Source: an uncultured Chloroflexia bacterium (GTDB taxonomy: Bacteria > Chloroflexota > Limnocylindria > Limnocylindrales > CSP1-4). Taken from it: a stretch of DNA of 64,000 nt. Positions 1 through 64,000 of this stretch are shown piece by piece. Both the position numbers and the translations under genes were made by a program. The notes beneath the pieces are model-generated. The model was not told the DNA's origin. It saw only the letters and a list, made by a program, of their open reading frames with translations, and searched no databases. Position 1 is the stretch's first letter. Each line of letters opens with the position of its first letter. The stretch covers positions 538,576 to 602,575 of the forward strand of contig CAVRZS010000004.1 in assembly GCA_963725745.1 (NCBI GenBank). The letters run 5' to 3'.

Positions 1-2789
1 TCGGGCAGCATCGACGACCCAGAATCCGCCAGGATCGCGATCGCCTCGTCGATCGCGCGCAAGCCTTCCGCCGGTCGCCCGGCACCCGCGCAGGCGATCG
101 CCTGCACAAACAGCAGGAACGGCCAGAAGATCGGCGGCGACCGGAGCTCGCCGTAGAGGCCGATGCCGAACTGCACCTCGGCCATCCCTTCGTCCGCGCG
201 GCCGAGGGCGACGTGGGCTGCGCCGCGCAGGACGTTGCCGACCGCGGTCCAGATCCGGAACTCGTGCTCCTGGGCCAGGTCAACCAGGCTCGTCGCGAGC
301 TCGAGCGTGATCTCCGGCTCTCGTCGCCAGAACCGGAGCAGGCCGGCATGGAACCGGGCATAGGCGGTCGTGAACGGGTGGTCGAGCGCAGCGGCGAGGG
401 CGAGCGCGGCTTCGGCGCGTTCGGCAGCTCGGTCGGGTCTGCCCAGCAACCACAGGGTGAAGGCAGACGTGGTGAGGCAGGACACCCGCGGGTCGTTGCC
501 CACGCGGACCGACTGGGCTGTCGCGGGCCGCTCCGGAAACAGGGCGATCGCCTGCTCGAAGTGTTCGAGCCCGCCTCGCAGGTCGTCGAAGCTCATGAGG
601 GTCGTACCAACGAGCAGGTGGCCGTCGATCTGCATCGCGGCATCGCCCTCGGCCTCGCCCAAGTCGAGGATCACCCTGCCGAGCTCCGCGGACTTGTCGA
701 GCTGGGCGCGGAACAGGTAGAGGCTGGCCAGCCCACGCAGGACCGCGAACTGCTGCCGGACGTCGGCGCCCTGCTCGAACCGCTCGAGCGCGCCGGCAAA
801 GGCCGCCTCGACTTCCGGGGTGAACCCTTTCGTGGTCATCAGCGCCCTGGCCAGCGTGGTCCGGAGCCCGATCTCCTGGTTGATCCGTTCGGGCGACGGG
901 GGAACGGCTTCGACCACGGCCAGCATGTCCGACGCGAGCCTGACCGTATCGAGGTACCAGCCGTGGGCATCGTCGAGCGCGAGGAGGGTCTTCGCCAGCC
1001 CGTCCAGGCGCCCGAGGTCGCGCGCCTCCACCCAGTACGTCCAGGCGATGCGCAGGTTCCCGACGTCGGCGTGGAGCGCCTCCAGGGCAGCCTCACGCCC
1101 GGCGCCCGTCAGCTGGCCGCGCAGGCGACGCGCCAGGTCCGCGTAGTACGTGGCATGAACCTCGCGAGTCCGGGACGCGAGGTCGGGGTGCTGGTCGAGC
1201 CGGTCGGCGGCGAACTCGTGGATCGTCTGGAGCATCGCGACCCGCGGCTCCCGACCCGGCCGGTCCACCCGGCGCAGGAGGCTCTTCTCGACGAGACCGG
1301 CGAGCACGTCGAGCACGTCGACCGCCTCTCCATCGACCGCGCCGACCTCGCCGACCACGGCCTGGATCGCGTCCACCTCCGCGTCCGCGAACACCGCCAG
1401 CAGCTCGAACAAGCGCTGTTCAGCGGGCGAGAGCAGCTCGTAGCTCCAGTCCATCGCCGCCCGCAGCGTCTGCTGGCGCTCCGGGAGGTCGCGCGGTCCG
1501 CTGCGCAAGAGCCCCAGCCGGTCGTCGAGCCGATCGCGAAGCACCTCCGGCGAGAACAGACGGAGCCGGGCGGCCGCGAGCTCGATCGCCAGCGGCAGGC
1601 CATCGAGCCGGCGGCAGATCTCCGCGACCGCGGCCGCGTTGTGGTCGGTGAGCTCGAATTCCGGACGGACGACGCGGGCGCGGTCGACGAACAGCTGCAC
1701 TGCGGCAACGTCGCGGATGTCCGCGGCCGTTACCTGCCCGCGGGCGTCCGGCGGCAGCGCGAGCGGCGGCACGGGGAAGAGCTGTTCTGCCCGGACGTGG
1801 AGCGCCTCGCGACTCGTCGCGAGCACCGTCAGCCCGGGGCAGTCGCTGAGCAGCTGGGCCACCACGGCGGCCGATTGGGTGACCTGCTCGAGGTTGTCGA
1901 GCACGAGCAGCATGCGTTGTTCCCGCAGCCGGTCGACGAGCTCGTCCTGGAGCGGCCGATCGATGATCTCGCCCAGGCCAATCGATCGCGCGATCGCGAC
2001 CAGCACCGCGTTCGTGTCATGGGCGCTGGCCAGGTCCACGAACGAGGCGCCGTCGCGGAACCTCGGCGCCAGGTCCGATGCGACCCGGATCGCGAGTGTC
2101 GTCTTGCCGGTCCCGCCTGGCCCGATGAGCGTCAGCAGGCGGACGGAGCCATCCGCGAGGCGTTCGGTGATCTGGGCGATCTCGTTCTGACGACCGATCA
2201 GGGCCGCGACGCGCGAGGGCAGGTCTGCCCCGGGCTGACGAGCGGTGACCAGCGGCGGGAACTCCGACGGGAGGTCCGGGTGGACGAGCTGGTAGAGGTG
2301 CTCGGGCCGGCCGAGGTCCCGGAGGTGGTGCTCCCCCAGGTCGCGGAGCCCGGCCCCGCCCGGCAGCCGCTCGGTCGCCAGCGCACCCGCCGACGCGGAC
2401 AGCAGTACCTGGCCGCCGTGCCCCGCCGCCATGATGCGGGCGGCGCGGTTGACGGTGGTGCCGAAGTAGTCGCCGTCACGCCGCTCGGCCTGGCCGCAGT
2501 GAATGCCCATGCGGACCCTGAGCGGGCCGGTCTCGCCCCACGACTCGGCGATCAGCCCGCGCTGGGCCTCGAGGCTCGCCGTCGCCGCATCGATCGCCCC
2601 GGCGAACACGGCCATCATCCCGTCGCCGGTGGTCTTGACCACGGTGCCGCGGGCTGCCTCGATCGCGTCACGCAGGATCGCGTCGTGTCGGCCCAGCGCG
2701 GCCTTCATCGCGTCCGGGAACTGCTCCCAGAGCCGCGTGCTGCCCTCGAGGTCGGTGAACAGGAACGTGATGGTTCCAGTCGACGGCAT
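1..2789 (-). CDS. Class III adenylate/guanylate cyclase domain fused to an AAA/NB-ARC-type (STAND) ATPase; the C-terminal part runs off the left edge
   Basis: Absent from the ORF track because it has no stop inside the window. Reverse-strand translation from ATG 2789 (GTG 2795 also possible) reads MPSTGTITFLFTDLEGSTRLWEQFPDAMKAALGRHDAILRDAIEAARGTVVKTTGDGMMAVF...RVRMGIHCGQAERRDGDYFGTTVNRAARIMAAGHGGQVLLS (cyclase homology domain). It continues with LLTLIGPGGTGKTTLA (Walker A) and MLLVLDNLEQV (Walker B-like). All listed minus ORFs from 839 to 2479 are in another frame, consistent with this frame staying open to position 1. Confidence 0.85.
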   Translation of the reverse strand, partial: MPSTGTITFLFTDLEGSTRLWEQFPDAMKAALGRHDAILRDAIEAARGTVVKTTGDGMMAVFAGAIDAATASLEAQRGLIAESWGETGPLRVRMGIHCGQAERRDGDYFGTTVNRAARIMAAGHGGQVLLSASAGALATERLPGGAGLRDLGEHHLRDLGRPEHLYQLVHPDLPSEFPPLVTARQPGADLPSRVAALIGRQNEIAQITERLADGSVRLLTLIGPGGTGKTTLAIRVASDLAPRFRDGASFVDLASAHDTNAVLVAIARSIGLGEIIDRPLQDELVDRLREQRMLLVLDNLEQVTQSAAVVAQLLSDCPGLTVLATSREALHVRAEQLFPVPPLALPPDARGQVTAADIRDVAAVQLFVDRARVVRPEFELTDHNAAAVAEICRRLDGLPLAIELAAARLRLFSPEVLRDRLDDRLGLLRSGPRDLPERQQTLRAAMDWSYELLSPAEQRLFELLAVFADAEVDAIQAVVGEVGAVDGEAVDVLDVLAGLVEKSLLRRVDRPGREPRVAMLQTIHEFAADRLDQHPDLASRTREVHATYYADLARRLRGQLTGAGREAALEALHADVGNLRIAWTYWVEARDLGRLDGLAKTLLALDDAHGWYLDTVRLASDMLAVVEAVPPSPERINQEIGLRTTLARALMTTKGFTPEVEAAFAGALERFEQGADVRQQFAVLRGLASLYLFRAQLDKSAELGRVILDLGEAEGDAAMQIDGHLLVGTTLMSFDDLRGGLEHFEQAIALFPERPATAQSVRVGNDPRVSCLTTSAFTLWLLGRPDRAAERAEAALALAAALDHPFTTAYARFHAGLLRFWRREPEITLELATSLVDLAQEHEFRIWTAVGNVLRGAAHVALGRADEGMAEVQFGIGLYGELRSPPIFWPFLLFVQAIACAGAGRPAEGLRAIDEAIAILADSGSSMLP

Positions 2790-2876
2790 GTCCACGAGCC
2801 CATCATCGGGCTTTCGGGCCACGCGGGGTGTCACGGCGGCGACACAACGCTCGGGCCGGCGACCGTGTGTCGCCAG

Positions 2877-3284
2877 CTACGGGAGCACGATGAACCGACC
2901 GCCATCGAGGGGGCGCACGACCTCGAAGTGCCGACGATCGAGCGTGACGATTGTCTTCGTTCGATACCTGGCCGCGAGGACGACGATCGAGGCGTCGGCC
3001 ACGCCGATCGACTGGTCCCCATAGCGCTCCACCAGGCGGCGCGCGGAGTCCAGATCCGTCGCATCGAACGATGGCAGCTCCCACGCGCCGCCGGCCAGCT
3101 CGGTCAAAGCGGCCAACTCGGCGTCCATGCCGTGTCGCGATGCGGCGAGGTAGTCCGTCTCTGCGACGACGTACGGCGAGACCACCAGCGGCTCGGTGGA
3201 GCCCTCCAGCACCTCGGCGACGGCCGCGTGGTCCGGCTCTCCGCTGTCGAAGTAGGCGAGGAGGGCGCTCGTATCGACGATCAC
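2877..3284 (-). CDS. vapC: PIN-domain toxin (VapC family)
   Basis: GTG at 3284 gives VIVDTSALLAYFDSGEPDHAAVAEVLE...LVVSPYVVAETDYLAASRHG...VVLAARYRTKTIVTLDRRHF, which is the PIN acidic-residue pattern. The start overlaps the upstream antitoxin stop as GTGA (3281-3284). Confidence 0.85.
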   Translation of the reverse strand: MIVDTSALLAYFDSGEPDHAAVAEVLEGSTEPLVVSPYVVAETDYLAASRHGMDAELAALTELAGGAWELPSFDATDLDSARRLVERYGDQSIGVADASIVVLAARYRTKTIVTLDRRHFEVVRPLDGGRFIVLP

Positions 3285-3499
3285 CTGTCGCCGAACCCGC
3301 GCAGGTGTTTGTCCGCGTCCCGAGCGATCGGCGCCTTGCCCGCGTACAGCCCGCCCTTCGGGCGCGGCCGGGCGTCGCCCATGACCGCCTGGCGGATCGA
3401 CTCGCGGATGACCTCGGCCTCCGAGACGCCTCGCTGGAGGGCAGCACGGCGAAGCGCGGTCTTGAGTTCGAGGGGCAGATAGACCGTCGTCTTGTCCAT
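3281..3499 (-). CDS. vapB: Ribbon-helix-helix antitoxin (VapB/CopG type)
   Basis: 72-aa track ORF MDKTTVYLPLELKTALRRAALQRGVSEAEVIRESIRQAV shows a beta-strand/helix/helix RHH pattern. It lies directly upstream of, and is translationally coupled to, the PIN gene. Confidence 0.8.
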   Translation of the reverse strand: MDKTTVYLPLELKTALRRAALQRGVSEAEVIRESIRQAVMGDARPRPKGGLYAGKAPIARDADKHLRGFGDR

Positions 3500-3582
3500 G
3501 GATATATGGTACCACCGGTGGTACCAGCGACGACACGTTCACCGTCCCCGGCGGTCTGGCCTGCCCGACTACGATCGGAGCC

Positions 3583-4155
3583 GTGCTCATCCGCCACGAG
3601 ACCCTCCGCCGTATCGCGTCGGGCGAGGTCGACACCGTGTTCCGCCGCCAGCGCCGGCCAACCGTCAAGGCCGGCGGCACGCTGCGGACGATGATCGGGA
3701 TGCTCGCGATCGACACCGTCGAGCGCATCGAGCCCGGGGACGTCACCGAGTCCGACGCGCGGCGCGCGGGCATGGCCCGGGACGAGATCCTGGCGATGCT
3801 GGCCGCCAAGACCGAGGGCGAGTGCTACCGCGTCCGGCTCCACGTCGCGGGCGACGACCCACGGATCGCGCTCCGTGAGGACGCGGCGCTCGACGAGGCG
3901 ACGGTGACGGCGCTCCGCGCGCGGCTGGACCGGCTGGACGCCGCGAGCTCCTGGGGCCCATGGACGCGGCCGACGCTGCGGTTGATCGCCGAGCGGCCCT
4001 TCGTCCGCGCGCCAGACCTGGCCGCCTCGATGGGTCGCGACACCCCGTCGTTCAAGGATGACGTCCGCAAACTCAAGGCCCTGGGCCTGACGATCAGCCA
4101 CAACCCGGGCTACGAGCTATCTCCACGCGGCCGGGCGCTTCTCGACCGGCTCTGA
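3583..4155 (+). CDS. ASCH (PUA-like) domain protein with a C-terminal winged-helix-like tail
   Basis: 190-aa track ORF (GTG start). The N-terminus LIRHETLRRIASGEVDTVFRRQRRPTVKAGGTL...YRVRLH resembles ASCH beta-barrel proteins. The C-terminus RPFVRAPDLAASMGRDTPSFKDDVRKLKALGLTISHNPGYELSPRGRALL resembles a wHTH. Confidence 0.6.
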   Translation: MLIRHETLRRIASGEVDTVFRRQRRPTVKAGGTLRTMIGMLAIDTVERIEPGDVTESDARRAGMARDEILAMLAAKTEGECYRVRLHVAGDDPRIALREDAALDEATVTALRARLDRLDAASSWGPWTRPTLRLIAERPFVRAPDLAASMGRDTPSFKDDVRKLKALGLTISHNPGYELSPRGRALLDRL

Positions 4156-4305
4156 CCCACGGGCGGAGTGGTCTGGGGTCGCTGCGCATCCGCCGAGACG
4201 AACTCCTACGCGATGGTGTTCCGTCGCGGTCGGTCGATCTCGCCTCACGAAGGGGGGTACGAAGCGACTACCACGGCGGGCTCCGAGCCTTGCTACGTTG
4301 CGGAC

Positions 4306-5121
4306 ATGGGCGAACCGTGGAGGGTCAAGTACGACGGAGTCTGTGCCCGACGCGAGACCCCGCCGCATAAAGGCAGTCCGGCGGTCTGGGATCGTGCCAC
4401 TCGCTCAATCCGATGCGTCACGTGCCCTCTTGAGGCATCGCCTCCGCCGCCCGCGGCGGTGATCGAAACTGGCACGGCTGGTCGCTCGGCCCGCGTTAGG
4501 TACGACCACCCCGCGGCGAAGCGTGACACCGCAAACGCCGACCGATGGGGAACGGGCATCGTCGCGAAGGTGATCCGCGCGGTGTCCGACGAGCCGCAGT
4601 CGACGCGTGCATGGGCGATCGGCGCGGCGGGCGAAGAGAAGCTGGCGGCCGACCTCGATGACGTCCCCGGCATCCGCATGCTTCACGATCGGCGTATCCC
4701 CGGGACTCGCCGTAACATCGACCACATCGTCATCGGCCCGGCCGGCATCTTCGTCGTTGATGCGAAGAACCACAAAGGGCGCCTCGAGATCCGCGATCGA
4801 GGCGGACTGCTCCGCTCTGACCTGCGCCTCACCGTGGGTGGCCGCGACATCTCGAGTGCTGCGGACGGTGTGTTGTCGCAAGCCGACGTCGTGGCGACCG
4901 TGCTCGAGCGGGCAGGTATCGAGTTAGCACCTTCGGTGACGCCCGTCTTGTGCTTCCTCAGGGTCGAGTGGCCGCTGCTCCGGCCGCCGTCGGTGTTCCG
5001 TGGCGTCAGGCTCGAGAACGACCGATCGGTCAGGCGACTTGTGACCACGCGCTCGACACTTGCCGAGGCGCAGGCCGACCATTTGCTATCGACGCTTGCG
5101 GCGGGTCTTCCTCCGAGATAG
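4306..5121 (+). CDS. NERD (nuclease-related domain) protein with a small Cys-containing N-terminal knuckle
   Basis: In-frame ATG 4306 within track ORF 4168..5121. The segment AWAIGAAGEEKLAADLDDVPGIRMLHDRRIPGTRRNIDHIVIGPAGIFVVDAKNHKGRLEI matches the NERD core as I recall it (HDR...NIDH...V.DAK). The N-terminus carries C...CVTC. Confidence 0.75.
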   Translation: MGEPWRVKYDGVCARRETPPHKGSPAVWDRATRSIRCVTCPLEASPPPPAAVIETGTAGRSARVRYDHPAAKRDTANADRWGTGIVAKVIRAVSDEPQSTRAWAIGAAGEEKLAADLDDVPGIRMLHDRRIPGTRRNIDHIVIGPAGIFVVDAKNHKGRLEIRDRGGLLRSDLRLTVGGRDISSAADGVLSQADVVATVLERAGIELAPSVTPVLCFLRVEWPLLRPPSVFRGVRLENDRSVRRLVTTRSTLAEAQADHLLSTLAAGLPPR

Positions 5122-5178
5122 GTCCCAGCTGGGGTTCATACGTCGCCCGCCAGGAGGCAGCCCCGAGGGCGGCGTACG

Positions 5179-6543
5179 ATGCGCCTGGCTACATCATCGG
5201 GAGCTACGACTCGCGGCATGCGCCTCTTCGAGCTCTATCGCTATGCGAAGCCGAGTCCGGGGCCGGAGATCGAGTTCATCGATGGCTACCGGAATATCTT
5301 CAACGTCACGCGTTGGCCCAATTGGCCTGCCCTCGCGGGTGCTGGGCGCGTGCAGCTCGACCACGGCATCGACTCCGTCAAGAAGGTCATGGCGGTCGAC
5401 GGCGAGCGACGTCCCGCGATCCTGATCGCCTCGAAGCCACATCGGGCCGGTTCTGACTGGACGCCCTGGCATGACGAGCTCGACGCCGAGCGCGGGCACG
5501 TGCGCTATTTCGGAGACAACAAGGCCGACCTCGGGTTCGATCCGCTCGGACCACCCGGCAACCGCTCGGTCGTCGAGCAGTTTGGCCTCCATACATCGGC
5601 GAGTCGATCAGACCGACTCCGCGCGGCGCCGCTTCTGTTTTTCGAGAGCCTGGTGCATGAGGGACGAGCGAAAGGATTCTGGCGATTTCTCGGGGTGGGG
5701 CTCATCGAGCGTGCGGAGCTGGTCGCTCAGGTTGACCGAAAGGGACGGCCGTTCGTCAACTACGCCTTCGACTGCCTCTTGGTCGATCTGACCGCGGAGG
5801 GCCTCGGAATGGCATGGGAGTGGATCGCCGCCAGGCGCGACCCCACGAAGTCCGCTGACGAGTGCCTGCAGTTCGCGCCGGTGGCGTGGCGGCGCTGGGT
5901 CGACGGCGGCGCGGCCGTGAGAGACCGGATCCGCCAGCAATTGACCCGGGCGTCGACACTCACTCCAGCCGATCAACGCCCAGATGCTGGAACCCCGGCC
6001 GAAGACGCTCTTCGACATGTGATCGCGCACTACAAGCGACTGGGTGCATATCAGGGTGTCGGCGAACATCGCTTCGAGGGACTTGCGTCCGAGATCACGG
6101 GAAGCGTGTTGGGTGAAAGCGGCCAGTACCGGCCGGGTTGGATCACGAAGCGAGCCGGCGATGGCGGGATCGACTTCGTGAGTCGGCTGGATCTCGGGTC
6201 AGGTGTGGGAGCCCTGAAGCTGGTCGTCCTCGGCCAGGCGAAGTGCATTGCCGGGGTCGCGCCAGTGACGAGCGGACTCGATCTCGCGAGAACTGTTGCC
6301 AGGCTGGACCGCGGATGGGTCGGGTCGTTCGTGACGACGGGCTACTACAGCGAGCAGGCCCAACGCGAAGTCGTCAGCGACCGATTCCCGTTGCTCATGC
6401 TGAATGGTCGACATGTCGGCGAGACCGTGGTCCGAGAGTCAGCCTTGCGAGGCATGACCGTGCCCGAATACATTGCTGGGGTCGACGCTGAATACGACGC
6501 ACGGGTGTCCAACAGGCTGCCCGCGGAAATTCTTGGGGACTGA
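5179..6543 (+). CDS. Two-domain nuclease: N-terminal PUA/SRA-like reader domain plus C-terminal Mrr-type PD-(D/E)xK restriction endonuclease core; candidate type IV (modification-dependent) enzyme
   Basis: Track ORF of 454 aa (an alternative ATG at 5218 gives MRLFELYRY). The C-terminus HRFEGLASEITGSVLG...GWITKRAGDGGIDFVSRLDLGSGVGALKLVVLGQAKC fits the Mrr catalytic pattern (FE...DGGID...Q.K). The N-terminus PAILIASKPHRAGSDWTPWHDELDAERGHVRYFGDNK...APLLFFES...GFWRFLGVGLIERAELV resembles the SRA/YDG pattern (ivvS..Y.D..d.g..l.YtG.G). Confidence 0.6.
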   Translation: MRLATSSGATTRGMRLFELYRYAKPSPGPEIEFIDGYRNIFNVTRWPNWPALAGAGRVQLDHGIDSVKKVMAVDGERRPAILIASKPHRAGSDWTPWHDELDAERGHVRYFGDNKADLGFDPLGPPGNRSVVEQFGLHTSASRSDRLRAAPLLFFESLVHEGRAKGFWRFLGVGLIERAELVAQVDRKGRPFVNYAFDCLLVDLTAEGLGMAWEWIAARRDPTKSADECLQFAPVAWRRWVDGGAAVRDRIRQQLTRASTLTPADQRPDAGTPAEDALRHVIAHYKRLGAYQGVGEHRFEGLASEITGSVLGESGQYRPGWITKRAGDGGIDFVSRLDLGSGVGALKLVVLGQAKCIAGVAPVTSGLDLARTVARLDRGWVGSFVTTGYYSEQAQREVVSDRFPLLMLNGRHVGETVVRESALRGMTVPEYIAGVDAEYDARVSNRLPAEILGD

Positions 6544-6572
6544 CGCCGAGGCGTGTAACGGGACGCACCGGC

Positions 6573-8282
<1,710 letters not shown>

Positions 8283-8718
8283 ACGGCCTCCGCTTCCGGA
8301 GGCCGCCAGGCGCCAGGCGCCGATGCGCGGCGCCGCTCCTTCCTGGGCACGCCCTGCCAGATCTGAAGGTCGCGACCGTTAGCCAGCGAGCGGAGCGAAG
8401 ATCGCCTGCAGACGACTGCCAGCCTGTCGTGCCGGCGCGTTGGTGTCAGGCGCAGAGCACCATGCTTCGCATGTACGACAGTCGGGCCCGCCATCGTCCT
8501 GGCCAACGGTCGGAGGCTTCGGATATGTCAGGAAGCTGGCGCTCGTGAGCTCGTCATCCTGAGGAAGAACGTGGCGAACGCCGACACCGTCGCCATGACG
8601 TGGCGCATCTCGTCGCCGCTCAGGTCGAAGGGCTGCGGTGCGCTTCCAGCCACAATGACCCTTCCGCCGCCGGCTTTCGAAATTCGCGCCAGCGTACCGC
8701 TTGGGCGGCGCGTCCGGA

Positions 8719-9249
8719 TCAGCCGAACATCACCTGCTGGCCGTACCCAGGGGCGCCCTCGAGCTCGAGCATCCGGCGCTTCGTGTCGAGGCCACCCGGC
8801 GCCGAGAAGCCGGTCAGCGCCCCGTTCGCAGCGACGACCCGGTGGCACGGGACGATGATCGGGAATCGGTTCCGGGCCAGGGCCACGCCGACGTCGCGCG
8901 CACCGTCGGGCCGCCCGATCGCCCGGGCGATCTCCCCGTAGCTGCGGGTCGTGCCGGGCGCGATCTCGCGGGTCGCCGCGTACACGGCGCGCCGGAACTC
9001 GTCGATCCCGCGGTCGTCGAGGGGAACATCTCGCAGATCGACCGCCCGCCCGGCCATGACCTCGCGCATGCCCTCGATCGCACGCAGCGCGAACGGGGGA
9101 ACGGGGGCGCCGTCCTCGAATCGCGAGCCGGGGAGTCCCGTGGCCCCCGGGAGCAGCACCCGCGTGATCCCGGCATCGCTCCAGGCGACGCCGCAGCGCC
9201 CGAGCTCGGTGTCGAAGGTGACAGTGTTGGTCGCGGTCATCGGTTCCAT
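8719..9249 (-). CDS. ogt: Methylated-DNA--protein-cysteine methyltransferase
   Basis: ATG 9249 within track ORF 8719..10005. The sequence ends ...YGEIARAIGRPDGARDVGVALARNRFPIIVPCHRVVAANGALTGFSAPGGLDTKRRMLELEG and carries the PCHRV active-site motif. Confidence 0.9.
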   Translation of the reverse strand: MEPMTATNTVTFDTELGRCGVAWSDAGITRVLLPGATGLPGSRFEDGAPVPPFALRAIEGMREVMAGRAVDLRDVPLDDRGIDEFRRAVYAATREIAPGTTRSYGEIARAIGRPDGARDVGVALARNRFPIIVPCHRVVAANGALTGFSAPGGLDTKRRMLELEGAPGYGQQVMFG

Positions 9250-9296
9250 CAGTCTCCAGAACACCGCGACGCGGTCACCCGTTTCACGGTGGCCGG

Positions 9297-9944
9297 TCAG
9301 CGCGCCGCTGCAGCCTCGGTGCTCGCCTGCTGGAGCGCGCTGAGGAACAGCTCGGTGGGTTGCGCGCCGGAGATCCCGTACCGCCGGTCGATCACGAAGA
9401 ACGGGACGCCGTTGATCCCGAGCGCGTGCGCCTCGTCGATGTCGGCCTGGACGTCGGCCGCGTACGCGTCGCCGGCGAGGACGTCGCGGACCTCGTCCGC
9501 GGGAACGCCCACCTCGGACCCGAGCCGCGCCAGCGTCTCGACGTCGTCGAGGACCTCCCCCTCGACGAGCTGGCCCCGCAGCAGCCGCTCCTGGATGGCG
9601 TCCTCGAGCCCGTGCGCCTTGCCGAGATAGGCAACGCGGTGGGCGTCGAGCGTATTGATCACCTGGTAGCGGTCGAAGTCGTAGGCGAGCCCTTCGGCGG
9701 CCGCGAGGTCCACGACGCGCGCGTTCAACTGATGGACCTGCTCCACGGTCGTGCGCAGCTTGGCCGCCAAATACTCGTCGTGGGTCGTGCGCACGCCGCG
9801 CGGCTGCTCGGGGTTCAGCTGGAAGGCTCGCCAATGGACCTCGACGTCCGCAACGCCATCGAAGGCTTCGAGCGCGTGCTCGAACCGGCGCTTGCCGATG
9901 TAGCACCAGGGGCAGACGACGTCGGACCAGATCTCGACCTTCAC
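9297..9944 (-). CDS. DsbA-family (FrnE-like) thiol oxidoreductase
   Basis: GTG 9944 gives VKVEIWSDVVCPWCYIGKRRFEHALEAF..., with a CPWC redox motif at the expected N-terminal position. The C-terminus reads INGVPFFVIDRRYGISGAQP. The upstream part of track ORF 9297..10136 is Arg-rich junk. Confidence 0.85.
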   Translation of the reverse strand: MKVEIWSDVVCPWCYIGKRRFEHALEAFDGVADVEVHWRAFQLNPEQPRGVRTTHDEYLAAKLRTTVEQVHQLNARVVDLAAAEGLAYDFDRYQVINTLDAHRVAYLGKAHGLEDAIQERLLRGQLVEGEVLDDVETLARLGSEVGVPADEVRDVLAGDAYAADVQADIDEAHALGINGVPFFVIDRRYGISGAQPTELFLSALQQASTEAAAAR

Positions 9945-10139
9945 GGCCGATCGTCGATCGGGAGGCACAGGTCGTCGACGCACACGGCGCCGTCGTCGGA
10001 GGCAAGGATCACCAACGGCGGGGGCGTCGGGCGCGGCTCGAAGACGGCGGGAACCGCCGTTTCGTCGTCGATCCGCGTGTCCGCTTGTTCGTTGACCATG
10101 CAACGAGTGTAGCCCAGCCGGCGAGGGCCTTGACAAGTT

Positions 10140-10157
10140 ACTTAGTGCTCGCTAAGT
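10140..10157. promoter_or_regulatory. Candidate TetR operator (ACTTAG-N6-CTAAGT inverted repeat) just upstream of the tetR start
   Basis: The sequence acttagtgctcgctaagt ends 9 nt before ATG 10166. It shares CTTAG...CTAAG half-sites with the palindrome at 10779..10798. Confidence 0.4.
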
Positions 10158-10165
10158 TGCTCGCC

Positions 10166-10753
10166 ATGACGCCCGCCACTGCCCAGCGACTCACCGCCGA
10201 CGAGCGCCGCGACGCCGTGATCGCCGCCGCCACCGTCGAGTTCGCCCGGGGCGGCTACGCAGGGACCTCGACGCAGGCGATCGCCCGGCGAGTCGGCGTC
10301 TCGCAGCCGTACCTGTTCCAGCTGTACGCGACGAAGGAGGACCTGTTCCTCGCCACGATCCGGGCGTGCTTCGAGGCGACGCGCTCGGCGTTCCAGGAAA
10401 GTGGGGGAGCGGCACGCGACGCCGGCGCCGACTCTAGGGGGATCCTCGCGGCGATGGCCCACACCTACATGGCCCTGCTCGCGGATCGCGACCGGCTGCG
10501 GCTCCAGCTCCAGTCCTACGCGGCCTGCGGCGACCCGGCGATCCAGGCCGTCGTCCACGAGGAGTGGACACGCCTGTACCAGACGGTTTCGTCGATCTCG
10601 GGTGCCGACGAGGTGCGGATCCACCAATGGTTCGCCGAAGGGATGCTGCTCAACGTGGCGGCCTCGATCGGCAACCTGGATGAGGCCATCCGGCTCAAGC
10701 TCGCCCTGTTCGCAGAGGACGACATCGAGGGAGGTGACGCCCACCCGCGATGA
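10166..10753 (+). CDS. TetR/AcrR family transcriptional regulator
   Basis: ATG 10166 gives MTPATAQRLTADERRDAVIAAATVEFARGGYAGTSTQAIARRVGVSQPYLFQLYATKEDLF, a typical TetR N-terminal HTH. Confidence 0.85.
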   Translation: MTPATAQRLTADERRDAVIAAATVEFARGGYAGTSTQAIARRVGVSQPYLFQLYATKEDLFLATIRACFEATRSAFQESGGAARDAGADSRGILAAMAHTYMALLADRDRLRLQLQSYAACGDPAIQAVVHEEWTRLYQTVSSISGADEVRIHQWFAEGMLLNVAASIGNLDEAIRLKLALFAEDDIEGGDAHPR

Positions 10754-10778
10754 CCCGGACTTGTTTTTGCGCTGCGAA

Positions 10779-10798
10779 CTTAGCGACTAGTCACTAAG
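10779..10798. promoter_or_regulatory. Candidate TetR operator, a 20-bp near-perfect palindrome upstream of the MFS gene
   Basis: cttagcgactagtcactaag matches its own reverse complement at 18 of 20 positions. It ends 19 nt before ATG 10818. Confidence 0.45.
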
Positions 10799-10817
10799 GA
10801 AGGGAAGAACCCCAGCC

Positions 10818-12254
10818 ATGCCCCGACTCCGTTCTTCGACCGGATGGACGTTCGCGATCAGCGCGATCGGCCTGTTCATGGTCGCCCTCGACAACCTCGT
10901 CGTTACCACCGCGCTGCCCGTGATCCGCAACGATTTGGGCGCCTCGCTCCAGCAGCTCGAATGGATGGTCAACGCCTACACGCTGACGTTCGCGGTGCTG
11001 CTGCTCACCGGCGCCGCGCTCGGGGACCGGTTCGGCCGTCGCCGGATGTTCGTCATCGGGCTCATCGTCTTCACCGCCGGCTCGCTCGGGGCCGCCCTGG
11101 CGCCCAACAGCGACGTGCTTATCCTCGCCCGCGCCATCCAGGGCGTCGGCGGCGCGATCGTCACGCCGCTCAGCCTGACGATCCTGTCCGCCGCCGTGCC
11201 CCCGGAGCGACGCGCCCTCGCGCTCGGCGCGTGGGGTGGGATCGCCGGGCTCGCGATCGCGATCGGCCCGCTCGTGGGCGGCGCCATCGCGCAGGGGCTG
11301 AGCTGGCACTGGATATTCCTGCTCAACGTCCCGGTCGGCATCATCGCCACCGTCTTCGCCTACCTGTGGCTCGACGAGACCTACGGGCCCGAGGGCGGGC
11401 TCGACATCCCGGGTCTCGGCCTCGCGAGTGCGGGCCTGCTGGGCGTGGTGTGGGGCGTGATCAACGGCAACGAGCGTGGCTGGACTGACCCCGCGATCCT
11501 CGCGGCCATCGGCGCCGGCGCCCTGCTCCTGGGCGGCTTCGTGGCCTGGGAGGCGCGCGCCAAGAACCCGATGCTGCCGATGGACATGTTCCGCAGCCGC
11601 GCGTTCGCGGCCGCCAACACCTCGTCGCTGCTGATGTACTTCGGGATGTTCGGCTCGATCTTCCTGCTGTCGCAGTTCTTCCAGGTCGTCCAGGGCTACA
11701 ACCCGTTCGAGTCGGGTCTCCGCGTGCTGCCGTGGACCGCGATGCCGGCCGTAGTGGCGCCGCTCGCGGGCTACTTCAGCGGCCGCATCGGCGCCCGCCC
11801 GATCCTGGTCGTGGGGCTCGCCCTGATGTCGGTCGGGCTCGGCTGGATCGCCGCCATCGCCACGCCGACCGCCCCGTACATCGCGTTCGTGCCCCCGTTC
11901 ATCGTGAGCGGCATCGGCATGGGCATGTTCTTCGCGCCGATCGCGAACCTCGTCCTGTCCGCCGTGCGGCCGGAGGAGGAGGGCAAGGCGTCGGGCGCGA
12001 GCAACGCGATCCGTGAGGTCGGCGGCGTCTTCGGGGTCGCCGTGCTCGCTTCGGTGTTCTCGGCCAACGGCTCCTATGCCAGCCCGCAGGCGTTCGTCGA
12101 CGGGATGGTCCCGGCCGTCTGGCTGGGGGCTGCGGTCGTCGGTGTGGCGGCGGTCGTGGCCCTGGCCATCCCGCGCTGGGTGGCGGCCGGTCAGCCGCGC
12201 ATCGCCGACGCCGCGGCGGCCACGGGACGGCTCGCCGGCAGCGAGGCCGGCTGA
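10818..12254 (+). CDS. MFS drug/H+ antiporter, DHA2 (EmrB/QacA-like, 14-TMS type)
   Basis: 478-aa track ORF. GLFMVALDNLVVTTALPVIRNDLGASLQQLEWMVNAYTLTFAVLLLTGAALGDRFGRRRMF contains the MFS motif A-like GDRFGRRR. The protein is hydrophobic throughout. Confidence 0.9.
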   Translation: MPRLRSSTGWTFAISAIGLFMVALDNLVVTTALPVIRNDLGASLQQLEWMVNAYTLTFAVLLLTGAALGDRFGRRRMFVIGLIVFTAGSLGAALAPNSDVLILARAIQGVGGAIVTPLSLTILSAAVPPERRALALGAWGGIAGLAIAIGPLVGGAIAQGLSWHWIFLLNVPVGIIATVFAYLWLDETYGPEGGLDIPGLGLASAGLLGVVWGVINGNERGWTDPAILAAIGAGALLLGGFVAWEARAKNPMLPMDMFRSRAFAAANTSSLLMYFGMFGSIFLLSQFFQVVQGYNPFESGLRVLPWTAMPAVVAPLAGYFSGRIGARPILVVGLALMSVGLGWIAAIATPTAPYIAFVPPFIVSGIGMGMFFAPIANLVLSAVRPEEEGKASGASNAIREVGGVFGVAVLASVFSANGSYASPQAFVDGMVPAVWLGAAVVGVAAVVALAIPRWVAAGQPRIADAAAATGRLAGSEAG

Positions 12255-12529
12255 ACCACAGCCCATACCGGGCGGCCGGCGGCGCGAACGCCCGCCGGCC
12301 GCTACGACCTTCGACCCATGACACATCGTCGGCTGGCGACCGGTAGCCAGCGTGCGGCAGAAGGGTGTGCCCCCCGCGCATGCCAGACGATCGAGCCCGT
12401 GCACCGCCGACAGGAAGTCGGGCGCGATTCGACCGCTTGGGCGGCCTCCAACGCAGCTCGCCCCCGGCTAACGGCCGTGAGCCGGCGATCTGTCTGGAAC
12501 TGAAGGGCCGCGAGAATTCAGCCACCCGC

Positions 12530-12901
12530 TCAGGCGCCCTGGAGGACCGAGAGGATGTTGCCGGCGGGATCCTTGAACCACGCGATCGACGGGCCGTTGT
12601 CCCGTGCGATCCCGCGCTCGTCCTGGTCCAGGCCCTCGTAGCGCTCGAACCGAACGCCCTTGCCGGCCAGCTCGTCCACGGCGGCGTCGATGTCGTCGAC
12701 CTCGAAGTTGAGCACGGTGAACGTGGCCGGCTCGTGGTTCGGCTTGGGGTAGATGAACACCCGCTGGCCGCCCGCGAGGTCGAGCATCAGCGAGCCGTTG
12801 TCCTCGTGGACGGTGACGCCCAGGGTGTCGGCATAGAAGGCCTTCTCCGCGTCGACGTCGCCCGCCGAGAAGCCGGAGAACGCTGGTCGTGTCCCAATCA
12901 T
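12530..12901 (-). CDS. VOC/glyoxalase-family protein
   Basis: 123-aa track [42 protein letters not shown]...[21 protein letters not shown]...[14 protein letters not shown] is a typical paired beta-alpha-beta-beta-beta VOC pattern. Confidence 0.8.
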
Positions 12902-12986
12902 CGGTGCCTCCTTGTCCTTGCTTCAGCAAAGACGGTACGCCGGGGGAGTGCTCATCGCGTTCACGAACAGCGGCGTCACCAGCCTC

Positions 12987-13015
12987 TTGCATCCTGGCAG
13001 AGTATACGTATACTC
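12987..13015 (+). promoter_or_regulatory. Near-consensus sigma70-type promoter (-35 TTGCAT, 16-nt spacer, -10 TATACT) overlapped by a perfect 16-bp palindrome GAGTATACGTATACTC
   Basis: -35 at 12987..12992, -10 at 13009..13014, palindrome at 13000..13015. This is an AT-rich island in GC-rich DNA, sitting between the divergent VOC gene and the EXLDI operon. Confidence 0.5.
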
Positions 13016-13051
13016 ATGCGTATCCAACTCGCATGGGACGAAGGTTACGAT

Positions 13052-13576
13052 GTGGCCGTGCCGAACAAGACCATCTACGTGTCCGACGGGGACCTCAAGC
13101 TCTACCAGCGCGCCCAGGAGATCGCAGGCGGCAACCTGTCCGCCGCGATCGCGGCCGCGCTCAAGCGCTACGTCAACGTCCAGGAAGGCCTCGCTGAAGG
13201 CTTCGACGACGTGGTCGTCCGGGTTGGGATCGGCTCCGGGCGCAAGGTCCGGTTCACCGGCCTCCTCGTGGGCGACTGGGTCGACGCCAGCACCAAGCGC
13301 GCGGATCACTACCGCGTCTGGCGAGGTCGCACCGGCAAGTTCGTCGTCCACAACGAGCGCAGCGCCGAGTACTGGTCGGTCGATGCCGAGGGCAAGCCGG
13401 CCGGCTGGCGGGGCTGGATGGGCGTCGGGGACGTCCGCTACGGCGGCACGCCCAAGGAATCGACGCTCGATGTCTTCGAGTCGCTCGATGCCCTCCGCGA
13501 GAAGGTCCCGCCCGACCTGTTCGAAATGGTCGCCCGCTCCTCGCGCCTCCCGACCGTGGAGGAGCTCGACATCTAG
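13052..13576 (+). CDS. EXLDI-family protein (N-terminal RHH-like segment, C-terminal ...VEELDI)
   Basis: In-frame GTG 13052 (GTG 13058 and ATG 13016 are also in frame) within track ORF 12365..13576. It reads VAVPNKTIYVSDGDLKLYQRAQEIAGGNLSAAIAAALKRYV... and ends PTVEELDI*. A family named for a C-terminal ExLDI motif and found next to ABC exporter genes exists in TIGRFAMs, as I recall. ABC ATPase and permease genes follow directly. Confidence 0.7.
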   Translation: MAVPNKTIYVSDGDLKLYQRAQEIAGGNLSAAIAAALKRYVNVQEGLAEGFDDVVVRVGIGSGRKVRFTGLLVGDWVDASTKRADHYRVWRGRTGKFVVHNERSAEYWSVDAEGKPAGWRGWMGVGDVRYGGTPKESTLDVFESLDALREKVPPDLFEMVARSSRLPTVEELDI

Positions 13577-13615
13577 CGACGGGCGCCGCCCGGCGACGAT
13601 CTCGGGAGGCGCACG

Positions 13616-14591
13616 ATGACGGCGCACGCGATGACGACGACCTCGGCGATCGAGGTCCGCGGCCTGCGGAAGTCGTACGGCAAGCAGGTCGTGCTCGACG
13701 GAATCGACCTCGATGTCCCGGAAGGCACCGTGTTCGCGCTGCTGGGCCCGAACGGCGCCGGCAAGACGACGGTCATCCACATCCTCTCGACCCTGATCGC
13801 CGCGGACGCGGGCGAGGTCCGCATCGCGGGCTTCGACGTCGCGCGCGAGCCCGACGCCATCCGGGGCGTGATCGGCCTCACGGGCCAGGTGTCCGCTGTC
13901 GACGGCCAGTTCACAGGCGAAGAGAACCTGCGCCTCATGGCCGACCTCGAGCATCTCGGCAAGGAACGGGGACAGCGCCGCGTCGCGGAGCTGCTGGAAC
14001 GGTTCGAGCTCGTCGCGGATGCCGGCAAGCCCGCCGCGACCTACTCGGGCGGCATGCGCCGGCGCCTGGACCTCGCCATGACGCTGGTCGGCGACCCGCG
14101 GATCATCTTCCTCGACGAGCCCACGACCGGCCTCGATCCCCGCAGCCGGCGGGTGATGTGGGACATCGTGCGCGAGCTGGTCGCGGGTGGCGTCACGATC
14201 CTGCTCACCACCCAGTATCTCGAGGAGGCCGATCGGCTCGCGAGCCGGATCGCCCTGCTCGACGCGGGCCGGATCGTCGCGCAGGGCACCCCGGCCGAGC
14301 TCAAGCGGCTGGTGCCGGGCGGCAGCGTGCGGCTCGAGTTCTCCGATGCGGCGATGCTCGACCGGGCGGCCGGGGCGCTGCACGGCGCGATCCCGCGACG
14401 ACCAGAACCTGGCCCTCCAGGTGCCCAACGACGGCGGCGTGCACTCGCTTCGGGCCCTGCTCGACCGGCTGGACGCCGAGGCCATCGAGGTCGAGGGGCT
14501 GGCCATCCGGTCCGCGGATCTCGACGACGTGTTCCTGTCCCTCACCGGCCGCGAGAACGGCCAACTCGACGACAAGAAGGTGCCGGCATGA
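13616..14591 (+). pseudogene. ABC transporter ATP-binding protein (DrrA/ABC-2 type), interrupted by a +1 frameshift near 14388-14400
   Basis: GPNGAGKTT (Walker A), YSGGMRRRL (signature) and IIFLDEPTTGLD (Walker B) are in the frame of 13616. The conserved C-terminus RDDQNLALQVPNDGG...LDDVFLSLTG is in the frame of track ORF 14187..14591. That ORF's TGA overlaps the permease ATG (ATGA at 14588). Confidence 0.8.
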
Positions 14592-15409
14592 CCGCCTACA
14601 TGCTCACGGACTCCACGACCATGCTCCGGCGGAGCCTGCGGCGGATGCGCCGCTACCCGTCGCTGACGTTCTTCATTGCGGTGATCCCGGTCCTGCTCCT
14701 GCTCCTGTTCGTGTACGTGTTCGGTGGGATGCTCGGCGCCGGACTCGGGGGGCCCGGCCAGCCGGCAGGCCCAGCCGGAGCCGCCGTCGGACGCGAGGCA
14801 TACCTCGCGTACATCATCCCGGGCATCCTGCTGATGACCGCCGTCGGCGCCGGGCAGGGGACGGCGATCACCGTCGCGATGGACATGACCGCCGGGATCA
14901 TCGCGCGCTTCCGAACGATGTCGATCGCTCGTGGCGCCGTCCTGGGCGGCCACGTCTTTGGCAGCGTCATCCAGACGGCGATCGCGATGCTGATCGTGAT
15001 CGTGGTCGCCCTCCTGGTCGGGTTCCGGCCGACGACCGAACCGCTGTCCTGGTTGGCTGCGCTGGGGCTCCTCGCCCTGACCTCAATCGCCGTGAGCTGG
15101 CTGTCGGTCGGGATGGGGATGGTCACGGGCAGCGTCGAGACCGCCAGCAACATCCCGATGATCCTGACCCTGCTGGTGTTCCTGAGCTCGGCCTTCGTCC
15201 CGACGGCATCGATGCCCGACCCGCTGCGCTGGTTCGCCGAGCACCAGCCGTTCACGCCGATCGCGGAGACGCTGCGCGGCCTGCTGTTCGGCACGCCGAT
15301 CGGGGACAGCGGCATCGTCGCCGTGGCCTGGTGCGTCGTGATCTCGGTCGGCGGCTACCTCTGGGCGCGCCGTCTCTACGAGCGGGCGCCGATGCGCGTC
15401 GCGGCGTAG
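14588..15409 (+). CDS. ABC-2 type transporter permease
   Basis: ATG 14588 gives MTAYMLTDSTTMLRRSLRRMRRYPSLTFFIAVIPVLLLLLFVYVFG..., with about six hydrophobic segments typical of DrrB-like permeases. It happens to be in the same frame as 13616, which creates the artificial 597-aa track ORF. Confidence 0.85.
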   Translation: MTAYMLTDSTTMLRRSLRRMRRYPSLTFFIAVIPVLLLLLFVYVFGGMLGAGLGGPGQPAGPAGAAVGREAYLAYIIPGILLMTAVGAGQGTAITVAMDMTAGIIARFRTMSIARGAVLGGHVFGSVIQTAIAMLIVIVVALLVGFRPTTEPLSWLAALGLLALTSIAVSWLSVGMGMVTGSVETASNIPMILTLLVFLSSAFVPTASMPDPLRWFAEHQPFTPIAETLRGLLFGTPIGDSGIVAVAWCVVISVGGYLWARRLYERAPMRVAA

Positions 15410-15420
15410 CAGGGGTCAGC

Positions 15421-15448
15421 CGGGTCGCGGCGCCGGGGACGCGACCCG
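15421..15448 (+). terminator. GC-rich hairpin downstream of the ABC permease (no U-tract)
   Basis: CGGGTCGCG-gcgccgggga-CGCGACCCG has a 9-bp perfect stem and starts 12 nt after the stop at 15409. Confidence 0.3.
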
Positions 15449-15460
15449 AACCGGCAATCG

Positions 15461-15695
15461 GTAGCGAGGACGCGGCTCGGGAACCAATGGGCCCTCGACG
15501 GCACCATAGGATTCGAGGTCCGCATCGAACCGGGCTCGGAGGCCACGGCGCTTCCGCGAGGACGGGCGCACCGTGATCGTCAAGAACGGCACCCGGAAGG
15601 AGAGCCGGCTGATCGAGGCGCCCACCGGCGGCGACGGCGAGGTGCTCCCCTGGGCAGCCGACGGCATCACCGGCTGGCAACGGCTGGCACCGTAG
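15461..15695 (+). pseudogene. Relic C-terminal fragment of an anti-sigma/beta-propeller paralogue
   Basis: Hand translation gives ...GNQWALDGTIGFEVRIEPGSEATA, then one base is skipped near 15551, then FREDGRTVIVKNGTRKESRLIEAPTGGDGEVLPWAADGITGWQRLAP* (TAG 15693). This aligns with the C-terminus of the protein at 32473..33747 (...SADGRYVIGILTVPNGDANRLIEIDAETGAETVIAVPGLRAWTQQRLAP*). No plausible start or N-terminal part is present. Confidence 0.4.
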
Positions 15696-15737
15696 AAGCA
15701 CCTGCTGGGGCGCGTCCCTGGCCGCCTTCAGGTGCGC

Positions 15738-16271
15738 TTACGCCAAGACGGCCTCTGGCTCGCGGCGGTGCCGCTCGACCGGTGCCGCCTCGCCCGGCGC
15801 AGGGGCGGCGTCGATCAGCGGGTCGCTGAAGGCGTGCAGGCGGAGATACCGGAACCCGAGCCAGCCGAACAGGGCGCGGACGGGGCGCGCAAGGCCAGGC
15901 ACCTCCGCGGGCGTCTCGAGGACCGGCTCGTCGAGCTCGAGCAGCAAATCGCCGAGCACGAGCCGGCAATGTCCCGCGGCGAGCACGTTGCGCACCCACT
16001 CCGACTGTTCCCCGATCGGGACGATGATCCGGTAACCGTCTTCCGTGGGCATCGGGTGGATCGGCGTCCGCCGCACGATCCCGGATGTCCGGCCGACGTG
16101 CTCGATCAGGCCGAGCTCACCGTGGGACGCGCCGATGAGACCCCGACGTTCCAGCCACGGGTCGACGGTCAGGTTCACGAACTGCGCGCCGGCGCGCCGG
16201 TTCTGGCGCCACCATCGCGCGGCGCCGTAAAGCTCGACGGCGACCACGGCAACCAACAGGTACTTGCGCAT
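15738..16271 (-). CDS. Deazaflavin (F420)-dependent nitroreductase-family / PNPOx-like protein with an N-terminal membrane anchor
   Basis: 177-aa track ORF. LIEHVGRTSGIVRRTPIHPMPTEDGYRIIVPIGEQSEWVRNVLAAGHCRLVL fits the GR.SG..R.TP....W..N..A pattern of that family. Confidence 0.6.
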   Translation of the reverse strand: MRKYLLVAVVAVELYGAARWWRQNRRAGAQFVNLTVDPWLERRGLIGASHGELGLIEHVGRTSGIVRRTPIHPMPTEDGYRIIVPIGEQSEWVRNVLAAGHCRLVLGDLLLELDEPVLETPAEVPGLARPVRALFGWLGFRYLRLHAFSDPLIDAAPAPGEAAPVERHRREPEAVLA

Positions 16272-16367
16272 GCCGATCCCTCTCTAGCACCGCAAGCCTG
16301 CAGATCGCGGCGCCATCGACACAAGGGCCGAAGCGACCGAAGCGGGCAGCCGACGTGCCAAGTCAAA

Positions 16368-16392
16368 GGCCCTCCGGGCGATCCGGAGGGCC
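16368..16392 (-). terminator. Intrinsic-terminator-like hairpin 3' of the small secreted-protein gene (copy 1 of a repeated module)
   Basis: ggccctccgggcgatccggagggcc forms a 9-10 bp GC stem. On the minus strand it is followed by TTTGACTT. It lies 50 nt downstream of the stop at 16442. Confidence 0.5.
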
Positions 16393-16441
16393 TCGTTCGT
16401 GCCGATCGGCCCCGACACGTTTGCCGGTGCCGATCAGGGCG

Positions 16442-16777
16442 TCAGTGCGTTCGATTGGGGTTGGGGGGAAGGGGCGTCCGGTTGGGGTTGCATGCGACGC
16501 CGGGGTTGAACGCGTGCGGATCGGCGAGGCCCAGCTTCACATCCTGCCCGAACGACTGGGAATGACCGCCCGGGCCGTTGGGCCCGGAGCCATCCAACGG
16601 GGCTCCCGGGTCGTCATTGTGTCCCGAGAACGAGCACCAGGACTTCCCCTGGTTGTGATCGGGGTTCTTGCCACTTCCGGTGACTTCCCCGGCCACTGCC
16701 ACACTGGCGGTCAGGGTCAGGACCATAGCGGCGGCAGAGACACCGAGTCCGATTCGTGCCAAGCGTCGGCCAGCCAT
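16442..16777 (-). CDS. Small secreted protein (signal peptide; Gly/Pro/Asn-rich)
   Basis: ATG 16777 is preceded by GGAGG 7 nt upstream. MAGRRLARIGLGVSAAAMVLTLTASVAVAGEVTG is a signal peptide. The remainder of track ORF 16442..17917 is antisense to the P-type ATPase gene. Confidence 0.65.
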   Translation of the reverse strand: MAGRRLARIGLGVSAAAMVLTLTASVAVAGEVTGSGKNPDHNQGKSWCSFSGHNDDPGAPLDGSGPNGPGGHSQSFGQDVKLGLADPHAFNPGVACNPNRTPLPPNPNRTH

Positions 16778-16939
16778 CGGCAAACCTCCCACGGACGAAG
16801 TCGGTCTCGCCATTGGCTTTCGGCACGTGTCGGGCGACCGCTCGATGGGGACCGTGCCGTAGGAACGCCCCCCGATGGCTCCCGCCACCCCTCCGTTCTC
16901 GGGCATGATGGCGAACGCGGTGGCGTTGTGCCAGATCCG

Positions 16940-17175
16940 TGGGGCGATAGGTGGTGCCAGGCCGCACCGCCGCTGCAAGCGAATGCCCGTCCGGGGCGAT
17001 CCGGGGGGAGGGTCAGGCCAGCGCCCGGCGCTCACGTACGGCCTACTCGGATCCTTCGCGGCGATCCATCGGTGGCCCGCTCCGACGTCGTCGGGGCGTC
17101 CTCGGCCAAGGGCTGGAGAGCCTGATTCGGGATGGCCGATGCCACCGATCGGTCCGATCGGCACTTCCGTCGGGC
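16940..17175 (+). promoter_or_regulatory. Candidate structured leader (M-box/Mg2+-riboswitch-like sequence islands) upstream of the P-type ATPase
   Basis: The roughly 480-nt non-coding gap 16778..17255 contains, in order, GAUAGGUGGUGCC, CGCUGC..GCCCGUCC, GGGUCAGGCCAG, GGCUGGAGAGCC and CGAUGCCAC. These recall M-box islands (UAGGUGAGGC, CGCUGC.GCCC...GUC, GGGUCAACAG, GCUGGAUGC, CCUAUGCCAU). The similarity was judged by eye only. Confidence 0.3.
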
Positions 17176-17255
17176 ATGCCGTGGCGGTGACGCTCGGGTG
17201 CGTACCGGCAGAGGTCGCCCCGACCACGCCGGATCGACGAGCTGGAACCAGGAAC

Positions 17256-20031
17256 GTGAGCGCGTTCGCAGACACCGGATCCTCGGGCGTCCAGATCGAG
17301 GACGTCGCCGCGAGGGACCCTGTCCGGGACCCCTGGGCGGCCAATGTCCCGGAGGTCGTTGCCGCGCTCGGCTCCGACGGCGCCCGGGGCCTCGACCCCG
17401 ACGAGGCTCGGCGGCGCCTGTTCGCTGTCGGGCCGAACGAGCTCGCGGAGCGCGCCGCCAAGTCCGCGTGGCGCCTCCTAGCTGAGCAGTTCACGAACGC
17501 GATGATCCTGGTCCTGCTCGGGGCCGCCGCGATCACCGCGGCCATCGGCGACCTGAAGGACACGGCCCTCATCCTGGTCATCGTCGCGCTCAACGGGATC
17601 ATCGGATTCGTCCAGGAATACAGGGCGGAGCAGGCGATGGACGCGCTGAAGCGCATGACCAGTCCGTCAGCGCGGGTCATTCGTTCCGGCGTCACGAGCG
17701 TCCTCCCGGCGGCCGAGCTCGTCCCCGGCGACCTCGTGCGCCTCGACGCGGGGGATGTCGTGACGGCCGACATGCGCCTCGTCGAGGCTCGATCCCTCCG
17801 GATCAACGAGGCAGCCCTCACCGGCGAATCGGAACCGGCCAGCAAGATCACGGCCGAGCTTCCCGATGTCACACCCGCGGTCCTCGCCGACCAGCGGAAC
17901 ATGGCCTTCAGCGGCACCGCGGTGACCTATGGACGCGGCCTGGGCATCGTCGTGGCGACCGGGATGAAGACGGCACTGGGACGGGTCGCCGAACTCCTCG
18001 AGGAGCGCGGCAGCAGCCAGACGCCGCTCCAGCGACGGCTGTCGACCCTCGGCAAGCGACTGGCGGTCGCGGCCTTCCTGGTCTGCATCTTCGTGTTCAT
18101 CAGTGGCGTCGCCCGTGGCGAACCGGCCGACGTGATGTTCCTCGCGGCAGTGAGCCTCGCAGTCGCGGCTATCCCGGAGGGACTGCCGGCCGTCGTCACG
18201 ATCGCCCTGGCGCTGGGCGCCCGACGGATGGCCCGGCGACACGCCCTCGTTCGCAAGCTGCCGGCGGTCGAGACCCTCGGGTCGGTCACCGTGATCTGCA
18301 GCGACAAGACCGGCACCCTGACCCAGAACCGAATGCTCGCCGAACGGGTCTGGACCCCGAACGGCGACTATCGCGTGACCGGCGATGGCTACGCGCCGAC
18401 CGGACAACTCCATCCGGAGCCGGCGGCCGACGCCGCCCTGGGCCGACTCGCGCGCGTGGCCGCCGCCTGCAACGACGCATCGCTCCACGCCCCGGTCGCC
18501 AGCAATGAGCCGTGGACCATCAGCGGGGATCCGACTGAGGCTGCGCTCCTCGCACTCGCCGGAAAGCTCGAGGTGGATCTACAGCTGCTCTCCGCCGAAT
18601 ACCCGCGCGTCGAGGAGCTGACCTTCGATCCTCAGCGACGACGGATGGCGACCATCCACACGGGCGGTGCGAAGGTCTGGGTTGCTGTGAAGGGCGCCCT
18701 GGAGGCAATCGGACCCCTCCTCGATGCGACCGACGCCGGCCTGCTGCGGCAGGCGGAGCGCGTCGCCGAGCGTTACGCAGCCGACGGATACCGCGTGCTG
18801 GCGTTCGCGGAGCGCATGATCGACGACGTCCCCGCCCAGCTCGACGACGCCGAGCATGGTCTCCATCTTCTGGGCATCGTCGCGATGGCGGACCCGCCGC
18901 GTGAGGCCTCCGCCCCGTCAATCGCGGCCTGCCGTCTGGCGGGCATCACGCCGATCATGATCACCGGCGATCACCCCCTGACGGGCAACGCGATCGCGCG
19001 ACGGATCGGCGTCCTGCGCGACGGCAGACGCAGCCTGACCGGCGCCGAGCTCGAGGAGCTCGACGACGCCGCCTTCGAATTCGATCGTGGCCGATGTTGC
19101 CGTGTATGCGCGGACCAACCCCGAACAGAAGCTCCGCATCGTTGATGCCTGGCGACGCCGTGGCGCGATCGTCTCGATGACGGGCGACGGCGTGAACGAT
19201 GCACCAGCCCTGCGACGGGCCGACATCGGCGTCGCGATGGGCGTCACCGGGACCGAGGTGAGCAAGGAGGCGGCGGACATGATCCTCGCCGACGACGATT
19301 TCGCGACGATCGTCGCCGCCGTCGAGGAAGGCCGCCGGATCTACGACAACATCCGGCGCTTCGTGCGCTACCTCCTGACCACCAACTCCGCCGAGATCTG
19401 GGTGATGACGCTCGCCCCGTTCCTGGGCCTCCCGTTCCCACTCCTCGCCGTCCAGATCCTATGGGTCAACCTCATCACCGACGGGCTGCCGGCCCTCGCC
19501 TTGGGCGTGGAGCCGGCGGAGCGCGGGACGATGCGACGGCCGCCGCGGCCGCCGTCTGAATCGATCTTTGCCCGCGGCCTGTGGCAACACACGATCTGGG
19601 TCGGACTGTTGATGGCTTCCGCCGCGCTCGCGGTCCAGGGGTACGCGATCGGCGAGGGCTGGCCGTGGCAGACCATGGTCTTCGCCACCCTGGCCTTCCT
19701 GCAGCTCGGGCATGCCTTGGCCATCCGGTCGGAGACGGACAGCCTCTTCCGGCTCGGCCTCAGGTCGAACCTGCCGCTGACGATCGCCGTCGCTGCCACC
19801 TTCGTCGTGCAGATGGCCCTCATCTACCTGCCGGGCCTGCAGCCGATCTTCGGGACGGTCCCGCTGACCCTTCCCCAGCTGGCCCTCGTTCTGGTCGCCT
19901 CCACCGTTGGCTTCGCGGCGGTCGAGGTCGAGAAATGGGTCGGGCGCCGGAGGTCCGTGACGCGTCACGCGCCAACCGCGAGCGACACGGGAGGTTCAGA
20001 GATCCGGGCGGCGAGTCGCACGCCGTCGTGA
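17256..20031 (+). pseudogene. Cation-transporting P-type ATPase (type II, Ca2+/Mg2+-like), interrupted by a +1 frameshift near 19076-19087
   Basis: Track ORF 16875..19145 carries [20 protein letters not shown] and the N domain, and ends ...ELEELDDAAFEF followed by junk. Track ORF 19087..20031 continues (I)VADVAVYARTNPEQKLRIVDAWRRRGAIVSMTGDGVNDAPALRRADIGVAMG plus the C-terminal TM helices. The start is placed at GTG 17256 (VSAFADTGSS...DPWAANVPEVVAALGSDGARGLDPDEARRRL); the upstream part of the ORF is non-coding-like. Confidence 0.85.
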
Positions 20032-20077
20032 CCTTGCCACCGGTTGATTTCAGAGGCGGGTCCCCGAACGGGGCGGG

Positions 20078-21025
20078 TCAGGAACTAGAGGGTGGGCTCT
20101 GCCGCACCATAAGGACAGAGGCTCCCGAGTGCATGAGCACGTTTCGCGCCACGCTGCCGAGCAGCCATCGATCGAGGCCATGCAGGCAGCGCGAGCCGGT
20201 CACGACGAGGTCCACCTGGCGCTCGACGGCCGCGGCAATGATCGCCTGTGCCGCGTCCCCGGTCCGAACCTCCGCCTGGGCAGGAATTCCCCTGTCCGAG
20301 AGCCGTGCGGCCATCGCCGAGGCGTGCCGCTGATGCCGTTTCCGCAGTTCCTGCCGGTCGGGCTCGAGCGACAGGCTGCCGAGCGTGTACAGCCTCACCA
20401 TCAAATCGAAGGCTGCGGAATCGACCGGTGCGACGCTGAGGGCGATCGCTGATAGCCCGACGAAGGCCCCCCAGGCGGCCAGGGCGTCGGGAATGGACTC
20501 GGCGCACGGGGATCCGTCGGTTGCCACGAGCAGGCGAGACACGCCCGACCCTCGAGCGACCAGGACCGAACAGCTGGCCCGTTCGACGACCTCGGCAGAC
20601 ACGGAACCCAGCAACATCGACAAGATCGGGCCACGCCCGCGGGAGCCGAGCACGATCAGATCGGCAGCCAGGTCTGCCGCTGCCTCGACGATCACGGCCG
20701 CGGCGCGGCCACGGACGACGCGGCGATCGACGGACCAGCCGCGCCCGCCGAGGGGCGCGGCGAGGTCGGCCACGGTGGTGTCCGCGTCAAGGCGCACGCT
20801 TTCTTCGGCCTCGGCCAGCCGTGCCCCCCCAGAGGCCATCGGTTCGCCGAACCACGTGGCGGGAAGGTTGTATGCCGTGAGCAACGTCACGGACGACCCG
20901 ACCGGCAGCGATAGCGACGCGACCAGATCGCGTGCCTGGATCGATGACGACGAGCCATCGATCCCGAGGAGAATCCGCACCGCTCGCCTCCGATGAGATC
21001 GAACCCGGCTCAATGATCCACTCAT
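20078..21025 (-). CDS. Universal stress protein, tandem USP domains
   Basis: 315-aa track ORF. Domain one reads ILLGIDGSSSSIQARD...LIVLGSRGRGPILSMLLGSVSAEVVERASCSVLVAR. Domain two reads LLVATDGSPCAE...LVVTGSRCLHGLDRWLLGSVARNVLMHSGASVLMVR. The start could be GTG 20980. Confidence 0.85.
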   Translation of the reverse strand: MSGSLSRVRSHRRRAVRILLGIDGSSSSIQARDLVASLSLPVGSSVTLLTAYNLPATWFGEPMASGGARLAEAEESVRLDADTTVADLAAPLGGRGWSVDRRVVRGRAAAVIVEAAADLAADLIVLGSRGRGPILSMLLGSVSAEVVERASCSVLVARGSGVSRLLVATDGSPCAESIPDALAAWGAFVGLSAIALSVAPVDSAAFDLMVRLYTLGSLSLEPDRQELRKRHQRHASAMAARLSDRGIPAQAEVRTGDAAQAIIAAAVERQVDLVVTGSRCLHGLDRWLLGSVARNVLMHSGASVLMVRQSPPSSS

Positions 21026-21283
21026 CGACCCGCGCGGCGGCAGGGCTATTCGTCACCTTCGGCGATCGATGCAACCGCTATCAGGGGCCGCGGGACATCA
21101 GTCGCATAGCTCAGCGAGTAGAGCGGCCGCATTCTGACTGACGGTGCTTGTGCGGCGTGCTGCCGAGCGTGGGTGCCCTCCGGGCAAACGTCCATGTCAT
21201 ACCGCCATATTGGGCTCCGCTAGCGGTACGAATAGCGGTTCGGCACAGTAACGCCCCGGTCGCCCGCTGGCCCTCCCTCGAGG

Positions 21284-21580
21284 TCAGGCGCGGTGCGGAG
21301 CTGGGACCGAGACTGTTGTCACCGCGCGCATCGACTCGAGGTCGCGGAGGTCGGCCTCGTTGAGGGTGATGCGTTGCTCGAGGGTCCGGTCGAAAGCTTC
21401 CCGATCGAACGCCAGCGCCGGGTGGAGCCGCACCAACGTCGAGGCGAGCCATTCGAAGTGCTCATAGAGCCCCGGATTGACGTCGTCGGCCCGCACCCGG
21501 TCGACCCACTGGGCAAGCACGCCCCACCAGTTGTCGGCCCCGCCGAGGCCCTCCGCGACCAGCCGAGGGGCGGCGGTCAT
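21284..21580 (-). CDS. Hypothetical protein, translationally coupled to the upstream lipoprotein gene
   Basis: ATG 21580 overlaps the lipoprotein TGA (ATGA at 21577-21580). MTAAPRLVAEGLGGADNWWGVLAQWVDRVRADDVNPGLYEHFEWLASTLVRLHP shows protein-like composition. I recognise no family. Confidence 0.5.
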   Translation of the reverse strand: MTAAPRLVAEGLGGADNWWGVLAQWVDRVRADDVNPGLYEHFEWLASTLVRLHPALAFDREAFDRTLEQRITLNEADLRDLESMRAVTTVSVPAPHRA

Positions 21581-22152
21581 GGACACCCTGCACGGCAAAG
21601 GGCAGGCAGGTGGAGGTCGGACCGCACTCGATCCACCGCATCCGCCATCCTGCTCGTGGCGTCACGCCGATGCCTCGCCGCGATGTAGTAATCGGCCATT
21701 GACCCGGCGGCGAGAAGTGCCGACGCCTTGCGATTCCACGCTTGGAGCCGCATGACCTTCCGGATCAGACTATGCAGATCCGCCGCCGTGTCGGCAGGGA
21801 CGGCGACCTTCTTCAGGTCAGCTGCGAACTGGCCCCAGATCTCCGCTGCCGGCTTCGGGGATGACGCATCGAAAGCCTGGACATTGGCATCGGATGCTGC
21901 CAGGTACCCGGCCGCGGCTGCCGTCCGGAGCGCTTCAGGGTCGGGCGTGGGTGTCGGTTGTGGCGCGGCGGAAGCGGACGGCTCCGGGTCACCGGAGCTG
22001 GGTGGAGCCTCGACGCCGTTTGCGGCAGGCGCCGAGGCATCCACGTGCGCCACCGTACTGCTCGCGGGCGACGCCGGCGGCGAGGTGGGCGTCGTGCTCC
22101 CGCAGCCGGCGAGTAGACACGCGACGACGAACGCGATTGACGCCAGCTTCAT
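21577..22152 (-). CDS. Lipoprotein with a Pro/Ser/Thr-rich linker and a helical C-domain
   Basis: ATG 22152 is preceded by GAGGAG. MKLASIAFVVACLLAGCGS carries a lipobox (LAGC). Only the last 191 codons of track ORF 21577..23097 are used; the rest runs through the tRNA gene. Confidence 0.7.
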   Translation of the reverse strand: MKLASIAFVVACLLAGCGSTTPTSPPASPASSTVAHVDASAPAANGVEAPPSSGDPEPSASAAPQPTPTPDPEALRTAAAAGYLAASDANVQAFDASSPKPAAEIWGQFAADLKKVAVPADTAADLHSLIRKVMRLQAWNRKASALLAAGSMADYYIAARHRRDATSRMADAVDRVRSDLHLPALCRAGCP

Positions 22153-22335
22153 GTCGGACGGCTCCTCTCGTGACGGATGGGTCACCAGGTATGAGGGGGG
22201 AATCCGTCGAAACCGTTCATGCCGTGCGCGACCACCTGACGCTCGCCATGGAGGGGCGCGCGGCGGCGCGTATGGATCGGATCCTCGGCCGCGCCGCCGG
22301 ATCACGGCACGAACGGCGGTACGGCCCCAAAGCGA

Positions 22336-22362
22336 AGCCCCTCCGGGCGATCCGGAGGGGCT
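22336..22362 (-). terminator. Terminator-like hairpin 3' of tRNA-Gln (copy 2 of the repeated module)
   Basis: agcccctccgggcgatccggaggggct lies 18 nt downstream of the tRNA 3' end. On the minus strand it is followed by TCGCTTTGGGG. It shares the core and flank (ctcRttcgtgc) with 16368..16403. Confidence 0.5.
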
Positions 22363-22379
22363 CATTCGTGCGGGGAAAT

Positions 22380-22454
22380 TGGCTGGCGCGCCAGGATTCG
22401 AACCTGGAACCCCCTGATCCAGAGTCAGGTGCTCTACCGTTGAGCCACGCGCCA
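22380..22454 (-). tRNA. tRNA-Gln (anticodon CUG), CCA encoded
   Basis: The reverse complement folds by hand as TGGCGCG-TG-GCTC-AACGGTA-GAGC-A-CCTGA-CTCTGGA-TCAGG-GGGTT-CCAGG-TTCGAAT-CCTGG-CGCGCCA-G-CCA (75 nt). All four stems are perfectly paired, the T-loop is TTCGAAT, and the anticodon loop is CU-CUG-GA. Confidence 0.9.
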
Positions 22455-22537
22455 GCGGCCGGGCGGCATGATACCCCAAGGGGTCCAGACCCCGGGTACG
22501 CAAGGGCCATTGCGTCGATCGGGGATGTCGGCGAACG

Positions 22538-23200
22538 TTGCGTGGCCGTTCGACCGGCGGCGGGGGCAAACAGGGGACATATTTGGCCCGGCGATCCTTC
22601 GTTCTCTCCATGTTGATCGGCATGCTCGCGGCCGCCTGCGCGACCAGCGGGCCGCAGGCGACGAGCTCGAATATCCCGGCTCCCGTGGCCGTCACGTCAC
22701 CGCCGACCGCGGCACTGACGGCGACGGCCCAGCCGACCGACGCTCCGGCGACCAAGAAGCCGCGCAAGACGAAGAAGCCCAAGCCCACGCCCACGCCGGA
22801 GACCTGGACCCCGGCGTATCTCGCGCACGTCTGCGCCGCGATCGGGTACCTCTCGGATACGCAGCCGCACCTCGACGAGGCGGCGGCTCGAGTGAGCTCG
22901 CGCGAGTTCCCGAAGGCGCGGGCTGAGGCGTACGAGATCGTCTCCCTGTCCGTGCAGGCGACGGGCGAGATCAATGCCGCGCCGGCCTGGGCCCCTGGCA
23001 GCGATCTCAAGACCCTGCTCGCGACCTCGGCCAGCACGTTCGGCCACGGCGCGAGCCACCTGATCGACGGCATGGCCGCGATAGATTTCGACATCATCGG
23101 GGCGGCGCAAGCCGAGATGAGCGCCGGTCGAGACCAGCTGGCCCAGGCGCGGGCCGCCGTCGCCGGGCTCGCAGCGACCTACGGGCCCGCCGGCTGCTAG
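22538..23200 (+). CDS. Lipoprotein with a Pro/Thr/Lys-rich linker and a helical C-domain
   Basis: Track ORF of 220 aa. ARRSFVLSMLIGMLAAACATS is a lipoprotein signal (LAAAC). The true start is probably TTG 22583 or ATG 22610. The architecture parallels the divergent lipoprotein at 21577..22152. Confidence 0.65.
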   Translation: MRGRSTGGGGKQGTYLARRSFVLSMLIGMLAAACATSGPQATSSNIPAPVAVTSPPTAALTATAQPTDAPATKKPRKTKKPKPTPTPETWTPAYLAHVCAAIGYLSDTQPHLDEAAARVSSREFPKARAEAYEIVSLSVQATGEINAAPAWAPGSDLKTLLATSASTFGHGASHLIDGMAAIDFDIIGAAQAEMSAGRDQLAQARAAVAGLAATYGPAGC

Positions 23201-23223
23201 GACCTCCGTCGACGAGGACAACC

Positions 23224-23421
23224 ATGCGACACGGACCGGCCATCTTCGCGGCCATGTGGACGCTCGCCCTGATCGCGTTCGGCGGCTTCTTCGCAATCAT
23301 CGGGTTGGCGGTCACCGTGCTCGGAGGACCCGACACCTTTGCGATGTGGCTGCCCTTTGGCCTGCTCGTGATGGCCGTCGGCGTCGTCGCGCTCGCCGTC
23401 ATCTGGCGCAAGGCCCGCTGA
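23224..23421 (+). CDS. Small membrane protein (two predicted TM helices)
   Basis: 65-aa track ORF with GAGGA 5 nt upstream of the ATG. The sequences IFAAMWTLALIAFGGFFAIIGLAVTVLG and LPFGLLVMAVGVVALAVIW are hydrophobic. Confidence 0.5.
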   Translation: MRHGPAIFAAMWTLALIAFGGFFAIIGLAVTVLGGPDTFAMWLPFGLLVMAVGVVALAVIWRKAR

Positions 23422-23431
23422 GACGCAAACG

Positions 23432-23461
23432 AGCCGGGCGATCCCGAGGGACCGCCCGGCT
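23432..23461. terminator. Hairpin between convergent genes (possible bidirectional terminator)
   Basis: AGCCGGGCG-atcccgagggac-CGCCCGGCT has a 9-bp stem. It lies between the stop at 23421 (+) and the stop at 23476 (-). Confidence 0.4.
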
Positions 23462-23475
23462 GAGATGGACGAGGT

Positions 23476-24357
23476 TCAGGCGGCGACGGCCACCTCCTTG
23501 CCGATGACCACCGGCCGCGGGTCGGCCGGCAGGCCCAGCCGACCGCGGGTCGCCACCAGGACGACGATCGCGAGGGCCGCGAAGCCCGCGTAGACCATGA
23601 CCGGATCGACGCTCGGCGCGATGAGCGGCAGGAAGCCGGCACCGGCGGCGACGCCCAGGCCCGCGTGGTAGAGGCCGGCGATCGGCACGCTGCGGCCGCT
23701 CGCGTTGTAGATCCAGGTCAGCGTCATGCGGACCGGGATCGGCAGGACGAACAGCGCGACCAGGTAGAACGGGATGTTCTCGGGCGCGACGCGACCGGTC
23801 GTGACGCCGTCCGCGATGAACACGAGGGGCAGGTGGAGCGCGGCCTGCATCCAGGTCGTGACGACGCTGGCGCGGACCGGGCCGATGCGGCCCTGCAGGC
23901 GATGGAGCGCGAAGCCGGTCCAGGCGGCCTCCTCCCACCAGTTGATGAGCGCGAACGCGATAACCGCGCCGAGGACGGCGCTGATGGCGATGGACGGGTC
24001 GGAGACCAGGGCGACCACCGGGGCGGCGCCGGCCAGGACGAACGCTGCACCAAGCGCCGCTCCGGGCAGGGCGACGAAGGCGATGACGTACCAGCGCGGG
24101 CTGACGCGGAACCGGAACACCCGGCTCCGGAGCTCGCGCACGCCACTGCGGCCGTCGGCGAGGGCCGTGGTGACGAAGGCCGCGCCCACCAGTGACATGG
24201 CGGACAGGAGGATGAACGGGGCGGCGCCGGGGAGGTCGAGGTCGATGACCCCGATGCCCGCGGACGACAGGAGGGGGATGGCGAAGATGGCCGCGGTCGC
24301 CGTGTAGACGATCGCGAGGAAGGTGCGGATGGGATGACGTCGGGCGAAGGAGCGCAT
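23476..24357 (-). CDS. CPBP family intramembrane glutamic endopeptidase (CAAX protease/Abi-like)
   Basis: ATG 24357 gives MRSFARRHPIRTFLAIVY.... The protein is multi-TM and carries INWWEEAAWTGFALHRL (EExxxR-type motif 1) and a later YHAGLG (His motif). Confidence 0.8.
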   Translation of the reverse strand: MRSFARRHPIRTFLAIVYTATAAIFAIPLLSSAGIGVIDLDLPGAAPFILLSAMSLVGAAFVTTALADGRSGVRELRSRVFRFRVSPRWYVIAFVALPGAALGAAFVLAGAAPVVALVSDPSIAISAVLGAVIAFALINWWEEAAWTGFALHRLQGRIGPVRASVVTTWMQAALHLPLVFIADGVTTGRVAPENIPFYLVALFVLPIPVRMTLTWIYNASGRSVPIAGLYHAGLGVAAGAGFLPLIAPSVDPVMVYAGFAALAIVVLVATRGRLGLPADPRPVVIGKEVAVAA

Positions 24358-24564
24358 GGCGGATGGTGTTCCTTGACTTGTGCGGCTCGGGTGAGTCGCG
24401 ATGGCCACACTGTCCTTCGGCGACCCTTGCCACGTCGTCCACCACGCGTCTCGATCGGTCCGAGCGTTTTGACCTACCCGAAGGTGGCCACGCAATACCC
24501 GGGTATCGGTCCGGACCATCCCTGAGACGGATGCGAGCGCCGGCCCCGGCCGCTAGGGTTCGCG

Positions 24565-25752
24565 ATGACCATGGAATTCCTGTCGCGCGCCCGCGCCGCC
24601 CTGTCCGAGAACCCGCTGATTGTCGATACCGCGATCGCCGTGTTCCTTGCCGTGCTCTCGCTCCTGACGTACGCGAGCGCCTCGCCGGACGTCGGTCCGA
24701 CGAGCGCGGTCATCGTGGCCCTGCTGCTGCTCGAGAGCCTCCCGCTGATCGTGCGCCGCCGCTATCCCCTCGCGGTCATGGGGGTCATCTCGGGCGCCAC
24801 GATGGTGCACCTCGCGATCAACCCGCCCGGCGAGGCTGTCCAGGCAGGGCTGGGCATCCTCGTCGCGGTCTATACGGTTGGAGCGCGGCTCGACCGGCGC
24901 ACGTCGCTGACGGCCACGGCGTTGACCGGCGCCCTGATCGCCGTCGTCTTCATCGGTCGCGCGGGCATCGCCGTCGTATTCGCGTCGCTCGTGCAGACCG
25001 AGCTGATCTTCGTCCTTGCCTGGTTGCTCGGCGACGCGGCGCGGATCCGCGGCCTGTACGCGGGCACGCTCGAGGAGCGGGCACGGCTGCTGGAGCGCGA
25101 GCGTGACGAGCAGACCGAGCGTGCCGTCCGCGACGAGCGGGAGCGGATCGCGCGCGAGCTCCACGACGTCGTCACGCACCACGTGAGCGTGATGGTGATC
25201 CAGGCAGGCGGGGCGCGGCGGGTCATCGACAGGCGGCCCGACGAGGCGCGGTCGGCGCTCGACGCGATCGCGACCACCGGGCGGCTCGCGCTGACGGACA
25301 TGCGCCGGATGCTCGGCATCCTGGGCGAGCAGGAGGCCGCGGACCCGACGCCCGGGCTCGACCGCCTCGACGAGCTGCTCGACCAGCTCCGCTCGGCAGG
25401 CCTGGCGGTGGAGCTGGTGATCGAGGGCGAGCCGCGTGCCCTCGATCCGGGACTCGCCGTGTCGGCCTACCGGATCATCCAGGAGGCGCTGACGAACTCG
25501 CTCAAGCACGCGGGTGGGGGAACGGCCCGCGTCGTCGTCCGGTATGCCACGGATGCGCTCGAGATCACGGTCGAGGACGAGCGAGGCCCGGGTGCACCCA
25601 GCGTCGTCGAGCCACCGCACGAGGGCCGCGGACTGATCGGCATGCGGGAGCGGGCATTGATGCTCCGGGGGACGCTGGTCGCGCATCCGACGGCCGCCGG
25701 GTTCCTGGTCACGGCGCGCCTGCCCCTCAACGCGGCGGGATCCCCCGCATGA
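24565..25752 (+). CDS. Sensor histidine kinase, NarL-partner type (HisKA_3)
   Basis: 395-aa track ORF with N-terminal TM helices. ERERIARELHDVVTHHVSVMVIQAGGARR is the H-box, followed by the ATPase domain (AYRIIQEALTNSLKHAG...GRGLIGMRERA). The stop overlaps the RR start (ATGA at 25749). Confidence 0.9.
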   Translation: MTMEFLSRARAALSENPLIVDTAIAVFLAVLSLLTYASASPDVGPTSAVIVALLLLESLPLIVRRRYPLAVMGVISGATMVHLAINPPGEAVQAGLGILVAVYTVGARLDRRTSLTATALTGALIAVVFIGRAGIAVVFASLVQTELIFVLAWLLGDAARIRGLYAGTLEERARLLERERDEQTERAVRDERERIARELHDVVTHHVSVMVIQAGGARRVIDRRPDEARSALDAIATTGRLALTDMRRMLGILGEQEAADPTPGLDRLDELLDQLRSAGLAVELVIEGEPRALDPGLAVSAYRIIQEALTNSLKHAGGGTARVVVRYATDALEITVEDERGPGAPSVVEPPHEGRGLIGMRERALMLRGTLVAHPTAAGFLVTARLPLNAAGSPA

Positions 25753-26433
25753 GCATCCGGATCCTGCTGGTCGACGATCAGGAGCTCGTGCGGACGGGCT
25801 TCCGCGATGATTCTCGCCGACGAAGAGGGGATCGAGGTGGTGGGGGAGGCCGCGAACGGGCGCGAGGCGATCGACGCCGCGGCCCGGCACCGCCCCGACG
25901 TGGTCGTGATGGACATCCGGATGCCGGTCATGGACGGCGTCGAGGCGACCCGTCGGCTCACCGCGCCGGGTTCGGTGGACTCGCCGCGGGTCCTGGTGCT
26001 CACGACGTTTGACACCGACGAGCACGTCATCGAGGCGCTGCGCGCCGGCGCGAGCGGGTTCCTGCTCAAGGACGTGACGCCGGCCGACTTCGTCGCCGCG
26101 ATCCGGATCGTCGCCTCGGGCGAGGCGCTGATCGCCCCCTCGGTGACCCGCCGCCTGCTCGAGCGGTTCGTGCAGCTCGCCCCCTCCACCGACGCCCAGC
26201 GCGACCGCCAGCTCGGGCAGCTCACTGAGCGGGAGCGCGAGGTCCTGACGCTCGTCGCCCAGGGCCTGTCCAATCGCGAGATCGCCGACCGTCTGGTGCT
26301 CGCCGAGCCGACGGTCAAGACCCACGTGTCCCACCTGCTGCTCAAGCTCGATCTGCGCGATCGCGCCCAGCTCGTCGTGCTCGCATACGAAGCGGGGATC
26401 GTCCAGCCGGGGTCGGCCAGACCCGGGGCCTAG
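25749..26433 (+). pseudogene. NarL/LuxR-family response regulator, interrupted by a +1 frameshift near 25803-25807
   Basis: MSIRILLVDDQELVRTGFR (frame of 25749) continues as MILADEEGIEVVGEAANGREAIDAAARHRPDVVVMDIRMPVMDG...LTEREREVLTLVAQGLSNREIADRLVLAEPTVKTHVSHLLLKL in the frame of track ORF 25807..26433. The junction reads ttc cgc g atg att. Confidence 0.85.
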
Positions 26434-27356
26434 CCCAGTGAGAGCGGCAGCTGGCCCGGCGCGGGCACGAAAGCGCCGATCGGGATCGTCGCGTCCGGTC
26501 GCAGGCGAACTGGCCGCCGGTCCTCGATCCCGTGGCGTTCGCGCAGGCCCGCGACGCGCGCCTTGACCGGGCCCGCGACGTCCTTGCTGAGATAGGCGCT
26601 CGTCGCGTACAGCCGCTCATAGGTCGGGATGAGCGCCGGCCAGTCGCGCGCCAGGTGGTCGAGGAAGTGCTCGCGCGTGCCGGGCTTGAGATACAGCAGG
26701 TTCGCCCAGACGCCCGTCGCGCCGGCGTCGCGGGCGGCCCTCACGACGTCATCGAGGAGCTCCGGCCGGTCCGAGAGCCCGGGCAGGATCGGCGCCATCC
26801 CGACGCTGGCATTGATGCCGTGGTCGACCAGCTCCCGCAACGCCCGCAGCCGCTGGCGCGGCGGCGCGGTCCCGGGCTCGGTCAGGCGCCAGATCTCGTG
26901 GTCGAGCGTCGGCACCGAGAACGTGACCGACACGTCGGTCATTCGGGCGGCCTCGGTCAGCACGTCGAGGTCGCGCACGATCAGCGGGCCGCGGGTGATG
27001 ATCCCGAACGGCGTCGCGAACTCGTCGAACGCCTGGATCGCGCGGCGCGTCAGGCGCCAGCGTCCCTCGGCGGGCTGGTACGGATCGGTCGCCGTCCCGA
27101 CCGCCACCTGCTCGCGTCGCCAGCCCTTCCGAACCAGTTCGCGGCGGAGCACCTCGACCAGGTTGGTCTTGACCCGGATCGACGTGCCGTAGCGGTCGTC
27201 CGCGGGCCGGTCGGCGAGCGACTCGAACGCCCGGACGAAGCAGAACGTGCACCGGTGGGCGCAACCCATGTACGGATTGAGCGACCAGCGGAAGGACATG
27301 CCCTTCACGCGGTTGAGCGCGATCTTGCAGGGCTCCTCGCGATAGTCCGGCCGCAT
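26430..27356 (-). CDS. Radical SAM protein (SplB/DNA-photolyase-like, Rv2578c-type)
   Basis: 308-aa track ORF. NPYMGCAHRCTFCFVR is a CxxxCxxC cluster near the N-terminus, followed by TIM-barrel-like length and composition. Confidence 0.85.
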   Translation of the reverse strand: MRPDYREEPCKIALNRVKGMSFRWSLNPYMGCAHRCTFCFVRAFESLADRPADDRYGTSIRVKTNLVEVLRRELVRKGWRREQVAVGTATDPYQPAEGRWRLTRRAIQAFDEFATPFGIITRGPLIVRDLDVLTEAARMTDVSVTFSVPTLDHEIWRLTEPGTAPPRQRLRALRELVDHGINASVGMAPILPGLSDRPELLDDVVRAARDAGATGVWANLLYLKPGTREHFLDHLARDWPALIPTYERLYATSAYLSKDVAGPVKARVAGLRERHGIEDRRPVRLRPDATIPIGAFVPAPGQLPLSLG

Positions 27357-27421
27357 GGTTGGCGTAGATTAGAACATCCGTTCGAATCCCGCCACCCCCT
27401 GGCCGTCGTGCTCGATCGGAC

Positions 27422-28231
27422 CTAGGGCGACGCGGCCGCCAGCTCATCGAGGAATGCGCGCGTCGCGGTCACGATCCGGTCCTGTTGCGCCGTGCGGCTG
27501 ATCGTCGCCGGCGGATCGTTCGGCTGACCGGTGTACCAGCCCATCTGCTCGTGGTTGCCGCCCGCGATGGGATCGAACGTGATGGCCTCGGCGCCACCCA
27601 GCTTGGCGATCGCGTCCGAGCTGGTGTACGACGGCACGCCCTGGTCGAGCGTCCCGTAGCTCGAGAGGACGCGAAGGCCATCGCCGGACAGGTCGGCCGC
27701 CGAGTACGAGGCCCACAGCACGAGGCCACCCACGACGCCAGGATGGCCGTCGATGAACTGGGCGGCCATCGAGCCGCCGAGGGAATGGCCGCCGACGGCC
27801 CAGTGCTCGATCTCGGGATGTGCGTCGATCACGCGCTGCGCCGCGTTGATGTCGAACACGGCGAGGTTGAACGGCACGTCGACGATCGTGACGAGGTAGC
27901 CCGCCTCGGCGATCGCCTGGGCCGCCGGCGCATACGCCGCCGGAGGCACCTTGCCGCCGGGATACAGCACCAGCCCGGTGGTTGGCTCGCTTGCACGCGG
28001 CGCGAAGACCAGGTTTCCATCGCCATCGACCGAGTAGTCGACCGCGTCCGTGGAAGCGAGCGCGGCGGTCGCTTCCGGCAGCAGGGGGACAGGTTGGGCG
28101 TACCACAGGAACGCGGCCGTGCCGACGACCAGCAGGACCAAGACGACGCCGATGGCGACCGCGGCGATCCGGCGTGGGCGAAGCCGGGACCGGGTGGGCT
28201 CAGTGGTCGTGGGTTGCCGCCGGACGGTCAT
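27422..28231 (-). CDS. Membrane-anchored alpha/beta hydrolase
   Basis: ATG 28231 gives MTVRRQPTTTEPTRSRLRPRRIAAVAIGVVLVLLVVG (anchor). Later come GLVLYPGG and the nucleophile elbow WAVGGHSLGGSMAA. The start overlaps the Fur-family gene by about 30 nt, so the exact start is uncertain. Confidence 0.75.
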   Translation of the reverse strand: MTVRRQPTTTEPTRSRLRPRRIAAVAIGVVLVLLVVGTAAFLWYAQPVPLLPEATAALASTDAVDYSVDGDGNLVFAPRASEPTTGLVLYPGGKVPPAAYAPAAQAIAEAGYLVTIVDVPFNLAVFDINAAQRVIDAHPEIEHWAVGGHSLGGSMAAQFIDGHPGVVGGLVLWASYSAADLSGDGLRVLSSYGTLDQGVPSYTSSDAIAKLGGAEAITFDPIAGGNHEQMGWYTGQPNDPPATISRTAQQDRIVTATRAFLDELAAASP

Positions 28232-28724
28232 TGCCTTTGGCCGCCTCGGCGCACGCGGCGCACAGGCCGGTGATGGTGAGGTGTCCCACGTCGGCCGTGA
28301 ACGAGAAGCGGCGTTCGATCGGCCGGACGATCGCGGCGGTGACGTCGGCCCCGAGCTCCCAGGTCTGGAGGCACGAGCGGCACTGCAGGTGGCCGTGATC
28401 GGCCGCGGGCAGGACGTGGAACTCCTCGCGACCCGCCGCCGAGTGGCTGTGGCGGATGTAGCCCAGCTCCTCGAGCACATCGAGCGTCCGGTACACGGTC
28501 GAGGGCGTGGTGTCTGGATCGCGGGCGCGACATCGCTCGACCAGCTCGCTGCCGGTGATGTGCCCATTGGTCGCCTCGAGGACGTCCAGGATCAGGCGTC
28601 GCTGCGGCGTCCAGCGCAGGCCGTGTGCGCGGAGATCGTCCCGGATCCGGCTCCACAGCTGCGGATCGGCATCGGCCGCGCTGCCGCCAAGGGGAGCGGG
28701 TGCGGGTGATCCGATTCTGGCCAT
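28200..28724 (-). CDS. Fur-family metalloregulator (Zur/Nur-like)
   Basis: ATG 28724. It contains LRWTPQRRLILDVLEATNGHITGSELVERCRARDPDTTPSTVYRTLDVLEELGYIRHSH...HGHLQCRSC...LCAAC, giving a wHTH plus two CxxC pairs. It is divergent from the cbiM operon. Confidence 0.85.
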   Translation of the reverse strand: MARIGSPAPAPLGGSAADADPQLWSRIRDDLRAHGLRWTPQRRLILDVLEATNGHITGSELVERCRARDPDTTPSTVYRTLDVLEELGYIRHSHSAAGREEFHVLPAADHGHLQCRSCLQTWELGADVTAAIVRPIERRFSFTADVGHLTITGLCAACAEAAKGNDRPAATHDH

Positions 28725-28762
28725 CGGCCGAAGTATAGGTGTGCGTTGATCGCTCCGCTCGT

Positions 28763-28782
28763 TGTTGCTCATCGTTGCAACA
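28763..28782. promoter_or_regulatory. Inverted repeat TGTTGC-N8-GCAACA (contains the GTTGCAAC palindrome) in the fur-family/cbiM intergenic region
   Basis: tgttgctcatcgttgcaaca lies about 50 nt upstream of the cbiM start. The TTGC/GCAA half-sites recall Nur-type boxes (TTGCAA repeats) as I remember them. Confidence 0.35.
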
Positions 28783-28831
28783 GATACAGGCAGCGATTAC
28801 CATCGACAGCCACGCAACCCAGGAGGAACGG

Positions 28832-29566
28832 ATGATCGCCGCGCTGGTCGCATCGGGGCTCGAAACGACTCCCGCGCCGCCCCAGATGCACGCGCCGGAC
28901 GGCTTCCTCTCGCTGCCGATCGCGGCCGTGATGTGGCTGATCACGATCGTCGTCCTGGCCTTCGCGGTGCGCAAGACCAACGAGACGCTCGACGAGCGAG
29001 CCATTCCGTTGATGGGCGTGACCGCGGCGTTCATCTTCGCGGCCCAGATGTTCAACTTCCAGGTCCTGGGCGGGACCTCTGGACACCTGCTGGGCGGCGT
29101 CCTGGCGGCCGTCCTGCTGGGTCCGTGGGCGGCCACGCTCGTGATGGCCTGCGTGATCGCGGTCCAGGCGCTGGTGTTCCAGGACGGCGGGCTGGTCGTC
29201 ATGGGCGCCAACATCTTCAACATGGGCATCATCGGCACGCTGGGCGGCTACTACATCTATCGCGCCGTGGCGGCGCTCCTCGGCGGCGAGGACCGAGCGC
29301 GAATCCCGGCGGCGGGCATCGCCTCCTGGGCCGCCGTCGTCGCCGGCGCAACCTGCATGGCGTTCGAGCTCGCGCTGAGCGGGACGACGACGCTCGCGAT
29401 CGCCCTGCCGGCGATGCTGATCACGCACGTGTTCATCGGCATCGGCGAAGCGCTGATCACGATGGGCGCCCTGGCGTTCATCGCGGCGACCCGCGCGGAC
29501 CTGTTCAAGCTGCGCGACGCCCGGTTGAGCGAGCCACGGCTCACGGTGGGTCCGGCGAGTGGCTGA
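28832..29566 (+). CDS. cbiM: Cobalt/nickel ECF transporter substrate-capture subunit CbiM/NikM
   Basis: ATG 28832 is preceded by AGGAGG (28821-28826). MIAALVASGLETTPAPPQ-MHAPDGFLS...AAFIFAAQMFNFQVLGGTSGHLLGG...QALVFQDGG. The MH.PDG metal-binding N-terminus would be exposed after removal of an 18-residue leader. Confidence 0.9.
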   Translation: MIAALVASGLETTPAPPQMHAPDGFLSLPIAAVMWLITIVVLAFAVRKTNETLDERAIPLMGVTAAFIFAAQMFNFQVLGGTSGHLLGGVLAAVLLGPWAATLVMACVIAVQALVFQDGGLVVMGANIFNMGIIGTLGGYYIYRAVAALLGGEDRARIPAAGIASWAAVVAGATCMAFELALSGTTTLAIALPAMLITHVFIGIGEALITMGALAFIAATRADLFKLRDARLSEPRLTVGPASG

Positions 29567-29927
29567 GGCGTCCGAGGGCCCCGACCCCGACGAGGCCACC
29601 GACCCGGCACCGGACGCCCCCGGCGAGGCCACGGAGCCGCGCGGCATCCGGCGCTACTGGTGGGTGGCAGGCCTCGCCATCGTCGCCCTCGTCGTCATCG
29701 TCCTCGTCCCGTTCGCCTCGGGCGACCCGGATGGCCTCCAGCGCGTGGCCCAGGACAACGGCTTCCTCGGTTCGGCGCAGGGCCCCGCGTATTCGGTGAT
29801 CCCGGGCTACACGATCCCGGGGCTCAGCGGCGGCCTGTCCAAGGTCGTCGCCGGCCTGATCGGTGTGGCCGTGATCTTCGGGCTGATCGTCGTGGTGGGT
29901 CGCGTCCTCGCCCGTCGCCGGCGCTAG
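29559..29927 (+). CDS. PDGLE-domain protein (CbiN-like accessory component)
   Basis: 122-aa track ORF. It has two TM segments flanking PFASGDPDGLQRVAQDNGF (PDGLE-type motif). It sits between cbiM and cbiQ. Confidence 0.75.
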   Translation: MAEASEGPDPDEATDPAPDAPGEATEPRGIRRYWWVAGLAIVALVVIVLVPFASGDPDGLQRVAQDNGFLGSAQGPAYSVIPGYTIPGLSGGLSKVVAGLIGVAVIFGLIVVVGRVLARRRR

Positions 29928-29937
29928 CGGCACCGCC

Positions 29938-30729
29938 ATGAACCTCGATCGCTACGTCGACCGCGAGAGCCCCGTCCACCGCGCCGACGCGCGGGTGAAG
30001 TTCATCGCCACGATCGCGTTCATCGTCACGGTGAGCCTGCTGCCGATCGGCTCGTTCGTCGCCCTCGTGATCGCGGAGCTCGCGGTCATCGGTGTCTCGG
30101 TCGTCGCCCGCCTGGGGCCCCTTCGGCCCGCGCGGCGGGCGTTCCTGGCGGCGCCGTTCCTGCTCGCGGCGGTGCCGTTGATCTTCACCAAGTCCGGCGA
30201 TCCGCTGGGCACGATCGACCTGGGGCCGCTCACCCTGACCATCAGCGGCGAGGGGCTCGTGCAGTTCGCGACCATCGCGCTCAAGAGCTGGATCAGCGTC
30301 CAGGCGGCGCTGCTGCTCGCGTTCACGACGCCGTTCCACGACCTCGTCGACGGGCTCCGCCAGCTCCACCTGCCGCGGATCATGGTCGCGATCATCAGCT
30401 TCATGTACCGCTACCTCGCCGTGCTGTCCGAGGAGGCGACGCGGATGTCGCGGGCGCGCGCGTCCCGCTCCGCCCAGCCCGACGGCAAGGGCGGCGGCTC
30501 GATCGCGTGGCGGGCGAGGGTGACCGGATCGATGGTCGGCTCGCTGTTCCTCCGCTCGTACGAGCGCAGCGAGCGGATCTACGCGGCCATGCAGGCGCGC
30601 GGCTTCGAGGGCGAGTTCCGCCACCTCCACAGCCGGGCGCTGCGACCCGTCGAGTACGCCTGGCTCGCGGTGATCCTGCTGCTGTGCACGGCGTTCACGA
30701 TCGTCGGTCCGCCTGTGGGTGCCGGTGGC
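29938..30729 (+). CDS. cbiQ: ECF transporter transmembrane (T) component CbiQ
   Basis: MNLDRYVDRESPVHRADARVKFIATIAFIV...SRARASRS...RSERIYAAMQARGFEG matches typical CbiQ/EcfT motifs. No stop codon separates it from the cbiO coding sequence, which is in the same frame; the end is placed at the ATG of cbiO. Confidence 0.75.
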
Positions 30730-31555
30730 ATGAGCGCGGTCGAGCAGCCGGGACACGTGCACGAGCACGTCCACGCCCACGAGCACGCGGTCGGCCACAC
30801 GCACGACCACGACGAGCCGGCCCACCCGCACGCCGGCGTCGCCTCGACGGCCGTCGTGATCGAGCACCTTCATTACCGCTATCCCGACGGCTTCGAGGCG
30901 CTCAAGGGGCTCGATCTCGTCGATCGGGGCAGGCGAGAAGGTCGCCCTCGTCGGGCCCAACGGGGCCGGCAAGAGCACGTTGATGCTCCATCTCAACGGG
31001 ATCTACGAGCCGAGCCACGGCAGCGTGCGCATCGGCGACATGGTCGTCGACCGGTCGACCGTGCGCCGGATCCGGGCGAAGGTGGGCCTCGTGTTCCAGG
31101 ATCCCGACGACCAGCTGTTCAGCCCGACGGTGTTCGAGGACGTGGCCTTCGGGCCGCTGCACATGGGCGTTGCCGAGGCCGAGATCCACGACCGGGTCGA
31201 GCGTGCCCTGGCGGCCGTGGGCATGGCCGGCAGCGAACGGCGCATGCCGCACCGCCTGAGCCTCGGCCAGCGCAAGCGGGTGGCGCTCGCCACCGTGCTG
31301 TCGATGGACCCGGAGGTGCTGGTGTTCGACGAGCCGTCGGCGGGGCTGGATCCACGGGGCCGCCGCGAGCTGATCGGGGTGCTCGAGGGCCTGCGTCAGA
31401 CGCTGCTCGTCTCGACCCACGACATGCGTCTCGTGGACGAGGTCTTCGCACGCACGGTCGTCATGGACGACGGCCGGATCGTGGGCGACGGGCCGACCGG
31501 CTCGATCCTGGGCGATGAGCGGTTCCTGCACGACCACGGGCTCGAGCGACCGTAG
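30730..31555 (+). pseudogene. cbiO: ECF transporter ATPase CbiO with a His-rich N-terminal tract, interrupted by a +1 frameshift near 30918-30923
   Basis: MSAVEQPGHVHEHVHAHEHAVGHTHDHDEPAHPHAGVASTAVVIEHLHYRYPDGFEALKGLDLV is in the frame of 29938. The next segment IGAGEKVALVGPNGAGKSTLMLHLNGIYEP...LSLGQRKRVALA...VLVFDEPSAGLD is in the frame of track ORF 30980..31555. The junction reads ctc gtc g atc ggg. Confidence 0.8.
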
Positions 31556-31561
31556 GTCCGG

Positions 31562-32470
31562 TCAGCGCTCGACCGCGTCACCGGCGTAGAACGGCTGATG
31601 CAGCGAGCCGCGCACGCCGGTGACCGGATCGCGCCACGCGAGGTGGAGCACGAGCTGGCCGACGACCCGACGGCGGACGGGGATGGTGCCCGAGACCGTG
31701 CCGAGACCCAGCGCCCGCCCGGCAGCCGACCCCACTCGCCAGATGTCGACGAAACTTCCGCCGGCCGTCTGCCCGATCCTGCCATTGGCCGCATCGGTGA
31801 GCCAGGCCGAGACGTGGGCGAAGCGGAGCGGCGCGGACGCGCTGAACTCGACGTCCGGCCGATGACCATCGCTGCTGACCAGTGAAACGTTCCACAGCAC
31901 CACCGCGCCGCCGCCGTTCAGGCTGATCGTCTGCGTCACCTCGACCGCTCCCTGCGGGAGGACGACCACGGCGCGGACCGTGGCCGGGAGGGTGACGCTC
32001 GGCGCGAACACCTCGACATACCCTGCCCAGGTGCCGTCTGGTCCGGTCGTGACGCCGCGCCAGCCGAGCACCGCGCCGCCGACCAGGACAGACACGTGGA
32101 CCCTCTGGTGAGCGGCTGTTCGCAAGGTGACCGCGACCTGCCCACCTGTCACCGCCGCCCCCTCGACGGGCTGCACCAGCTCGATCGCCGGCGCCACCGA
32201 CGGTTCCCATGGGTGAGCGTCCTTCGTGGGCATGGATCGAGCTTCCTGCGGTTCCGCGGCCCGGTCGAACCCGGGCGCCGGACGCGGCAGACTTGGTGGC
32301 GCCATCGCATTGCTCACGAACCCGAAGCAGACGACGGCAGCGATCGCGGCGAGGGCGAGCAACCAGCGCCGATCCGTTGCGCCGACCGGCCGCGCAGTCG
32401 AAAGGTCCTCGAGCACCACCCGCTCCTCGTCGCGCGAGCGTCCGACCGTGGAGAGGTCCATCGTCGGCAT
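31562..32470 (-). CDS. Membrane-anchored extracytoplasmic protein of unknown function (third gene of the ECF sigma operon)
   Basis: 302-aa track ORF. It has a single TM (RRWLLALAAIAAVVCFGFVSNA) followed by a beta-rich region (VAVTLRTAAHQRVHVSVLVGGAVLGWRGVTTGPDGTWAGYVEVF). It starts 3 nt after the anti-sigma stop. Confidence 0.55.
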   Translation of the reverse strand: MPTMDLSTVGRSRDEERVVLEDLSTARPVGATDRRWLLALAAIAAVVCFGFVSNAMAPPSLPRPAPGFDRAAEPQEARSMPTKDAHPWEPSVAPAIELVQPVEGAAVTGGQVAVTLRTAAHQRVHVSVLVGGAVLGWRGVTTGPDGTWAGYVEVFAPSVTLPATVRAVVVLPQGAVEVTQTISLNGGGAVVLWNVSLVSSDGHRPDVEFSASAPLRFAHVSAWLTDAANGRIGQTAGGSFVDIWRVGSAAGRALGLGTVSGTIPVRRRVVGQLVLHLAWRDPVTGVRGSLHQPFYAGDAVER

Positions 32471-32472
32471 CC

Positions 32473-33747
32473 CTACGGCGCCAGCCGCTGCTGCGTCCAG
32501 GCCCGCAGACCCGGAACGGCAATCACCGTCTCAGCGCCGGTCTCCGCGTCGATCTCGATCAGGCGATTGGCGTCCCCGTTGGGGACCGTGAGGATCCCGA
32601 TCACGTACCTGCCGTCCGCAGACCATCCGACGGCCGGCGCATTGCCGTCGTAGTCGATCGCCATGCGAGGCACGCCCTCGTGTGCATATCGCCGGACGTT
32701 GGATCCGTCCGCGTCGGCGACGTCGACCTCGGGGGGGAGGCTCGGGTCTGCCGATGCGTGGAGCCACGCGATCCGTTTGCCGTCCGGCGACCAGGACTGC
32801 GAACCCACGAAGGCTCCTCGATCGACCAGGTGCTCGTTCGCACCATCGACATCGACCATCCACACCGTGGTGGAGCCGTCACCGCCCGAAAACATCAGCC
32901 GCCGACCATCGGGCGACCAGACCGGCGCGAACGCCCCGGCATTGCCCGAGACCGTCGAGATGCGACGCGCTCCACTGCCGTCCGCTCGCATGACATAGAG
33001 ACCTCTGCTCTGATCGGAGGCCCCGCCACTGAAGGCGATCAGGCTCCCGTCAGGCGACCAGGCGGGGAGCTGGGCCATGAGTGCTGGGTCGCCGAGTTGC
33101 GTCACGCCGGCACCGTCGGCGCGCGCAACGAACATCTGTGACTGGCTCGCCGTGTCAGCCCAGTAGGCGATCGATTGCCCGTCCGGGGACCACGCCAACG
33201 AGCCATCGTGGTGAGTGCTAGCGCCAACCTCGGCGAGTTCCGCGCGGGCGACGGCGTGCCGCCCCGACCCGTCGGCGTTCATCACCACCAGATCCGACAA
33301 AGCCTGGAGGATCCCCGTCGACCAGAACGCGACCCTGGTCCCGTCGCGTGAGAACACGGGGTTGGAGTCCCAGTCGACGCCGGAGGTGAGCGCGTGCTGG
33401 CGCGTGCCGTCGGGCGCCATAGAAACGATATCGCCGTAGAGGTTCAGGACGAAGATGCCCGGCCGTGCCGGCCCGAATGGCGGCGGGACGCGCGGCCGCG
33501 AGCCGATTGCGAGGATCGCGGTGATCGCGATCAGCAACACGAGCGCCGCCACGGCGGCGTAGCGCAGCACCGTCATGGACTGGCTCGGCCGCGGCAGCCA
33601 CCGATCCGGAGTCAGCCATCCCGGCCGTCGCCTCGTCCTCGCCGTCTCGGCGGCGATGGCATCGACGAGATCCGACGGCGCCAGGGCGGGTGCGTCCGCC
33701 CGGAACCAAGCCTCGAGGACGCGGTCGAAGTCGTTCGCGGCTGTCAT
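32473..33747 (-). CDS. Anti-sigma factor-like N-domain + TM + TolB-like (PD40/WD40-like) beta-propeller
   Basis: 424-aa track ORF. MTAANDFDRVLEAWFRADAP... (cytoplasmic), LRYAAVAALVLLIAITAILAI (TM), then repeated blades with ..SPDG...AF... and LYVMRADGSG motifs. The start overlaps the sigma-gene stop by 4 nt. Confidence 0.75.
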   Translation of the reverse strand: MTAANDFDRVLEAWFRADAPALAPSDLVDAIAAETARTRRRPGWLTPDRWLPRPSQSMTVLRYAAVAALVLLIAITAILAIGSRPRVPPPFGPARPGIFVLNLYGDIVSMAPDGTRQHALTSGVDWDSNPVFSRDGTRVAFWSTGILQALSDLVVMNADGSGRHAVARAELAEVGASTHHDGSLAWSPDGQSIAYWADTASQSQMFVARADGAGVTQLGDPALMAQLPAWSPDGSLIAFSGGASDQSRGLYVMRADGSGARRISTVSGNAGAFAPVWSPDGRRLMFSGGDGSTTVWMVDVDGANEHLVDRGAFVGSQSWSPDGKRIAWLHASADPSLPPEVDVADADGSNVRRYAHEGVPRMAIDYDGNAPAVGWSADGRYVIGILTVPNGDANRLIEIDAETGAETVIAVPGLRAWTQQRLAP

Positions 33748-34304
33748 CCCAGGGGTCCCTCCGGCAGCAGCGACGACCGCGCATCGGCGTCGAGGTTGGC
33801 GCGCATGGCGGCGGCGGCCCGGTTGAGGCGCGACTTGGCGGTCCCGAGCCTGACGCCCATCGTGTCCGCGACCTCCGCGAGCGAAAGGCCTTCGTAGAAG
33901 CGAAGCACGAGGGCCGCGCGCAGGTCGGGGTCGAGTCGCCGGAACCCTCGCTCGAGCTCGTCGCGCTGGGCGAGCTGGGCCGACGAATCGGGGACCGCGC
34001 CGACGCCTGAGAGCGGGATCTGATCGATGTCGACGTGCCTACGCTTGCGCTCCCGGCCGGCCTCGCGATAGCAGCTGCGAACGACGAGCCGCCGGACCCA
34101 GGCGTCGAATCGATCGGGATCCCGGAGCGACGAAAGGTCGCGCCAGGCGGCGACGTACGCCTCCTGCGTCGCGTCGCGGGCCAACTCAGGGTCGCGCAGG
34201 ATCAGGGTCGCGAGCGCATGGGAGCGGTCGATCGTCTGCCTGACCAGCTCCGTGTACGCGTCTCGATCGCCCGAGATCGCCCGTTCGACGAGGTCCCGGT
34301 CCAC
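33744..34304 (-). CDS. ECF (group 4) RNA polymerase sigma factor
   Basis: 186-aa track ORF. Region 2 reads DATQEAYVAAWRDLSSLRDPDRFDAWVRRLVVRSCYRE. Region 4 reads ALVLRFYEGLSLAEVADTMGVRLGTAKSRLNRA. Confidence 0.9.
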   Translation of the reverse strand: MDRDLVERAISGDRDAYTELVRQTIDRSHALATLILRDPELARDATQEAYVAAWRDLSSLRDPDRFDAWVRRLVVRSCYREAGRERKRRHVDIDQIPLSGVGAVPDSSAQLAQRDELERGFRRLDPDLRAALVLRFYEGLSLAEVADTMGVRLGTAKSRLNRAAAAMRANLDADARSSLLPEGPLG

Positions 34305-34385
34305 CGGTCCTCCCCAGGTGGGCGGGCCCCGTGCCCGCCGTCACAGCCTAAGGGGCGACCTGATGCCCAAAGGTTCCCGAAACGC

Positions 34386-35507
34386 TCAGGCCGCGCCCGC
34401 GACGACATCCTCGTCGCCCTCGCTCGCGGTGCCCCGGCGGGCCCGCCGCACCCGGGCGTCCGCCAGCGCGTCGCCCAGGATCCGCGTCAGCTGGTCCCAC
34501 TCGATCAGGAACGCGTCGTGGCCCTTGGTCGAGGCGAGCTCGCGGTACGTCGCATCGACGCCGGCCGCGCGCGCCGACGCGACCAGCGCCCGGACCTGGG
34601 CGGGCCCATACAGGATGTCGCCCTCGATGCCCAGGCCGGTGAGGCCGGTGCCGGCGTCCCCGAGGGCCCCGAACGCGGCCTCGATTCCGCCCCGGTCGCG
34701 GCCGACGTCGTGGCCGTCCATCACGCCGACGAGCGTCCGGTACGTGTTGCGGTCGAACCGGTCGACCAGCTTGTCGCCCTGGTGGTCGAGGTAGGAGTTG
34801 ATCGAGAACCGCCCGTCCGCCTCGCGCTCGCGCCCGAACCGGCCGTTGAAGTCGCTCTCCGATCGATACGTGGTCATGGCCAGCTGGCGGGCGAGCGCCA
34901 GGCCCTCGTCGCCGAGCCGGTCCACGAGCTCGAGCTGGATGTGGTTCCAGGCAATGGCCATCGCCTCGGTGGCGGCCGGTGCCGCGATCGGGACGACGTG
35001 GTCGACCCGCTCCGGTCGCTCGAGCGCAACCTCGAGCGCGATCATGCCGCCCAGCGAGCCGCCGGTGACGACGGCCCAGTGGTCGATCCCGAGGTGATCC
35101 GCCAGGGACCACAGGGCACGGGCCTCGTCGCGGGCTGAGACCTGGGGAAAGGCGTCGCCCCAGGCCTCGCCGGTCGACGGATCGACGAATGCCGGACCCG
35201 TCGAGCCGTAGTTGCCGCCGAGCAGGTTCGCGCACAGCACGCCGACGGTGTCGGTGTCGATGGCGAGGCCGGGGCCGATCAGGGGCGCCCACCAGTCGCC
35301 GGCCGCGTCGGCCGAGCCGGTGAGCGCGTGGATCACGAGGACCTGCGGCGCGTCGGGGCCCGGGCCGTCGTGGCGATAGGCGAGCGTGAGGGGCAGGGGA
35401 GGTCCGCCGGCCTCGAGCGCGAATGGCCCGAGGTCGGCGTGGGCGACCCGCCCGGCCCCGAACGGAGACCGGGCGGCGTCGGGCCGGGATTGGGGCGTTG
35501 GCGCCAT
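34386..35507 (-). CDS. metX: Homoserine O-acetyltransferase
   Basis: ATG 35507. Contains VLVIHALTGSADAAGDWWAPLIGPG...LLGGNYGSTGP...AVVTGGSLGGMIALE...STKGHDAFLIE. Confidence 0.9.
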   Translation of the reverse strand: MAPTPQSRPDAARSPFGAGRVAHADLGPFALEAGGPPLPLTLAYRHDGPGPDAPQVLVIHALTGSADAAGDWWAPLIGPGLAIDTDTVGVLCANLLGGNYGSTGPAFVDPSTGEAWGDAFPQVSARDEARALWSLADHLGIDHWAVVTGGSLGGMIALEVALERPERVDHVVPIAAPAATEAMAIAWNHIQLELVDRLGDEGLALARQLAMTTYRSESDFNGRFGREREADGRFSINSYLDHQGDKLVDRFDRNTYRTLVGVMDGHDVGRDRGGIEAAFGALGDAGTGLTGLGIEGDILYGPAQVRALVASARAAGVDATYRELASTKGHDAFLIEWDQLTRILGDALADARVRRARRGTASEGDEDVVAGAA

Positions 35508-35517
35508 GGCCGGCGCC

Positions 35518-37110
<1,593 letters not shown>

Positions 37111-37242
37111 CGGAGGATGCCGGAGGTGGGACGGATGCGTCAACCCCTGGTTGCGTGTGCAACCGAAACACAATCCTTGTGGCAGGTGACCCGCCGCTGC
37201 CGACGGGTCACAGGTGCTCGCGAAGATCAGCGGTGTGAGCTG

Positions 37243-37824
37243 TCAGCTGCCCGCGCTGGGCGAGGGGGAGGCACCGGGTGCGGTGCCGTCCTTGCCGAAG
37301 CCGTGGCCGAAGCCGAAGCCGGGGCCGCGACCGCCGAAGCCGCCGAACATGCCCCGGCCGATCGACTGCAGCTCATCGGTCGTGATCTTGCCGTCGTCCA
37401 TCAGGTTGGTGAGCTGGCGGAGCGGGCTGTCGGCCGGGAGCTGGTTCAGCTCGTCCTGGGTGATCTGCCCATCGGCGAGGAAGTCCTTGACCTTGGCGGC
37501 CTGCGCGCGGAGCGCCTCCATGCGCGCCTTCATATCGGCGGCGCGCTGCGCTCGTTCCGCCTGGAGGCCGTCGAGGATGGCCTGCTTCTGGGCCGCACTG
37601 ATGGTGCCCTTGGTGACCAGGTCATCGAGGACCGAGGCGAGCGCCGGGTCCTCGAATACGCGCTTCGGCGCCCCCGAGGCGGCGGGCGAGGGCGATTCGG
37701 CAGCCGGGGCGACGGCGGCACCGGCGGCCGCCGGCGAATTGCCGGTGCTCGCGAGCGCCGCGCCGGCGCCCAGGATGACGAGCAGGAGCGAGACCGGGAT
37801 GACGAGCGACTTGCTGAGCTTCAC
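37243..37824 (-). CDS. Secreted helical protein with DG.IT.DEL / IS..Q repeats and a Gly/Phe-rich C-terminus (possible Spy/CpxP/ZraP-like accessory of the upstream two-component system)
   Basis: GTG 37824 is preceded by GGGGAG. VKLSKSLVIPVSLLLVILGAGAALAS is a signal peptide. Repeats include LVTKGTISAAQKQAILDGL, FLADGQITQDELNQL and LMDDGKITTDELQSI. The tail reads GMFGGFGGRGPGFGFGHGFG. Confidence 0.6.
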   Translation of the reverse strand: MKLSKSLVIPVSLLLVILGAGAALASTGNSPAAAGAAVAPAAESPSPAASGAPKRVFEDPALASVLDDLVTKGTISAAQKQAILDGLQAERAQRAADMKARMEALRAQAAKVKDFLADGQITQDELNQLPADSPLRQLTNLMDDGKITTDELQSIGRGMFGGFGGRGPGFGFGHGFGKDGTAPGASPSPSAGS

Positions 37825-37871
37825 GTGAACTCCCCGATTGGACGCCGTGACGGGCGTGACGCTGGACTTGA

Positions 37872-39323
37872 TCACATCGTGGTTTCGTCGGCTGAAGGCA
37901 GCCCGTGGGCCTGCTGTGAGTTTGCTGTGAGCGGCAGGCGGACGACAAACGTCGCCCCGCCGCCAGGCGTGGCCTCGTGCCACACCCGGCCGTCATGCGC
38001 CGCAACCAGCGAGGCGACGATCGACAAACCGAGCCCCGTCCCGCCGTTGTCGCGCGACCGGCCGGGGTCCGCGCGGTAGAAGCGGTCGAAGACGGTCGAC
38101 CCGACCGCCGGGTCGATGCCCGGGCCGTGGTCGACGACGCGCAGCTCCGCCTCCCCGCCGTCGGCGCGTCCGAGGACCTCGATCGGGCTCTCCGGAGGGG
38201 TGTGGATGCGCACGTTGGCGAGCAGGTTGCCAACGACCTGGCGCAGCCGGTCCTCGTCGCCGGTGACGAGGACGCCCGGCTCGACGACGTCGACGATGCG
38301 CCGCCCTGGCTCCAGCGCACGCGCGTCCGCGACCGCGTCCTCGGCGACCCGCGACAGGTCCACCCGGTCGCGGCGCACCGGCCGGCCCTGGTCCAGGCGC
38401 GCGAGGAGCAACAGGTCGTCGACCAGGGCGCCCATGCGGCGGCTCTCGGTCCCGATCCGGGCCATCGCCGTTGCCAGCTCGTCGGGATCGGACAGTCCGC
38501 CGGCTCGGTACAGGTCGGCATAGCCGCGAACCGCCGTCAGCGGCGTGCGCAGCTCGTGGGAGGCGTCGGCGACGAAGCGGCGGAGCCGTTCCTCGCTCGC
38601 GGCCCTGGCGTCGAGCGCCGACTGCTGTTCCGCGAAGCTCGTCTCGATCCGGTCGAGCATCGTGTCGAACGCCATCCCGAGGCGGCCGACCTCGGTGTCG
38701 TCGTGGCGCACGCCGGCTCGATGGGTGAGGTCGCCTGCGGCGATCTGTTCGGCCGACCGCGCCATGCGCTCGAGCGGCAGCAGGTCGTGGCGCACGACGA
38801 CCCACGCGACGGCCAGCAGCCCGACCAGGGCCAGCGTGCCGGTGAGGATCAGCGTCCGCACGAGGGTCGCCACCGCCGCGTCGACACCGGCGAGAGGCGC
38901 CGCGATCGCGATCGACCCGTTCGGGCGCACCCGCTGGGTGAGCACGCGGTAGGTCGTCGACCCGTCCGCGGACGCACGGTCGTCGATGCGACCGTAGGCA
39001 TCGGCGGGGATACCCGACGCATACACCGGCAGGGCGGGCAGCGGGTCGGGATCGCCCGCGAAGCCCGAGGGGTAGGAGCGCACGACGTTGCCCTGGCGGT
39101 CGAGGCGCAGGACGGCGAGCCGTCGACCGGCCTCGCTGTCGCCCGCCGCCAGCTCGCCCAGCCGCTGGAGCTGGCCGCCGGGGCCGTTCAGCGACTGCAG
39201 CTCGCGATCGACACGGTCCACGAGGCTCGCCCTCGTCAGCTCCACCAGCAGGAAGCCGGCGGCGACGAGCGCGACGGTCAGCATGACCGCGAGCGACGCG
39301 AGCAGCCGGGCGCGGAGGCTCAT
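37872..39323 (-). CDS. Sensor histidine kinase (two TM, HAMP, HisKA, HATPase_c)
   Basis: 483-aa track ORF. FVADASHELRTPLTAVRGYADL is the H-box. LRQVVGNLLANVRIHTP and DHGPGIDP...GTGLGLSIV are the N and G boxes. Confidence 0.9.
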   Translation of the reverse strand: MSLRARLLASLAVMLTVALVAAGFLLVELTRASLVDRVDRELQSLNGPGGQLQRLGELAAGDSEAGRRLAVLRLDRQGNVVRSYPSGFAGDPDPLPALPVYASGIPADAYGRIDDRASADGSTTYRVLTQRVRPNGSIAIAAPLAGVDAAVATLVRTLILTGTLALVGLLAVAWVVVRHDLLPLERMARSAEQIAAGDLTHRAGVRHDDTEVGRLGMAFDTMLDRIETSFAEQQSALDARAASEERLRRFVADASHELRTPLTAVRGYADLYRAGGLSDPDELATAMARIGTESRRMGALVDDLLLLARLDQGRPVRRDRVDLSRVAEDAVADARALEPGRRIVDVVEPGVLVTGDEDRLRQVVGNLLANVRIHTPPESPIEVLGRADGGEAELRVVDHGPGIDPAVGSTVFDRFYRADPGRSRDNGGTGLGLSIVASLVAAHDGRVWHEATPGGGATFVVRLPLTANSQQAHGLPSADETTM

Positions 39324-39329
39324 CGGCCG

Positions 39330-40067
39330 TCAGGCGGCGTTGGACTGGCCGTCGGAGCGGCGGTCGCGGCCGTCGGCCCGCAGCACGTAGCCGAACCCGC
39401 GAACGGTCCGCAGCAGCCGGGGCTCGACGGCATCGACCTTGCGTCGCAGGTAGCTGACGTAGGTCTCCACGACGTTGTCCTCGCCGTTGAAGTCGTACTG
39501 CCAGACGTGATCGAGGATCTGCTGCTTCGACAGCACCCGCTCGGGGTTGAGCAGGAAGTAGCGCAGCAGGCGGAACTCGGTCGGCGACAGCTCCACCTCG
39601 TCGCCGCCGCGCCAGACCTGGTGCCGGTCCTCGTCCATCTCGAGGTCGCGGTAACGCAACCGGGCGTCCCCGGAATCGCCGCCACGGACGCGGCGCAGGA
39701 GGGCCCCGATCCGGAGCGTCAGCTCCTCCAGGGAGAACGGCTTGGTGACGTAGTCGTCCCCGCCGCGGACGAAGCCCGTGACGCGGTCATCCTCGGAGTC
39801 GCGCGCCGAGAGGAAGATCACGGGCACGAAGTCGCGGGCGTCGCGTAGCCGGCGACACACCTCGAAGCCGTCGATGTCGGGCAGCATGACGTCCAGCACG
39901 ACGAGGTCCGGCGCCGCCGATGCCGCGGCCTCGAGCGCCGCGTGACCCGACGCCGCGGTCGACACCCGGTAGCCCATGTAGCGCAGCGCCGTGGCGAGGA
40001 GGTCGGTGATCGCGGGCTCGTCGTCGACCACGAGGATGTGGGCCGGGCCCGCGGGTGCGGCATGCAT
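39330..40067 (-). CDS. OmpR/PhoB-family response regulator
   Basis: 245-aa track ORF. The receiver domain reads ILVVDDEPAITDLLATAL...DLVVLDVMLPDIDGFEV. The winged-helix DNA-binding domain reads LSPTEFRLLRYFLLNPERVLSKQQILDHVW...VETYVSYLRRKV...TVRGFGYVL. Confidence 0.9.
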   Translation of the reverse strand: MHAAPAGPAHILVVDDEPAITDLLATALRYMGYRVSTAASGHAALEAAASAAPDLVVLDVMLPDIDGFEVCRRLRDARDFVPVIFLSARDSEDDRVTGFVRGGDDYVTKPFSLEELTLRIGALLRRVRGGDSGDARLRYRDLEMDEDRHQVWRGGDEVELSPTEFRLLRYFLLNPERVLSKQQILDHVWQYDFNGEDNVVETYVSYLRRKVDAVEPRLLRTVRGFGYVLRADGRDRRSDGQSNAA

Positions 40068-40162
40068 GGGCGAATCTCACGCTCTGGACCTGAGAGGTTC
40101 CTGTGAGCCTGCCGTGAGTTGCGGCCACCGGCAACGCCTCGAAACTCCATGACGAGCACCCT

Positions 40163-41191
40163 ATGATCCGGCCCATGCCCCACCATCCCGCCGCCGTGCC
40201 GGCCTCGTTCCCCGCCTACGTCGTCGACCGGCCCGACGGCGGCGCGTTCTCGCGCGGGCTGCGGGAGCTCGCCCAGGACGACCTGCCGGCGGGCGAGGTC
40301 ATCGTCCGGGTCACCTGGTCGGGCGTGAACTTCAAGGACGGCCTCGCGGCTCGCGAGGATGGGCGGGTGGCGCGCTCGTACCCGCTGGTGCCGGGGATCG
40401 ACCTCGCCGGCGTCGTCGCCGCCTCGACGGACCCGGCGTATGCGGTCGGGTCGCCGGTGCTGGCGAACGGCTACGACATCGGTACCGCGCGCCACGGCGG
40501 GTTCGCCGCCTACGCCCGCATCCCTGGAGCCTGGGTCGTGCCGATGCCCGTCGGTCTCACCGCCCGCGACGCGATGGCGATCGGCACGGCAGGCTTCACC
40601 GCCGCGATGAGCGTCGCCGCCCTCGAGGACCGCGGGCTGCGACCGGGTGACGGGCCGGTGCTCGTGACCGGCGCGTCGGGCGGCGTCGGATCGGCCGCGG
40701 TGTCGATCCTCGCGGCACGCGGTCACGAGGTCTGGGCGGCGACCGGCAAGCCCGACGAGCGCGAGCGGCTGAGCGACCTGGGGGCGGCGGGCTTCCTCAC
40801 ACGGGACGAGGTCACGGCGCCCGGACGGCCGCTCGAGTCGGCACGGTGGGCGGGCGCGGTGGACACGGTCGGCACGGCCACCCTCCCGTACGTGTTGCGG
40901 ACGCTCCGCCTCGGCGCGGCGGTCGCGTCGTCGGGGAACGCCAGCGGCGCCGAGCTCAGCACGACGGTCTTCCCGTTCATCCTGCGCGGCGTCGCGCTGC
41001 TGGGCATGGACTCGGCCAACATGCCCATCGAGACGCGCCGGACCCTGTGGCAGCGACTCGCGACCGACCTGCTGCCGAGGGGAATCGACGACGGGATCCG
41101 CGAGGTGACCCTCGAGACGCTCGAGCCGGCGCTCGACGGGATCGTCGCGGGCGAGGCTCGCGGGCGTTGGATCGTCCGCGTCGGCGAGTAG
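40163..41191 (+). CDS. YhdH/AcuI-type NADPH-dependent MDR oxidoreductase (acrylyl-CoA reductase-like)
   Basis: 342-aa track ORF. Contains VRVTWSGVNFKDGLAAREDGRVARSYPLVPGIDLAGVV...GPVLVTGASGGVGSAAVSILAARGHEV...GEARGRWIVRV. Confidence 0.85.
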   Translation: MIRPMPHHPAAVPASFPAYVVDRPDGGAFSRGLRELAQDDLPAGEVIVRVTWSGVNFKDGLAAREDGRVARSYPLVPGIDLAGVVAASTDPAYAVGSPVLANGYDIGTARHGGFAAYARIPGAWVVPMPVGLTARDAMAIGTAGFTAAMSVAALEDRGLRPGDGPVLVTGASGGVGSAAVSILAARGHEVWAATGKPDERERLSDLGAAGFLTRDEVTAPGRPLESARWAGAVDTVGTATLPYVLRTLRLGAAVASSGNASGAELSTTVFPFILRGVALLGMDSANMPIETRRTLWQRLATDLLPRGIDDGIREVTLETLEPALDGIVAGEARGRWIVRVGE

Positions 41192-41197
41192 CGGCCC

Positions 41198-42016
41198 TCA
41201 GGCGTCCAGCTCGCCACGTAGCTGGGCGACGGCCCGCTCCAGCGCCTGCCGAGCGGGCGCGGCCGAATATGGCGCGCCCTCGATCGCATCCTCGAGCGAG
41301 ACCTCGCCTGCCGCCACCTGCGCGCCGAGCTCGGCGATCGTCCGGATCCCGTCGAGCGTCGCTTCCACGAACGGTCGATCCGCATGGTCGCCGTGGCCGG
41401 GCACCACGACCGTGCGCTCGCCGACACGTTCCAGGACCGCCTCGAGCGTCGCCGGCCAGTCCATCGGGAAGCCGTCGCCGAAGGACGGGGGAGCGCCGTT
41501 CTCGACCAGATCGCCGGCGCACACAACGTCGGCGTCCGGAATCCGGATCACGATGTCGTTGTCCGTGTGGCCGCGCCCGAGGTAGGCAAGCTCGATCGCG
41601 CGCCCGTCGAGGTCGATCGTGGCGCGGTCGGCGAACGTGACGTCCGGGGGATCGAGCACGACGTCTGCGAGCTCCGCAGCCAGCTCCGGCATCGCGTCGC
41701 TGACCCTCGAACGCTGCAGCTCGCCCGTGAGCCGGACCATCGCCGCGCATCGCTCGTGACCCCAGATCACCGCCGGCCGGAACACGGAGTTGCCGAACGC
41801 GTGGTCGAAGTGGCCGTGGGTGTTGATGACGATGCCCACCGTCGGCGATCCCAGGTCCCGGAGGTCGTCGACGATCTCTCGGGCCTGCGCCCGCGTGGAC
41901 CGCGTGTCGACGATCACCGCCGCGTCGCCACCCAGGATCGCGACGATGTCCTGGTCGAAGAAGTCATACCGGCGGACGAACACGCGCTCGCCGACCTCGG
42001 TCCATCGAAGGCTCAC
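41198..42016 (-). CDS. MBL-fold metallo-hydrolase
   Basis: GTG 42016 gives VSLRWTEVGERVFVRRY.... INTHGHFDHAFGN is the HxHxDH motif, followed later by VVPGHGD. The upstream part of track ORF 41198..42589 is antisense to ykoE and the riboswitch. Confidence 0.8.
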   Translation of the reverse strand: MSLRWTEVGERVFVRRYDFFDQDIVAILGGDAAVIVDTRSTRAQAREIVDDLRDLGSPTVGIVINTHGHFDHAFGNSVFRPAVIWGHERCAAMVRLTGELQRSRVSDAMPELAAELADVVLDPPDVTFADRATIDLDGRAIELAYLGRGHTDNDIVIRIPDADVVCAGDLVENGAPPSFGDGFPMDWPATLEAVLERVGERTVVVPGHGDHADRPFVEATLDGIRTIAELGAQVAAGEVSLEDAIEGAPYSAAPARQALERAVAQLRGELDA

Positions 42017-42065
42017 CCCGGCATCGTACTCACGGGGCGGGTGTAAACTCGGCCGACAATCGAAG

Positions 42066-42160
42066 ATCCGCCTCCGGGGAGCGCGCGAGCGCTGAGAGTG
42101 TGGTGCAGACCACAGACCCGCGGAACCTGATCCGGTTCGTACCGGTGTAGGAAGCAGGCC
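42066..42160 (+). promoter_or_regulatory. TPP (THI-box) riboswitch
   Basis: GGGGAGC..GCGCUGAGA..(hairpin GUGGUGCAGACCAC)..ACCC..GCGGAACCUGAUCCGGUUCGUACCGGUGUAGGAAGC contains the hallmark CUGAGA, ACCC and ACCUGAUC.GG.U...ACC.G.G.AGGnA elements in the right order. It is followed by an 11-bp GC hairpin (42174..42199) plus TTCGTGCTT, and by GGAGG 12 nt before the ykoE ATG. Confidence 0.85.
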
Positions 42161-42227
42161 CGCAGCCACAGCACGCCGTCCCCGGCATCGGGGGCGGCGT
42201 TCGTGCTTGACGGAGGTCCAGGGATCG

Positions 42228-42824
42228 ATGGCGACGACCGTTTCGAGCCCCAACGCGGCGGCGCCCGCCTCGAACGCGTGGCGGACTCGCGACATCGTGG
42301 TGACCGCCATCATCGGCGTCGTCTTCGGCGTGGTCTTCTGGGCCTGGAACCTGGCCTGGGGTGCGTTCGACGCCGTGTTCGTGGTCGCGCCCCCCGCGAA
42401 GGACCTCCTGTACGCGGTGTGGCTCGTGCCGGCCGTCCTGGCGCCGTACATCGTCCGCAAGCCCGGCGCGGCCGTGTTCGCGGAGCTCGTGGCCGCCGGC
42501 GTGTCGGTGATCGGCAGCCCGTGGGGACCCGACACCCTGCTGTCTGGGTTCGTCCAGGGCGCGGCTGCGGAGCTCGTGTTCGCGTTCACGCTGTACAGGC
42601 TGTGGACGTTCCCGGTCCTCGCCGCGGCGGCGGTCGCGTCAGCGGCCGGAGCCTGGATCCACGACTGGGCGATCTATTACCCGGATGCATCGCTCGAGGT
42701 CCAGCTCGTCCGCGGCCTGATGATGGCGATCTCGGCCGTCGTCATCGTCGCCGGCGGCTCCGTGGTGCTGGTACGTGCCCTGCGCCAGGCGGGCGCCCTG
42801 GAGGGGTTCCCAGCTGACCGCTGA
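42228..42824 (+). CDS. ykoE: ECF transporter S component, YkoE-like (thiamine-precursor/HMP uptake)
   Basis: ATG 42228 (the track ORF begins at TTG 42207) follows the SD GGAGG. The protein has about six TM helices. Its position directly behind a TPP riboswitch and ahead of a duplicated ECF ATPase matches the ykoEDC arrangement. Confidence 0.75.
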   Translation: MATTVSSPNAAAPASNAWRTRDIVVTAIIGVVFGVVFWAWNLAWGAFDAVFVVAPPAKDLLYAVWLVPAVLAPYIVRKPGAAVFAELVAAGVSVIGSPWGPDTLLSGFVQGAAAELVFAFTLYRLWTFPVLAAAAVASAAGAWIHDWAIYYPDASLEVQLVRGLMMAISAVVIVAGGSVVLVRALRQAGALEGFPADR

Positions 42825-44322
42825 GCCGGCGGTTGGCCGCCCCGGCGCGATTCGTGCCCACGGGCTGGCCTTCCGGTTCGCGAGCCGCCCGGTCTTCGCC
42901 TTCGAGGACGTCTCGTTCGAGGTTGAGCCGGGCGAGTGCCTGCTCATCGTCGGACCGTCCGGCTCGGGCAAGAGCACCCTCGCGCTCGCGCTCGCGGGCC
43001 TCGTCCCGCGTGAGTTCCCCGGGGAGTGGCGTGGGCGGCTGACGGTCGACGGCCTCGATCCGGCCACCGCGTCCGGGGTCGAAGTGGCCGCGAGGGTCGG
43101 CCTCGTGTTCCAGGACCCGGAGAGCCAGCTGGTGATGGACCGGGTCGAGGACGACGTGGCGTTCGGGCTCGAGAGCCGGGGCTGGGACCGGGCGGCGATG
43201 CACGCGCGGGTCCCCGAAGCGCTGGGCGAGGTCGGCCTGGCCGGGTTCGAGCGGCGACGCACCACGAGGCTCTCCGGCGGGCAGCAGCAGCGGCTCGCGC
43301 TGGCGGGCGCGCTGGCGCCGCGACCGGGCATCCTCGTGCTCGACGAACCAACTGCCAACCTCGACCCGCCGGCGGCGCGGGCGTTCGCGGCGAGGCTCGC
43401 CGCACTGCGGGCGGCGCGGGCGGTCACGATCGTCCTCGTGGAGCACCGGGTCGACGTTGCGTGGCCCATCGCGGACCGGGTGCTCGCGCTCGGTCCCGAG
43501 GGCCGGCCGATCGACGTGGGCCGGCCGGCGGACGTCCTGGCGCGGTCGCGCTCGAAGCTGGTTGCCGCCGGGGCGTGGCTGCCCGATGAGGATGTGGCGC
43601 AGCCTCCGGCGGTCGCGCACTCGGCCCTGGCCTCGGGGCCCGTCGTCCTCGCCGCCCACGACCTCGCGTTCGCCTACGACGGCGGGGCCGACGTCGTGCG
43701 CGGCGTCGACTTCGCCCTGACGCCGGGGGAGCGGGTCGCCCTCGTTGGCACCAACGGCTCGGGCAAGTCGACGCTGGCGAAGCTGCTGGTCGGGCTCCTC
43801 CGCCCGCGCGATGGCGAGGTTCGCCTGGCCGGCGACGCTCCGGCCGACCTGGCGCCGGCCGAGCTGGCGCGGCGGGCGGCCTACGTGTTCCAGGACCCGG
43901 AGCAGCAATTCGCGCGGCTGCGCGTGGACGAGGAGGTGATGCTGGGCCTCGACGACGCCGGGCGGCGCCAGGCCGCGGCCCTGATGGACCACATCGGGCT
44001 GCCGCTCGGCCTGTTCGGGCCGCGTAGCCCGTACACGCTCTCGGGCGGCGAGCAGCGGCGCCTGTCGCTGGCGACGGCGCTCGTGCGCAGCCCGTCGGTC
44101 ATCGTGCTTGACGAGCCCACGTTCGGCCAGGATCGCCGGGGCCACGACGCACTGCTCGACATCCTCCGTGCCCATGTCGACGCCGGGGCGGCAGTGCTCG
44201 CGGCGACCCACGACGAGCGGTTCATCGAGGCGTTCGCGAGCCGCATCGCTCGCTTGGAGCAGGGCCGGATCGTGCACGTGGAGACGGCCGACGGGCGGGC
44301 TCACCACCGCGGAGATCGTCGC
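42775..44322 (+). CDS. ykoD: Duplicated ECF/ABC ATPase (YkoD-like, two nucleotide-binding domains)
   Basis: NBD1 carries GPSGSGKSTLA, LSGGQQQRLALA and ILVLDEPTANLD. NBD2 carries GTNGSGKSTLA, LSGGEQRRLSLA and VIVLDEPTFGQD. In this assembly it reads through, in frame, into the T component (track ORF 42775..45090, 771 aa). Confidence 0.85.
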
Positions 44323-45090
44323 GTGACGGCGATCATCGATCGCTACGAGCCGTCCGAACGACAGCTGGCCAGCGTCCTCGGCCGGACGAGCCCGCTGGTC
44401 AAGCTGGCCGTCGCCCTGGTCTGGCTCGTCGGCCTCGCGTTCACGCTGGACCTGCTGCCGCCGGTGTTCATCACGATCGTCGTCCTCGGGGCCGGCCACG
44501 TCCTGGGCGGGATCCCGGGCGCGCGCCTCGCGACTGGCGTCGGGCCGCTGTGGATCGCGGCCCTCGGCATCGGCCTGTTCAACGCCCTGTTCTCGGGCTC
44601 GAACTCGGACCCGACCCTGCCGGTGGCGTTCGTGATCGGCCCGTTCACCGTCACCTGGGCGGCCCTGGCCGCGGGCGTTGGCCTCGCGGCACGGGTCATC
44701 GCGATCGCGTCGGTCGGCGTGGTGTTCGGCCAGACGACGGACTCGACCCATCTCGTCGACGCGCTCGTGCAGCAGGCCCGGGCGCCCGAGCGGTTCGCCT
44801 ACGGCGCGCTGGCGGCGTACCAGGCGATCCCGAGGCTCGCCGAGCAACTCACGACGCTGCGCCAGGCGCGCCGCATGCGCGGGCTGCGCTGGAGCTGGCA
44901 CCCGCGACTCCTGGTGGGACTGCTGGTGCTCGCGATCCGCCACGGGGATCGGCTTGCCCTGGCGATGGACGCGCGCGCGTTCGGTTCGGGGCCTCGGTCG
45001 CGGTACCGCGTGGTGCACTGGACGTGGCTCGATGCGGCGATCGCGGTTGGGGCTGCCGTGGTGCTCGCGATCGCGCTGCGGCTGGGCTGA
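44323..45090 (+). CDS. ykoC: ECF transporter T component (YkoC/EcfT-like), in frame with ykoD
   Basis: From GTG 44323: VTAIIDRYEPSERQLASVLGRTSPLVKLAVALVWLVGLAFTL...ARAPERFAYGALAAYQAIPRL...RQARRMRG (EcfT-type coupling-helix region). The start forms GTGA with a TGA in the +1 frame (see findings). Confidence 0.7.
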   Translation: MTAIIDRYEPSERQLASVLGRTSPLVKLAVALVWLVGLAFTLDLLPPVFITIVVLGAGHVLGGIPGARLATGVGPLWIAALGIGLFNALFSGSNSDPTLPVAFVIGPFTVTWAALAAGVGLAARVIAIASVGVVFGQTTDSTHLVDALVQQARAPERFAYGALAAYQAIPRLAEQLTTLRQARRMRGLRWSWHPRLLVGLLVLAIRHGDRLALAMDARAFGSGPRSRYRVVHWTWLDAAIAVGAAVVLAIALRLG

Positions 45091-45179
45091 GTCCGGTCGG
45101 GTTGGTTCCGCCGCGGCGCCCGCCCTACACCGCTCCGCTGCGCTCCGGTCCGCGCCGCTGCGCGCCCGTGCGGGCCGGC

Positions 45180-45382
45180 TGGTCGCCCGGCGTTCACTCG
45201 AGCGGTTGGTCCGGCGGATTGGTCGCCCGGCGTTCAGGTCAGCGGTTTGCGGCCCCGTTTCCGGCGGATTGGTCGCGTGGCGTGCAGAACGATCCCGTTA
45301 TCCGCCGCAGTGAACGCCCGGCGATCAGGCACGAGAGGCGCAGCGACCAACCACGAGAGGCGCAACGAACGCCCGGCGACCA
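45180..45382. repeat. Array of five copies of a 17-bp imperfect palindrome TGnnCGCCnGGCGnnCA embedded in longer direct and inverted repeats
   Basis: The copies are tggtcgcccggcgttca (45180), tggtcgcccggcgttca (45220), tggtcgcgtggcgtgca (45270), tgaacgcccggcgatca (45311) and cgaacgcccggcgacca (45366). Start-to-start spacings are 40, 50, 41 and 55 bp. Extra repeats are ccggcggatt x2, cacgagaggcgca x2 and gaccaggcgcc x2. Confidence 0.8.
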
Positions 45383-45473
45383 GGCGCCGACCAGGCGCCA
45401 AACCAGGCGCGACGGATCGGGTCACCAGACGCGAGCCGTGCCATGATCGAAGCAACGACCGACTGAGCGACGG

Positions 45474-46805
45474 ATGAGGTGGAGCGTGGCCGACGGCCGG
45501 ACGATCGTGTTCTTTCCCGAGGGCGCCTACGGGCCGACCAACAACTGCGTCGGCATCGGGGACGTCCTGCGCCGACGGGGCCACCGGGTAGTGTTCATCG
45601 TCGAGGAGTCGTTCGCGGGCAACCTCGAGGCCAAGGGGTTCGAGGAGCGGCTGATGCGCCTCGGGCCGCCACCCGCCGAGCCGGAGGTCCCGGGCCAGTT
45701 CTGGATCGACTTCATCCGCGACACGGCGCCGGTCTTCCGCAAGTCGACGCTCGAGCAGATCGCCGAGTTCATGCAGCCGACCTGGCAGGCGCTGATCGAC
45801 GGGTCCAAGTACGTGAACCCGCGACTTGCGGAGATCATCGGGGAGCTCGAGCCCGACGTCGTCGTCGAGGACAACGTCGTGTCGTTTCCCGCGGTCATCG
45901 CCAGCGGCCGGCCGTGGGTGCGGATCGTGTCCTGCAACCCGGCCGAGGTCCGCGACCCGATCATCGCGCCGTTCTCGTCGGGCTATCCGGCCGCCGACCC
46001 GAGCCGATGGGCGATCTTCCGCGCCGAGTACAACCGCGTGCACGCCGACGCCTGGCACGACTTCGACGCCTTCTGTCGCGACCACGGCGCCCCGGGCCTC
46101 GCCAACACGCCGTTGGGCGCCGAGTTCATGCACGAGTCGCCGTTCCTGAACCTGTACGCCTACCCGGCGGAGGCCGACTATCGCCGCGCCGAACCCCTGG
46201 GCCCGACCTGGCATCGGCTCGATTCCACGATCCGGGCGACGGACGGGACCTGGTCGCTGCCGGAGCATCTGGCAAGCCGCTCGGGCGCCCTCGTCTACCT
46301 GTCGCTGGGCTCGCTTGGCTCGGCGGACGTCGAGCTGATGCAGCGTTTGGTCGACGTCCTCGGGCGGACCGACCACCGGGTCATCGTGTCCAAGGGGCCG
46401 CTGGCCGACCAGATCCGCCTGCACGACAACATGGCCGGCGAATCGTTCCTGCCCCAGCCGGCGGTGCTGCCGCAGGTCGACCTCGTGATCACGCACGGCG
46501 GCAACAACACGGTGGTCGAGAGCTTCCACAACGGCAAGCCGATGGTCGTCCTGCCGCTGTTCTGGGACCAGGTCGACAACGCGCAGCGCGTCCACGAGAC
46601 GGGCTTCGGGCGACGCCTCCCGGCGTACGCCTTCCGCGACGAAGAGCTGACCGGAGCGATCGACGCGCTGCTGACCGACGAGGCCCTGAAGGCTCGCATG
46701 ACCGCAATCGCCAACCGGATGCAGGCCGCTCGCGGCACCGAGCGCGCCGCCGACCTGATCGAGCGCGTCGCGACCACCCAGGCGCCGATCCTCGACGGGC
46801 GATGA
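45474..46805 (+). CDS. GT1-family (MGT/UDP-glycosyltransferase-like) glycosyltransferase
   Basis: 443-aa track ORF. The N-terminus reads IVFFPEGAYGPTNNCVGIGDVLRRRGHRVVF. The C-terminal nucleotide-sugar motif reads LPQVDLVITHGGNNTVVESFHNGKPMVVLPLFWDQVDNAQRV. Confidence 0.85.
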   Translation: MRWSVADGRTIVFFPEGAYGPTNNCVGIGDVLRRRGHRVVFIVEESFAGNLEAKGFEERLMRLGPPPAEPEVPGQFWIDFIRDTAPVFRKSTLEQIAEFMQPTWQALIDGSKYVNPRLAEIIGELEPDVVVEDNVVSFPAVIASGRPWVRIVSCNPAEVRDPIIAPFSSGYPAADPSRWAIFRAEYNRVHADAWHDFDAFCRDHGAPGLANTPLGAEFMHESPFLNLYAYPAEADYRRAEPLGPTWHRLDSTIRATDGTWSLPEHLASRSGALVYLSLGSLGSADVELMQRLVDVLGRTDHRVIVSKGPLADQIRLHDNMAGESFLPQPAVLPQVDLVITHGGNNTVVESFHNGKPMVVLPLFWDQVDNAQRVHETGFGRRLPAYAFRDEELTGAIDALLTDEALKARMTAIANRMQAARGTERAADLIERVATTQAPILDGR

Positions 46806-46964
46806 CCCTGCCTGTCGTCATTCGACGAGCCGTCGATTAAGGCAGGTGGCGGGCACCGAATCCGGCAATCGCCGGATGGCGCGCCGTGTGCTGACACCTA
46901 TGGTCGAAGCATCCCCGGACGGAGAGCCGGGGCCGGATCCGCCCCCACAGCGAGCGGACAGAGG

Positions 46965-47177
46965 ATGCGACCGATGACGGCACGAGAACGCACAACATTC
47001 TTCGATCGGCTGGTTGGGATGCGCGAGGCCTACCGCTCCCTCGATGCCCTCGACCGCGCCGGGATCACATCGATTACCGAGGCGATCGCGGACGCCGAGC
47101 GGGAGCTGGCGGCCACCGACACGGAAGCCGACGCCGTGTCGACCGACCCTGCGCCGACCGCCCACCACCCCGTCTGA
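46965..47177 (+). CDS. Small hypothetical protein
   Basis: 70-aa track ORF (a second ATG at 46974 gives MTARERTTFFDRLVGMREAYRSLDALDRAGITSITEAIADAERELAATD). The composition is helical and protein-like. I recognise no family. Confidence 0.35.
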   Translation: MRPMTARERTTFFDRLVGMREAYRSLDALDRAGITSITEAIADAERELAATDTEADAVSTDPAPTAHHPV

Positions 47178-47194
47178 ACCGGATCGGTCCGTCG

Positions 47195-48408
47195 TCAGCC
47201 CGTCGCTTCGAGCTCCGTCCAGGTTCGGACCGGCATCCGCGGGTCGAAATACGCGAAGGTGCCCTTGCCCAGGGCCTTGGCCGCATACATTGCCGCGTCG
47301 GCGCGGACCAGCAGGTCCTTGGCCACAGCGCTTCCCTCGTGGCCGGGCCCGTGGCGCACAGCGACGGCGATGCCGATCGACCCATCGACGACGATCGAAC
47401 GCCCGCCGAGCTGGATCGGTCGCCGCAGCTCGCCGAGGATCCGCTGGGCGGCCGCGGAGGCCTCCTCCTCGGCGACGACGTTGACGAGCAGGATCGCGAA
47501 CTCGTCGCCGCTCTGGCGGCCGACGACGTCGCCCTCCCGAACCGCGCGCGCCAGGCGCTCCGCGACGCGACACAGGATGTCGTCCCCGGCCGCATGGCCG
47601 AACGTGTCGTTGACCCGCTTGAAGTCGTCGAGGTCGACGAACAGGAGCGCCACGCGACCGAGCTCGCGTCCCTGCCGCGCGAGGGCTCGCTCCAGGTGAT
47701 CGCGCAGCAGCACGCGATTGGCCAGGCCGGTCAGCGGATCGTGCAGCGCATCGTGGATGAGCTGCGACTCCAGCCGCTTGCGGTCCGTCGTGTCGACCAG
47801 CAGGCCCTGCGAGACTCGCCGCCCGCTCCGGGTATCGTCCGCCATCGCGAAGGCCTCGTCGCGGACCCAGACCTCCGAGCCGTCTCGGGCCAGCATCCGG
47901 TACTCCGCGCGGAGCGGCTCGCCGGTGCGCCAGTGCGCGTCGTACGCCGCGATCGCCGCCGATCGGTCCTCGGGATGGATGCGACTGGGCCACAGCTCGG
48001 GGTCGTCGACGAGCTCGTCGGGCCCGTAGCCGAGGATGCCGGTGATCTGCGGGCTCATGTAGGCGAGGCGGCCGCCGTCGGAGACGTCGGGGTCGGCCAT
48101 GTCGATGTAGACCGCCGCGGGCACGTGCTCGACGAGCACCCTGAGGCGCGTTGCCGAATTCGCGCCTCCCGCGTCGAACGCTCCAGGCCGGCCGCCGCGG
48201 CACGCAGACGCACGAGCAGGATCGCCCCGCAGCCGAGCACGAGGGCCAGCGCACAGACGGCGATCACAATCCGCGCGGACGTCGAGCCGATCACCGTCGC
48301 GCCGAGGATCGACGCGATGCCCAGCACCCCGAGAACGATGGCGCCGCCGAACAAGCCGACCACGTGAACGCCGTCGGGCACGCCGAACCGTTGCGTGGGC
48401 TGATCCAC
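47195..48408 (-). pseudogene. Membrane-anchored PAS-GGDEF diguanylate cyclase, interrupted by a frameshift (-1 / +2 type) near 48160-48175
   Basis: The N-terminal TM part MDQPTQRFGVPDGVHVVGLFGGAIVLGVLGIASILGATVIGSTSARIVIAVCALALVLGCGAILLVRLRAAAAGLERSTREA is in track ORF 48055..48408. The body is in the frame of track ORF 47195..48538: NSATRLRVLVEHVPAAVYIDMADP... (PAS), HDPLTGLANR, and RQSGDEFAIL (GGDEF variant SGDEF). Confidence 0.8.
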
Positions 48409-48552
48409 GCCGCGACGCTACGCTCGCCCCTTGGGGCCGACCACCACGCAATGGGACCAGTACCTCGGTCGCGCACGGGAACGATTCGGCGACGAGGCAC
48501 GCCCTAGCATTCGAGCGCGTCCTCCAGTGTCGCGCCAACCGAAGGGGCGTCC

Positions 48553-49116
48553 GTGGACCAGCGAGGTCTCGTCGAGCGAGCGCAGCGGGGCGATCATGAC
48601 GCCTTCGCGGTGCTGGCCGGCGCGTCCATCGCGCGGCTGGACTCGGCCGCCCGCCTCATCGTCCGGGACCAGGACCTCGCGCGGGACGCGGTCCAGGACA
48701 CGCTCGTCCGCTGCTGGCGCGACCTGCCCACGTTGCGCGACCCGGTCGCCTTCGACGGCTGGCTGCACCGGCTCCTCGTCCATGCCTGTCTCGACCTCGT
48801 TCGCCGTCGACGCCGACGGGTGATGGAGGTCGAGCTCACCTCGCTGCACTCGCCGGCGATCGGCGACTTCAGCGGCCAGGTGATCGACCGCGACCTCCTT
48901 GATCGCGCGCTGTCCGGGCTCGCCCCGGACTGGCGCGCGATCGTCGTCCTGCACTACTTCCTCGAGGTGCCGCTGCCGGAGGTGGCGGCAAGCCTCGGGA
49001 TCCCGCTCGGGACCGCGAAGTCGCGGCTGCACCGGGCGATCGGCGTCCTCCGCACGGCCGCCGGCAACGACGCCGTCCAGACCGGCATCGCGATCGCGGA
49101 ACGGAGGCCGGCATGA
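48553..49116 (+). CDS. ECF (group 4) RNA polymerase sigma factor (second copy)
   Basis: 187-aa track ORF. Region 2 reads DAVQDTLVRCWRDLPTLRDPVAFDGWLHRLLVHACLDLVRRR. Region 4 reads IVVLHYFLEVPLPEVAASLGIPLGTAKSRLHRA. The stop overlaps the next gene start (ATGA at 49113). Confidence 0.9.
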   Translation: MDQRGLVERAQRGDHDAFAVLAGASIARLDSAARLIVRDQDLARDAVQDTLVRCWRDLPTLRDPVAFDGWLHRLLVHACLDLVRRRRRRVMEVELTSLHSPAIGDFSGQVIDRDLLDRALSGLAPDWRAIVVLHYFLEVPLPEVAASLGIPLGTAKSRLHRAIGVLRTAAGNDAVQTGIAIAERRPA

Positions 49117-50426
49117 CCCAGTTCGACCGCTTCGAGCGCGAGCTCCCCGTGGCGCTGGGCGACGTGGCCGGCACCGGGGCGCCCGACTACCTCACCGACA
49201 TCCTCGGGCGGACCGCCCGCACCCGGCAGCGACCCGCCTGGGCCTCCCTCGAAAGGTGGCTCCCCATGGACCTCGCAACCCCGCGGGCGGCGACCGCCCG
49301 TGTCCCGTGGCGCGCGGTGGCCGCGCTCGCCCTGATTGCCTTCCTGCTCGTTGCCCTGGTGGCCATCTACGCCGGTGGCCAACGCCATGTCCCGCCGCCA
49401 TTCGGCCCGGCCGCCAACGGCCTGATCCCGTACGACGTCGACGGCGACATCTTCGTCGCCGACCCGATCGACCGGCGCTAGTCGCCTCCTCTCCGGCGGG
49501 CCCGCAAACGACTACATCCCGACGCTTCTCTCCCGATGGCACCCACGTCTCCTTCCTCCGGGCGTCGTCCGACTGCCCCACCCCCGGCGACGTGTGCCCG
49601 GGGGGCGAGGAGATCATGGTCGTGGCCGCTGACGGCAGCGGCGCGCACGCGATCAGCGGCCAGCCGCTCGTCGGCCTGCGGGTCGCGAACTGGGTCCCCG
49701 ACAGCCGCAACGTCCTCGTCGGCTACGTCGACGACGGCGTGTTCCGGCTGGTGGAGTTGCCGATCGACACCGGAACGCCTCGCCATGGTCGCCGAGGGTT
49801 TCGAAGTCGATTGCGGCCGTGTTCCGACCCGCCGGCCGGCGACGAGCTCCTCGTGCGTGGCCTCGTGGACGGCAACGTCGGGCCTGTATCGCATGAACGC
49901 GGACGGCTCGGACCTGCGGCTGCTCGCGAACGCCGCCACGCCCGGCGAGACGCTCGGCGACAACCAGGACCTCAACTTCCCGGCCTATGCGCCCGACGGC
50001 AGCCGGATCTTCTTCAACCGCTACGTCCCGGCGGCCCAGACGATCCAGGCCTGGGTCATGAACCCCGATGGCTCCAACCCGCACCGGTTCAACCAGGCGG
50101 GACCCGTCTGCTGCTGGTGGGAGGGCGAGATGGCGCCGTCGCCTGACGGCAAGTCGGTGCTGATGTGGCGCGTGTCACCCGACAGCGAGGACGGTGGCGG
50201 CATCACCGTGTATCCGGCGGACGGGACCGGCCCGGGACGGTTGATCGGCCCCGACCTGGCGGATACCGGCCACTGGGCCTGGGCACCCGACTCGACCCGC
50301 GTCCTCGTGAACCACAACGACGCCGCGCAGGGCGGCCAGGTGCTGATCGACCCTGCCACCGGCACCTGGGAACCGGCACCGTGGCATGACAACGCCGAGC
50401 CCGACTGGCAGCGCACCGCGCGCTGA
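49113..50426 (+). pseudogene. Anti-sigma / TolB-like beta-propeller paralogue carrying multiple +1 frameshifts
   Basis: The N-domain plus TM is in track ORF 49113..49481 (...VPPPFGPAANGLIPYDVDGDIFVADP). TGASRLLSGGPANDYIPT is in the +1 frame. FSPDGTHVSFLR...VELPIDTGTP is in the frame of ORF 48899..50146. LYRMNADGSDLRLL...SPDGKSVLMW...DWQRTAR* is in ORF 49536..50426. The blades align with the intact paralogue at 32473..33747. Confidence 0.75.
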
Positions 50427-50451
50427 GTCGCATCCAGGCAGCCACTGATGG

Positions 50452-50477
50452 GAGCCCCGGCCCCGCGGCCGGGGCTC
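50452..50477 (+). terminator. Perfect 11-bp GC hairpin downstream of the anti-sigma pseudogene (no U-tract)
   Basis: GAGCCCCGGCC-ccgc-GGCCGGGGCTC lies 26 nt after the stop at 50426. Confidence 0.35.
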
Positions 50478-50581
50478 GATCGCGTCCCGCTTGACGGGCG
50501 TCGCTGGTCGGCGGACGCGGGGAGGGGCACAATCCGGGCATCACCAACCGGATCCGCGGCAAGCGCGCTCGTCGGCGCGCC

Positions 50582-52048
50582 ATGGAGGCCCCTGTGACCG
50601 ACACCCTCATCCCCGCCAAGGCGTACCAGCAGTTCATCGGCGGCCACTGGGTTGACGCGGCGTCCGGGGAGACGCTCGATGTCGAGAACCCGGCCACGGG
50701 CGAGGTCGTCGCCACCGTTCCCGCATCCGCGGCGACGGACGTCGACCGGGCGGTGAACGCCGCGGCAGACGCCTTCGACACCTGGTCGCTGACCACGCCC
50801 CAGACCCGCAGCCTGGCGCTGCTCAAGATCGCCGACATCATCGACGAGAACGCGGTCGAGCTCGGGCGCCTCGAGTCGAGCCAGACGGGCAAGCCCACCG
50901 GCGCCGCCATCGACGAGATGACGACCTCGTCCGACCTGTTCCGCTTCTTCGCCGGCGCCTGCCGCGTGATGGAGGGGCTCGCGGTCACCGAGTACCTCGA
51001 GGGCCACACCTCGATGGTCCGCCGCGATCCCGTCGGCGTCGTGGCCTCGATCGCTCCCTGGAACTACCCGCTGTACATGGCCGCCTGGAAGCTCGGGCCG
51101 GCCCTCGCGACCGGCAACACGGTCGTGCTCAAGCCGTCCGCGCGCACGCCGCTCTCGGCCCTCCGCTTCGCCGAGCTCGTGGCGGGCGAGCTGCCCGATG
51201 GCGTGCTCAACGTGCTCTCGGGCACCGGCGGCGCGATCGGCGACCTCCTCGTCGGGCATCCGAAGGTGCGGATGGTCTCGATCACCGGCGACACCGTCAC
51301 CGGCAAGCACATCGCCGAGCTCGCCGCGGGCACCGTCAAGCGCCTCCACCTCGAGCTCGGTGGCAAGGCCCCGGTGATCGTGTTCGACGATGCCGATGTC
51401 GAGCTGGCGGCCGAGATCATCAAGTCGGCCGGCTACTGGAACAGTGGCCAGGACTGCACGGCGGCGTGTCGCGTGATCGCCGGCCCGGCGGTCTACGACA
51501 GCTTCATCGCCGCCCTGACCGACCAGGTGAAGTCGATCAAGTGGGGCAACCCGGCGGACGCCGACGACCTGGACATGGGCTCGCTCATCGCGCAGGCCCA
51601 GGCCGACAAGGTCGAAGGCATGGTCGACCGAGCCCTCGAGGCGAAGGCCGAGCTCGTCGTGGGCGGTCACCGGCCCGACCGGCCCGGCGCCTATTTCGAG
51701 CCGACGATCATCGCCAACCCGAACCAGGACAGCGAGATCATCCAGGACGAGGTCTTCGGTCCCGTCGTCACCGTCCAGCGCTTCTCGGACGAGGAGCAGG
51801 CGGTCCAGTGGGCCAACGACGTCAAGTTCGGGCTCGCGTCCTCCGTGTTCACGGGATCGATCGGGAAGGCCATGCGGACCGCGCGCCGGCTGCAGTTCGG
51901 CACCGTGTGGATCAACGAGCACTTCACGCTGGCGTCCGAGACGCCGCACGGCGGCGTGAAGGAGTCGGGCTACGGCAAGGACGGCAGCAAGTACGCCCTC
52001 GAGGACTACACGACGGTCAAGCACATCACGATCAACACCGGGATCTGA
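50582..52048 (+). CDS. NAD(P)-dependent aldehyde dehydrogenase (aminobutyraldehyde/PatD-like)
   Basis: 488-aa track ORF. Contains VVASIAPWNYPLYMAAWKLGPALATGNTVVLKPS, LHLELGGKAPVIVF, and SGQDCTAACRV (catalytic Cys region). Confidence 0.9.
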   Translation: MEAPVTDTLIPAKAYQQFIGGHWVDAASGETLDVENPATGEVVATVPASAATDVDRAVNAAADAFDTWSLTTPQTRSLALLKIADIIDENAVELGRLESSQTGKPTGAAIDEMTTSSDLFRFFAGACRVMEGLAVTEYLEGHTSMVRRDPVGVVASIAPWNYPLYMAAWKLGPALATGNTVVLKPSARTPLSALRFAELVAGELPDGVLNVLSGTGGAIGDLLVGHPKVRMVSITGDTVTGKHIAELAAGTVKRLHLELGGKAPVIVFDDADVELAAEIIKSAGYWNSGQDCTAACRVIAGPAVYDSFIAALTDQVKSIKWGNPADADDLDMGSLIAQAQADKVEGMVDRALEAKAELVVGGHRPDRPGAYFEPTIIANPNQDSEIIQDEVFGPVVTVQRFSDEEQAVQWANDVKFGLASSVFTGSIGKAMRTARRLQFGTVWINEHFTLASETPHGGVKESGYGKDGSKYALEDYTTVKHITINTGI

Positions 52049-53503
52049 CCGTCGACCGCGACGCCGTCGAGGCGGCGGTTCGCGACCTCGACCTCGAGGA
52101 GCTCGCCGGGCGCCGCTGGTTCGCGTCCAAGGGCCTCGTCCCATCGTCCGCGCGGCTCGCGCACGCGTTCGTCGTCACCGGCGGTTCCGTGTTCGCGCTC
52201 GTCGACCTGCGCATCGGCGAGCGTTGGGACCGCTACGCCCTCGCGTTCACAGCGGCCGATGACGAGCTGCGCGAGGCCGCCGACGACGACGGCGCCTGGC
52301 GGGCGCTTGCCGCTGCGATCGCGCACGGGCGGACCATCGGCGCGCTGCAGCGCGAGGGCGAGGCGTCGCCGAGCGCCGCCCTGGTGTGCCGGCCCGCGCC
52401 GGCCTTCGCGGACCTGTGGGCGGAGCGTTGACGGCTCCCTCGGCGATCTTGCCGATGCCGACGCGCGGCCGCTCGGCCGCGACCAGTCGAACACGTCCGT
52501 GGTGCTCGGCGACCGGCTGCTGCTCAAGGCCTATCGCCGTATCCAGCCGGGCCTCAACCCCGACCTCGAGCTGACGGCCTTCCTGTCCGAGGAGGCCGCG
52601 CTCGAGGCCGTGCCGCGGCTCGCGGGCTGGGCGGAGGTCGTCACCCGCGAGGATGGGGCGTCGACGGTCGCGATGCTGCAGCAGTTCGTTGCGAACGGGT
52701 CGGACGCGTACGAGGCGACGGCCGAGCGGCTGGCGTCGCTCGTCGCCGACCCGGGCCGAGCGGACCTCGAGGCGGCCTCGGACATCGCCGAGGACCTCGG
52801 CCTCATGGTCGCCGATCTGCACGCGGCTCTCGCCGCGGCGCCCGGCGACGTGCCCGATCTCGCGCCGCGCCCCGCGACCCACGACGAGCTCCGGGCGTGG
52901 CGCATGGATGCGGTCCGCCAGCTGCATGCATCGATCGCGGCGCTCGCCGCCACCGACCCGAAGGCCGCGGACACGTTGCGCGGCTGGGCTCCTGAGATCA
53001 CCGCCACGGTCTCGCGGTTCGAGGCGGTCGCGACCACCCCGTTGGTGATGCGCATCCATGCCGACCTGCACCTGGGCCAGGTCCTGGTCGCGCCCGAGGG
53101 CTATCGCGTGATCGACTTCGAGGGCGAGCCCCTGCGCCCGATCGAGGAACGACGGCGCCTCGACTCGCCGCTGCGCGACGTGGCCTCGATGCTGCGGTCG
53201 CTGGACCACGTCGCGCGGAGCGCACGCCGCCGCGCGACGGACCGCGCGGGCGGGCGCATCGAGCGCCCCGGGCTCGACGTCGAGGCGTGGATCGATCGTG
53301 CCCGAGACCGGTTCATCGCGGCCTATGCCGGACGGCTCGCCCGGGCCGGTGCCCCGATCGTCGTCGACCTCGACCTGCTCGACGCCTTCGAGGTCGCCAA
53401 GGAGTCCTACGAGTTCGAATATGCGGCGACGGTGCTACCGTCGTGGCTCTGGGCACCGCGCGACGGGATGCGCTGGTTGCTGTCGCGCAGGGAGGCGTCA
53501 TGA
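52045..53503 (+). pseudogene. mak: Maltokinase (Mak/Pep2-like), interrupted by a +1 frameshift near 52426-52430; start codon unclear
   Basis: The N-terminal cap ...LEELAGRRWFASKGLVPSSARLAHAFVV...PAFADLWAER* is in the tail of track ORF 51466..52431. The kinase body is in track ORF 52259..53503: DGSLGDLADADARPLGRDQSNTSVVLGDRLLLKAYRRIQPGLNPDLELTAFL...RIHADLHLGQVLV...VIDFEGEP. The junction reads gag cgt t gac ggc. Confidence 0.8.
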
Positions 53504-54549
53504 CCGAGGCTGTTCGCCCCGAAGAGTCCCCGCAGCCGACGGTCGACGAGGCGCCGGATCGCTCGGCGGACCTGCTCGCGGACATCCTCGCGAGCCCCGA
53601 TGAGCTAGCGGCGGTCCTCGACCTGCATGCGCGGGCCATCGCCGGTTTCGACGAGGCGCTGTTCGACCATCCGCGGTGGCGCTTTCTCGGCATGGGCAGC
53701 TCGCGGCTCGCGGCCCTCGACGCGGCGTCGCGGTTGCGCGCCGTCGGCGTGGATGCGGCGGCCGAGGTCGCCTCGGGCGCCTCCCCGAGCGAGGCCCGGG
53801 CCGACACCGTTGCGGTCGTGATCTCGAACTCGGGGCGGACGCCCGAGGTCGTCGCGGCTGCCGACCGCCATCGCGACGGGTCGCATGTGATCGCCCTGAC
53901 CGGGGATCCGAAGTCACCCTTGGCGGGCCGCGCCGACGCCGTGCTGCAGCTCGTTGCCCAGCGTGGCGAGTCGGCCGGCATCGCCAACCTGTCGTTCCGG
54001 TCGACGGTCGCCGCGCTCTCGATGATCGTCGACCGCATCGAGGGACTGACGGCCGGCGCCGGGCTCGCCGCCGCCATTCCCGTGCTCGAGGCCCTGCTCG
54101 CCGGTCGTACGGACTGGCTGGGCTCGGCCGCCGACGTCCTCGGCGAGGGCCGCGAGGTGCACGTCCTCGCCGACGCGTCGCGGATCGGCATCGCCGAGCA
54201 GGCGGCCCTCGTGCTCCGCGAGGGACCGCGGATCTCGGCGCACGCGTTCGACACCGGAGACTGGCTCCACGTCGGCCTGTACACCCTGCTCCCCGGCGAC
54301 CCCGTCCTGCTGCTCACGGGCGCGGCCGCGGACGAGGCGGCCGTGGCGACCACGGTCGCCCGCGGCGGTCGGATCGTCGCGGTCGGCGGCAAGGTGAAGG
54401 ACGCGGTCGCCTCGATCCCGCTCCCGGACTCGGTCCTGGCCGACGATCGACTGCGCGCGCTCGTGGAACCCGCGGTGACGGAGCTGATCGCCGCGGAGCT
54501 GTGGCACCGGGCGAGCGCGACGACGCTGAGCGAGCATTCGCCGGCCTGA
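53500..54549 (+). CDS. SIS-domain sugar isomerase/aminotransferase-like protein
   Basis: ATG 53500 overlaps the mak stop (ATGA). Contains RWRFLGMGSSRLAALDAASRLRAVG...VAVVISNSGRTPEVV...VIALTGDPKSPLA, which is the SIS pattern. Confidence 0.8.
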   Translation: MTEAVRPEESPQPTVDEAPDRSADLLADILASPDELAAVLDLHARAIAGFDEALFDHPRWRFLGMGSSRLAALDAASRLRAVGVDAAAEVASGASPSEARADTVAVVISNSGRTPEVVAAADRHRDGSHVIALTGDPKSPLAGRADAVLQLVAQRGESAGIANLSFRSTVAALSMIVDRIEGLTAGAGLAAAIPVLEALLAGRTDWLGSAADVLGEGREVHVLADASRIGIAEQAALVLREGPRISAHAFDTGDWLHVGLYTLLPGDPVLLLTGAAADEAAVATTVARGGRIVAVGGKVKDAVASIPLPDSVLADDRLRALVEPAVTELIAAELWHRASATTLSEHSPA

Positions 54550-54573
54550 TCCACGTCCGGCCGGGCGGAGGGA

Positions 54574-55497
54574 TCAGCCGTCGAGCTCGGCCCGCAGGTC
54601 GGCCACGCGGTCCATCGTCTCTAGGTCGAACGGGCTGCGGAAGACGAAGATCACGTGCTCGAAGCCCACGGCCCGGTAGGCGCGGAGGGCCTCCGCGACC
54701 TCGGCGGGTGAGCCTCCGACGCTGAGCTCGTCGCGCGGGGGGCTGTGGATCTCCCGCCAGCCCGCCCAGGCCTCGTCCGCCTCGGACCGGTCCCGCCGGA
54801 CGACGACGTTGAGGTTGGTCGTGCGCTCGATCGTGCGCTCGTCGCGGCCCGCCGCGGCGCACGCGTCGCGCAGGATCGCGTCGGCGGCCGCCAGCGTCTC
54901 GGGCGAACCGTAGGCGTTCCAGATGTCCGCGTAGCGGGCCACGAGGGGGAGCGTCTTGCGCGGCCCCGAGCCGCCGATCAGGATCGGCAGCCGAGCCTGG
55001 ATCGGGCGAGGCTCGCACACCGCGTCGGTCATCACGTAGTGGCGCCCTTCGTGGGTGACCCGCTCGCCGTCGAGCAGGCGCCGGATCAGCGGGACCGCCT
55101 CGCCCAGTCGGTCGAGTCGCTCGCCGACGCCATCGCCGAAGTCGAGCCCGAACGCCTCGTGCTCGCGCTCGAACCAGCCGGCGCCGAGGCCCACGATCGA
55201 GCGACCCTCGCTCATGTGGTCCAGGGTCGTGGCGATCTTGGCGGTGAGGCCGGGATGGCGGAACGTGTTGGCGGCCACGAGCAGGCCCAGCGTCGCCCGG
55301 CTCGTCGCGGCGGCCACCGCCGCCAGCGAGGTCCAGCCCTCGAGCTTGGGATCGCGCCAGTCGCCCTCGTCCGACAGGAGGTGGTCGTCCAGCCAGATCG
55401 AGTCGAAGCCCGCGGCGTCGGCGTGGCGGACCGCGTCGCGCAGCCCCGGCCACCCCGTCCGCTGGATCCAGAACGCCGCGCCGAAGCGCATCGCCAT
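54574..55497 (-). CDS. LLM-class (luciferase-like) F420-dependent oxidoreductase
   Basis: ATG 55497 gives MAMRFGAAFWIQRTGWPGLRDAVRHADAAGFDSIWLDDHLL...GRSIVGLGAGWFEREHEAFG...LIGGSGPRKTL. Only the last 307 codons of track ORF 54574..57156 are used. Confidence 0.85.
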   Translation of the reverse strand: MAMRFGAAFWIQRTGWPGLRDAVRHADAAGFDSIWLDDHLLSDEGDWRDPKLEGWTSLAAVAAATSRATLGLLVAANTFRHPGLTAKIATTLDHMSEGRSIVGLGAGWFEREHEAFGLDFGDGVGERLDRLGEAVPLIRRLLDGERVTHEGRHYVMTDAVCEPRPIQARLPILIGGSGPRKTLPLVARYADIWNAYGSPETLAAADAILRDACAAAGRDERTIERTTNLNVVVRRDRSEADEAWAGWREIHSPPRDELSVGGSPAEVAEALRAYRAVGFEHVIFVFRSPFDLETMDRVADLRAELDG

Positions 55498-55527
55498 CGG
55501 TCGCCTCCTCGACCGTATCGTAGGGGG

Positions 55528-56445
55528 GTGGGAGACCCGCTCGACCCCGGCGTCACCGTCCCGCCCGTGCTGCGGGACGCCGTTCTCGGCTGGTACCGGG
55601 GCCACGGGCGCGCGCTCGCGTTCCGGGCGACGCGGGATCCGTACGCGATCCTGGTGTCGGAGCTGATGGCCCAGCAGACGCAGGCGGAACGGGCGGCGAT
55701 CGCCTGGACGGCATGGATGGCGCGCTTCCCGACGGTCGACGCACTCGCGGAAGCCCCGGTGGCGGACGCGGTCAGGGCATGGGCGGGCCTCGGTTACAAC
55801 CGTCGTGCGATCAACCTGCACCGGGCGGCGCGCGCGATCGTCGCCGAGCACGGCGGGCGGGTACCGGACACGGTCGAGGGATTGATGGCGCTGCCCGGCG
55901 TCGGCCCGTACACCGCCCGAGCCGTGGCCGCGATCGCGTTCGGACGGTCCGTCGGGGCCGTCGACACCAACGTCCGGCGCGTGCTGGGCAGGGTCGCCGC
56001 CGGGGGCGCGGACGGGCTGGCCGCGGCCGACGTACAGGCGCTCGCCGACGCGGTCGTGCCGGACGGGATGGCGAGCGACTGGACGCACGCGCTGATGGAC
56101 ATCGGGGCCCTGCGCTGCCGCCCTCGGGCGCCGCTGTGCGCCGACTGCCCGGCCGCCACGTGGTGCCGGTACGCCGCCGGTGCACGGCCGTCGGCCTCCG
56201 TGCCCGCGAGGTCGTCGGCCGCCCGGAACCGCGAGCCCGCCTTTCCCAGCACGACCCGTTGGCTGCGCGGCCGGATCGTCGACCGCGCCCGTGACGCGGA
56301 CGGCGGGGCCTGGGTGTCGTTCGGCGACCCGATTGGCGACCACGACCGCCCGGCCGTTCGCGAGGCCGTGTCGGCGCTCGCGTCGGACGGCTTGCTCGAG
56401 GTCCGCGAGACGCTCGACGGTCTCGAGGCCAGGCTGCCCGGCTAG
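55528..56445 (+). CDS. mutY: A/G-specific adenine DNA glycosylase (MutY-like, HhH-GPD with 4Fe-4S loop)
   Basis: GTG 55528 (GTG 55567 is an alternative). Contains DPYAILVSELMAQQTQ, GLGYNRRAINLHRAA, LPGVGPYTARAV, and CRPRAPLCADCPAATWC (Cx6Cx2Cx5C). Confidence 0.85.
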   Translation: MGDPLDPGVTVPPVLRDAVLGWYRGHGRALAFRATRDPYAILVSELMAQQTQAERAAIAWTAWMARFPTVDALAEAPVADAVRAWAGLGYNRRAINLHRAARAIVAEHGGRVPDTVEGLMALPGVGPYTARAVAAIAFGRSVGAVDTNVRRVLGRVAAGGADGLAAADVQALADAVVPDGMASDWTHALMDIGALRCRPRAPLCADCPAATWCRYAAGARPSASVPARSSAARNREPAFPSTTRWLRGRIVDRARDADGGAWVSFGDPIGDHDRPAVREAVSALASDGLLEVRETLDGLEARLPG

Positions 56446-56485
56446 GCCGACGATCGGGCGGCCGCCGCGGGGTACCCTCTCACCC

Positions 56486-57268
56486 GTGCCGACCGAGACG
56501 GTTCCCCTGCCCGCGGACGACCCGGAGCTGCGATCGTTCACGCTCGACGAGCTCGAGCGGCGCTGGGCCGATGCCGCCGCCCGCGGCGCGATCACGGGCG
56601 AGACGATGACCGGCCTCGATCGCAAGGCCCAGGCGACCGGCACGCCGGGCGAGACGCTGATGGAGCACGCGGGCACCGCGGTCGCGGCCGCGGCCCACGC
56701 CCTCGCGCTGCACAACGGCCGCCAGGACCGCCCCGTGCTGATCCTCGCGGGACCGGGGAACAACGGCGGCGACGGGTTCGTCGCGGCGCGGCGCCTCGCC
56801 GCCTGGGGCGTCGCATCGATCGTCGTGCTCGTGGCCGCCGAGGAGAAGCCCGGCACCCGCGACGCCGCGCTCAACTGGAAGCGGCTGGACGGGCTCGCGG
56901 GCGTCACCCGCGCCCACGCCCCTGTCGCTCGTGACGTCGCGATCCTGGGGCAGGGGATCGAGAAGGCGGGCGTCGTCGTCGACGCGCTGCTCGGATCCGG
57001 CGTCCAAGGCCGGCTGCGCGAACCGGTGACGTCGGCCGTGGGCCTGATCGGCCGGGCGCATGCCGCCGGGGTTCCGGTGCTCGCCGTGGATACGCCGACG
57101 GCCGTCGACCTGACGTCGGGCGATCCGTCGGACCCCGTCGTCCGGGCCGATCTCACCGTGACCTTTCACCGGCCGAAGACCGGGCTGCGAACGAAGATGG
57201 GGCGAGCGCTGGCCGGGCGGGTGCTGGTCGCACCGATCGGGATCACCGCGGAGGTCGACCGTGCCTGA
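56486..57268 (+). CDS. NAD(P)H-hydrate epimerase (YjeF N-terminal domain)
   Basis: GTG 56486 lies within track ORF 56180..57268. Contains LMEHAGTAVAAAA...VLILAGPGNNGGDGFVAARRLA...VVVDALLGSGVQGRLREP...AVDTPT. Confidence 0.8.
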   Translation: MPTETVPLPADDPELRSFTLDELERRWADAAARGAITGETMTGLDRKAQATGTPGETLMEHAGTAVAAAAHALALHNGRQDRPVLILAGPGNNGGDGFVAARRLAAWGVASIVVLVAAEEKPGTRDAALNWKRLDGLAGVTRAHAPVARDVAILGQGIEKAGVVVDALLGSGVQGRLREPVTSAVGLIGRAHAAGVPVLAVDTPTAVDLTSGDPSDPVVRADLTVTFHRPKTGLRTKMGRALAGRVLVAPIGITAEVDRA

Positions 57269-57467
57269 CGTCCGCCAGCCCGGCGTCCGCGACGTGCTGC
57301 TGGTGGCCGCGGTGGCCGTCGGCGTCGTGCTGCTCGCGGCCGCCGTCACCGCGCTCCTGCCGCGGGAAGGGCAGGGGATCGTGTTCCACACGCCCCTGCT
57401 GCCCCTCGTGCTCGTGGTGGGCACGGTGTTCGTCCTGTGGCGCATCCTCCGGGCGCCCAGGGCCTGA
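57261..57467 (+). CDS. Small membrane protein (two TM helices)
   Basis: 68-aa track ORF. The sequences VLLVAAVAVGVVLLAAAVTALL and LLPLVLVVGTVFVLW are hydrophobic. It overlaps the preceding stop by 8 nt. Confidence 0.45.
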   Translation: MPDVRQPGVRDVLLVAAVAVGVVLLAAAVTALLPREGQGIVFHTPLLPLVLVVGTVFVLWRILRAPRA

Positions 57468-57476
57468 CCGCCCTCC

Positions 57477-59144
57477 ATGACCGACGCCCAGCCTCAACCG
57501 GGACCGCCGTCGCCGCTGGAACGGCGCTCGCAGGACCTGCGGCGCCTCGCCGACGAGCCCTGGGACCTGCTGATCGTCGGCGGCGGGATCGTCGGCGCGG
57601 GCGCGCTGCTCGACGCGGCATCCCGGGGGCTGCGGGTCGCCCTCGTGGAGCAGGACGACATCGCCTCGGGCACGTCGTCCCGGTCGAGCCGGCTGATCCA
57701 CGGCGGGTTGCGCTACCTCCAGCAGTTCCACGTCGGCCTCGTGCGCGAGGCCCTCGCCGAACGCGCCCGCTTGCTCCGGCTGGCGCCGCACTTGGTGCAG
57801 CTCGAGGAATTCCTGTTTCCGCTGTACGGCCTGCCGATCGCCACGCGCGTGTTCTACGAGACGGGCATGTCGATGTACGACGTGCTGGGGTCGGCGAAAT
57901 CCGGCGGGCGGCATCGGCACCTGTCCACCCCGGCGACCCTCGAGTACGCGCCGAACCTTCGGCGGGCAGGCCTGCGCGGCGCGCTTCTCTACCACGACGC
58001 GATGGAGGACGATGCGCGCTACACGCTGGCCGTCGCCCGGACCGCGCTCGCGCACGGCCGCGGATCGGCGATCGCGGTCACGCGGGTTCGGGCGACCGCG
58101 CCGCTGCGGGAGGGCAACCGGGTCACGGGGGCGGTGCTGACGGACATGCTCTCGGGCGCCACGATCGATGCGCACGCCACGGCGGTCCTCGACGCGACCG
58201 GGGTGTGGGCCTCGCTGCCCGAGCGCCCCTTCGGCGCGGGGTCGATCAGCGTGCTGCCGTCGCGGGGCAGCCACCTCGTCGTCGCGCGCGACCGCATCCC
58301 CGCGCGGGGCGGCATGACGCTGCGGATCCCCGGCCGGGTCGCGTTCCTGGTCCCCTGGCCGCGCCACTGGCTGATCGGGACGACCGACACGCCGGATCAC
58401 GGCGCCGTCGATCGGCCGGCGGCGAGCGCGGAGGACGTCGACGAGCTGCTCGGCACGGTGAACGGGGCCCTCGACATCGAGCTGTCGCGCGAAGACGTGG
58501 TCGGCACCTACGCCGGGCTGCGGCCGTTGATCGCCCCGTCGGACTCGACATCGACCGTGAAGGTGTCCCGTGAGCACCGGGTGAGCGTCGAGGGCGAGGG
58601 GCTCGTCCGCGTCAGCGGCGGCAAGTACACGACCTACCGGGTGATGGCGGCCGATGCCGTGGACGCCGTCCTTGGCCCCGCCGGTGCGAGGCGCCGGCCC
58701 AGCGCGACGGCCGAGCTCCCGATCATCGGTGAGGCGGCGCGCCCGGATCTCGAGTCGCTCGTCCAGCGCCTGGCCGGCCGCCATGGGCTGGGGCCCGAGA
58801 TCTTCCGGTCGCTCGTGGACCGCCACGGGACGGAGGCGGAGGCGCTGCTCGAGGCAGGGGCGGCATGCGATCTCAACGGGCCGCTCGCCGACGACGTTCC
58901 CTACCTCGAGAGCGAGGTGACCTGGGCCGTCGAGCACGAGCTGGCGCAGACGCTCGATGACGTCCTGGTCCGCCGCATCCGGCTGGCGCCCGAGCGGCGC
59001 GACCGCGGCGCGTCGATCGCGCCGCGGGTCGCCGAGATCATGGGGCAGCCGCTGGGCTGGGACGAGGCCCGCCGGGCGTTCGAGATCGAGACCTACCTCG
59101 ACTTCGCTCATCGCCAGTTCGACGTGCCCGGGCCGGCGGCATGA
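57477..59144 (+). CDS. glpD: FAD-dependent glycerol-3-phosphate dehydrogenase
   Basis: 555-aa track [55 protein letters not shown] carries the GxGxxG motif with the GlpD context. Confidence 0.9.
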
Positions 59145-60640
59145 ACGACGGTCGCGTGATCCTCGCGCTCGACCAGGGCACCACGTCGTCGCGGGCGATC
59201 GCCTTCGACCGCTCGGGCTCGCCGGTCGCGTCTGCCCAGCGCGAGTTCCCGCAGGGGTTTCCGTCCCCCGGCCACGTGACGCATGACCCGGAGGACATCT
59301 GGTCGAGCCAGATCCGCGTCGCCCGCGAGGTCGTCGAGGCGGTCGGCGGCCCGGACAGCGTCACGGCAATCGGCATCACGAACCAGCGCGAGACCGCCGT
59401 CGTGTGGGAGCGGGCGACCGGTCGCGCGGTCGCACCCGCGATCGTGTGGCAGAGCCGGATCACCGCCCCGTTCTGCGACCGGCTGCGCGCCGAGGGCCAC
59501 GAGCCGTTCGTCCGCGAGCGCACCGGCCTGCCGCTGGACGCCTACTTCTCCGGCCCCAAGGTCCGGCACATCCTCGATGAGGGCGACCTGCGTGGCCGGG
59601 CCGAGCGTGGCGAGCTCGCCTTCGGCACGGTCGATGCCTGGCTCGCGTGGCGGCTGACCGGTGGCCGGATCCACGCCACCGACGTGTCGAATGCGTCCCG
59701 GACGCTGCTGTTCGACATCCGGGCGCTCGACTGGGACGACGACCTGCTGCGCCTGATGGAGGTGCCGCGCTCGGTCCTGCCGGACGTCCGCCCGTCGTCG
59801 GTCGCCTGGGGCGGCACCGAGCCCGCGATCTTCGGGCGGCCTATCCCGATCGCCGGCGTCGCCGGCGACCAGCAGGCGGCGATGTTCGGCCAGGCCTGCT
59901 TTGCGCCAGGGGACGCGAAGAACACCTACGGGACCGGCGCGTTCCTGCTCGCGAACGTGGGCGACGCGCCCGTTGCGTCGGAACACGGCCTGCTCTCGAC
60001 GGTGCTGTGGCAGCTGGGCGAGGGCGGTCCGGCCGCCTACGCGCTCGAGGGCTCGGTGTTCATCGCCGGGGCGGCCGTGCAGTGGCTGCGCGACGGGCTC
60101 CGGGCCGTCTCCTCCGCCGCGGAGGTCGAGGAGCTGATGCGGGGCGTCGAGGACACGGGTGGCGTCTACCTCGTCCCGGCGTTCGTCGGCCTTGGCGCTC
60201 CGTACTGGGACCCGGACGCGCGGGGGCTGCTCATCGGCCTCACCCGCGGCACCGGCCTGCCCGAGATCGCACGGGCCACGATCGAGTCGATCGCCTACCA
60301 GCTGCACGACGTCGTCGAGGCGATGACCGCCGACCGAGGCGGGCCGCTGACCGAGCTGCGGGTGGACGGTGGGGCCGCCCGCAACGACGACCTGCTGCAG
60401 TTCCAGGCGGACATCCTCGGCATCGCGGTCGAGCGGCCGGTGGTCACCGAGACGACCGCCTGGGGCGCGGCGGCGCTGGCCGGCCTTGCGGTCGGGTACT
60501 GGTCGTCGCTCGAGGAGCTGGCCGCGATCCGCGCCGTCGACCGCCGCTTCGAGCCCGCGATGGCCGACGAGCGTCGGCGGACGCTCCTGCACGGCTGGGC
60601 TCGCGCGGTCGACCGATCCAGGGGCTGGGCGACCGGCTAG
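59141..60640 (+). CDS. glpK: Glycerol kinase
   Basis: 499-aa track ORF. Contains [43 protein letters not shown], and [22 protein letters not shown]-like segments. ATGA overlaps the glpD stop. Confidence 0.95.
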
Positions 60641-60877
60641 CCTGCACGGCGATCGCCGGCTGGGCAGGCGCGTCCACGCACCACGCTAGGCCGATCGTCC
60701 CGATCAGGACGCTCGAAAATAGGGACTCGCCACCCTCGAGGTTTGCCCGTAGACTGCGCGTGGCGCGGAACGCCGCGCCTGCACACACACGTTCGCACGT
60801 TCGACACTTGGTCTCCTCCGGCACAGACACTCGAGGATCCCGGGCAAAGGGCGGCGACTTACGGAGGAGATCGGCAA

Positions 60878-61285
60878 GTGGCCGACAAGACCCTGACCTG
60901 TTCCGACTGCGGAATGGAGTTCGCATTCACGGAGCGCGAACAGGCCTTCTACGCCGAGAAGGGATTCTCGGAGCCCCGCCGGTGCCCCTCGTGCCGCGCC
61001 AGCCGCAAGGCAGCGCGCTCGGGCGGCGACAGCGGGTATGGCGGCGGCAGCGGCTCGTATTCGAGCGGTGGCGGCAGCTATGACTCCGGGTACGGCGGTG
61101 GCGGCGGCTATTCCGCCGGTGGCTATGGCGGCGGTGGCTACGGCAACCGCAGCAGCAGCGGGCCGCGTGAGATGTTCACGGCGACCTGCTCGAGCTGCGG
61201 CAAGGAAGCCCGCGTTCCGTTCCGGCCGACCAATGGCAAGCCGGTCTATTGCTCGGACTGCTTCCGCACGATGCGCGGCGGCTGA
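60878..61285 (+). CDS. Zinc-ribbon protein: N-terminal CxxC...CxxC ribbon, Gly/Ser/Tyr-rich linker, C-terminal CxxC-x17-CxxC domain
   Basis: GTG 60878 is preceded by GGAGGA 9 nt upstream. VADKTLTCSDCGMEFAFTEREQAFYAEKGFSEPRRCPSCR, then GGDSGYGGGSGSYSSGGGSYDSGYGGGGGYSAGGYGGGGYGN, then TCSSCGKEARVPFRPTNGKPVYCSDCF (exactly 17 residues between the Cys pairs). Confidence 0.75.
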   Translation: MADKTLTCSDCGMEFAFTEREQAFYAEKGFSEPRRCPSCRASRKAARSGGDSGYGGGSGSYSSGGGSYDSGYGGGGGYSAGGYGGGGYGNRSSSGPREMFTATCSSCGKEARVPFRPTNGKPVYCSDCFRTMRGG

Positions 61286-61300
61286 CCAGCACCTCGCTCG

Positions 61301-61337
61301 GACCGGGTCGCGGCGACGCGGCCCGGTCTTCGCGTTT
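61301..61337 (+). terminator. Intrinsic terminator after the zinc-ribbon gene
   Basis: GACCGGGTCGCG-gcga-CGCGGCCCGGTC forms a 12-bp stem with a GCGA loop and is followed by TTCGCGTTT. It starts 16 nt after the stop. Confidence 0.6.
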
Positions 61338-61541
61338 AACCGGTCTTCGCGTTCAGCAGGCCCGGGGGCCCGGGCGGGCCCATCTGGCTCCAACCCGGCC
61401 GGTGAGTCAGCGGCGCCTCGGCGCCGCACGGACGTGACACGTCCAGGCATCCAGCGGCCGCATCCGTGCGGGTAACCGGACGATTTGACTCTGAGCGTGA
61501 GTTCAGGGGCGCGGATCGGTGGCGGCGAGACGGGGCGCGAG

Positions 61542-62180
61542 CTAGTCCCGGCCCAAGAGGCCCAGGTCGAAGCGCCGTTCCGTGCCGTGCAGGAGCCGCT
61601 CGACGTTGTCGGCGTGGGCCAGCCAGACCAACGCCGTTCCGAGCGTCGCGTACACGGGATACGCGAACGGCACCGTCCCATTGGCTGCCAGCCACCAGAT
61701 CCCCACCAGGATTGCGCCGGCGGTGATCGCGAGCAGCGATCCCAGCGACACGTAGCGCGTGACCAGAATCACCCCGATGAACACCGGCGCCCCAACCAGG
61801 ACCGCCGGCGGGAAGATGACCAGCATCGTGCCCACGCTCGTGGCGACGCCCCGCCCGCCCTTGAAGCCGACGAACATCGAGCGGGTCGAGCCGAGGATCG
61901 CGGCGATCGCGCACAGGACCTCGATGGCGGCGCTCCCGGTCAGGTATCGGGCGACGACCACGGGGATCACGCCCTTGAGGACGTCGCCCGTGACCACCAG
62001 CAACGCCCGCTTGCGACCCATCGCCCGCAAGGCGTTGGTGCCGCCGGTCCGGCCGCTGCCCAGCGTCCGCGGATCGGGGGCGTGGGTGAGTCGCGCCACG
62101 ACGATGCCGAACGGGATCGACCCCGCGACGTACGACAGCCCGACGAGCACGATGGCGACGAGGATCTGCTCCGTGGTCAC
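61542..62180 (-). CDS. plsY: Glycerol-3-phosphate acyltransferase PlsY
   Basis: 212-aa track ORF. Contains YVAGSIPFGIVVARL...DPRTLGSGRTGGTNALR...GDVLKG...FKGGRGVATS. Confidence 0.9.
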   Translation of the reverse strand: MTTEQILVAIVLVGLSYVAGSIPFGIVVARLTHAPDPRTLGSGRTGGTNALRAMGRKRALLVVTGDVLKGVIPVVVARYLTGSAAIEVLCAIAAILGSTRSMFVGFKGGRGVATSVGTMLVIFPPAVLVGAPVFIGVILVTRYVSLGSLLAITAGAILVGIWWLAANGTVPFAYPVYATLGTALVWLAHADNVERLLHGTERRFDLGLLGRD

Positions 62181-62572
62181 GCCGCGCGCTGCCTCCGGGA
62201 CGCCGGCGACGCCGGCTGCTGTCGGCGGGAATTTAGCACCGCGCCGATCCGGGCAAACTGCTCATCGGCCCGCTCAGCACTCCCATGACTCATGCGCCGG
62301 CTATCGACCCGGCCTGACGCTCAGCTGGCCCCGCCAACAGCACGCTGAGCAGTCGGGCGACTCAAACGGGCCGTGGAGCGCGTCGGGCGCGGCGACAGGC
62401 GAGCGAATGCCTGCGGATGAGCAATGGGAGTGCTGGGCCGGCGCCTGGCGGCGGGACGGCGAACGGCGGGACAGCGGGCGGGAGGGCGGCCAGCGCCCGG
62501 TGTACGATCGACCCGATGCCCCGAACCTCCCACGCCGGTGCGCGCGTGACCCCAGCGGAGACCCCCTGACCG

Positions 62573-64000
62573 ATGGCCGTCGGCTCTTCCAACGACTTTG
62601 ACCTCGTCGTCCTCGGCGCCGGCACCGGCGGCTACGCGGCGGCGTTCCGCGCCTCGCAGCTGGGGCTCAAGGTGGCCCTCGTTGACGAGGACAAGCTCGG
62701 CGGCACGTGCCTTCACCGCGGCTGCATCCCCACCAAGGCGTTGCTCGAGTCCGCGGCCTTCGCCGAGCGCCTCCGCCACGCGGCCGACTTCGGGCTCAAC
62801 CTGCCCGGCGAGGTGACGATCGACTACGCCCAGATGGCCAAGCGCCGTGACCAGGTCGTGACCCGCATGTGGAAGGGCGTCCAGACGCTCGTCAAGAAGT
62901 ACGACGTGACCTGGATCCAGGGTCGCGGCAAGCTCGACGGCGCGCACAAGGTCCGGGTCCAGATGGCGGGCGACGACGGCACCCCCGGCGCCAAGGGCGA
63001 GCGCGTCCTCAACGCGACTGACGTCATCCTGGCCACCGGATCGCGGGTGAAGTCGCTGCCCGGCATCGAGCCCGACGGCAAGCGGATCGTGACCTCCGAC
63101 GACGTCCTCAAGATGGGCACCCTGCCCGCCAGCGTCATCGTGATCGGGGCGGGCGCGGTCGGTGTCGAGTTCGCGTCGATGTACCACGACCTGGGCTCGA
63201 CCGTGACGGTGCTCGAGTACCTGCCGGCGATCGTGCCGCTCGAGGACCGCGACGTCAGCAAGGAGCTGGAGCGAAGCTTCAGCCGGCGCGGGATCAAGGT
63301 CATGACCAACGCCCGCTTCGACGCCAAGTCGGTCAAGGTCGAGGACGACTGCGTCAAGCTCACCGTCGGGCCCGAGGGCAAGGACACGAGCGAGATCGAG
63401 GCCGAGATCCTGCTGGTCGCGGCCGGCCGCGCCACGAACGTCGAGGACGTCGGCCTCGAGACCACGAGCGCCGAGGTCGACCGGGGCATCGTCAAGGTCG
63501 ACGGCCACATGCGGACGAAGGAAGCCCACCTGTACGCGATCGGCGACATCGTCGGCGGCCTGATGCTCGCCCACACGGCGGCGCACGAGGGGATCACCGC
63601 GGCCCACACGATCGCCGGCGACCCCGACGTCCACCCGATGGACTACGTGATGCAGCCGCGGGCCACGTACTGCCGGCCCGAGATCGCATCGGTCGGGCTC
63701 ACCGAGCAGCAGTGCGAAGAACGGGGCCTGCCGATCAAGGTCGCCAAGGTCCCGTTCCAGGCGATCGCCAAGGCGATCATCGGCGGCGAGTACGAGGGCT
63801 TCGCCAAGGTCATCGGCAACAAGGAGACCGAGGACACGCTCGGCATCCACATCATCGGCCCCCACGCGACCGACCTCATCGCCGAGGCGTCGCTCGCCCT
63901 GTACCTCGACGCGACGCCGTGGGAGATCGGCGCCTCGACCCACGCGCACCCGACGTTCAGCGAGATTCTCGGCGAGACCTCGATGGCGGTCGACGGACGG
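62573..64000 (+). CDS. lpdA: Dihydrolipoyl dehydrogenase (E3), partial; runs off the right edge
   Basis: Not in the track because it has no stop in the window. ATG 62573 gives MAVGSSNDFDLVVLGAGTGGYAAAFRASQLGLKVALVDEDKLGGTCLHRGCIPTKALLES, carrying the FAD GxGxxG motif and the redox-active CLHRGC disulfide. The frame is open to 64000. Confidence 0.9.
   Translation, partial: MAVGSSNDFDLVVLGAGTGGYAAAFRASQLGLKVALVDEDKLGGTCLHRGCIPTKALLESAAFAERLRHAADFGLNLPGEVTIDYAQMAKRRDQVVTRMWKGVQTLVKKYDVTWIQGRGKLDGAHKVRVQMAGDDGTPGAKGERVLNATDVILATGSRVKSLPGIEPDGKRIVTSDDVLKMGTLPASVIVIGAGAVGVEFASMYHDLGSTVTVLEYLPAIVPLEDRDVSKELERSFSRRGIKVMTNARFDAKSVKVEDDCVKLTVGPEGKDTSEIEAEILLVAAGRATNVEDVGLETTSAEVDRGIVKVDGHMRTKEAHLYAIGDIVGGLMLAHTAAHEGITAAHTIAGDPDVHPMDYVMQPRATYCRPEIASVGLTEQQCEERGLPIKVAKVPFQAIAKAIIGGEYEGFAKVIGNKETEDTLGIHIIGPHATDLIAEASLALYLDATPWEIGASTHAHPTFSEILGETSMAVDGR

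Follow-up and report, generated by a model that had tools for sequence, protein, structure and literature searches.

Enterobacteria, Pseudomonas and Stenotrophomonas are known hosts of REP sequences and their clusters (BIMEs), and classical REPs number in the hundreds. The ERIC or IRU sequences of enterobacteria are imperfect palindromes of about 127 bp, present in tens of copies per genome, and MITEs such as the Correia elements of Neisseria can alter the expression of neighbouring genes. REPs are found mostly in gaps that separate unidirectional or convergent ORFs, their inverted dimers are 20–100 bp apart, and their clusters reiterate units together with flanking DNA (PMC3733652). The two superfamilies described so far are defined by a GTAG or a CGTC tag (Di Nocera et al. 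2013, PMC3733652), and GTAG-type REPs have been reported in Thermomicrobium roseum, another member of the Chloroflexi (PMC3733652). A REP doublet that forms a hairpin is known as a REPIN (Bertels and Rainey 2011, PMC3116915, PMC3337134).

Here we describe an array of palindromic boxes from an uncultured Chloroflexia bacterium, located in a 64,000-nucleotide stretch of contig CAVRZS010000004.1 that is called the window in the following. The original prediction had proposed a multi-operator or centromere-like protein-binding array, a degenerate MITE or a structured RNA. Most likely, the array is a copy of an interspersed palindromic repeat that is specific to its lineage and comparable in kind to REP/BIME, REPIN and ERIC sequences, and this copy has been locally amplified by duplication of its units.

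The box array between ykoC and the glycosyltransferase gene

The gap between ykoC and the glycosyltransferase (GT) gene extends from 45091 to 45485 in the window, which has a G+C content of 71 %. On the upstream side, an ORF for an ECF-type transporter ends at 45090; it encodes two ABC_tran domains and a CbiQ domain, and a TPP riboswitch (42065–42171, Rfam search) and a ykoE-like permease precede it on its 5' side. The downstream neighbour is a GT of the GT1/MGT family with UDPGT, EryCIII-like_C and Glyco_tran_28_C domains. The Pfam domains bear out the flanking genes as they were first named (a ykoC-type transporter and a GT1 enzyme), and it also proved correct that no neighbouring gene accounts for the array. 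The reading frame of the GT is that of the ATG at 45474, and its most likely start is the GTG at 45486, which is preceded by a GAGGTG ribosome-binding site and agrees with the 439-aa homologues. Hundreds of GT homologues share 77–92 % identity, the few named ones being from Candidatus Limnocylindria, a class of the Chloroflexota, and the long contigs among them are from soil MAGs designated uncultured Chloroflexia. A leader of approximately 55 nt (GTGCCATCATCG ... GAGGTG ... GTG) is kept in most of the aligned relatives; in this alignment locus L065 was out of register and L066 aligned poorly.

When the whole window was searched with the pattern TGNNCGCCNGGCGNNCA, allowing at most one mismatch, five TGnnCGCCnGGCGnnCA boxes were found, at 45180, 45220, 45270, 45311 and 45366. 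Together they span 45180–45382, and no further box occurs elsewhere in the 64 kb. By chance 1.49 sites would be expected window-wide and about 0.005 in the 203 nt that hold all five. The number, positions and 40–55-bp spacings of the boxes (40, 50, 41 and 55 nt) were as originally predicted, but only three of the five are exact, and the single mismatches at 45270 (TGGTCGCGTGGCGTGCA) and 45366 (CGAACGCCCGGCGACCA) had been left unmentioned. Three boxes are oriented one way and two the other. The consensus box is a 17-bp palindrome, TGAACGCC-N-GGCGTTCA, flanked by conserved short tails with AACCGCYGsAG on the inner side, and a box with its tails measures about 39 nt. Rex, LexA and parS operators and integron attC sites did not fit this box in half-site spacing or consensus.

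Boxes 1–4 form one canonical 148-nt element, and box 5 and the tandem repeats at the edges are local reiterations (Table 1). Box D is an inverted copy of box A and makes the right end of the canonical element. The ends of the element are inverted repeats of about 30 nt, and the whole of its approximately 148 nt is an imperfect palindrome. The claim that the left and right halves of the array are mutual inverted repeats was confirmed by three pairs, namely I2 (45179–45205/45302–45328, 81 % complementary), I3 (45176–45195/45367–45386, 90 %) and I4 (94 %). All of the shorter repeats quoted along with it were found again by the repeat search or by TRF: the two copies of ccggcggattggtcgc... correspond to family D1 (89 %), cacgagaggcgca is present at 45330–45342 and 45352–45364, and the two copies of gaccaggcgcc plus aaaccaggcgcg make up the 11-nt tandem array. 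Sixteen nucleotides of U1/U2 recur in box 5 as an exact reverse complement, and box 5 sits in an insertion that is specific to the window relative to the orthologous locus L002. The 22-nt duplication is likewise missing in the orthologues L002 and L008, where it appears as an alignment gap.

Table 1 Features of the ykoC–GT gap, in coordinates of the window
Feature	Position	Strand	Remarks
20-nt × 3 tandem reiteration (CCGCGCCGCTGCGCGCCCGT)	45130..45189	.	TRF, family D7; abuts/overlaps the left end of the element
Canonical 148-nt four-box element A-B-C-D, 40-50-41 nt	45180..45327	+	Ends mutually inverted (I2)
Box A (U1), TGGTCGCCCGGCGTTCA + inner tail CTCGAGCGGTT	45180..45207	+	nhmmer E = 1.7e-6; fits the family pattern CGCCSGGCGTTCANNNNRGCGGWT
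Box B (U2), TGGTCGCCCGGCGTTCA, tails on both sides (CCGGCGGAT...GGTCAGCGGTT), extended palindrome	45209..45247	+	D1, D5
Box C (U3), TGGTCGCGTGGCGTGCA, one mismatch, 5' tail CCGGCGGAT	45259..45286	+	Aligns with L002 TGAACGCCGGGCGTGCG
Box D (U4), ATCCGCCGCAG + TGAACGCCCGGCGATCA	45300..45327	-	I2; minus-strand nhmmer E = 5e-8
22-nt period duplication, CACGAGAGGCGCA twice	45330..45364	.	D3, D6
Box 5 (U5), CGAACGCCCGGCGACCA, extra right-end box	45366..45382	-	I3, I4
11-nt × 3 tandem reiteration (CGACCAGGCGC)	45377..45410	.	TRF; begins within the outer half of box 5
Conserved GT leader (GCCATGATCG ... GAGGTG, then GTG 45486)	45440..45485	+	Context, outside the repeat

Copies of the element in related genomes

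An alignment of the units showed that conservation extends beyond the 17-mer, to the block CGCCSGGCGTTCA-NNNN-RGCGGWT. When one genome of each bacterial and archaeal species was scanned for exact matches to this family pattern (CGCCSGGCGTTCANNNNRGCGGWT), 55 loci were obtained, of which 15 are in eight related uncultured Chloroflexia/Chloroflexi MAGs (Limnocylindria-like). Two of these 15, L008 and L053 (the same locus as L002), are the ykoC–GT site, and the other 13 are non-orthologous. The remaining matches, in unrelated phyla, are single boxes lacking a partner, as expected of chance matches. At every related match, the surrounding 150–200 nt hold three or four boxes together with a partner end in inverted orientation. 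The loci can be aligned over the entire stretch of approximately 150 nt, in which the internal boxes and a recurrent GAGAGCA motif also correspond. The 40-50-41-nt spacing is found in the window and at the orthologous loci L002, L062 and L063, as well as at the non-orthologous L017 and L043, while L036 and L056 make up a subfamily with 51-41-51-nt spacing. Loci fitting the strict pattern number one to four per MAG of about 2.5 Mb. The window holds one copy of the element, one extra cluster (L015, 3453–3561) was found in approximately 250 kb of incidental sequence, and a scan of JGI metagenomes with a family-specific 24-mer pattern gave three contigs, two of them orthologous to L015.

Two copies in one MAG, L020 and L030, are 48 kb apart and 99.2 % identical over 247 nt but dissimilar beyond, which indicates that a discrete unit has recently been copied or has undergone gene conversion. 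Older, diverged tandem units lie at their edge beyond the 247 nt. Tandem repeats abut the ends of the element at 8 of 18 copies, and at L010, L020, L030, L043, L048 and L060 they start inside a terminal half-site and take in adjacent flank. Tandem repeats cover 16 % of the sequence near element ends compared to 1.3 % of the control, an enrichment that is overstated because the control was mostly coding DNA; their association with the ends is therefore taken from the repeat units themselves, in which the terminal half-site is contained.

The 20-nt × 3, 22-nt × 2 and 11-nt × 3 repeats of the window are local tandem reiterations of the type that would be expected if all repeats had arisen in place by slippage, with no relatives elsewhere. 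The four-box core, however, is common to the 13 non-orthologous loci in other genomes, and the chance that slippage explains the whole array is negligible. Slippage alone, along with a lack of conservation or binding, had originally been named as an outcome that would refute a regulatory reading; slippage holds for the flanking reiterations and box 5 only and is refuted for the core module.

At the ykoC–GT site itself, nine relatives were fetched via homologous GT proteins and a tenth, L008, was recognised among the pattern matches. Synteny is conserved around the site, with a two-component system, ADH, a metallo-beta-lactamase, ykoE/D/C, the GT, a small ORF, a PAS-GGDEF protein and an aldehyde dehydrogenase. 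The element is present in five relatives, with four to eight boxes, absent in two, and in three the site is rearranged. Compared to the five boxes of the window, L002 has four, L008 about four, L062 four (degenerate) and L063 eight, the left unit of L063 recurring five to six times in tandem with a period of 41 nt. At L001 and L064 the ykoC–GT spacer is short (about 80 and 136 nt) and has no boxes. In L003, L065 and L066, again with no boxes, an operon for a DrrAB-like ABC-2 exporter separates ykoC from the GT gene. The empty loci L001 and L064 are nested among filled ones in the neighbour-joining tree obtained for the GT gene, so that ancestral presence followed by two deletions would be the most parsimonious history. 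The element has been gained, lost and resized over time, its box number changing by tandem duplication of about 41 nt and the element as a whole being deleted.

The elements of the window and L002 are 81 % identical (130 of 160 positions, one gap), compared to 62 % at four-fold degenerate sites of the GT gene and 52 % in the spacer left of the element. The other orthologous pairs of elements are 59–69 % identical, no better than non-orthologous copies. Identity above the neutral level was thus obtained with the window–L002 pair only. Across copies, boxes with their tails are about 70 % identical and the spacers between boxes about 54 %. Constraint therefore acts on the boxes of the family as a whole and not on this locus in particular. 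The better-than-neutral conservation of the boxes could also be due to a function for the host, e.g. protein binding.

All copies are intergenic. Of about 14 loci, none occupies a divergent gap and at least three lie between convergent genes: L010 between an amidohydrolase and a pyridine-nucleotide oxidoreductase, L020 between DUF7847 and a zincin, and L048 between PIG-L and CapA. The others are in co-directional gaps, usually directly 3' of a stop codon. This placement matches the published placement of REPs (PMC3733652). The 20 neighbouring genes annotated with Pfam are unrelated in function, which argues against a regulon. They include PolX, thiolase, an NCS1 permease, agmatinase, GlyRS, PspA, serpin, transaldolase, Rho, an OmpR-type regulator, HD-GYP and an Fe-S assembly protein, besides PIG-L, amidohydrolase and CapA, and neither a transposase nor a shared regulator was found among the 20.

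The palindromes might be taken as a multi-operator array, bound cooperatively by a dimeric transcription factor that controls the GT gene or ykoEDC. The 17-bp palindrome is perfect in L036 and has one mismatch in L017 and L056, the spacings of 40–41 and 50–51 nt are near whole helical turns, and the boxes are better conserved than the spacers. However, the same four-box module adjoins unrelated genes, also in convergent gaps where no promoter would be expected, and the sequence between the boxes is homologous between loci, indicating common descent rather than convergent operators. The GT gene and its leader are kept at L001 and L064 without the array, and the leader also at the rearranged L003. 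The distance between the last box and the leader ranges among orthologues from 16 nt (L062) to 115 nt (the window, from box D). No candidate regulator gene adjoins the array, and a consensus scan of 44800–45800 found neither a sigma-70 promoter nor an intrinsic terminator. With unrelated neighbours, a variable distance to the leader and no adjacent regulator found, the traits of a regulon are not seen, and control of this kind is very unlikely. We infer that the array is not a dedicated operator for the GT gene.

It is extremely improbable that a partition or initiator protein binds the array as a centromere-like or iteron site (parS, sopC or a replication origin). The five to six tandem 41-nt units of L063, each holding a palindrome, superficially resemble the sopC repeats of the F plasmid, but the setting is chromosomal with conserved synteny, the copies are scattered over many intergenic loci, and close relatives dispense with the array. 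Neither partition nor replication genes were found in the approximately 20 kb annotated around it (37.2–57.2 kb, partial annotation). A multi-operator or centromere-like array as first suggested is therefore not supported, given the 13 non-orthologous loci, their unrelated genes and the two relatives without the array.

Structured RNA, transposition and the mode of spread

Since the element usually lies directly after a stop codon, it is probably transcribed with the upstream gene. This site and the long hairpins that the inverted repeats allow would suit a structured RNA, be it a leader that regulates in cis, an element of the 3' UTR or a small RNA made from the array. When the whole array of the window was folded and compared to shuffled sequence, z was only -1.9 as RNA and -1.3 as DNA. 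A large cruciform or long RNA hairpin, which had been proposed, is possible in that the inverted repeats are real, but it is weakly indicated by these values. The L056 copy folds end to end with z = -4.4. The consensus fold pairs the two ends of the element, but a compensatory change was seen in 3 of 25 pairs only and the covariation term was positive (+1.94). Covariation of the outer half-sites with the opposite end showed a slight trend only, in data too sparse to use. An Rfam search at the gathering score and at E ≤ 5 left the array unmatched; its only matches in the window were the TPP riboswitch and a tRNA, both outside the array. The number of boxes, furthermore, varies freely from four to eight between copies. 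With no Rfam match, next to no covariation and a weak fold at the window copy, the structured RNA of the original prediction was not substantiated, and we consider it highly improbable.

The element has several traits of a MITE: terminal inverted repeats, small size, no ORF and multiple copies. As a classical MITE it would be a deletion derivative of an IS, its terminal inverted repeats of about 30 nt would be recognised by a DDE transposase acting in trans, and its ends would be expected to read 5'-(C)TG...CA(G)-3'. It indeed measures about 150 nt, has clear inverted ends and occurs as dispersed, non-coding copies; many of these have TG...CA termini, and near-identical copies occur inside one genome. 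However, among 11 well-bounded copies the 3-bp flanks match in two, with no longer duplication, i.e. a consistent target-site duplication was not found. The tips of DDE elements are usually their most conserved part, whereas here the outermost half-sites are the most variable part of the element. No full-length IS with matching ends was present among the fetched loci. Of the three proposals, the degenerate MITE came closest, correctly describing a dispersed non-coding element with inverted ends, and copies are scattered in related genomes, as the accompanying test had anticipated for a MITE; the target-site duplications that belong to that test were not found. The likeness of the element to REP/BIME, REPIN or ERIC sequences is no smaller than its likeness to a classical MITE. 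A classical MITE is accordingly an unlikely explanation, although it deserves to be kept in mind.

Spread without target-site duplication suggests an enzyme of the HUH/RAYT type or recombination. Copies of the interspersed repeat may have been moved by a single-strand (HUH/RAYT-like) transposase that recognises hairpins, or by recombination or gene conversion between copies, and in either case the route would leave no target-site duplication. A tblastn search of approximately 600 kb of fetched DNA, with E. coli RAYT and IS608 TnpA sequences as queries, gave no RAYT or IS200-type match below E = 1, which is a weak test. Neither a GTAG nor a CGTC tag was found among 22 terminal units; the four bases adjoining the box, read in tag orientation, were GCAG in six, GGAG in four and CGAG in three of the units, with other sequences in the rest.

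Affiliation and significance of the element

Like REP/BIME sequences, the element is built of short imperfect extragenic palindromes (units of 20–40 bp in REPs; a 17-bp box, or about 39 nt with tails, here) and lies mostly 3' of genes in co-directional or convergent gaps. Its units are clustered in alternating orientation and reiterated with flanking DNA, and its presence among related species is uneven, as with REPs. In contrast to REPs, it has neither tag, G[C/G]AG being commonest at that position, and its copy number is apparently low (one to four strict matches per MAG). REPs occur as free singletons and dimers, whereas the element has a fixed four-box architecture of 148 nt, and no RAYT was found with it, either in the weak tblastn search over approximately 600 kb or among the 20 neighbouring genes.

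With REPINs the element shares two inverted palindromic ends with a spacer, which can be folded into one long hairpin, the lack of target-site duplication, and persistence at orthologous sites across species combined with copying within a genome. It differs from them in having two additional internal boxes between the ends. A single-copy RAYT partner is a defining trait of REPINs, and the 20 neighbours here have no transposase domain. ERIC sequences are likewise intergenic, probably transcribed imperfect palindromes of 100–150 bp that are conserved across species, with no known transposase and no target-site duplication, but they are unrelated in sequence, belong to a different phylum and lack the regular four-box substructure. 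The Correia elements of Neisseria are similar in being small, non-coding and dispersed in intergenic regions, with terminal inverted repeats; however, like other MITEs they come with a target-site duplication of defined type and a recognisable parent IS family, neither of which was found here.

It is also conceivable, but distinctly improbable, that the element is more than selfish DNA and serves as a protein-binding cassette maintained by the host, or that it is a third REP superfamily without GTAG or CGTC that has its own mobilising enzyme. In such a cassette the 17-bp palindromes would be phased by about four and five helical turns (40–41 and 50–51 nt) and could serve for the cooperative binding of a nucleoid-associated protein or domesticated transposase. 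The cassettes might then insulate operons from one another or terminate transcription between them in these very GC-rich Chloroflexota, which would lack canonical intrinsic terminators.

As an interspersed palindromic repeat, the array at this locus would be a passenger, with the end of the thiamine-related ykoEDC transporter operon on one side and the conserved leader that belongs to the GT gene on the other. By analogy with REP and ERIC sequences, its most likely local effect would be to provide hairpins in the 3'-terminal part of the ykoEDC mRNA, resulting in termination, insulation or stabilisation of the mRNA. The scattering of the copies between unrelated genes indicates an ordinary bacterial interspersed repeat and not a control region dedicated to the GT.

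Limnocylindria-like Chloroflexota are an abundant soil lineage known only from MAGs. A search of the full-text literature on repeats in Limnocylindria and on MITEs in Chloroflexi gave nothing relevant, and the present repeat appears to be the first interspersed palindromic family described from these uncultured bacteria. The kind of element is well known and current understanding is not overturned, although the regular four-box architecture, the helical-turn spacing and the missing GTAG tag are mildly unusual. Recognising the repeat guards against annotation of the array as a regulatory or centromere-like site of the glycosyltransferase. Such repeats are useful as markers for strain typing and for assembly breaks, and they can affect mRNA 3' ends and the insulation of operons. 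If a cognate enzyme were found, REP/RAYT-type biology would be extended to a new phylum-level setting.

Extent, sharing and borders of the element copies

The size of the unit that is copied can be approached from two element copies lying 48 kb apart on contig_1582 of a single MAG (L020 and L030), which are 99.2% identical over 247 nt and have unrelated flanks. Their common segment exceeds the box-defined element by about 30 nt on the left and about 40 nt on the right, and at its end a right-end half-site occurs a second time, in partial form (CGGCGTTCCACG); the copied unit may therefore be larger than 148 nt. At another non-orthologous locus (L015), two distinct element clusters were found 4 kb apart, on either side of a PolX gene region. 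The same pair of clusters was also present in two JGI metagenome contigs (L059 and L061), and the insertions are thus common to different samples.

At many element copies, the ends are abutted by short tandem repeats with periods of 11-41 nt and 2-6 copies, which start within the terminal half-site, i.e. the outer half of the palindromic box, and take in the neighbouring flank. Tandem-repeat coverage near the element ends was 16% compared to 1.3% in the control, an enrichment estimate in which the control was not restricted to intergenic DNA. These repeats may be a trace of the copying mechanism, or of slippage induced by hairpins.

Positions of the features in the window and in other loci (L numbers: loci from related MAGs, except L059 and L061)
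Feature	Window	Other loci	Remarks
Common segment of two element copies		L020 5573-5819; L030 5682-5928
Element cluster pair		L015 3392-3561, 7421-7640
End-abutting tandem repeats	45130-45189; 45377-45410	L048 5770-5877; L030 5621-5723; L010 4262-4359, 4530-4598; L063 2582-2790
Metallo-beta-lactamase-fold ORF	41198-42589		opposite strand
TPP riboswitch	42065-42171 (+)		Rfam RF00059, 61 bits
ykoD/ykoC ORF	42775-45090 (+)
GT leader	45440-45485	L001 4655-4708; L002 9950-10000	L003, L062-L064: directly 5' of GT start
Small ORF 3' of GT	46965-47177 (+)	L002 11639-11845; L001 6167-6373; L063 4460-4666
ECF sigma factor and 122-aa ORF	48553-49481 (+)
DrrAB-like exporter pair		L003 7364-9627; L065 524-2787; L066 467-2742	divergent from GT

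The transporter genes upstream

A ykoE-like gene lies immediately 3' of the TPP riboswitch, which is why the transporter is considered thiamine-related. The metallo-beta-lactamase-fold ORF, as listed, overlaps the riboswitch, and its real start is therefore probably farther downstream. In the window, a single ORF of 771 aa covers both the double ATPase (ykoD-like) and the CbiQ permease (ykoC-like), which are encoded by two genes in relatives (476 and 255 aa in L002, 495 and 255 aa in L062); the single ORF is either a true fusion or the result of a lost stop or frameshift in the window's assembly.

The glycosyltransferase gene and its neighbours

The MGT-family glycosyltransferase (GT) gene is preceded by a leader of about 55 nt, GTGCCATCATCG ... 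GACCGA.TGAGCGACG.A.GAGGTG, followed by GTG. Most relatives keep this leader, even with a different upstream gene or without the element, and it may contain the GT's own promoter, with CATCAT as a -10-like motif, or a regulatory 5' UTR.

A small ORF (68-70 aa) without a Pfam match was called directly 3' of the GT in several relatives, and in the window a 70-aa ORF occupies the matching position, the DNA of this region being about 73% identical to that of L002. Farther downstream, between the PAS-GGDEF and aldehyde dehydrogenase genes, the window encodes an ECF sigma factor (Sigma70_r2/r4) and, after it, an ORF of 122 aa that had no Pfam match and may code for an anti-sigma factor. In L002, the gene calls for the equivalent place do not include this pair.

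In three relatives (L003, L065 and L066) a DrrAB-like ABC-2 exporter pair, with the domains ABC_tran + DrrA1-3_C and ABC2_membrane_3, lies between ykoC and the GT. Such a combination of GT and exporter resembles a module for self-resistance to, or detoxification of, macrolide-type antibiotics, and the arrangement hints at the role of the GT.

Follow-up and report, generated by a model that had tools for sequence, protein, structure and literature searches.

The ECF Sigma Gene and Its Downstream Partner

The window is the whole stretch of DNA that we analyzed, 64,000 nucleotides of contig 4 of a Limnocylindrales MAG (here G000), which comprises 7 contigs and 3.52 Mb with a CheckM completeness of 75%. 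Its forward strand holds at 48553..49116 an intact gene of the ECF-type sigma-70 family, as the preliminary description of this DNA had maintained; the product, of 187 amino acids, contains sigma-70 regions 2 and 4 only (Pfam Sigma70_r2, Sigma70_r4_2, and Sigma70_r4, that is PF04542, PF08281, and PF04545). The nearest relative, a 38.9-kb ENA metagenome contig (L038), has a sigma gene that likewise encodes 187 residues; its near identity to the window holds for this gene and for residues 1-66 of the following product. The TGA stop codon and the start codon of the gene that follows overlap in the tetranucleotide ATGA at 49113-49116, and this second gene, which runs on the same strand from 49113 to a stop codon at 50424-26, is translationally coupled to the ECF sigma gene.

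Once the frame changes described below are read through, the downstream gene encodes a protein composed of a highly conserved cytoplasmic N-terminus of 50 residues, one transmembrane helix, and a PD40/TolB-like propeller. The N-terminal part (49113..49469, forward strand, frame 0) shows a GC3 of 0.92 and 78% identity to residues 1-119 of the orthologue in the congener G015; within it lie the conserved cytoplasmic segment DYLTDILGRTARTRQRPAWASLERWLPM and the single hydrophobic helix AVAALALIAFLLVALVAIYAGG. The arrangement closely recalls the pairs formed by ECF sigma factors and membrane anti-sigma factors with an extracytoplasmic sensor: The upstream gene has regions 2 and 4 of sigma-70, stop and start overlap in ATGA, the same pair and its synteny recur in relatives, and the downstream product joins a short cytoplasmic N-terminus and one transmembrane helix to an external beta-propeller. 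It may differ from such pairs in its N-terminus, residues 1-119 of which gave no hit to a known anti-sigma domain (ASD/ZAS, RskA, and similar) in the copies of Pfam and NCBIfam searched; the orthologues bear the precomputed label PF26549 in the protein collection. From position and topology alone, therefore, the protein may be considered a putative anti-sigma factor.

With regard to the propeller, the corrected protein reaches 26.5 bits for PD40, above the Pfam gathering cut-off of 20.9 (the orthologue P0010 scores 48.7 bits), and in this respect it resembles the TolB/PD40 beta-propeller proteins. Orthologues bear the source name "Tol biopolymer transport system component." The similarity to the TolB propeller is weak, however, for the corrected protein scores 29.7 bits against a TolB equivalog cut-off of 343, and the product is membrane-anchored and sigma-linked rather than a periplasmic component of the Tol-Pal system.

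The family is large in Limnocylindrales, with 919 homologues having E <=1e-10 among the 8,000 candidates scored. A search with the 435-aa read-through protein retrieved approximately 40 full-length orthologues, all uninterrupted, which are 424-438 aa long and 55-66% identical at 100% coverage; some of them carry the label Candidatus Limnocylindrales. Nothing in the protein collection exceeded 66% identity over the full length, while the N-terminal fragment P0042 reached 77%. The congener G015 has an uninterrupted orthologue of 432 aa in a syntenic position, flanked by the sigma gene and the aldehyde-dehydrogenase gene just as it is here. The genome itself contains at least 12 paralogous propeller genes; with identities of 55-66%, the orthologues are far better guides to the reading frame than a paralogue of about 30% identity. 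The gene is best explained as an ordinary and probably functional representative of a family of PD40 membrane proteins that are linked to ECF sigma genes in Limnocylindrales.

Frame Changes within the Propeller Gene

Read against intact orthologues, the deposited sequence of the gene at 49113-50426 requires three skips of an extra base that are unavoidable, and most likely six. The frame-0 ORF that begins with the ATG at 49113 ends early, at a TAG at 49479-81, and the order of frames along the gene is 0, 1, 2, 0, 1, 2, and 0, each change being due to one additional base. The net surplus thus amounts to 6 bases, which is why the N- and C-terminal parts are both in frame 0.

All the features of the shifted region lie on the forward strand. 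The first shift (49467..49470, frame 0 to 1) has the form ATC-G-ACC, in which the extra G, recognized by comparison with the DNA of L038, is not in a homopolymer. It is followed by the frame-1 segment TGASRLLSGGPANDYIPT (49471..49524), which aligns with the TGxTRLLVGGPxNDYxPx of the orthologues. The second shift (49513..49525, frame 1 to 2), which seven of eight orthologues place at 49525, also has a nonhomopolymeric context, ACGCTTC. Beyond it extends the segment FSPDGTHVSFLR...ELPIDTGTP in frame 2 (49526..49780), which includes FSPDG...IDTGTP; orthologue alignments and a GC3 of 0.95-1.00 support its frame, and it contains the first PD40-like blades plus a CPxPGDxCPGGE loop common to most orthologues. 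The third shift (49775..49787, frame 2 to 0) holds at frameshift penalties <=16 only and opens the frame-0 segment AMVAEGFEVD (49782..49811), the counterpart of xLLAEGLxADW and SVIAEMSDADW in orthologues. The fourth (49812..49818, frame 0 to 1) is possibly a T to TT change in GATTGCG, after which the frame-1 segment AAVFRP (49813..49830) aligns with AAFRP and AVYRP. The fifth (49824..49831, frame 1 to 2) is possibly a CC to CCC change in CGACCCGCC; its correction gives FRPPAGDELLVRG, identical to the same stretch of the orthologues P0003 and P0011. With some orthologues as guide, the fourth and fifth shifts fuse into one skip of 2 bases. Orthologue alignments then define the frame-2 segment PAGDELLVRGLVDGNVG (49832..49882), which terminates in the sixth shift (49871..49883, frame 2 to 0), situated inside GGCAACGTCGGGCCTG and seen at every penalty. 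The remainder, LYRMNADG...EPDWQRTAR* (49884..50426), is intact in frame 0; it constitutes the C-terminal two fifths of the propeller, matches Pfam PD40, and is 63% identical to the G015 orthologue.

The number of shifts was assessed by frameshift-aware alignment of protein to DNA. The G015 orthologue needs six one-base skips at penalties of 8-16 and three at 20-25, and eight further orthologues, aligned in the same way, need at least three in each case and five or six when the penalty is moderate. Across these eight, the shifts at 49467-70, 49513-25, and 49871-80 are constant, while the middle group (49775-87, 49812-18, and 49824-31) is rendered either by three separate +1 skips or by a +1 combined with a +2. 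If a merged 2-base skip is counted as two, six shifts are preferred with nine of nine orthologues at penalties <=16. A sliding GC3 plot, which is very informative at a G+C of 71%, provides independent support for the frame changes read from the protein segments: The coding frame is 0, then 1 (~49470-49520), then 2 (49526-49780), then mixed, and again 0 from ~49884. Consequently, the earlier claim of at least three and up to six shifts in the same direction is sustained, as are its approximate coordinates, and the reconstruction then derived from a paralogue proves essentially right.

Across the six sites, the orthologues and L038 specify these residues without any change of frame; L038 has no interruption at any of them and carries two +1 shifts of its own elsewhere. 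The six lesions span 414 of the 1314 bp, for which uniform placement gives p ~0.014 (calculated as n*r^(n-1)-(n-1)*r^n, with r=0.315 and n=6 lesions). Their density, about one shift per 69 bp, is ~70 times the detectable genome average and thereby bears out the previous impression of a local cluster far above the window-wide rate; at 197 shifts per Mb, by our own arithmetic, 0.08 would be expected in 414 bp.

Conservation of the Corrected Protein

Substitution-level decay (lost conserved residues, nonsense codons, and eroded codon bias) was looked for in the corrected gene and was not found. The corrected protein agrees at all 41 of the columns that are >=90% conserved in 119 homologues, including the eight that fall in the shifted region; its frame has a GC3 of 0.88 and contains no stop codons. 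The mean identity of the patch to 30 orthologues is 0.51, within the family range of 0.40-0.54, and the ratio of patch to flank identity is 0.76, within a range of 0.60-0.84, so that the patch is not an outlier in this comparison of 30 orthologues. The same region is the most variable one in the whole family. Segmental dN/dS ratios of the patch are 0.53-0.56 versus G015 and L038, compared with 0.36 between L038 and G015, all at a dS near saturation. The lesions themselves, finally, are all 1-bp insertions confined to the 414-bp span, rather than the spread lesions, mixed indels, and deletion bias by which a pseudogene is recognized.

Frameshift Load of the Assembly

To evaluate the locus against its genomic background, we derived a codon-usage model from 385 long ORFs in G000 and applied a Viterbi gene/frameshift parser. 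Its genes can be closed by nothing other than a stop codon, and any change of frame that no stop accompanies is charged 12 nats. Calls produced by gene junctions (ATGA overlaps such as that at 49100) were filtered by the length of the flanks and by how soon the abandoned frame runs into a stop, the filter being calibrated on control genomes. In the patch under study, this HMM detects only one of the six shifts (at 49772) and divides the gene in two at the stop at 49481; having missed five of six here, it must under-count dense clusters everywhere.

Even so, G000 yields 694 filtered calls, or 197/Mb, of which 520 (75%) are +1. Comparable loads are found in two other congeners of low completeness, G001 (2 contigs, 73% complete, 220/Mb, with 14 of 22 calls being +1) and G015 (30 contigs, 71% complete, 280/Mb, with 25 of 28). 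Very different are the cleaner congeners G006, a single contig 92% complete that has 3 calls in 400 kb (7.5/Mb), and G025, with 9 contigs and 95% completeness, for which 100 kb contain 2 calls (20/Mb), one of them +1. A completeness of 92-95% thus goes with 7.5-20 calls per Mb and one of 71-75% with 197-280: The frameshift load tracks assembly quality, not phylogeny, and the +1 bias is a property of the noisy assemblies among these. The calls of G000 affect 412 of the 2,995 genes that were parsed and are clustered, with a variance-to-mean ratio of 3.8 in 5-kb bins, some of which hold 9-16 calls; one gene of 1,210 codons has 14 shifts, 13 of them +1. So few contigs combined with a completeness of only 75% make an odd combination.

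Conserved Genes and Duplicated Loci

The nature of these calls becomes clearer when the called bases are removed and the resulting proteins are scored against family models. FtsH, which has two shifts near its Walker A motif, then matches positions 5-597 of the 598 of TIGR01241 with 856 bits, while a GroEL copy interrupted by seven shifts, where contig 4 begins, matches all 526 positions of TIGR02348 (1-526) with 810 bits. The shifted genes further include a P-type ATPase and two ABC ATPases, two of these lying in the window: The P-type ATPase, with a shift near 19083, and an ECF-transporter ATPase, with a shift near 30907 in its Walker A region, both give full-length matches after correction. 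Genes so important, with products so well preserved, are not decaying pseudogenes.

The evidence is most direct at loci that the assembly contains twice. Self-BLAST pairs C2:1-17897 with the start of C3 (97.2% identity, 75 gap openings), C2:31145-41364 with the end of C4 (95.8%, 37 gap openings), and C1:10085-18400 with C4:117626-125916 (84.8%, 286 gap openings). Frameshift calls are distributed unevenly between such copies, there being none in C2:31145-41364 versus 10 in its duplicate at the end of C4, and none in C1:10085-18400 versus 21 in the internal duplicate C4:117626-125916. Realignment of the latter pair reveals 135 indel events in 8.2 kb (~1/61 bp), mostly of 1 bp and mostly outside homopolymers; in the noisy patches of duplicated loci, only about one in four of the single extra bases lies next to an identical base. 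This density of events is close to that of the patch considered here (1/69 bp), and contig 4 thus demonstrably has internal stretches whose consensus is of near-raw quality. The locus at 49113-50426 has no second copy in the self-BLAST of the assembly, and a search for contigs encoding exactly its sigma or aldehyde-dehydrogenase protein found none on record.

Origin of the Frame Changes

Taken together, these observations pose a question: Why does a gene whose product is so well conserved appear broken six times within a third of its length? The explanation that we favor, with a probability of about 85%, is that the six frameshifts represent a consensus-error patch of a noisy assembly. The shifts would be erroneous insertions of single bases that persist where the consensus is poorly resolved, in a metagenome assembly of noisy long-read style, and the organism itself would possess one uninterrupted ORF of ~435 codons. 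The patch would have arisen in the same way as the other clustered frameshifts of the assembly, from a platform or a consensus step presumably prone to insertions; a possible cause is low coverage, or a mixture of strains, where the gene varies between strains. Shifts elsewhere in the assembly have been shown to be clustered, mostly +1, and copy-specific, and to reach indispensable genes. It is the lesions in FtsH and GroEL, the contrast between clean and shifted duplicates, and a density that tracks low CheckM completeness that favor an assembly cause. Residual indel errors of long-read MAGs split ORFs and reduce CheckM completeness. G000 resembles MAGs with such PacBio CLR or Nanopore errors in being contiguous (7 contigs) and yet 75% complete, in having hundreds of single-base frameshifts in conserved genes, and in showing its errors in patches and at contig ends, with redundant contigs 85-97% identical that differ by many 1-bp gaps. 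An error model restricted to homopolymers does not account for the ATC-G-ACC and ACGCTTC sites, which are not homopolymer extensions. We presume that the +1 bias and the nonhomopolymeric contexts fit errors of CLR type, or those due to mixed strains, better than the homopolymer deletions of Nanopore. Against a consensus error speak the extreme density of the patch even for this assembly (~70 times the detectable average), the paralogues (at least 12) that would make the loss of one copy tolerable, and the somewhat higher dN/dS of the patch versus G015 and L038.

There is also a case for a genuine but very young pseudogene, one of many sigma-linked PD40 sensors that was lost through real single-base insertions: The family is highly redundant, so that a loss would be tolerated, pseudogenes typically carry more than one lesion, and dN/dS is slightly raised in the patch versus the two relatives. 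Bacterial pseudogenes show a deletion bias, and in them substitutions far outnumber indels. Hence, a pseudogene old enough to have accumulated six indels should have acquired many substitutions, some nonsense codons, and an excess of deletions, none of which is seen; instead there are six insertions, without deletions, larger indels, or surplus amino-acid changes, limited to one third of the gene. Moreover, the same type of lesion occurs ~700 times in the assembly, FtsH and GroEL included, and is missing from clean duplicate copies, whereas, if the control rate held for G000, real frameshifts would account for only ~4% of calls of this kind (7.5 vs 197/Mb). We consequently regard this origin as unlikely. 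Of the two causes put forward in the preliminary description, an error-prone patch of the assembly is the one that gains strength from the ~700 clustered and mostly +1 shifts, while the decay of a redundant paralogue is disfavored. A more specific version, in which the insertions are real and a recent burst of them in the strain-variable blades of the propeller inactivated one ECF-linked PD40 sensor gene, seems very improbable.

A different possibility is that the full-length protein is obtained by recoding, either through repeated +1 ribosomal frameshifting or through decoding of CGGN quadruplets. Every shift is indeed +1, their sum restores the starting frame, the bias to +1 extends to the whole genome, and a CGGC quadruplet can be read at two sites (~49470 and ~49831). 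The six sites share no motif, however, and four of them have no CGG at the shift; at the two sites with CGG, moreover, the quadruplet reading agrees less well with the orthologues than a simple insertion does, FRPPAGDELLVRG matching exactly in contrast to FRPAGGDELLVRG. A CGGN quadruplet reading and a common slippery motif were discarded on these grounds. Furthermore, orthologues and the closest relative, L038, use one continuous frame, with the two shifts of the latter at other places, the assembly contains certain loci in both a clean and a shifted copy, and cleaner congeners show no excess of frameshifts. The chances of recoding therefore appear negligible. There remains the reading with only three frameshifts (~49470, 49525, and 49880), according to which 49781-49831 would be a divergent, Arg-rich linker in frame 2. 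The drop to three shifts at penalties >=20 and the crowding of the middle three within 50 bp are in its favor; yet AMVAEGFEVD and AAVFRP match the orthologue consensus xLLAEGLxADW and AVYRPP, the frame-2 version RHGRRGFRSRLRPCSDP matches nothing, and all nine orthologues prefer six shifts at penalties <=16. While this reading is doubtful, the choice between three and six is a question of count that leaves the cause unchanged.

Implications

The value of the present analysis lies mainly in quality control: G000, a species-representative MAG, and at least two congeners, G001 and G015, contain hundreds of spurious frameshifts. Any pseudogene, gene fusion, split gene, or recoding signal that such a genome seems to show is suspect and calls for confirmation from reads before it is accepted. 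Spurious frameshifts also explain how assemblies that are otherwise very contiguous come to have a low CheckM completeness. Were the six insertions real after all, they would hint at a local mutational process that favors insertions and acts on a sensor domain. The gene itself is an ordinary representative of a large family of sigma-linked PD40 membrane proteins that is specific to the lineage, and its N-terminal domain lies outside the copies of Pfam and NCBIfam that we searched.

Divergence and Conservation within the Propeller Gene

In the closest relative, a metagenome contig (ENA ERZ25039492 contig_28515), the orthologue of the sigma-linked propeller gene (3001-4295) carries two +1 shifts of its own, at ~3589 and ~4115, sites that differ from the six of the window gene. 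Nucleotide identity between this contig and the window falls from ~95% to ~75% at ~49310 of the window, within the gene, a step that suggests either a recombination boundary or an extracytoplasmic domain that varies among strains. The cytoplasmic N-terminus of the sigma-linked family, DYLTDILGRTARTRQRPAWASLERWLPM (49113-49270), is very highly conserved across the orthologues P0001-P0034, and no model matched it in the copies of Pfam-A or NCBIfam that were searched. It may constitute an anti-sigma-type domain of Limnocylindria that is undescribed or has been described only recently.

Frameshifts in Other Genes

Frameshift calls also fall in other genes of the window: a DrrA-like ABC ATPase (13613-15409; call at ~14393), a P-type ATPase (17253-20031; ~19083), the ECF-transporter ATPase CbiO (29929-31555; ~30907, in the Walker A region), a membrane PAS-GGDEF protein (47195-48387; ~48180) and a stretch at 52439-54549 (~53436) that is possibly the junction of two genes. 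The calls in the ATPases were confirmed, for the corrected products match their family models over the full length. Like the source genome, G000, the congener with an intact orthologue, G015, is a noisy assembly: it has 280 frameshift calls per Mb, +1 in 25 of 28, and the aldehyde dehydrogenase lying beside its intact orthologue is split across two frames (2-1541, minus strand, of locus G015:C6:43557-47087).

Redundancy of the Source Assembly

The assembly of G000 is redundant, with overlapping or duplicate stretches among its seven contigs (C1-C7): C1 is a second copy of C4:114-126 kb, C6 is a second copy of C5:1.640-1.652 Mb, and 1-bp indels are numerous between duplicate copies. The window's own contig opens, outside the window, with a mosaic (C4:1-18000) in which loci present elsewhere recur as diverged second copies: GroEL shares 87% identity with C3:433046-434616, a P-type ATPase 91% with window 17116-19963, and a further block 92-96% with C3:37851-44227. 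This region, which contains 20 frameshift calls, looks like second-strain or low-coverage sequence attached at the contig end. Searches of the whole genome in six frames did not find the motifs RHGNKG of RpoB, NADFDGD of RpoC or KKPNSA of ribosomal protein S12, nor did any EF-Tu-sized gene of the genome contain GH[VI]DHGK; it seems that the rpoBC and str-operon region is missing from the assembly, or that its motifs are disrupted. Because C2 overlaps both the start of C3 (17.9 kb, 97.2% identity) and the end of C4 (10.2 kb, 95.8%), C3, C2 and C4 could probably be joined.
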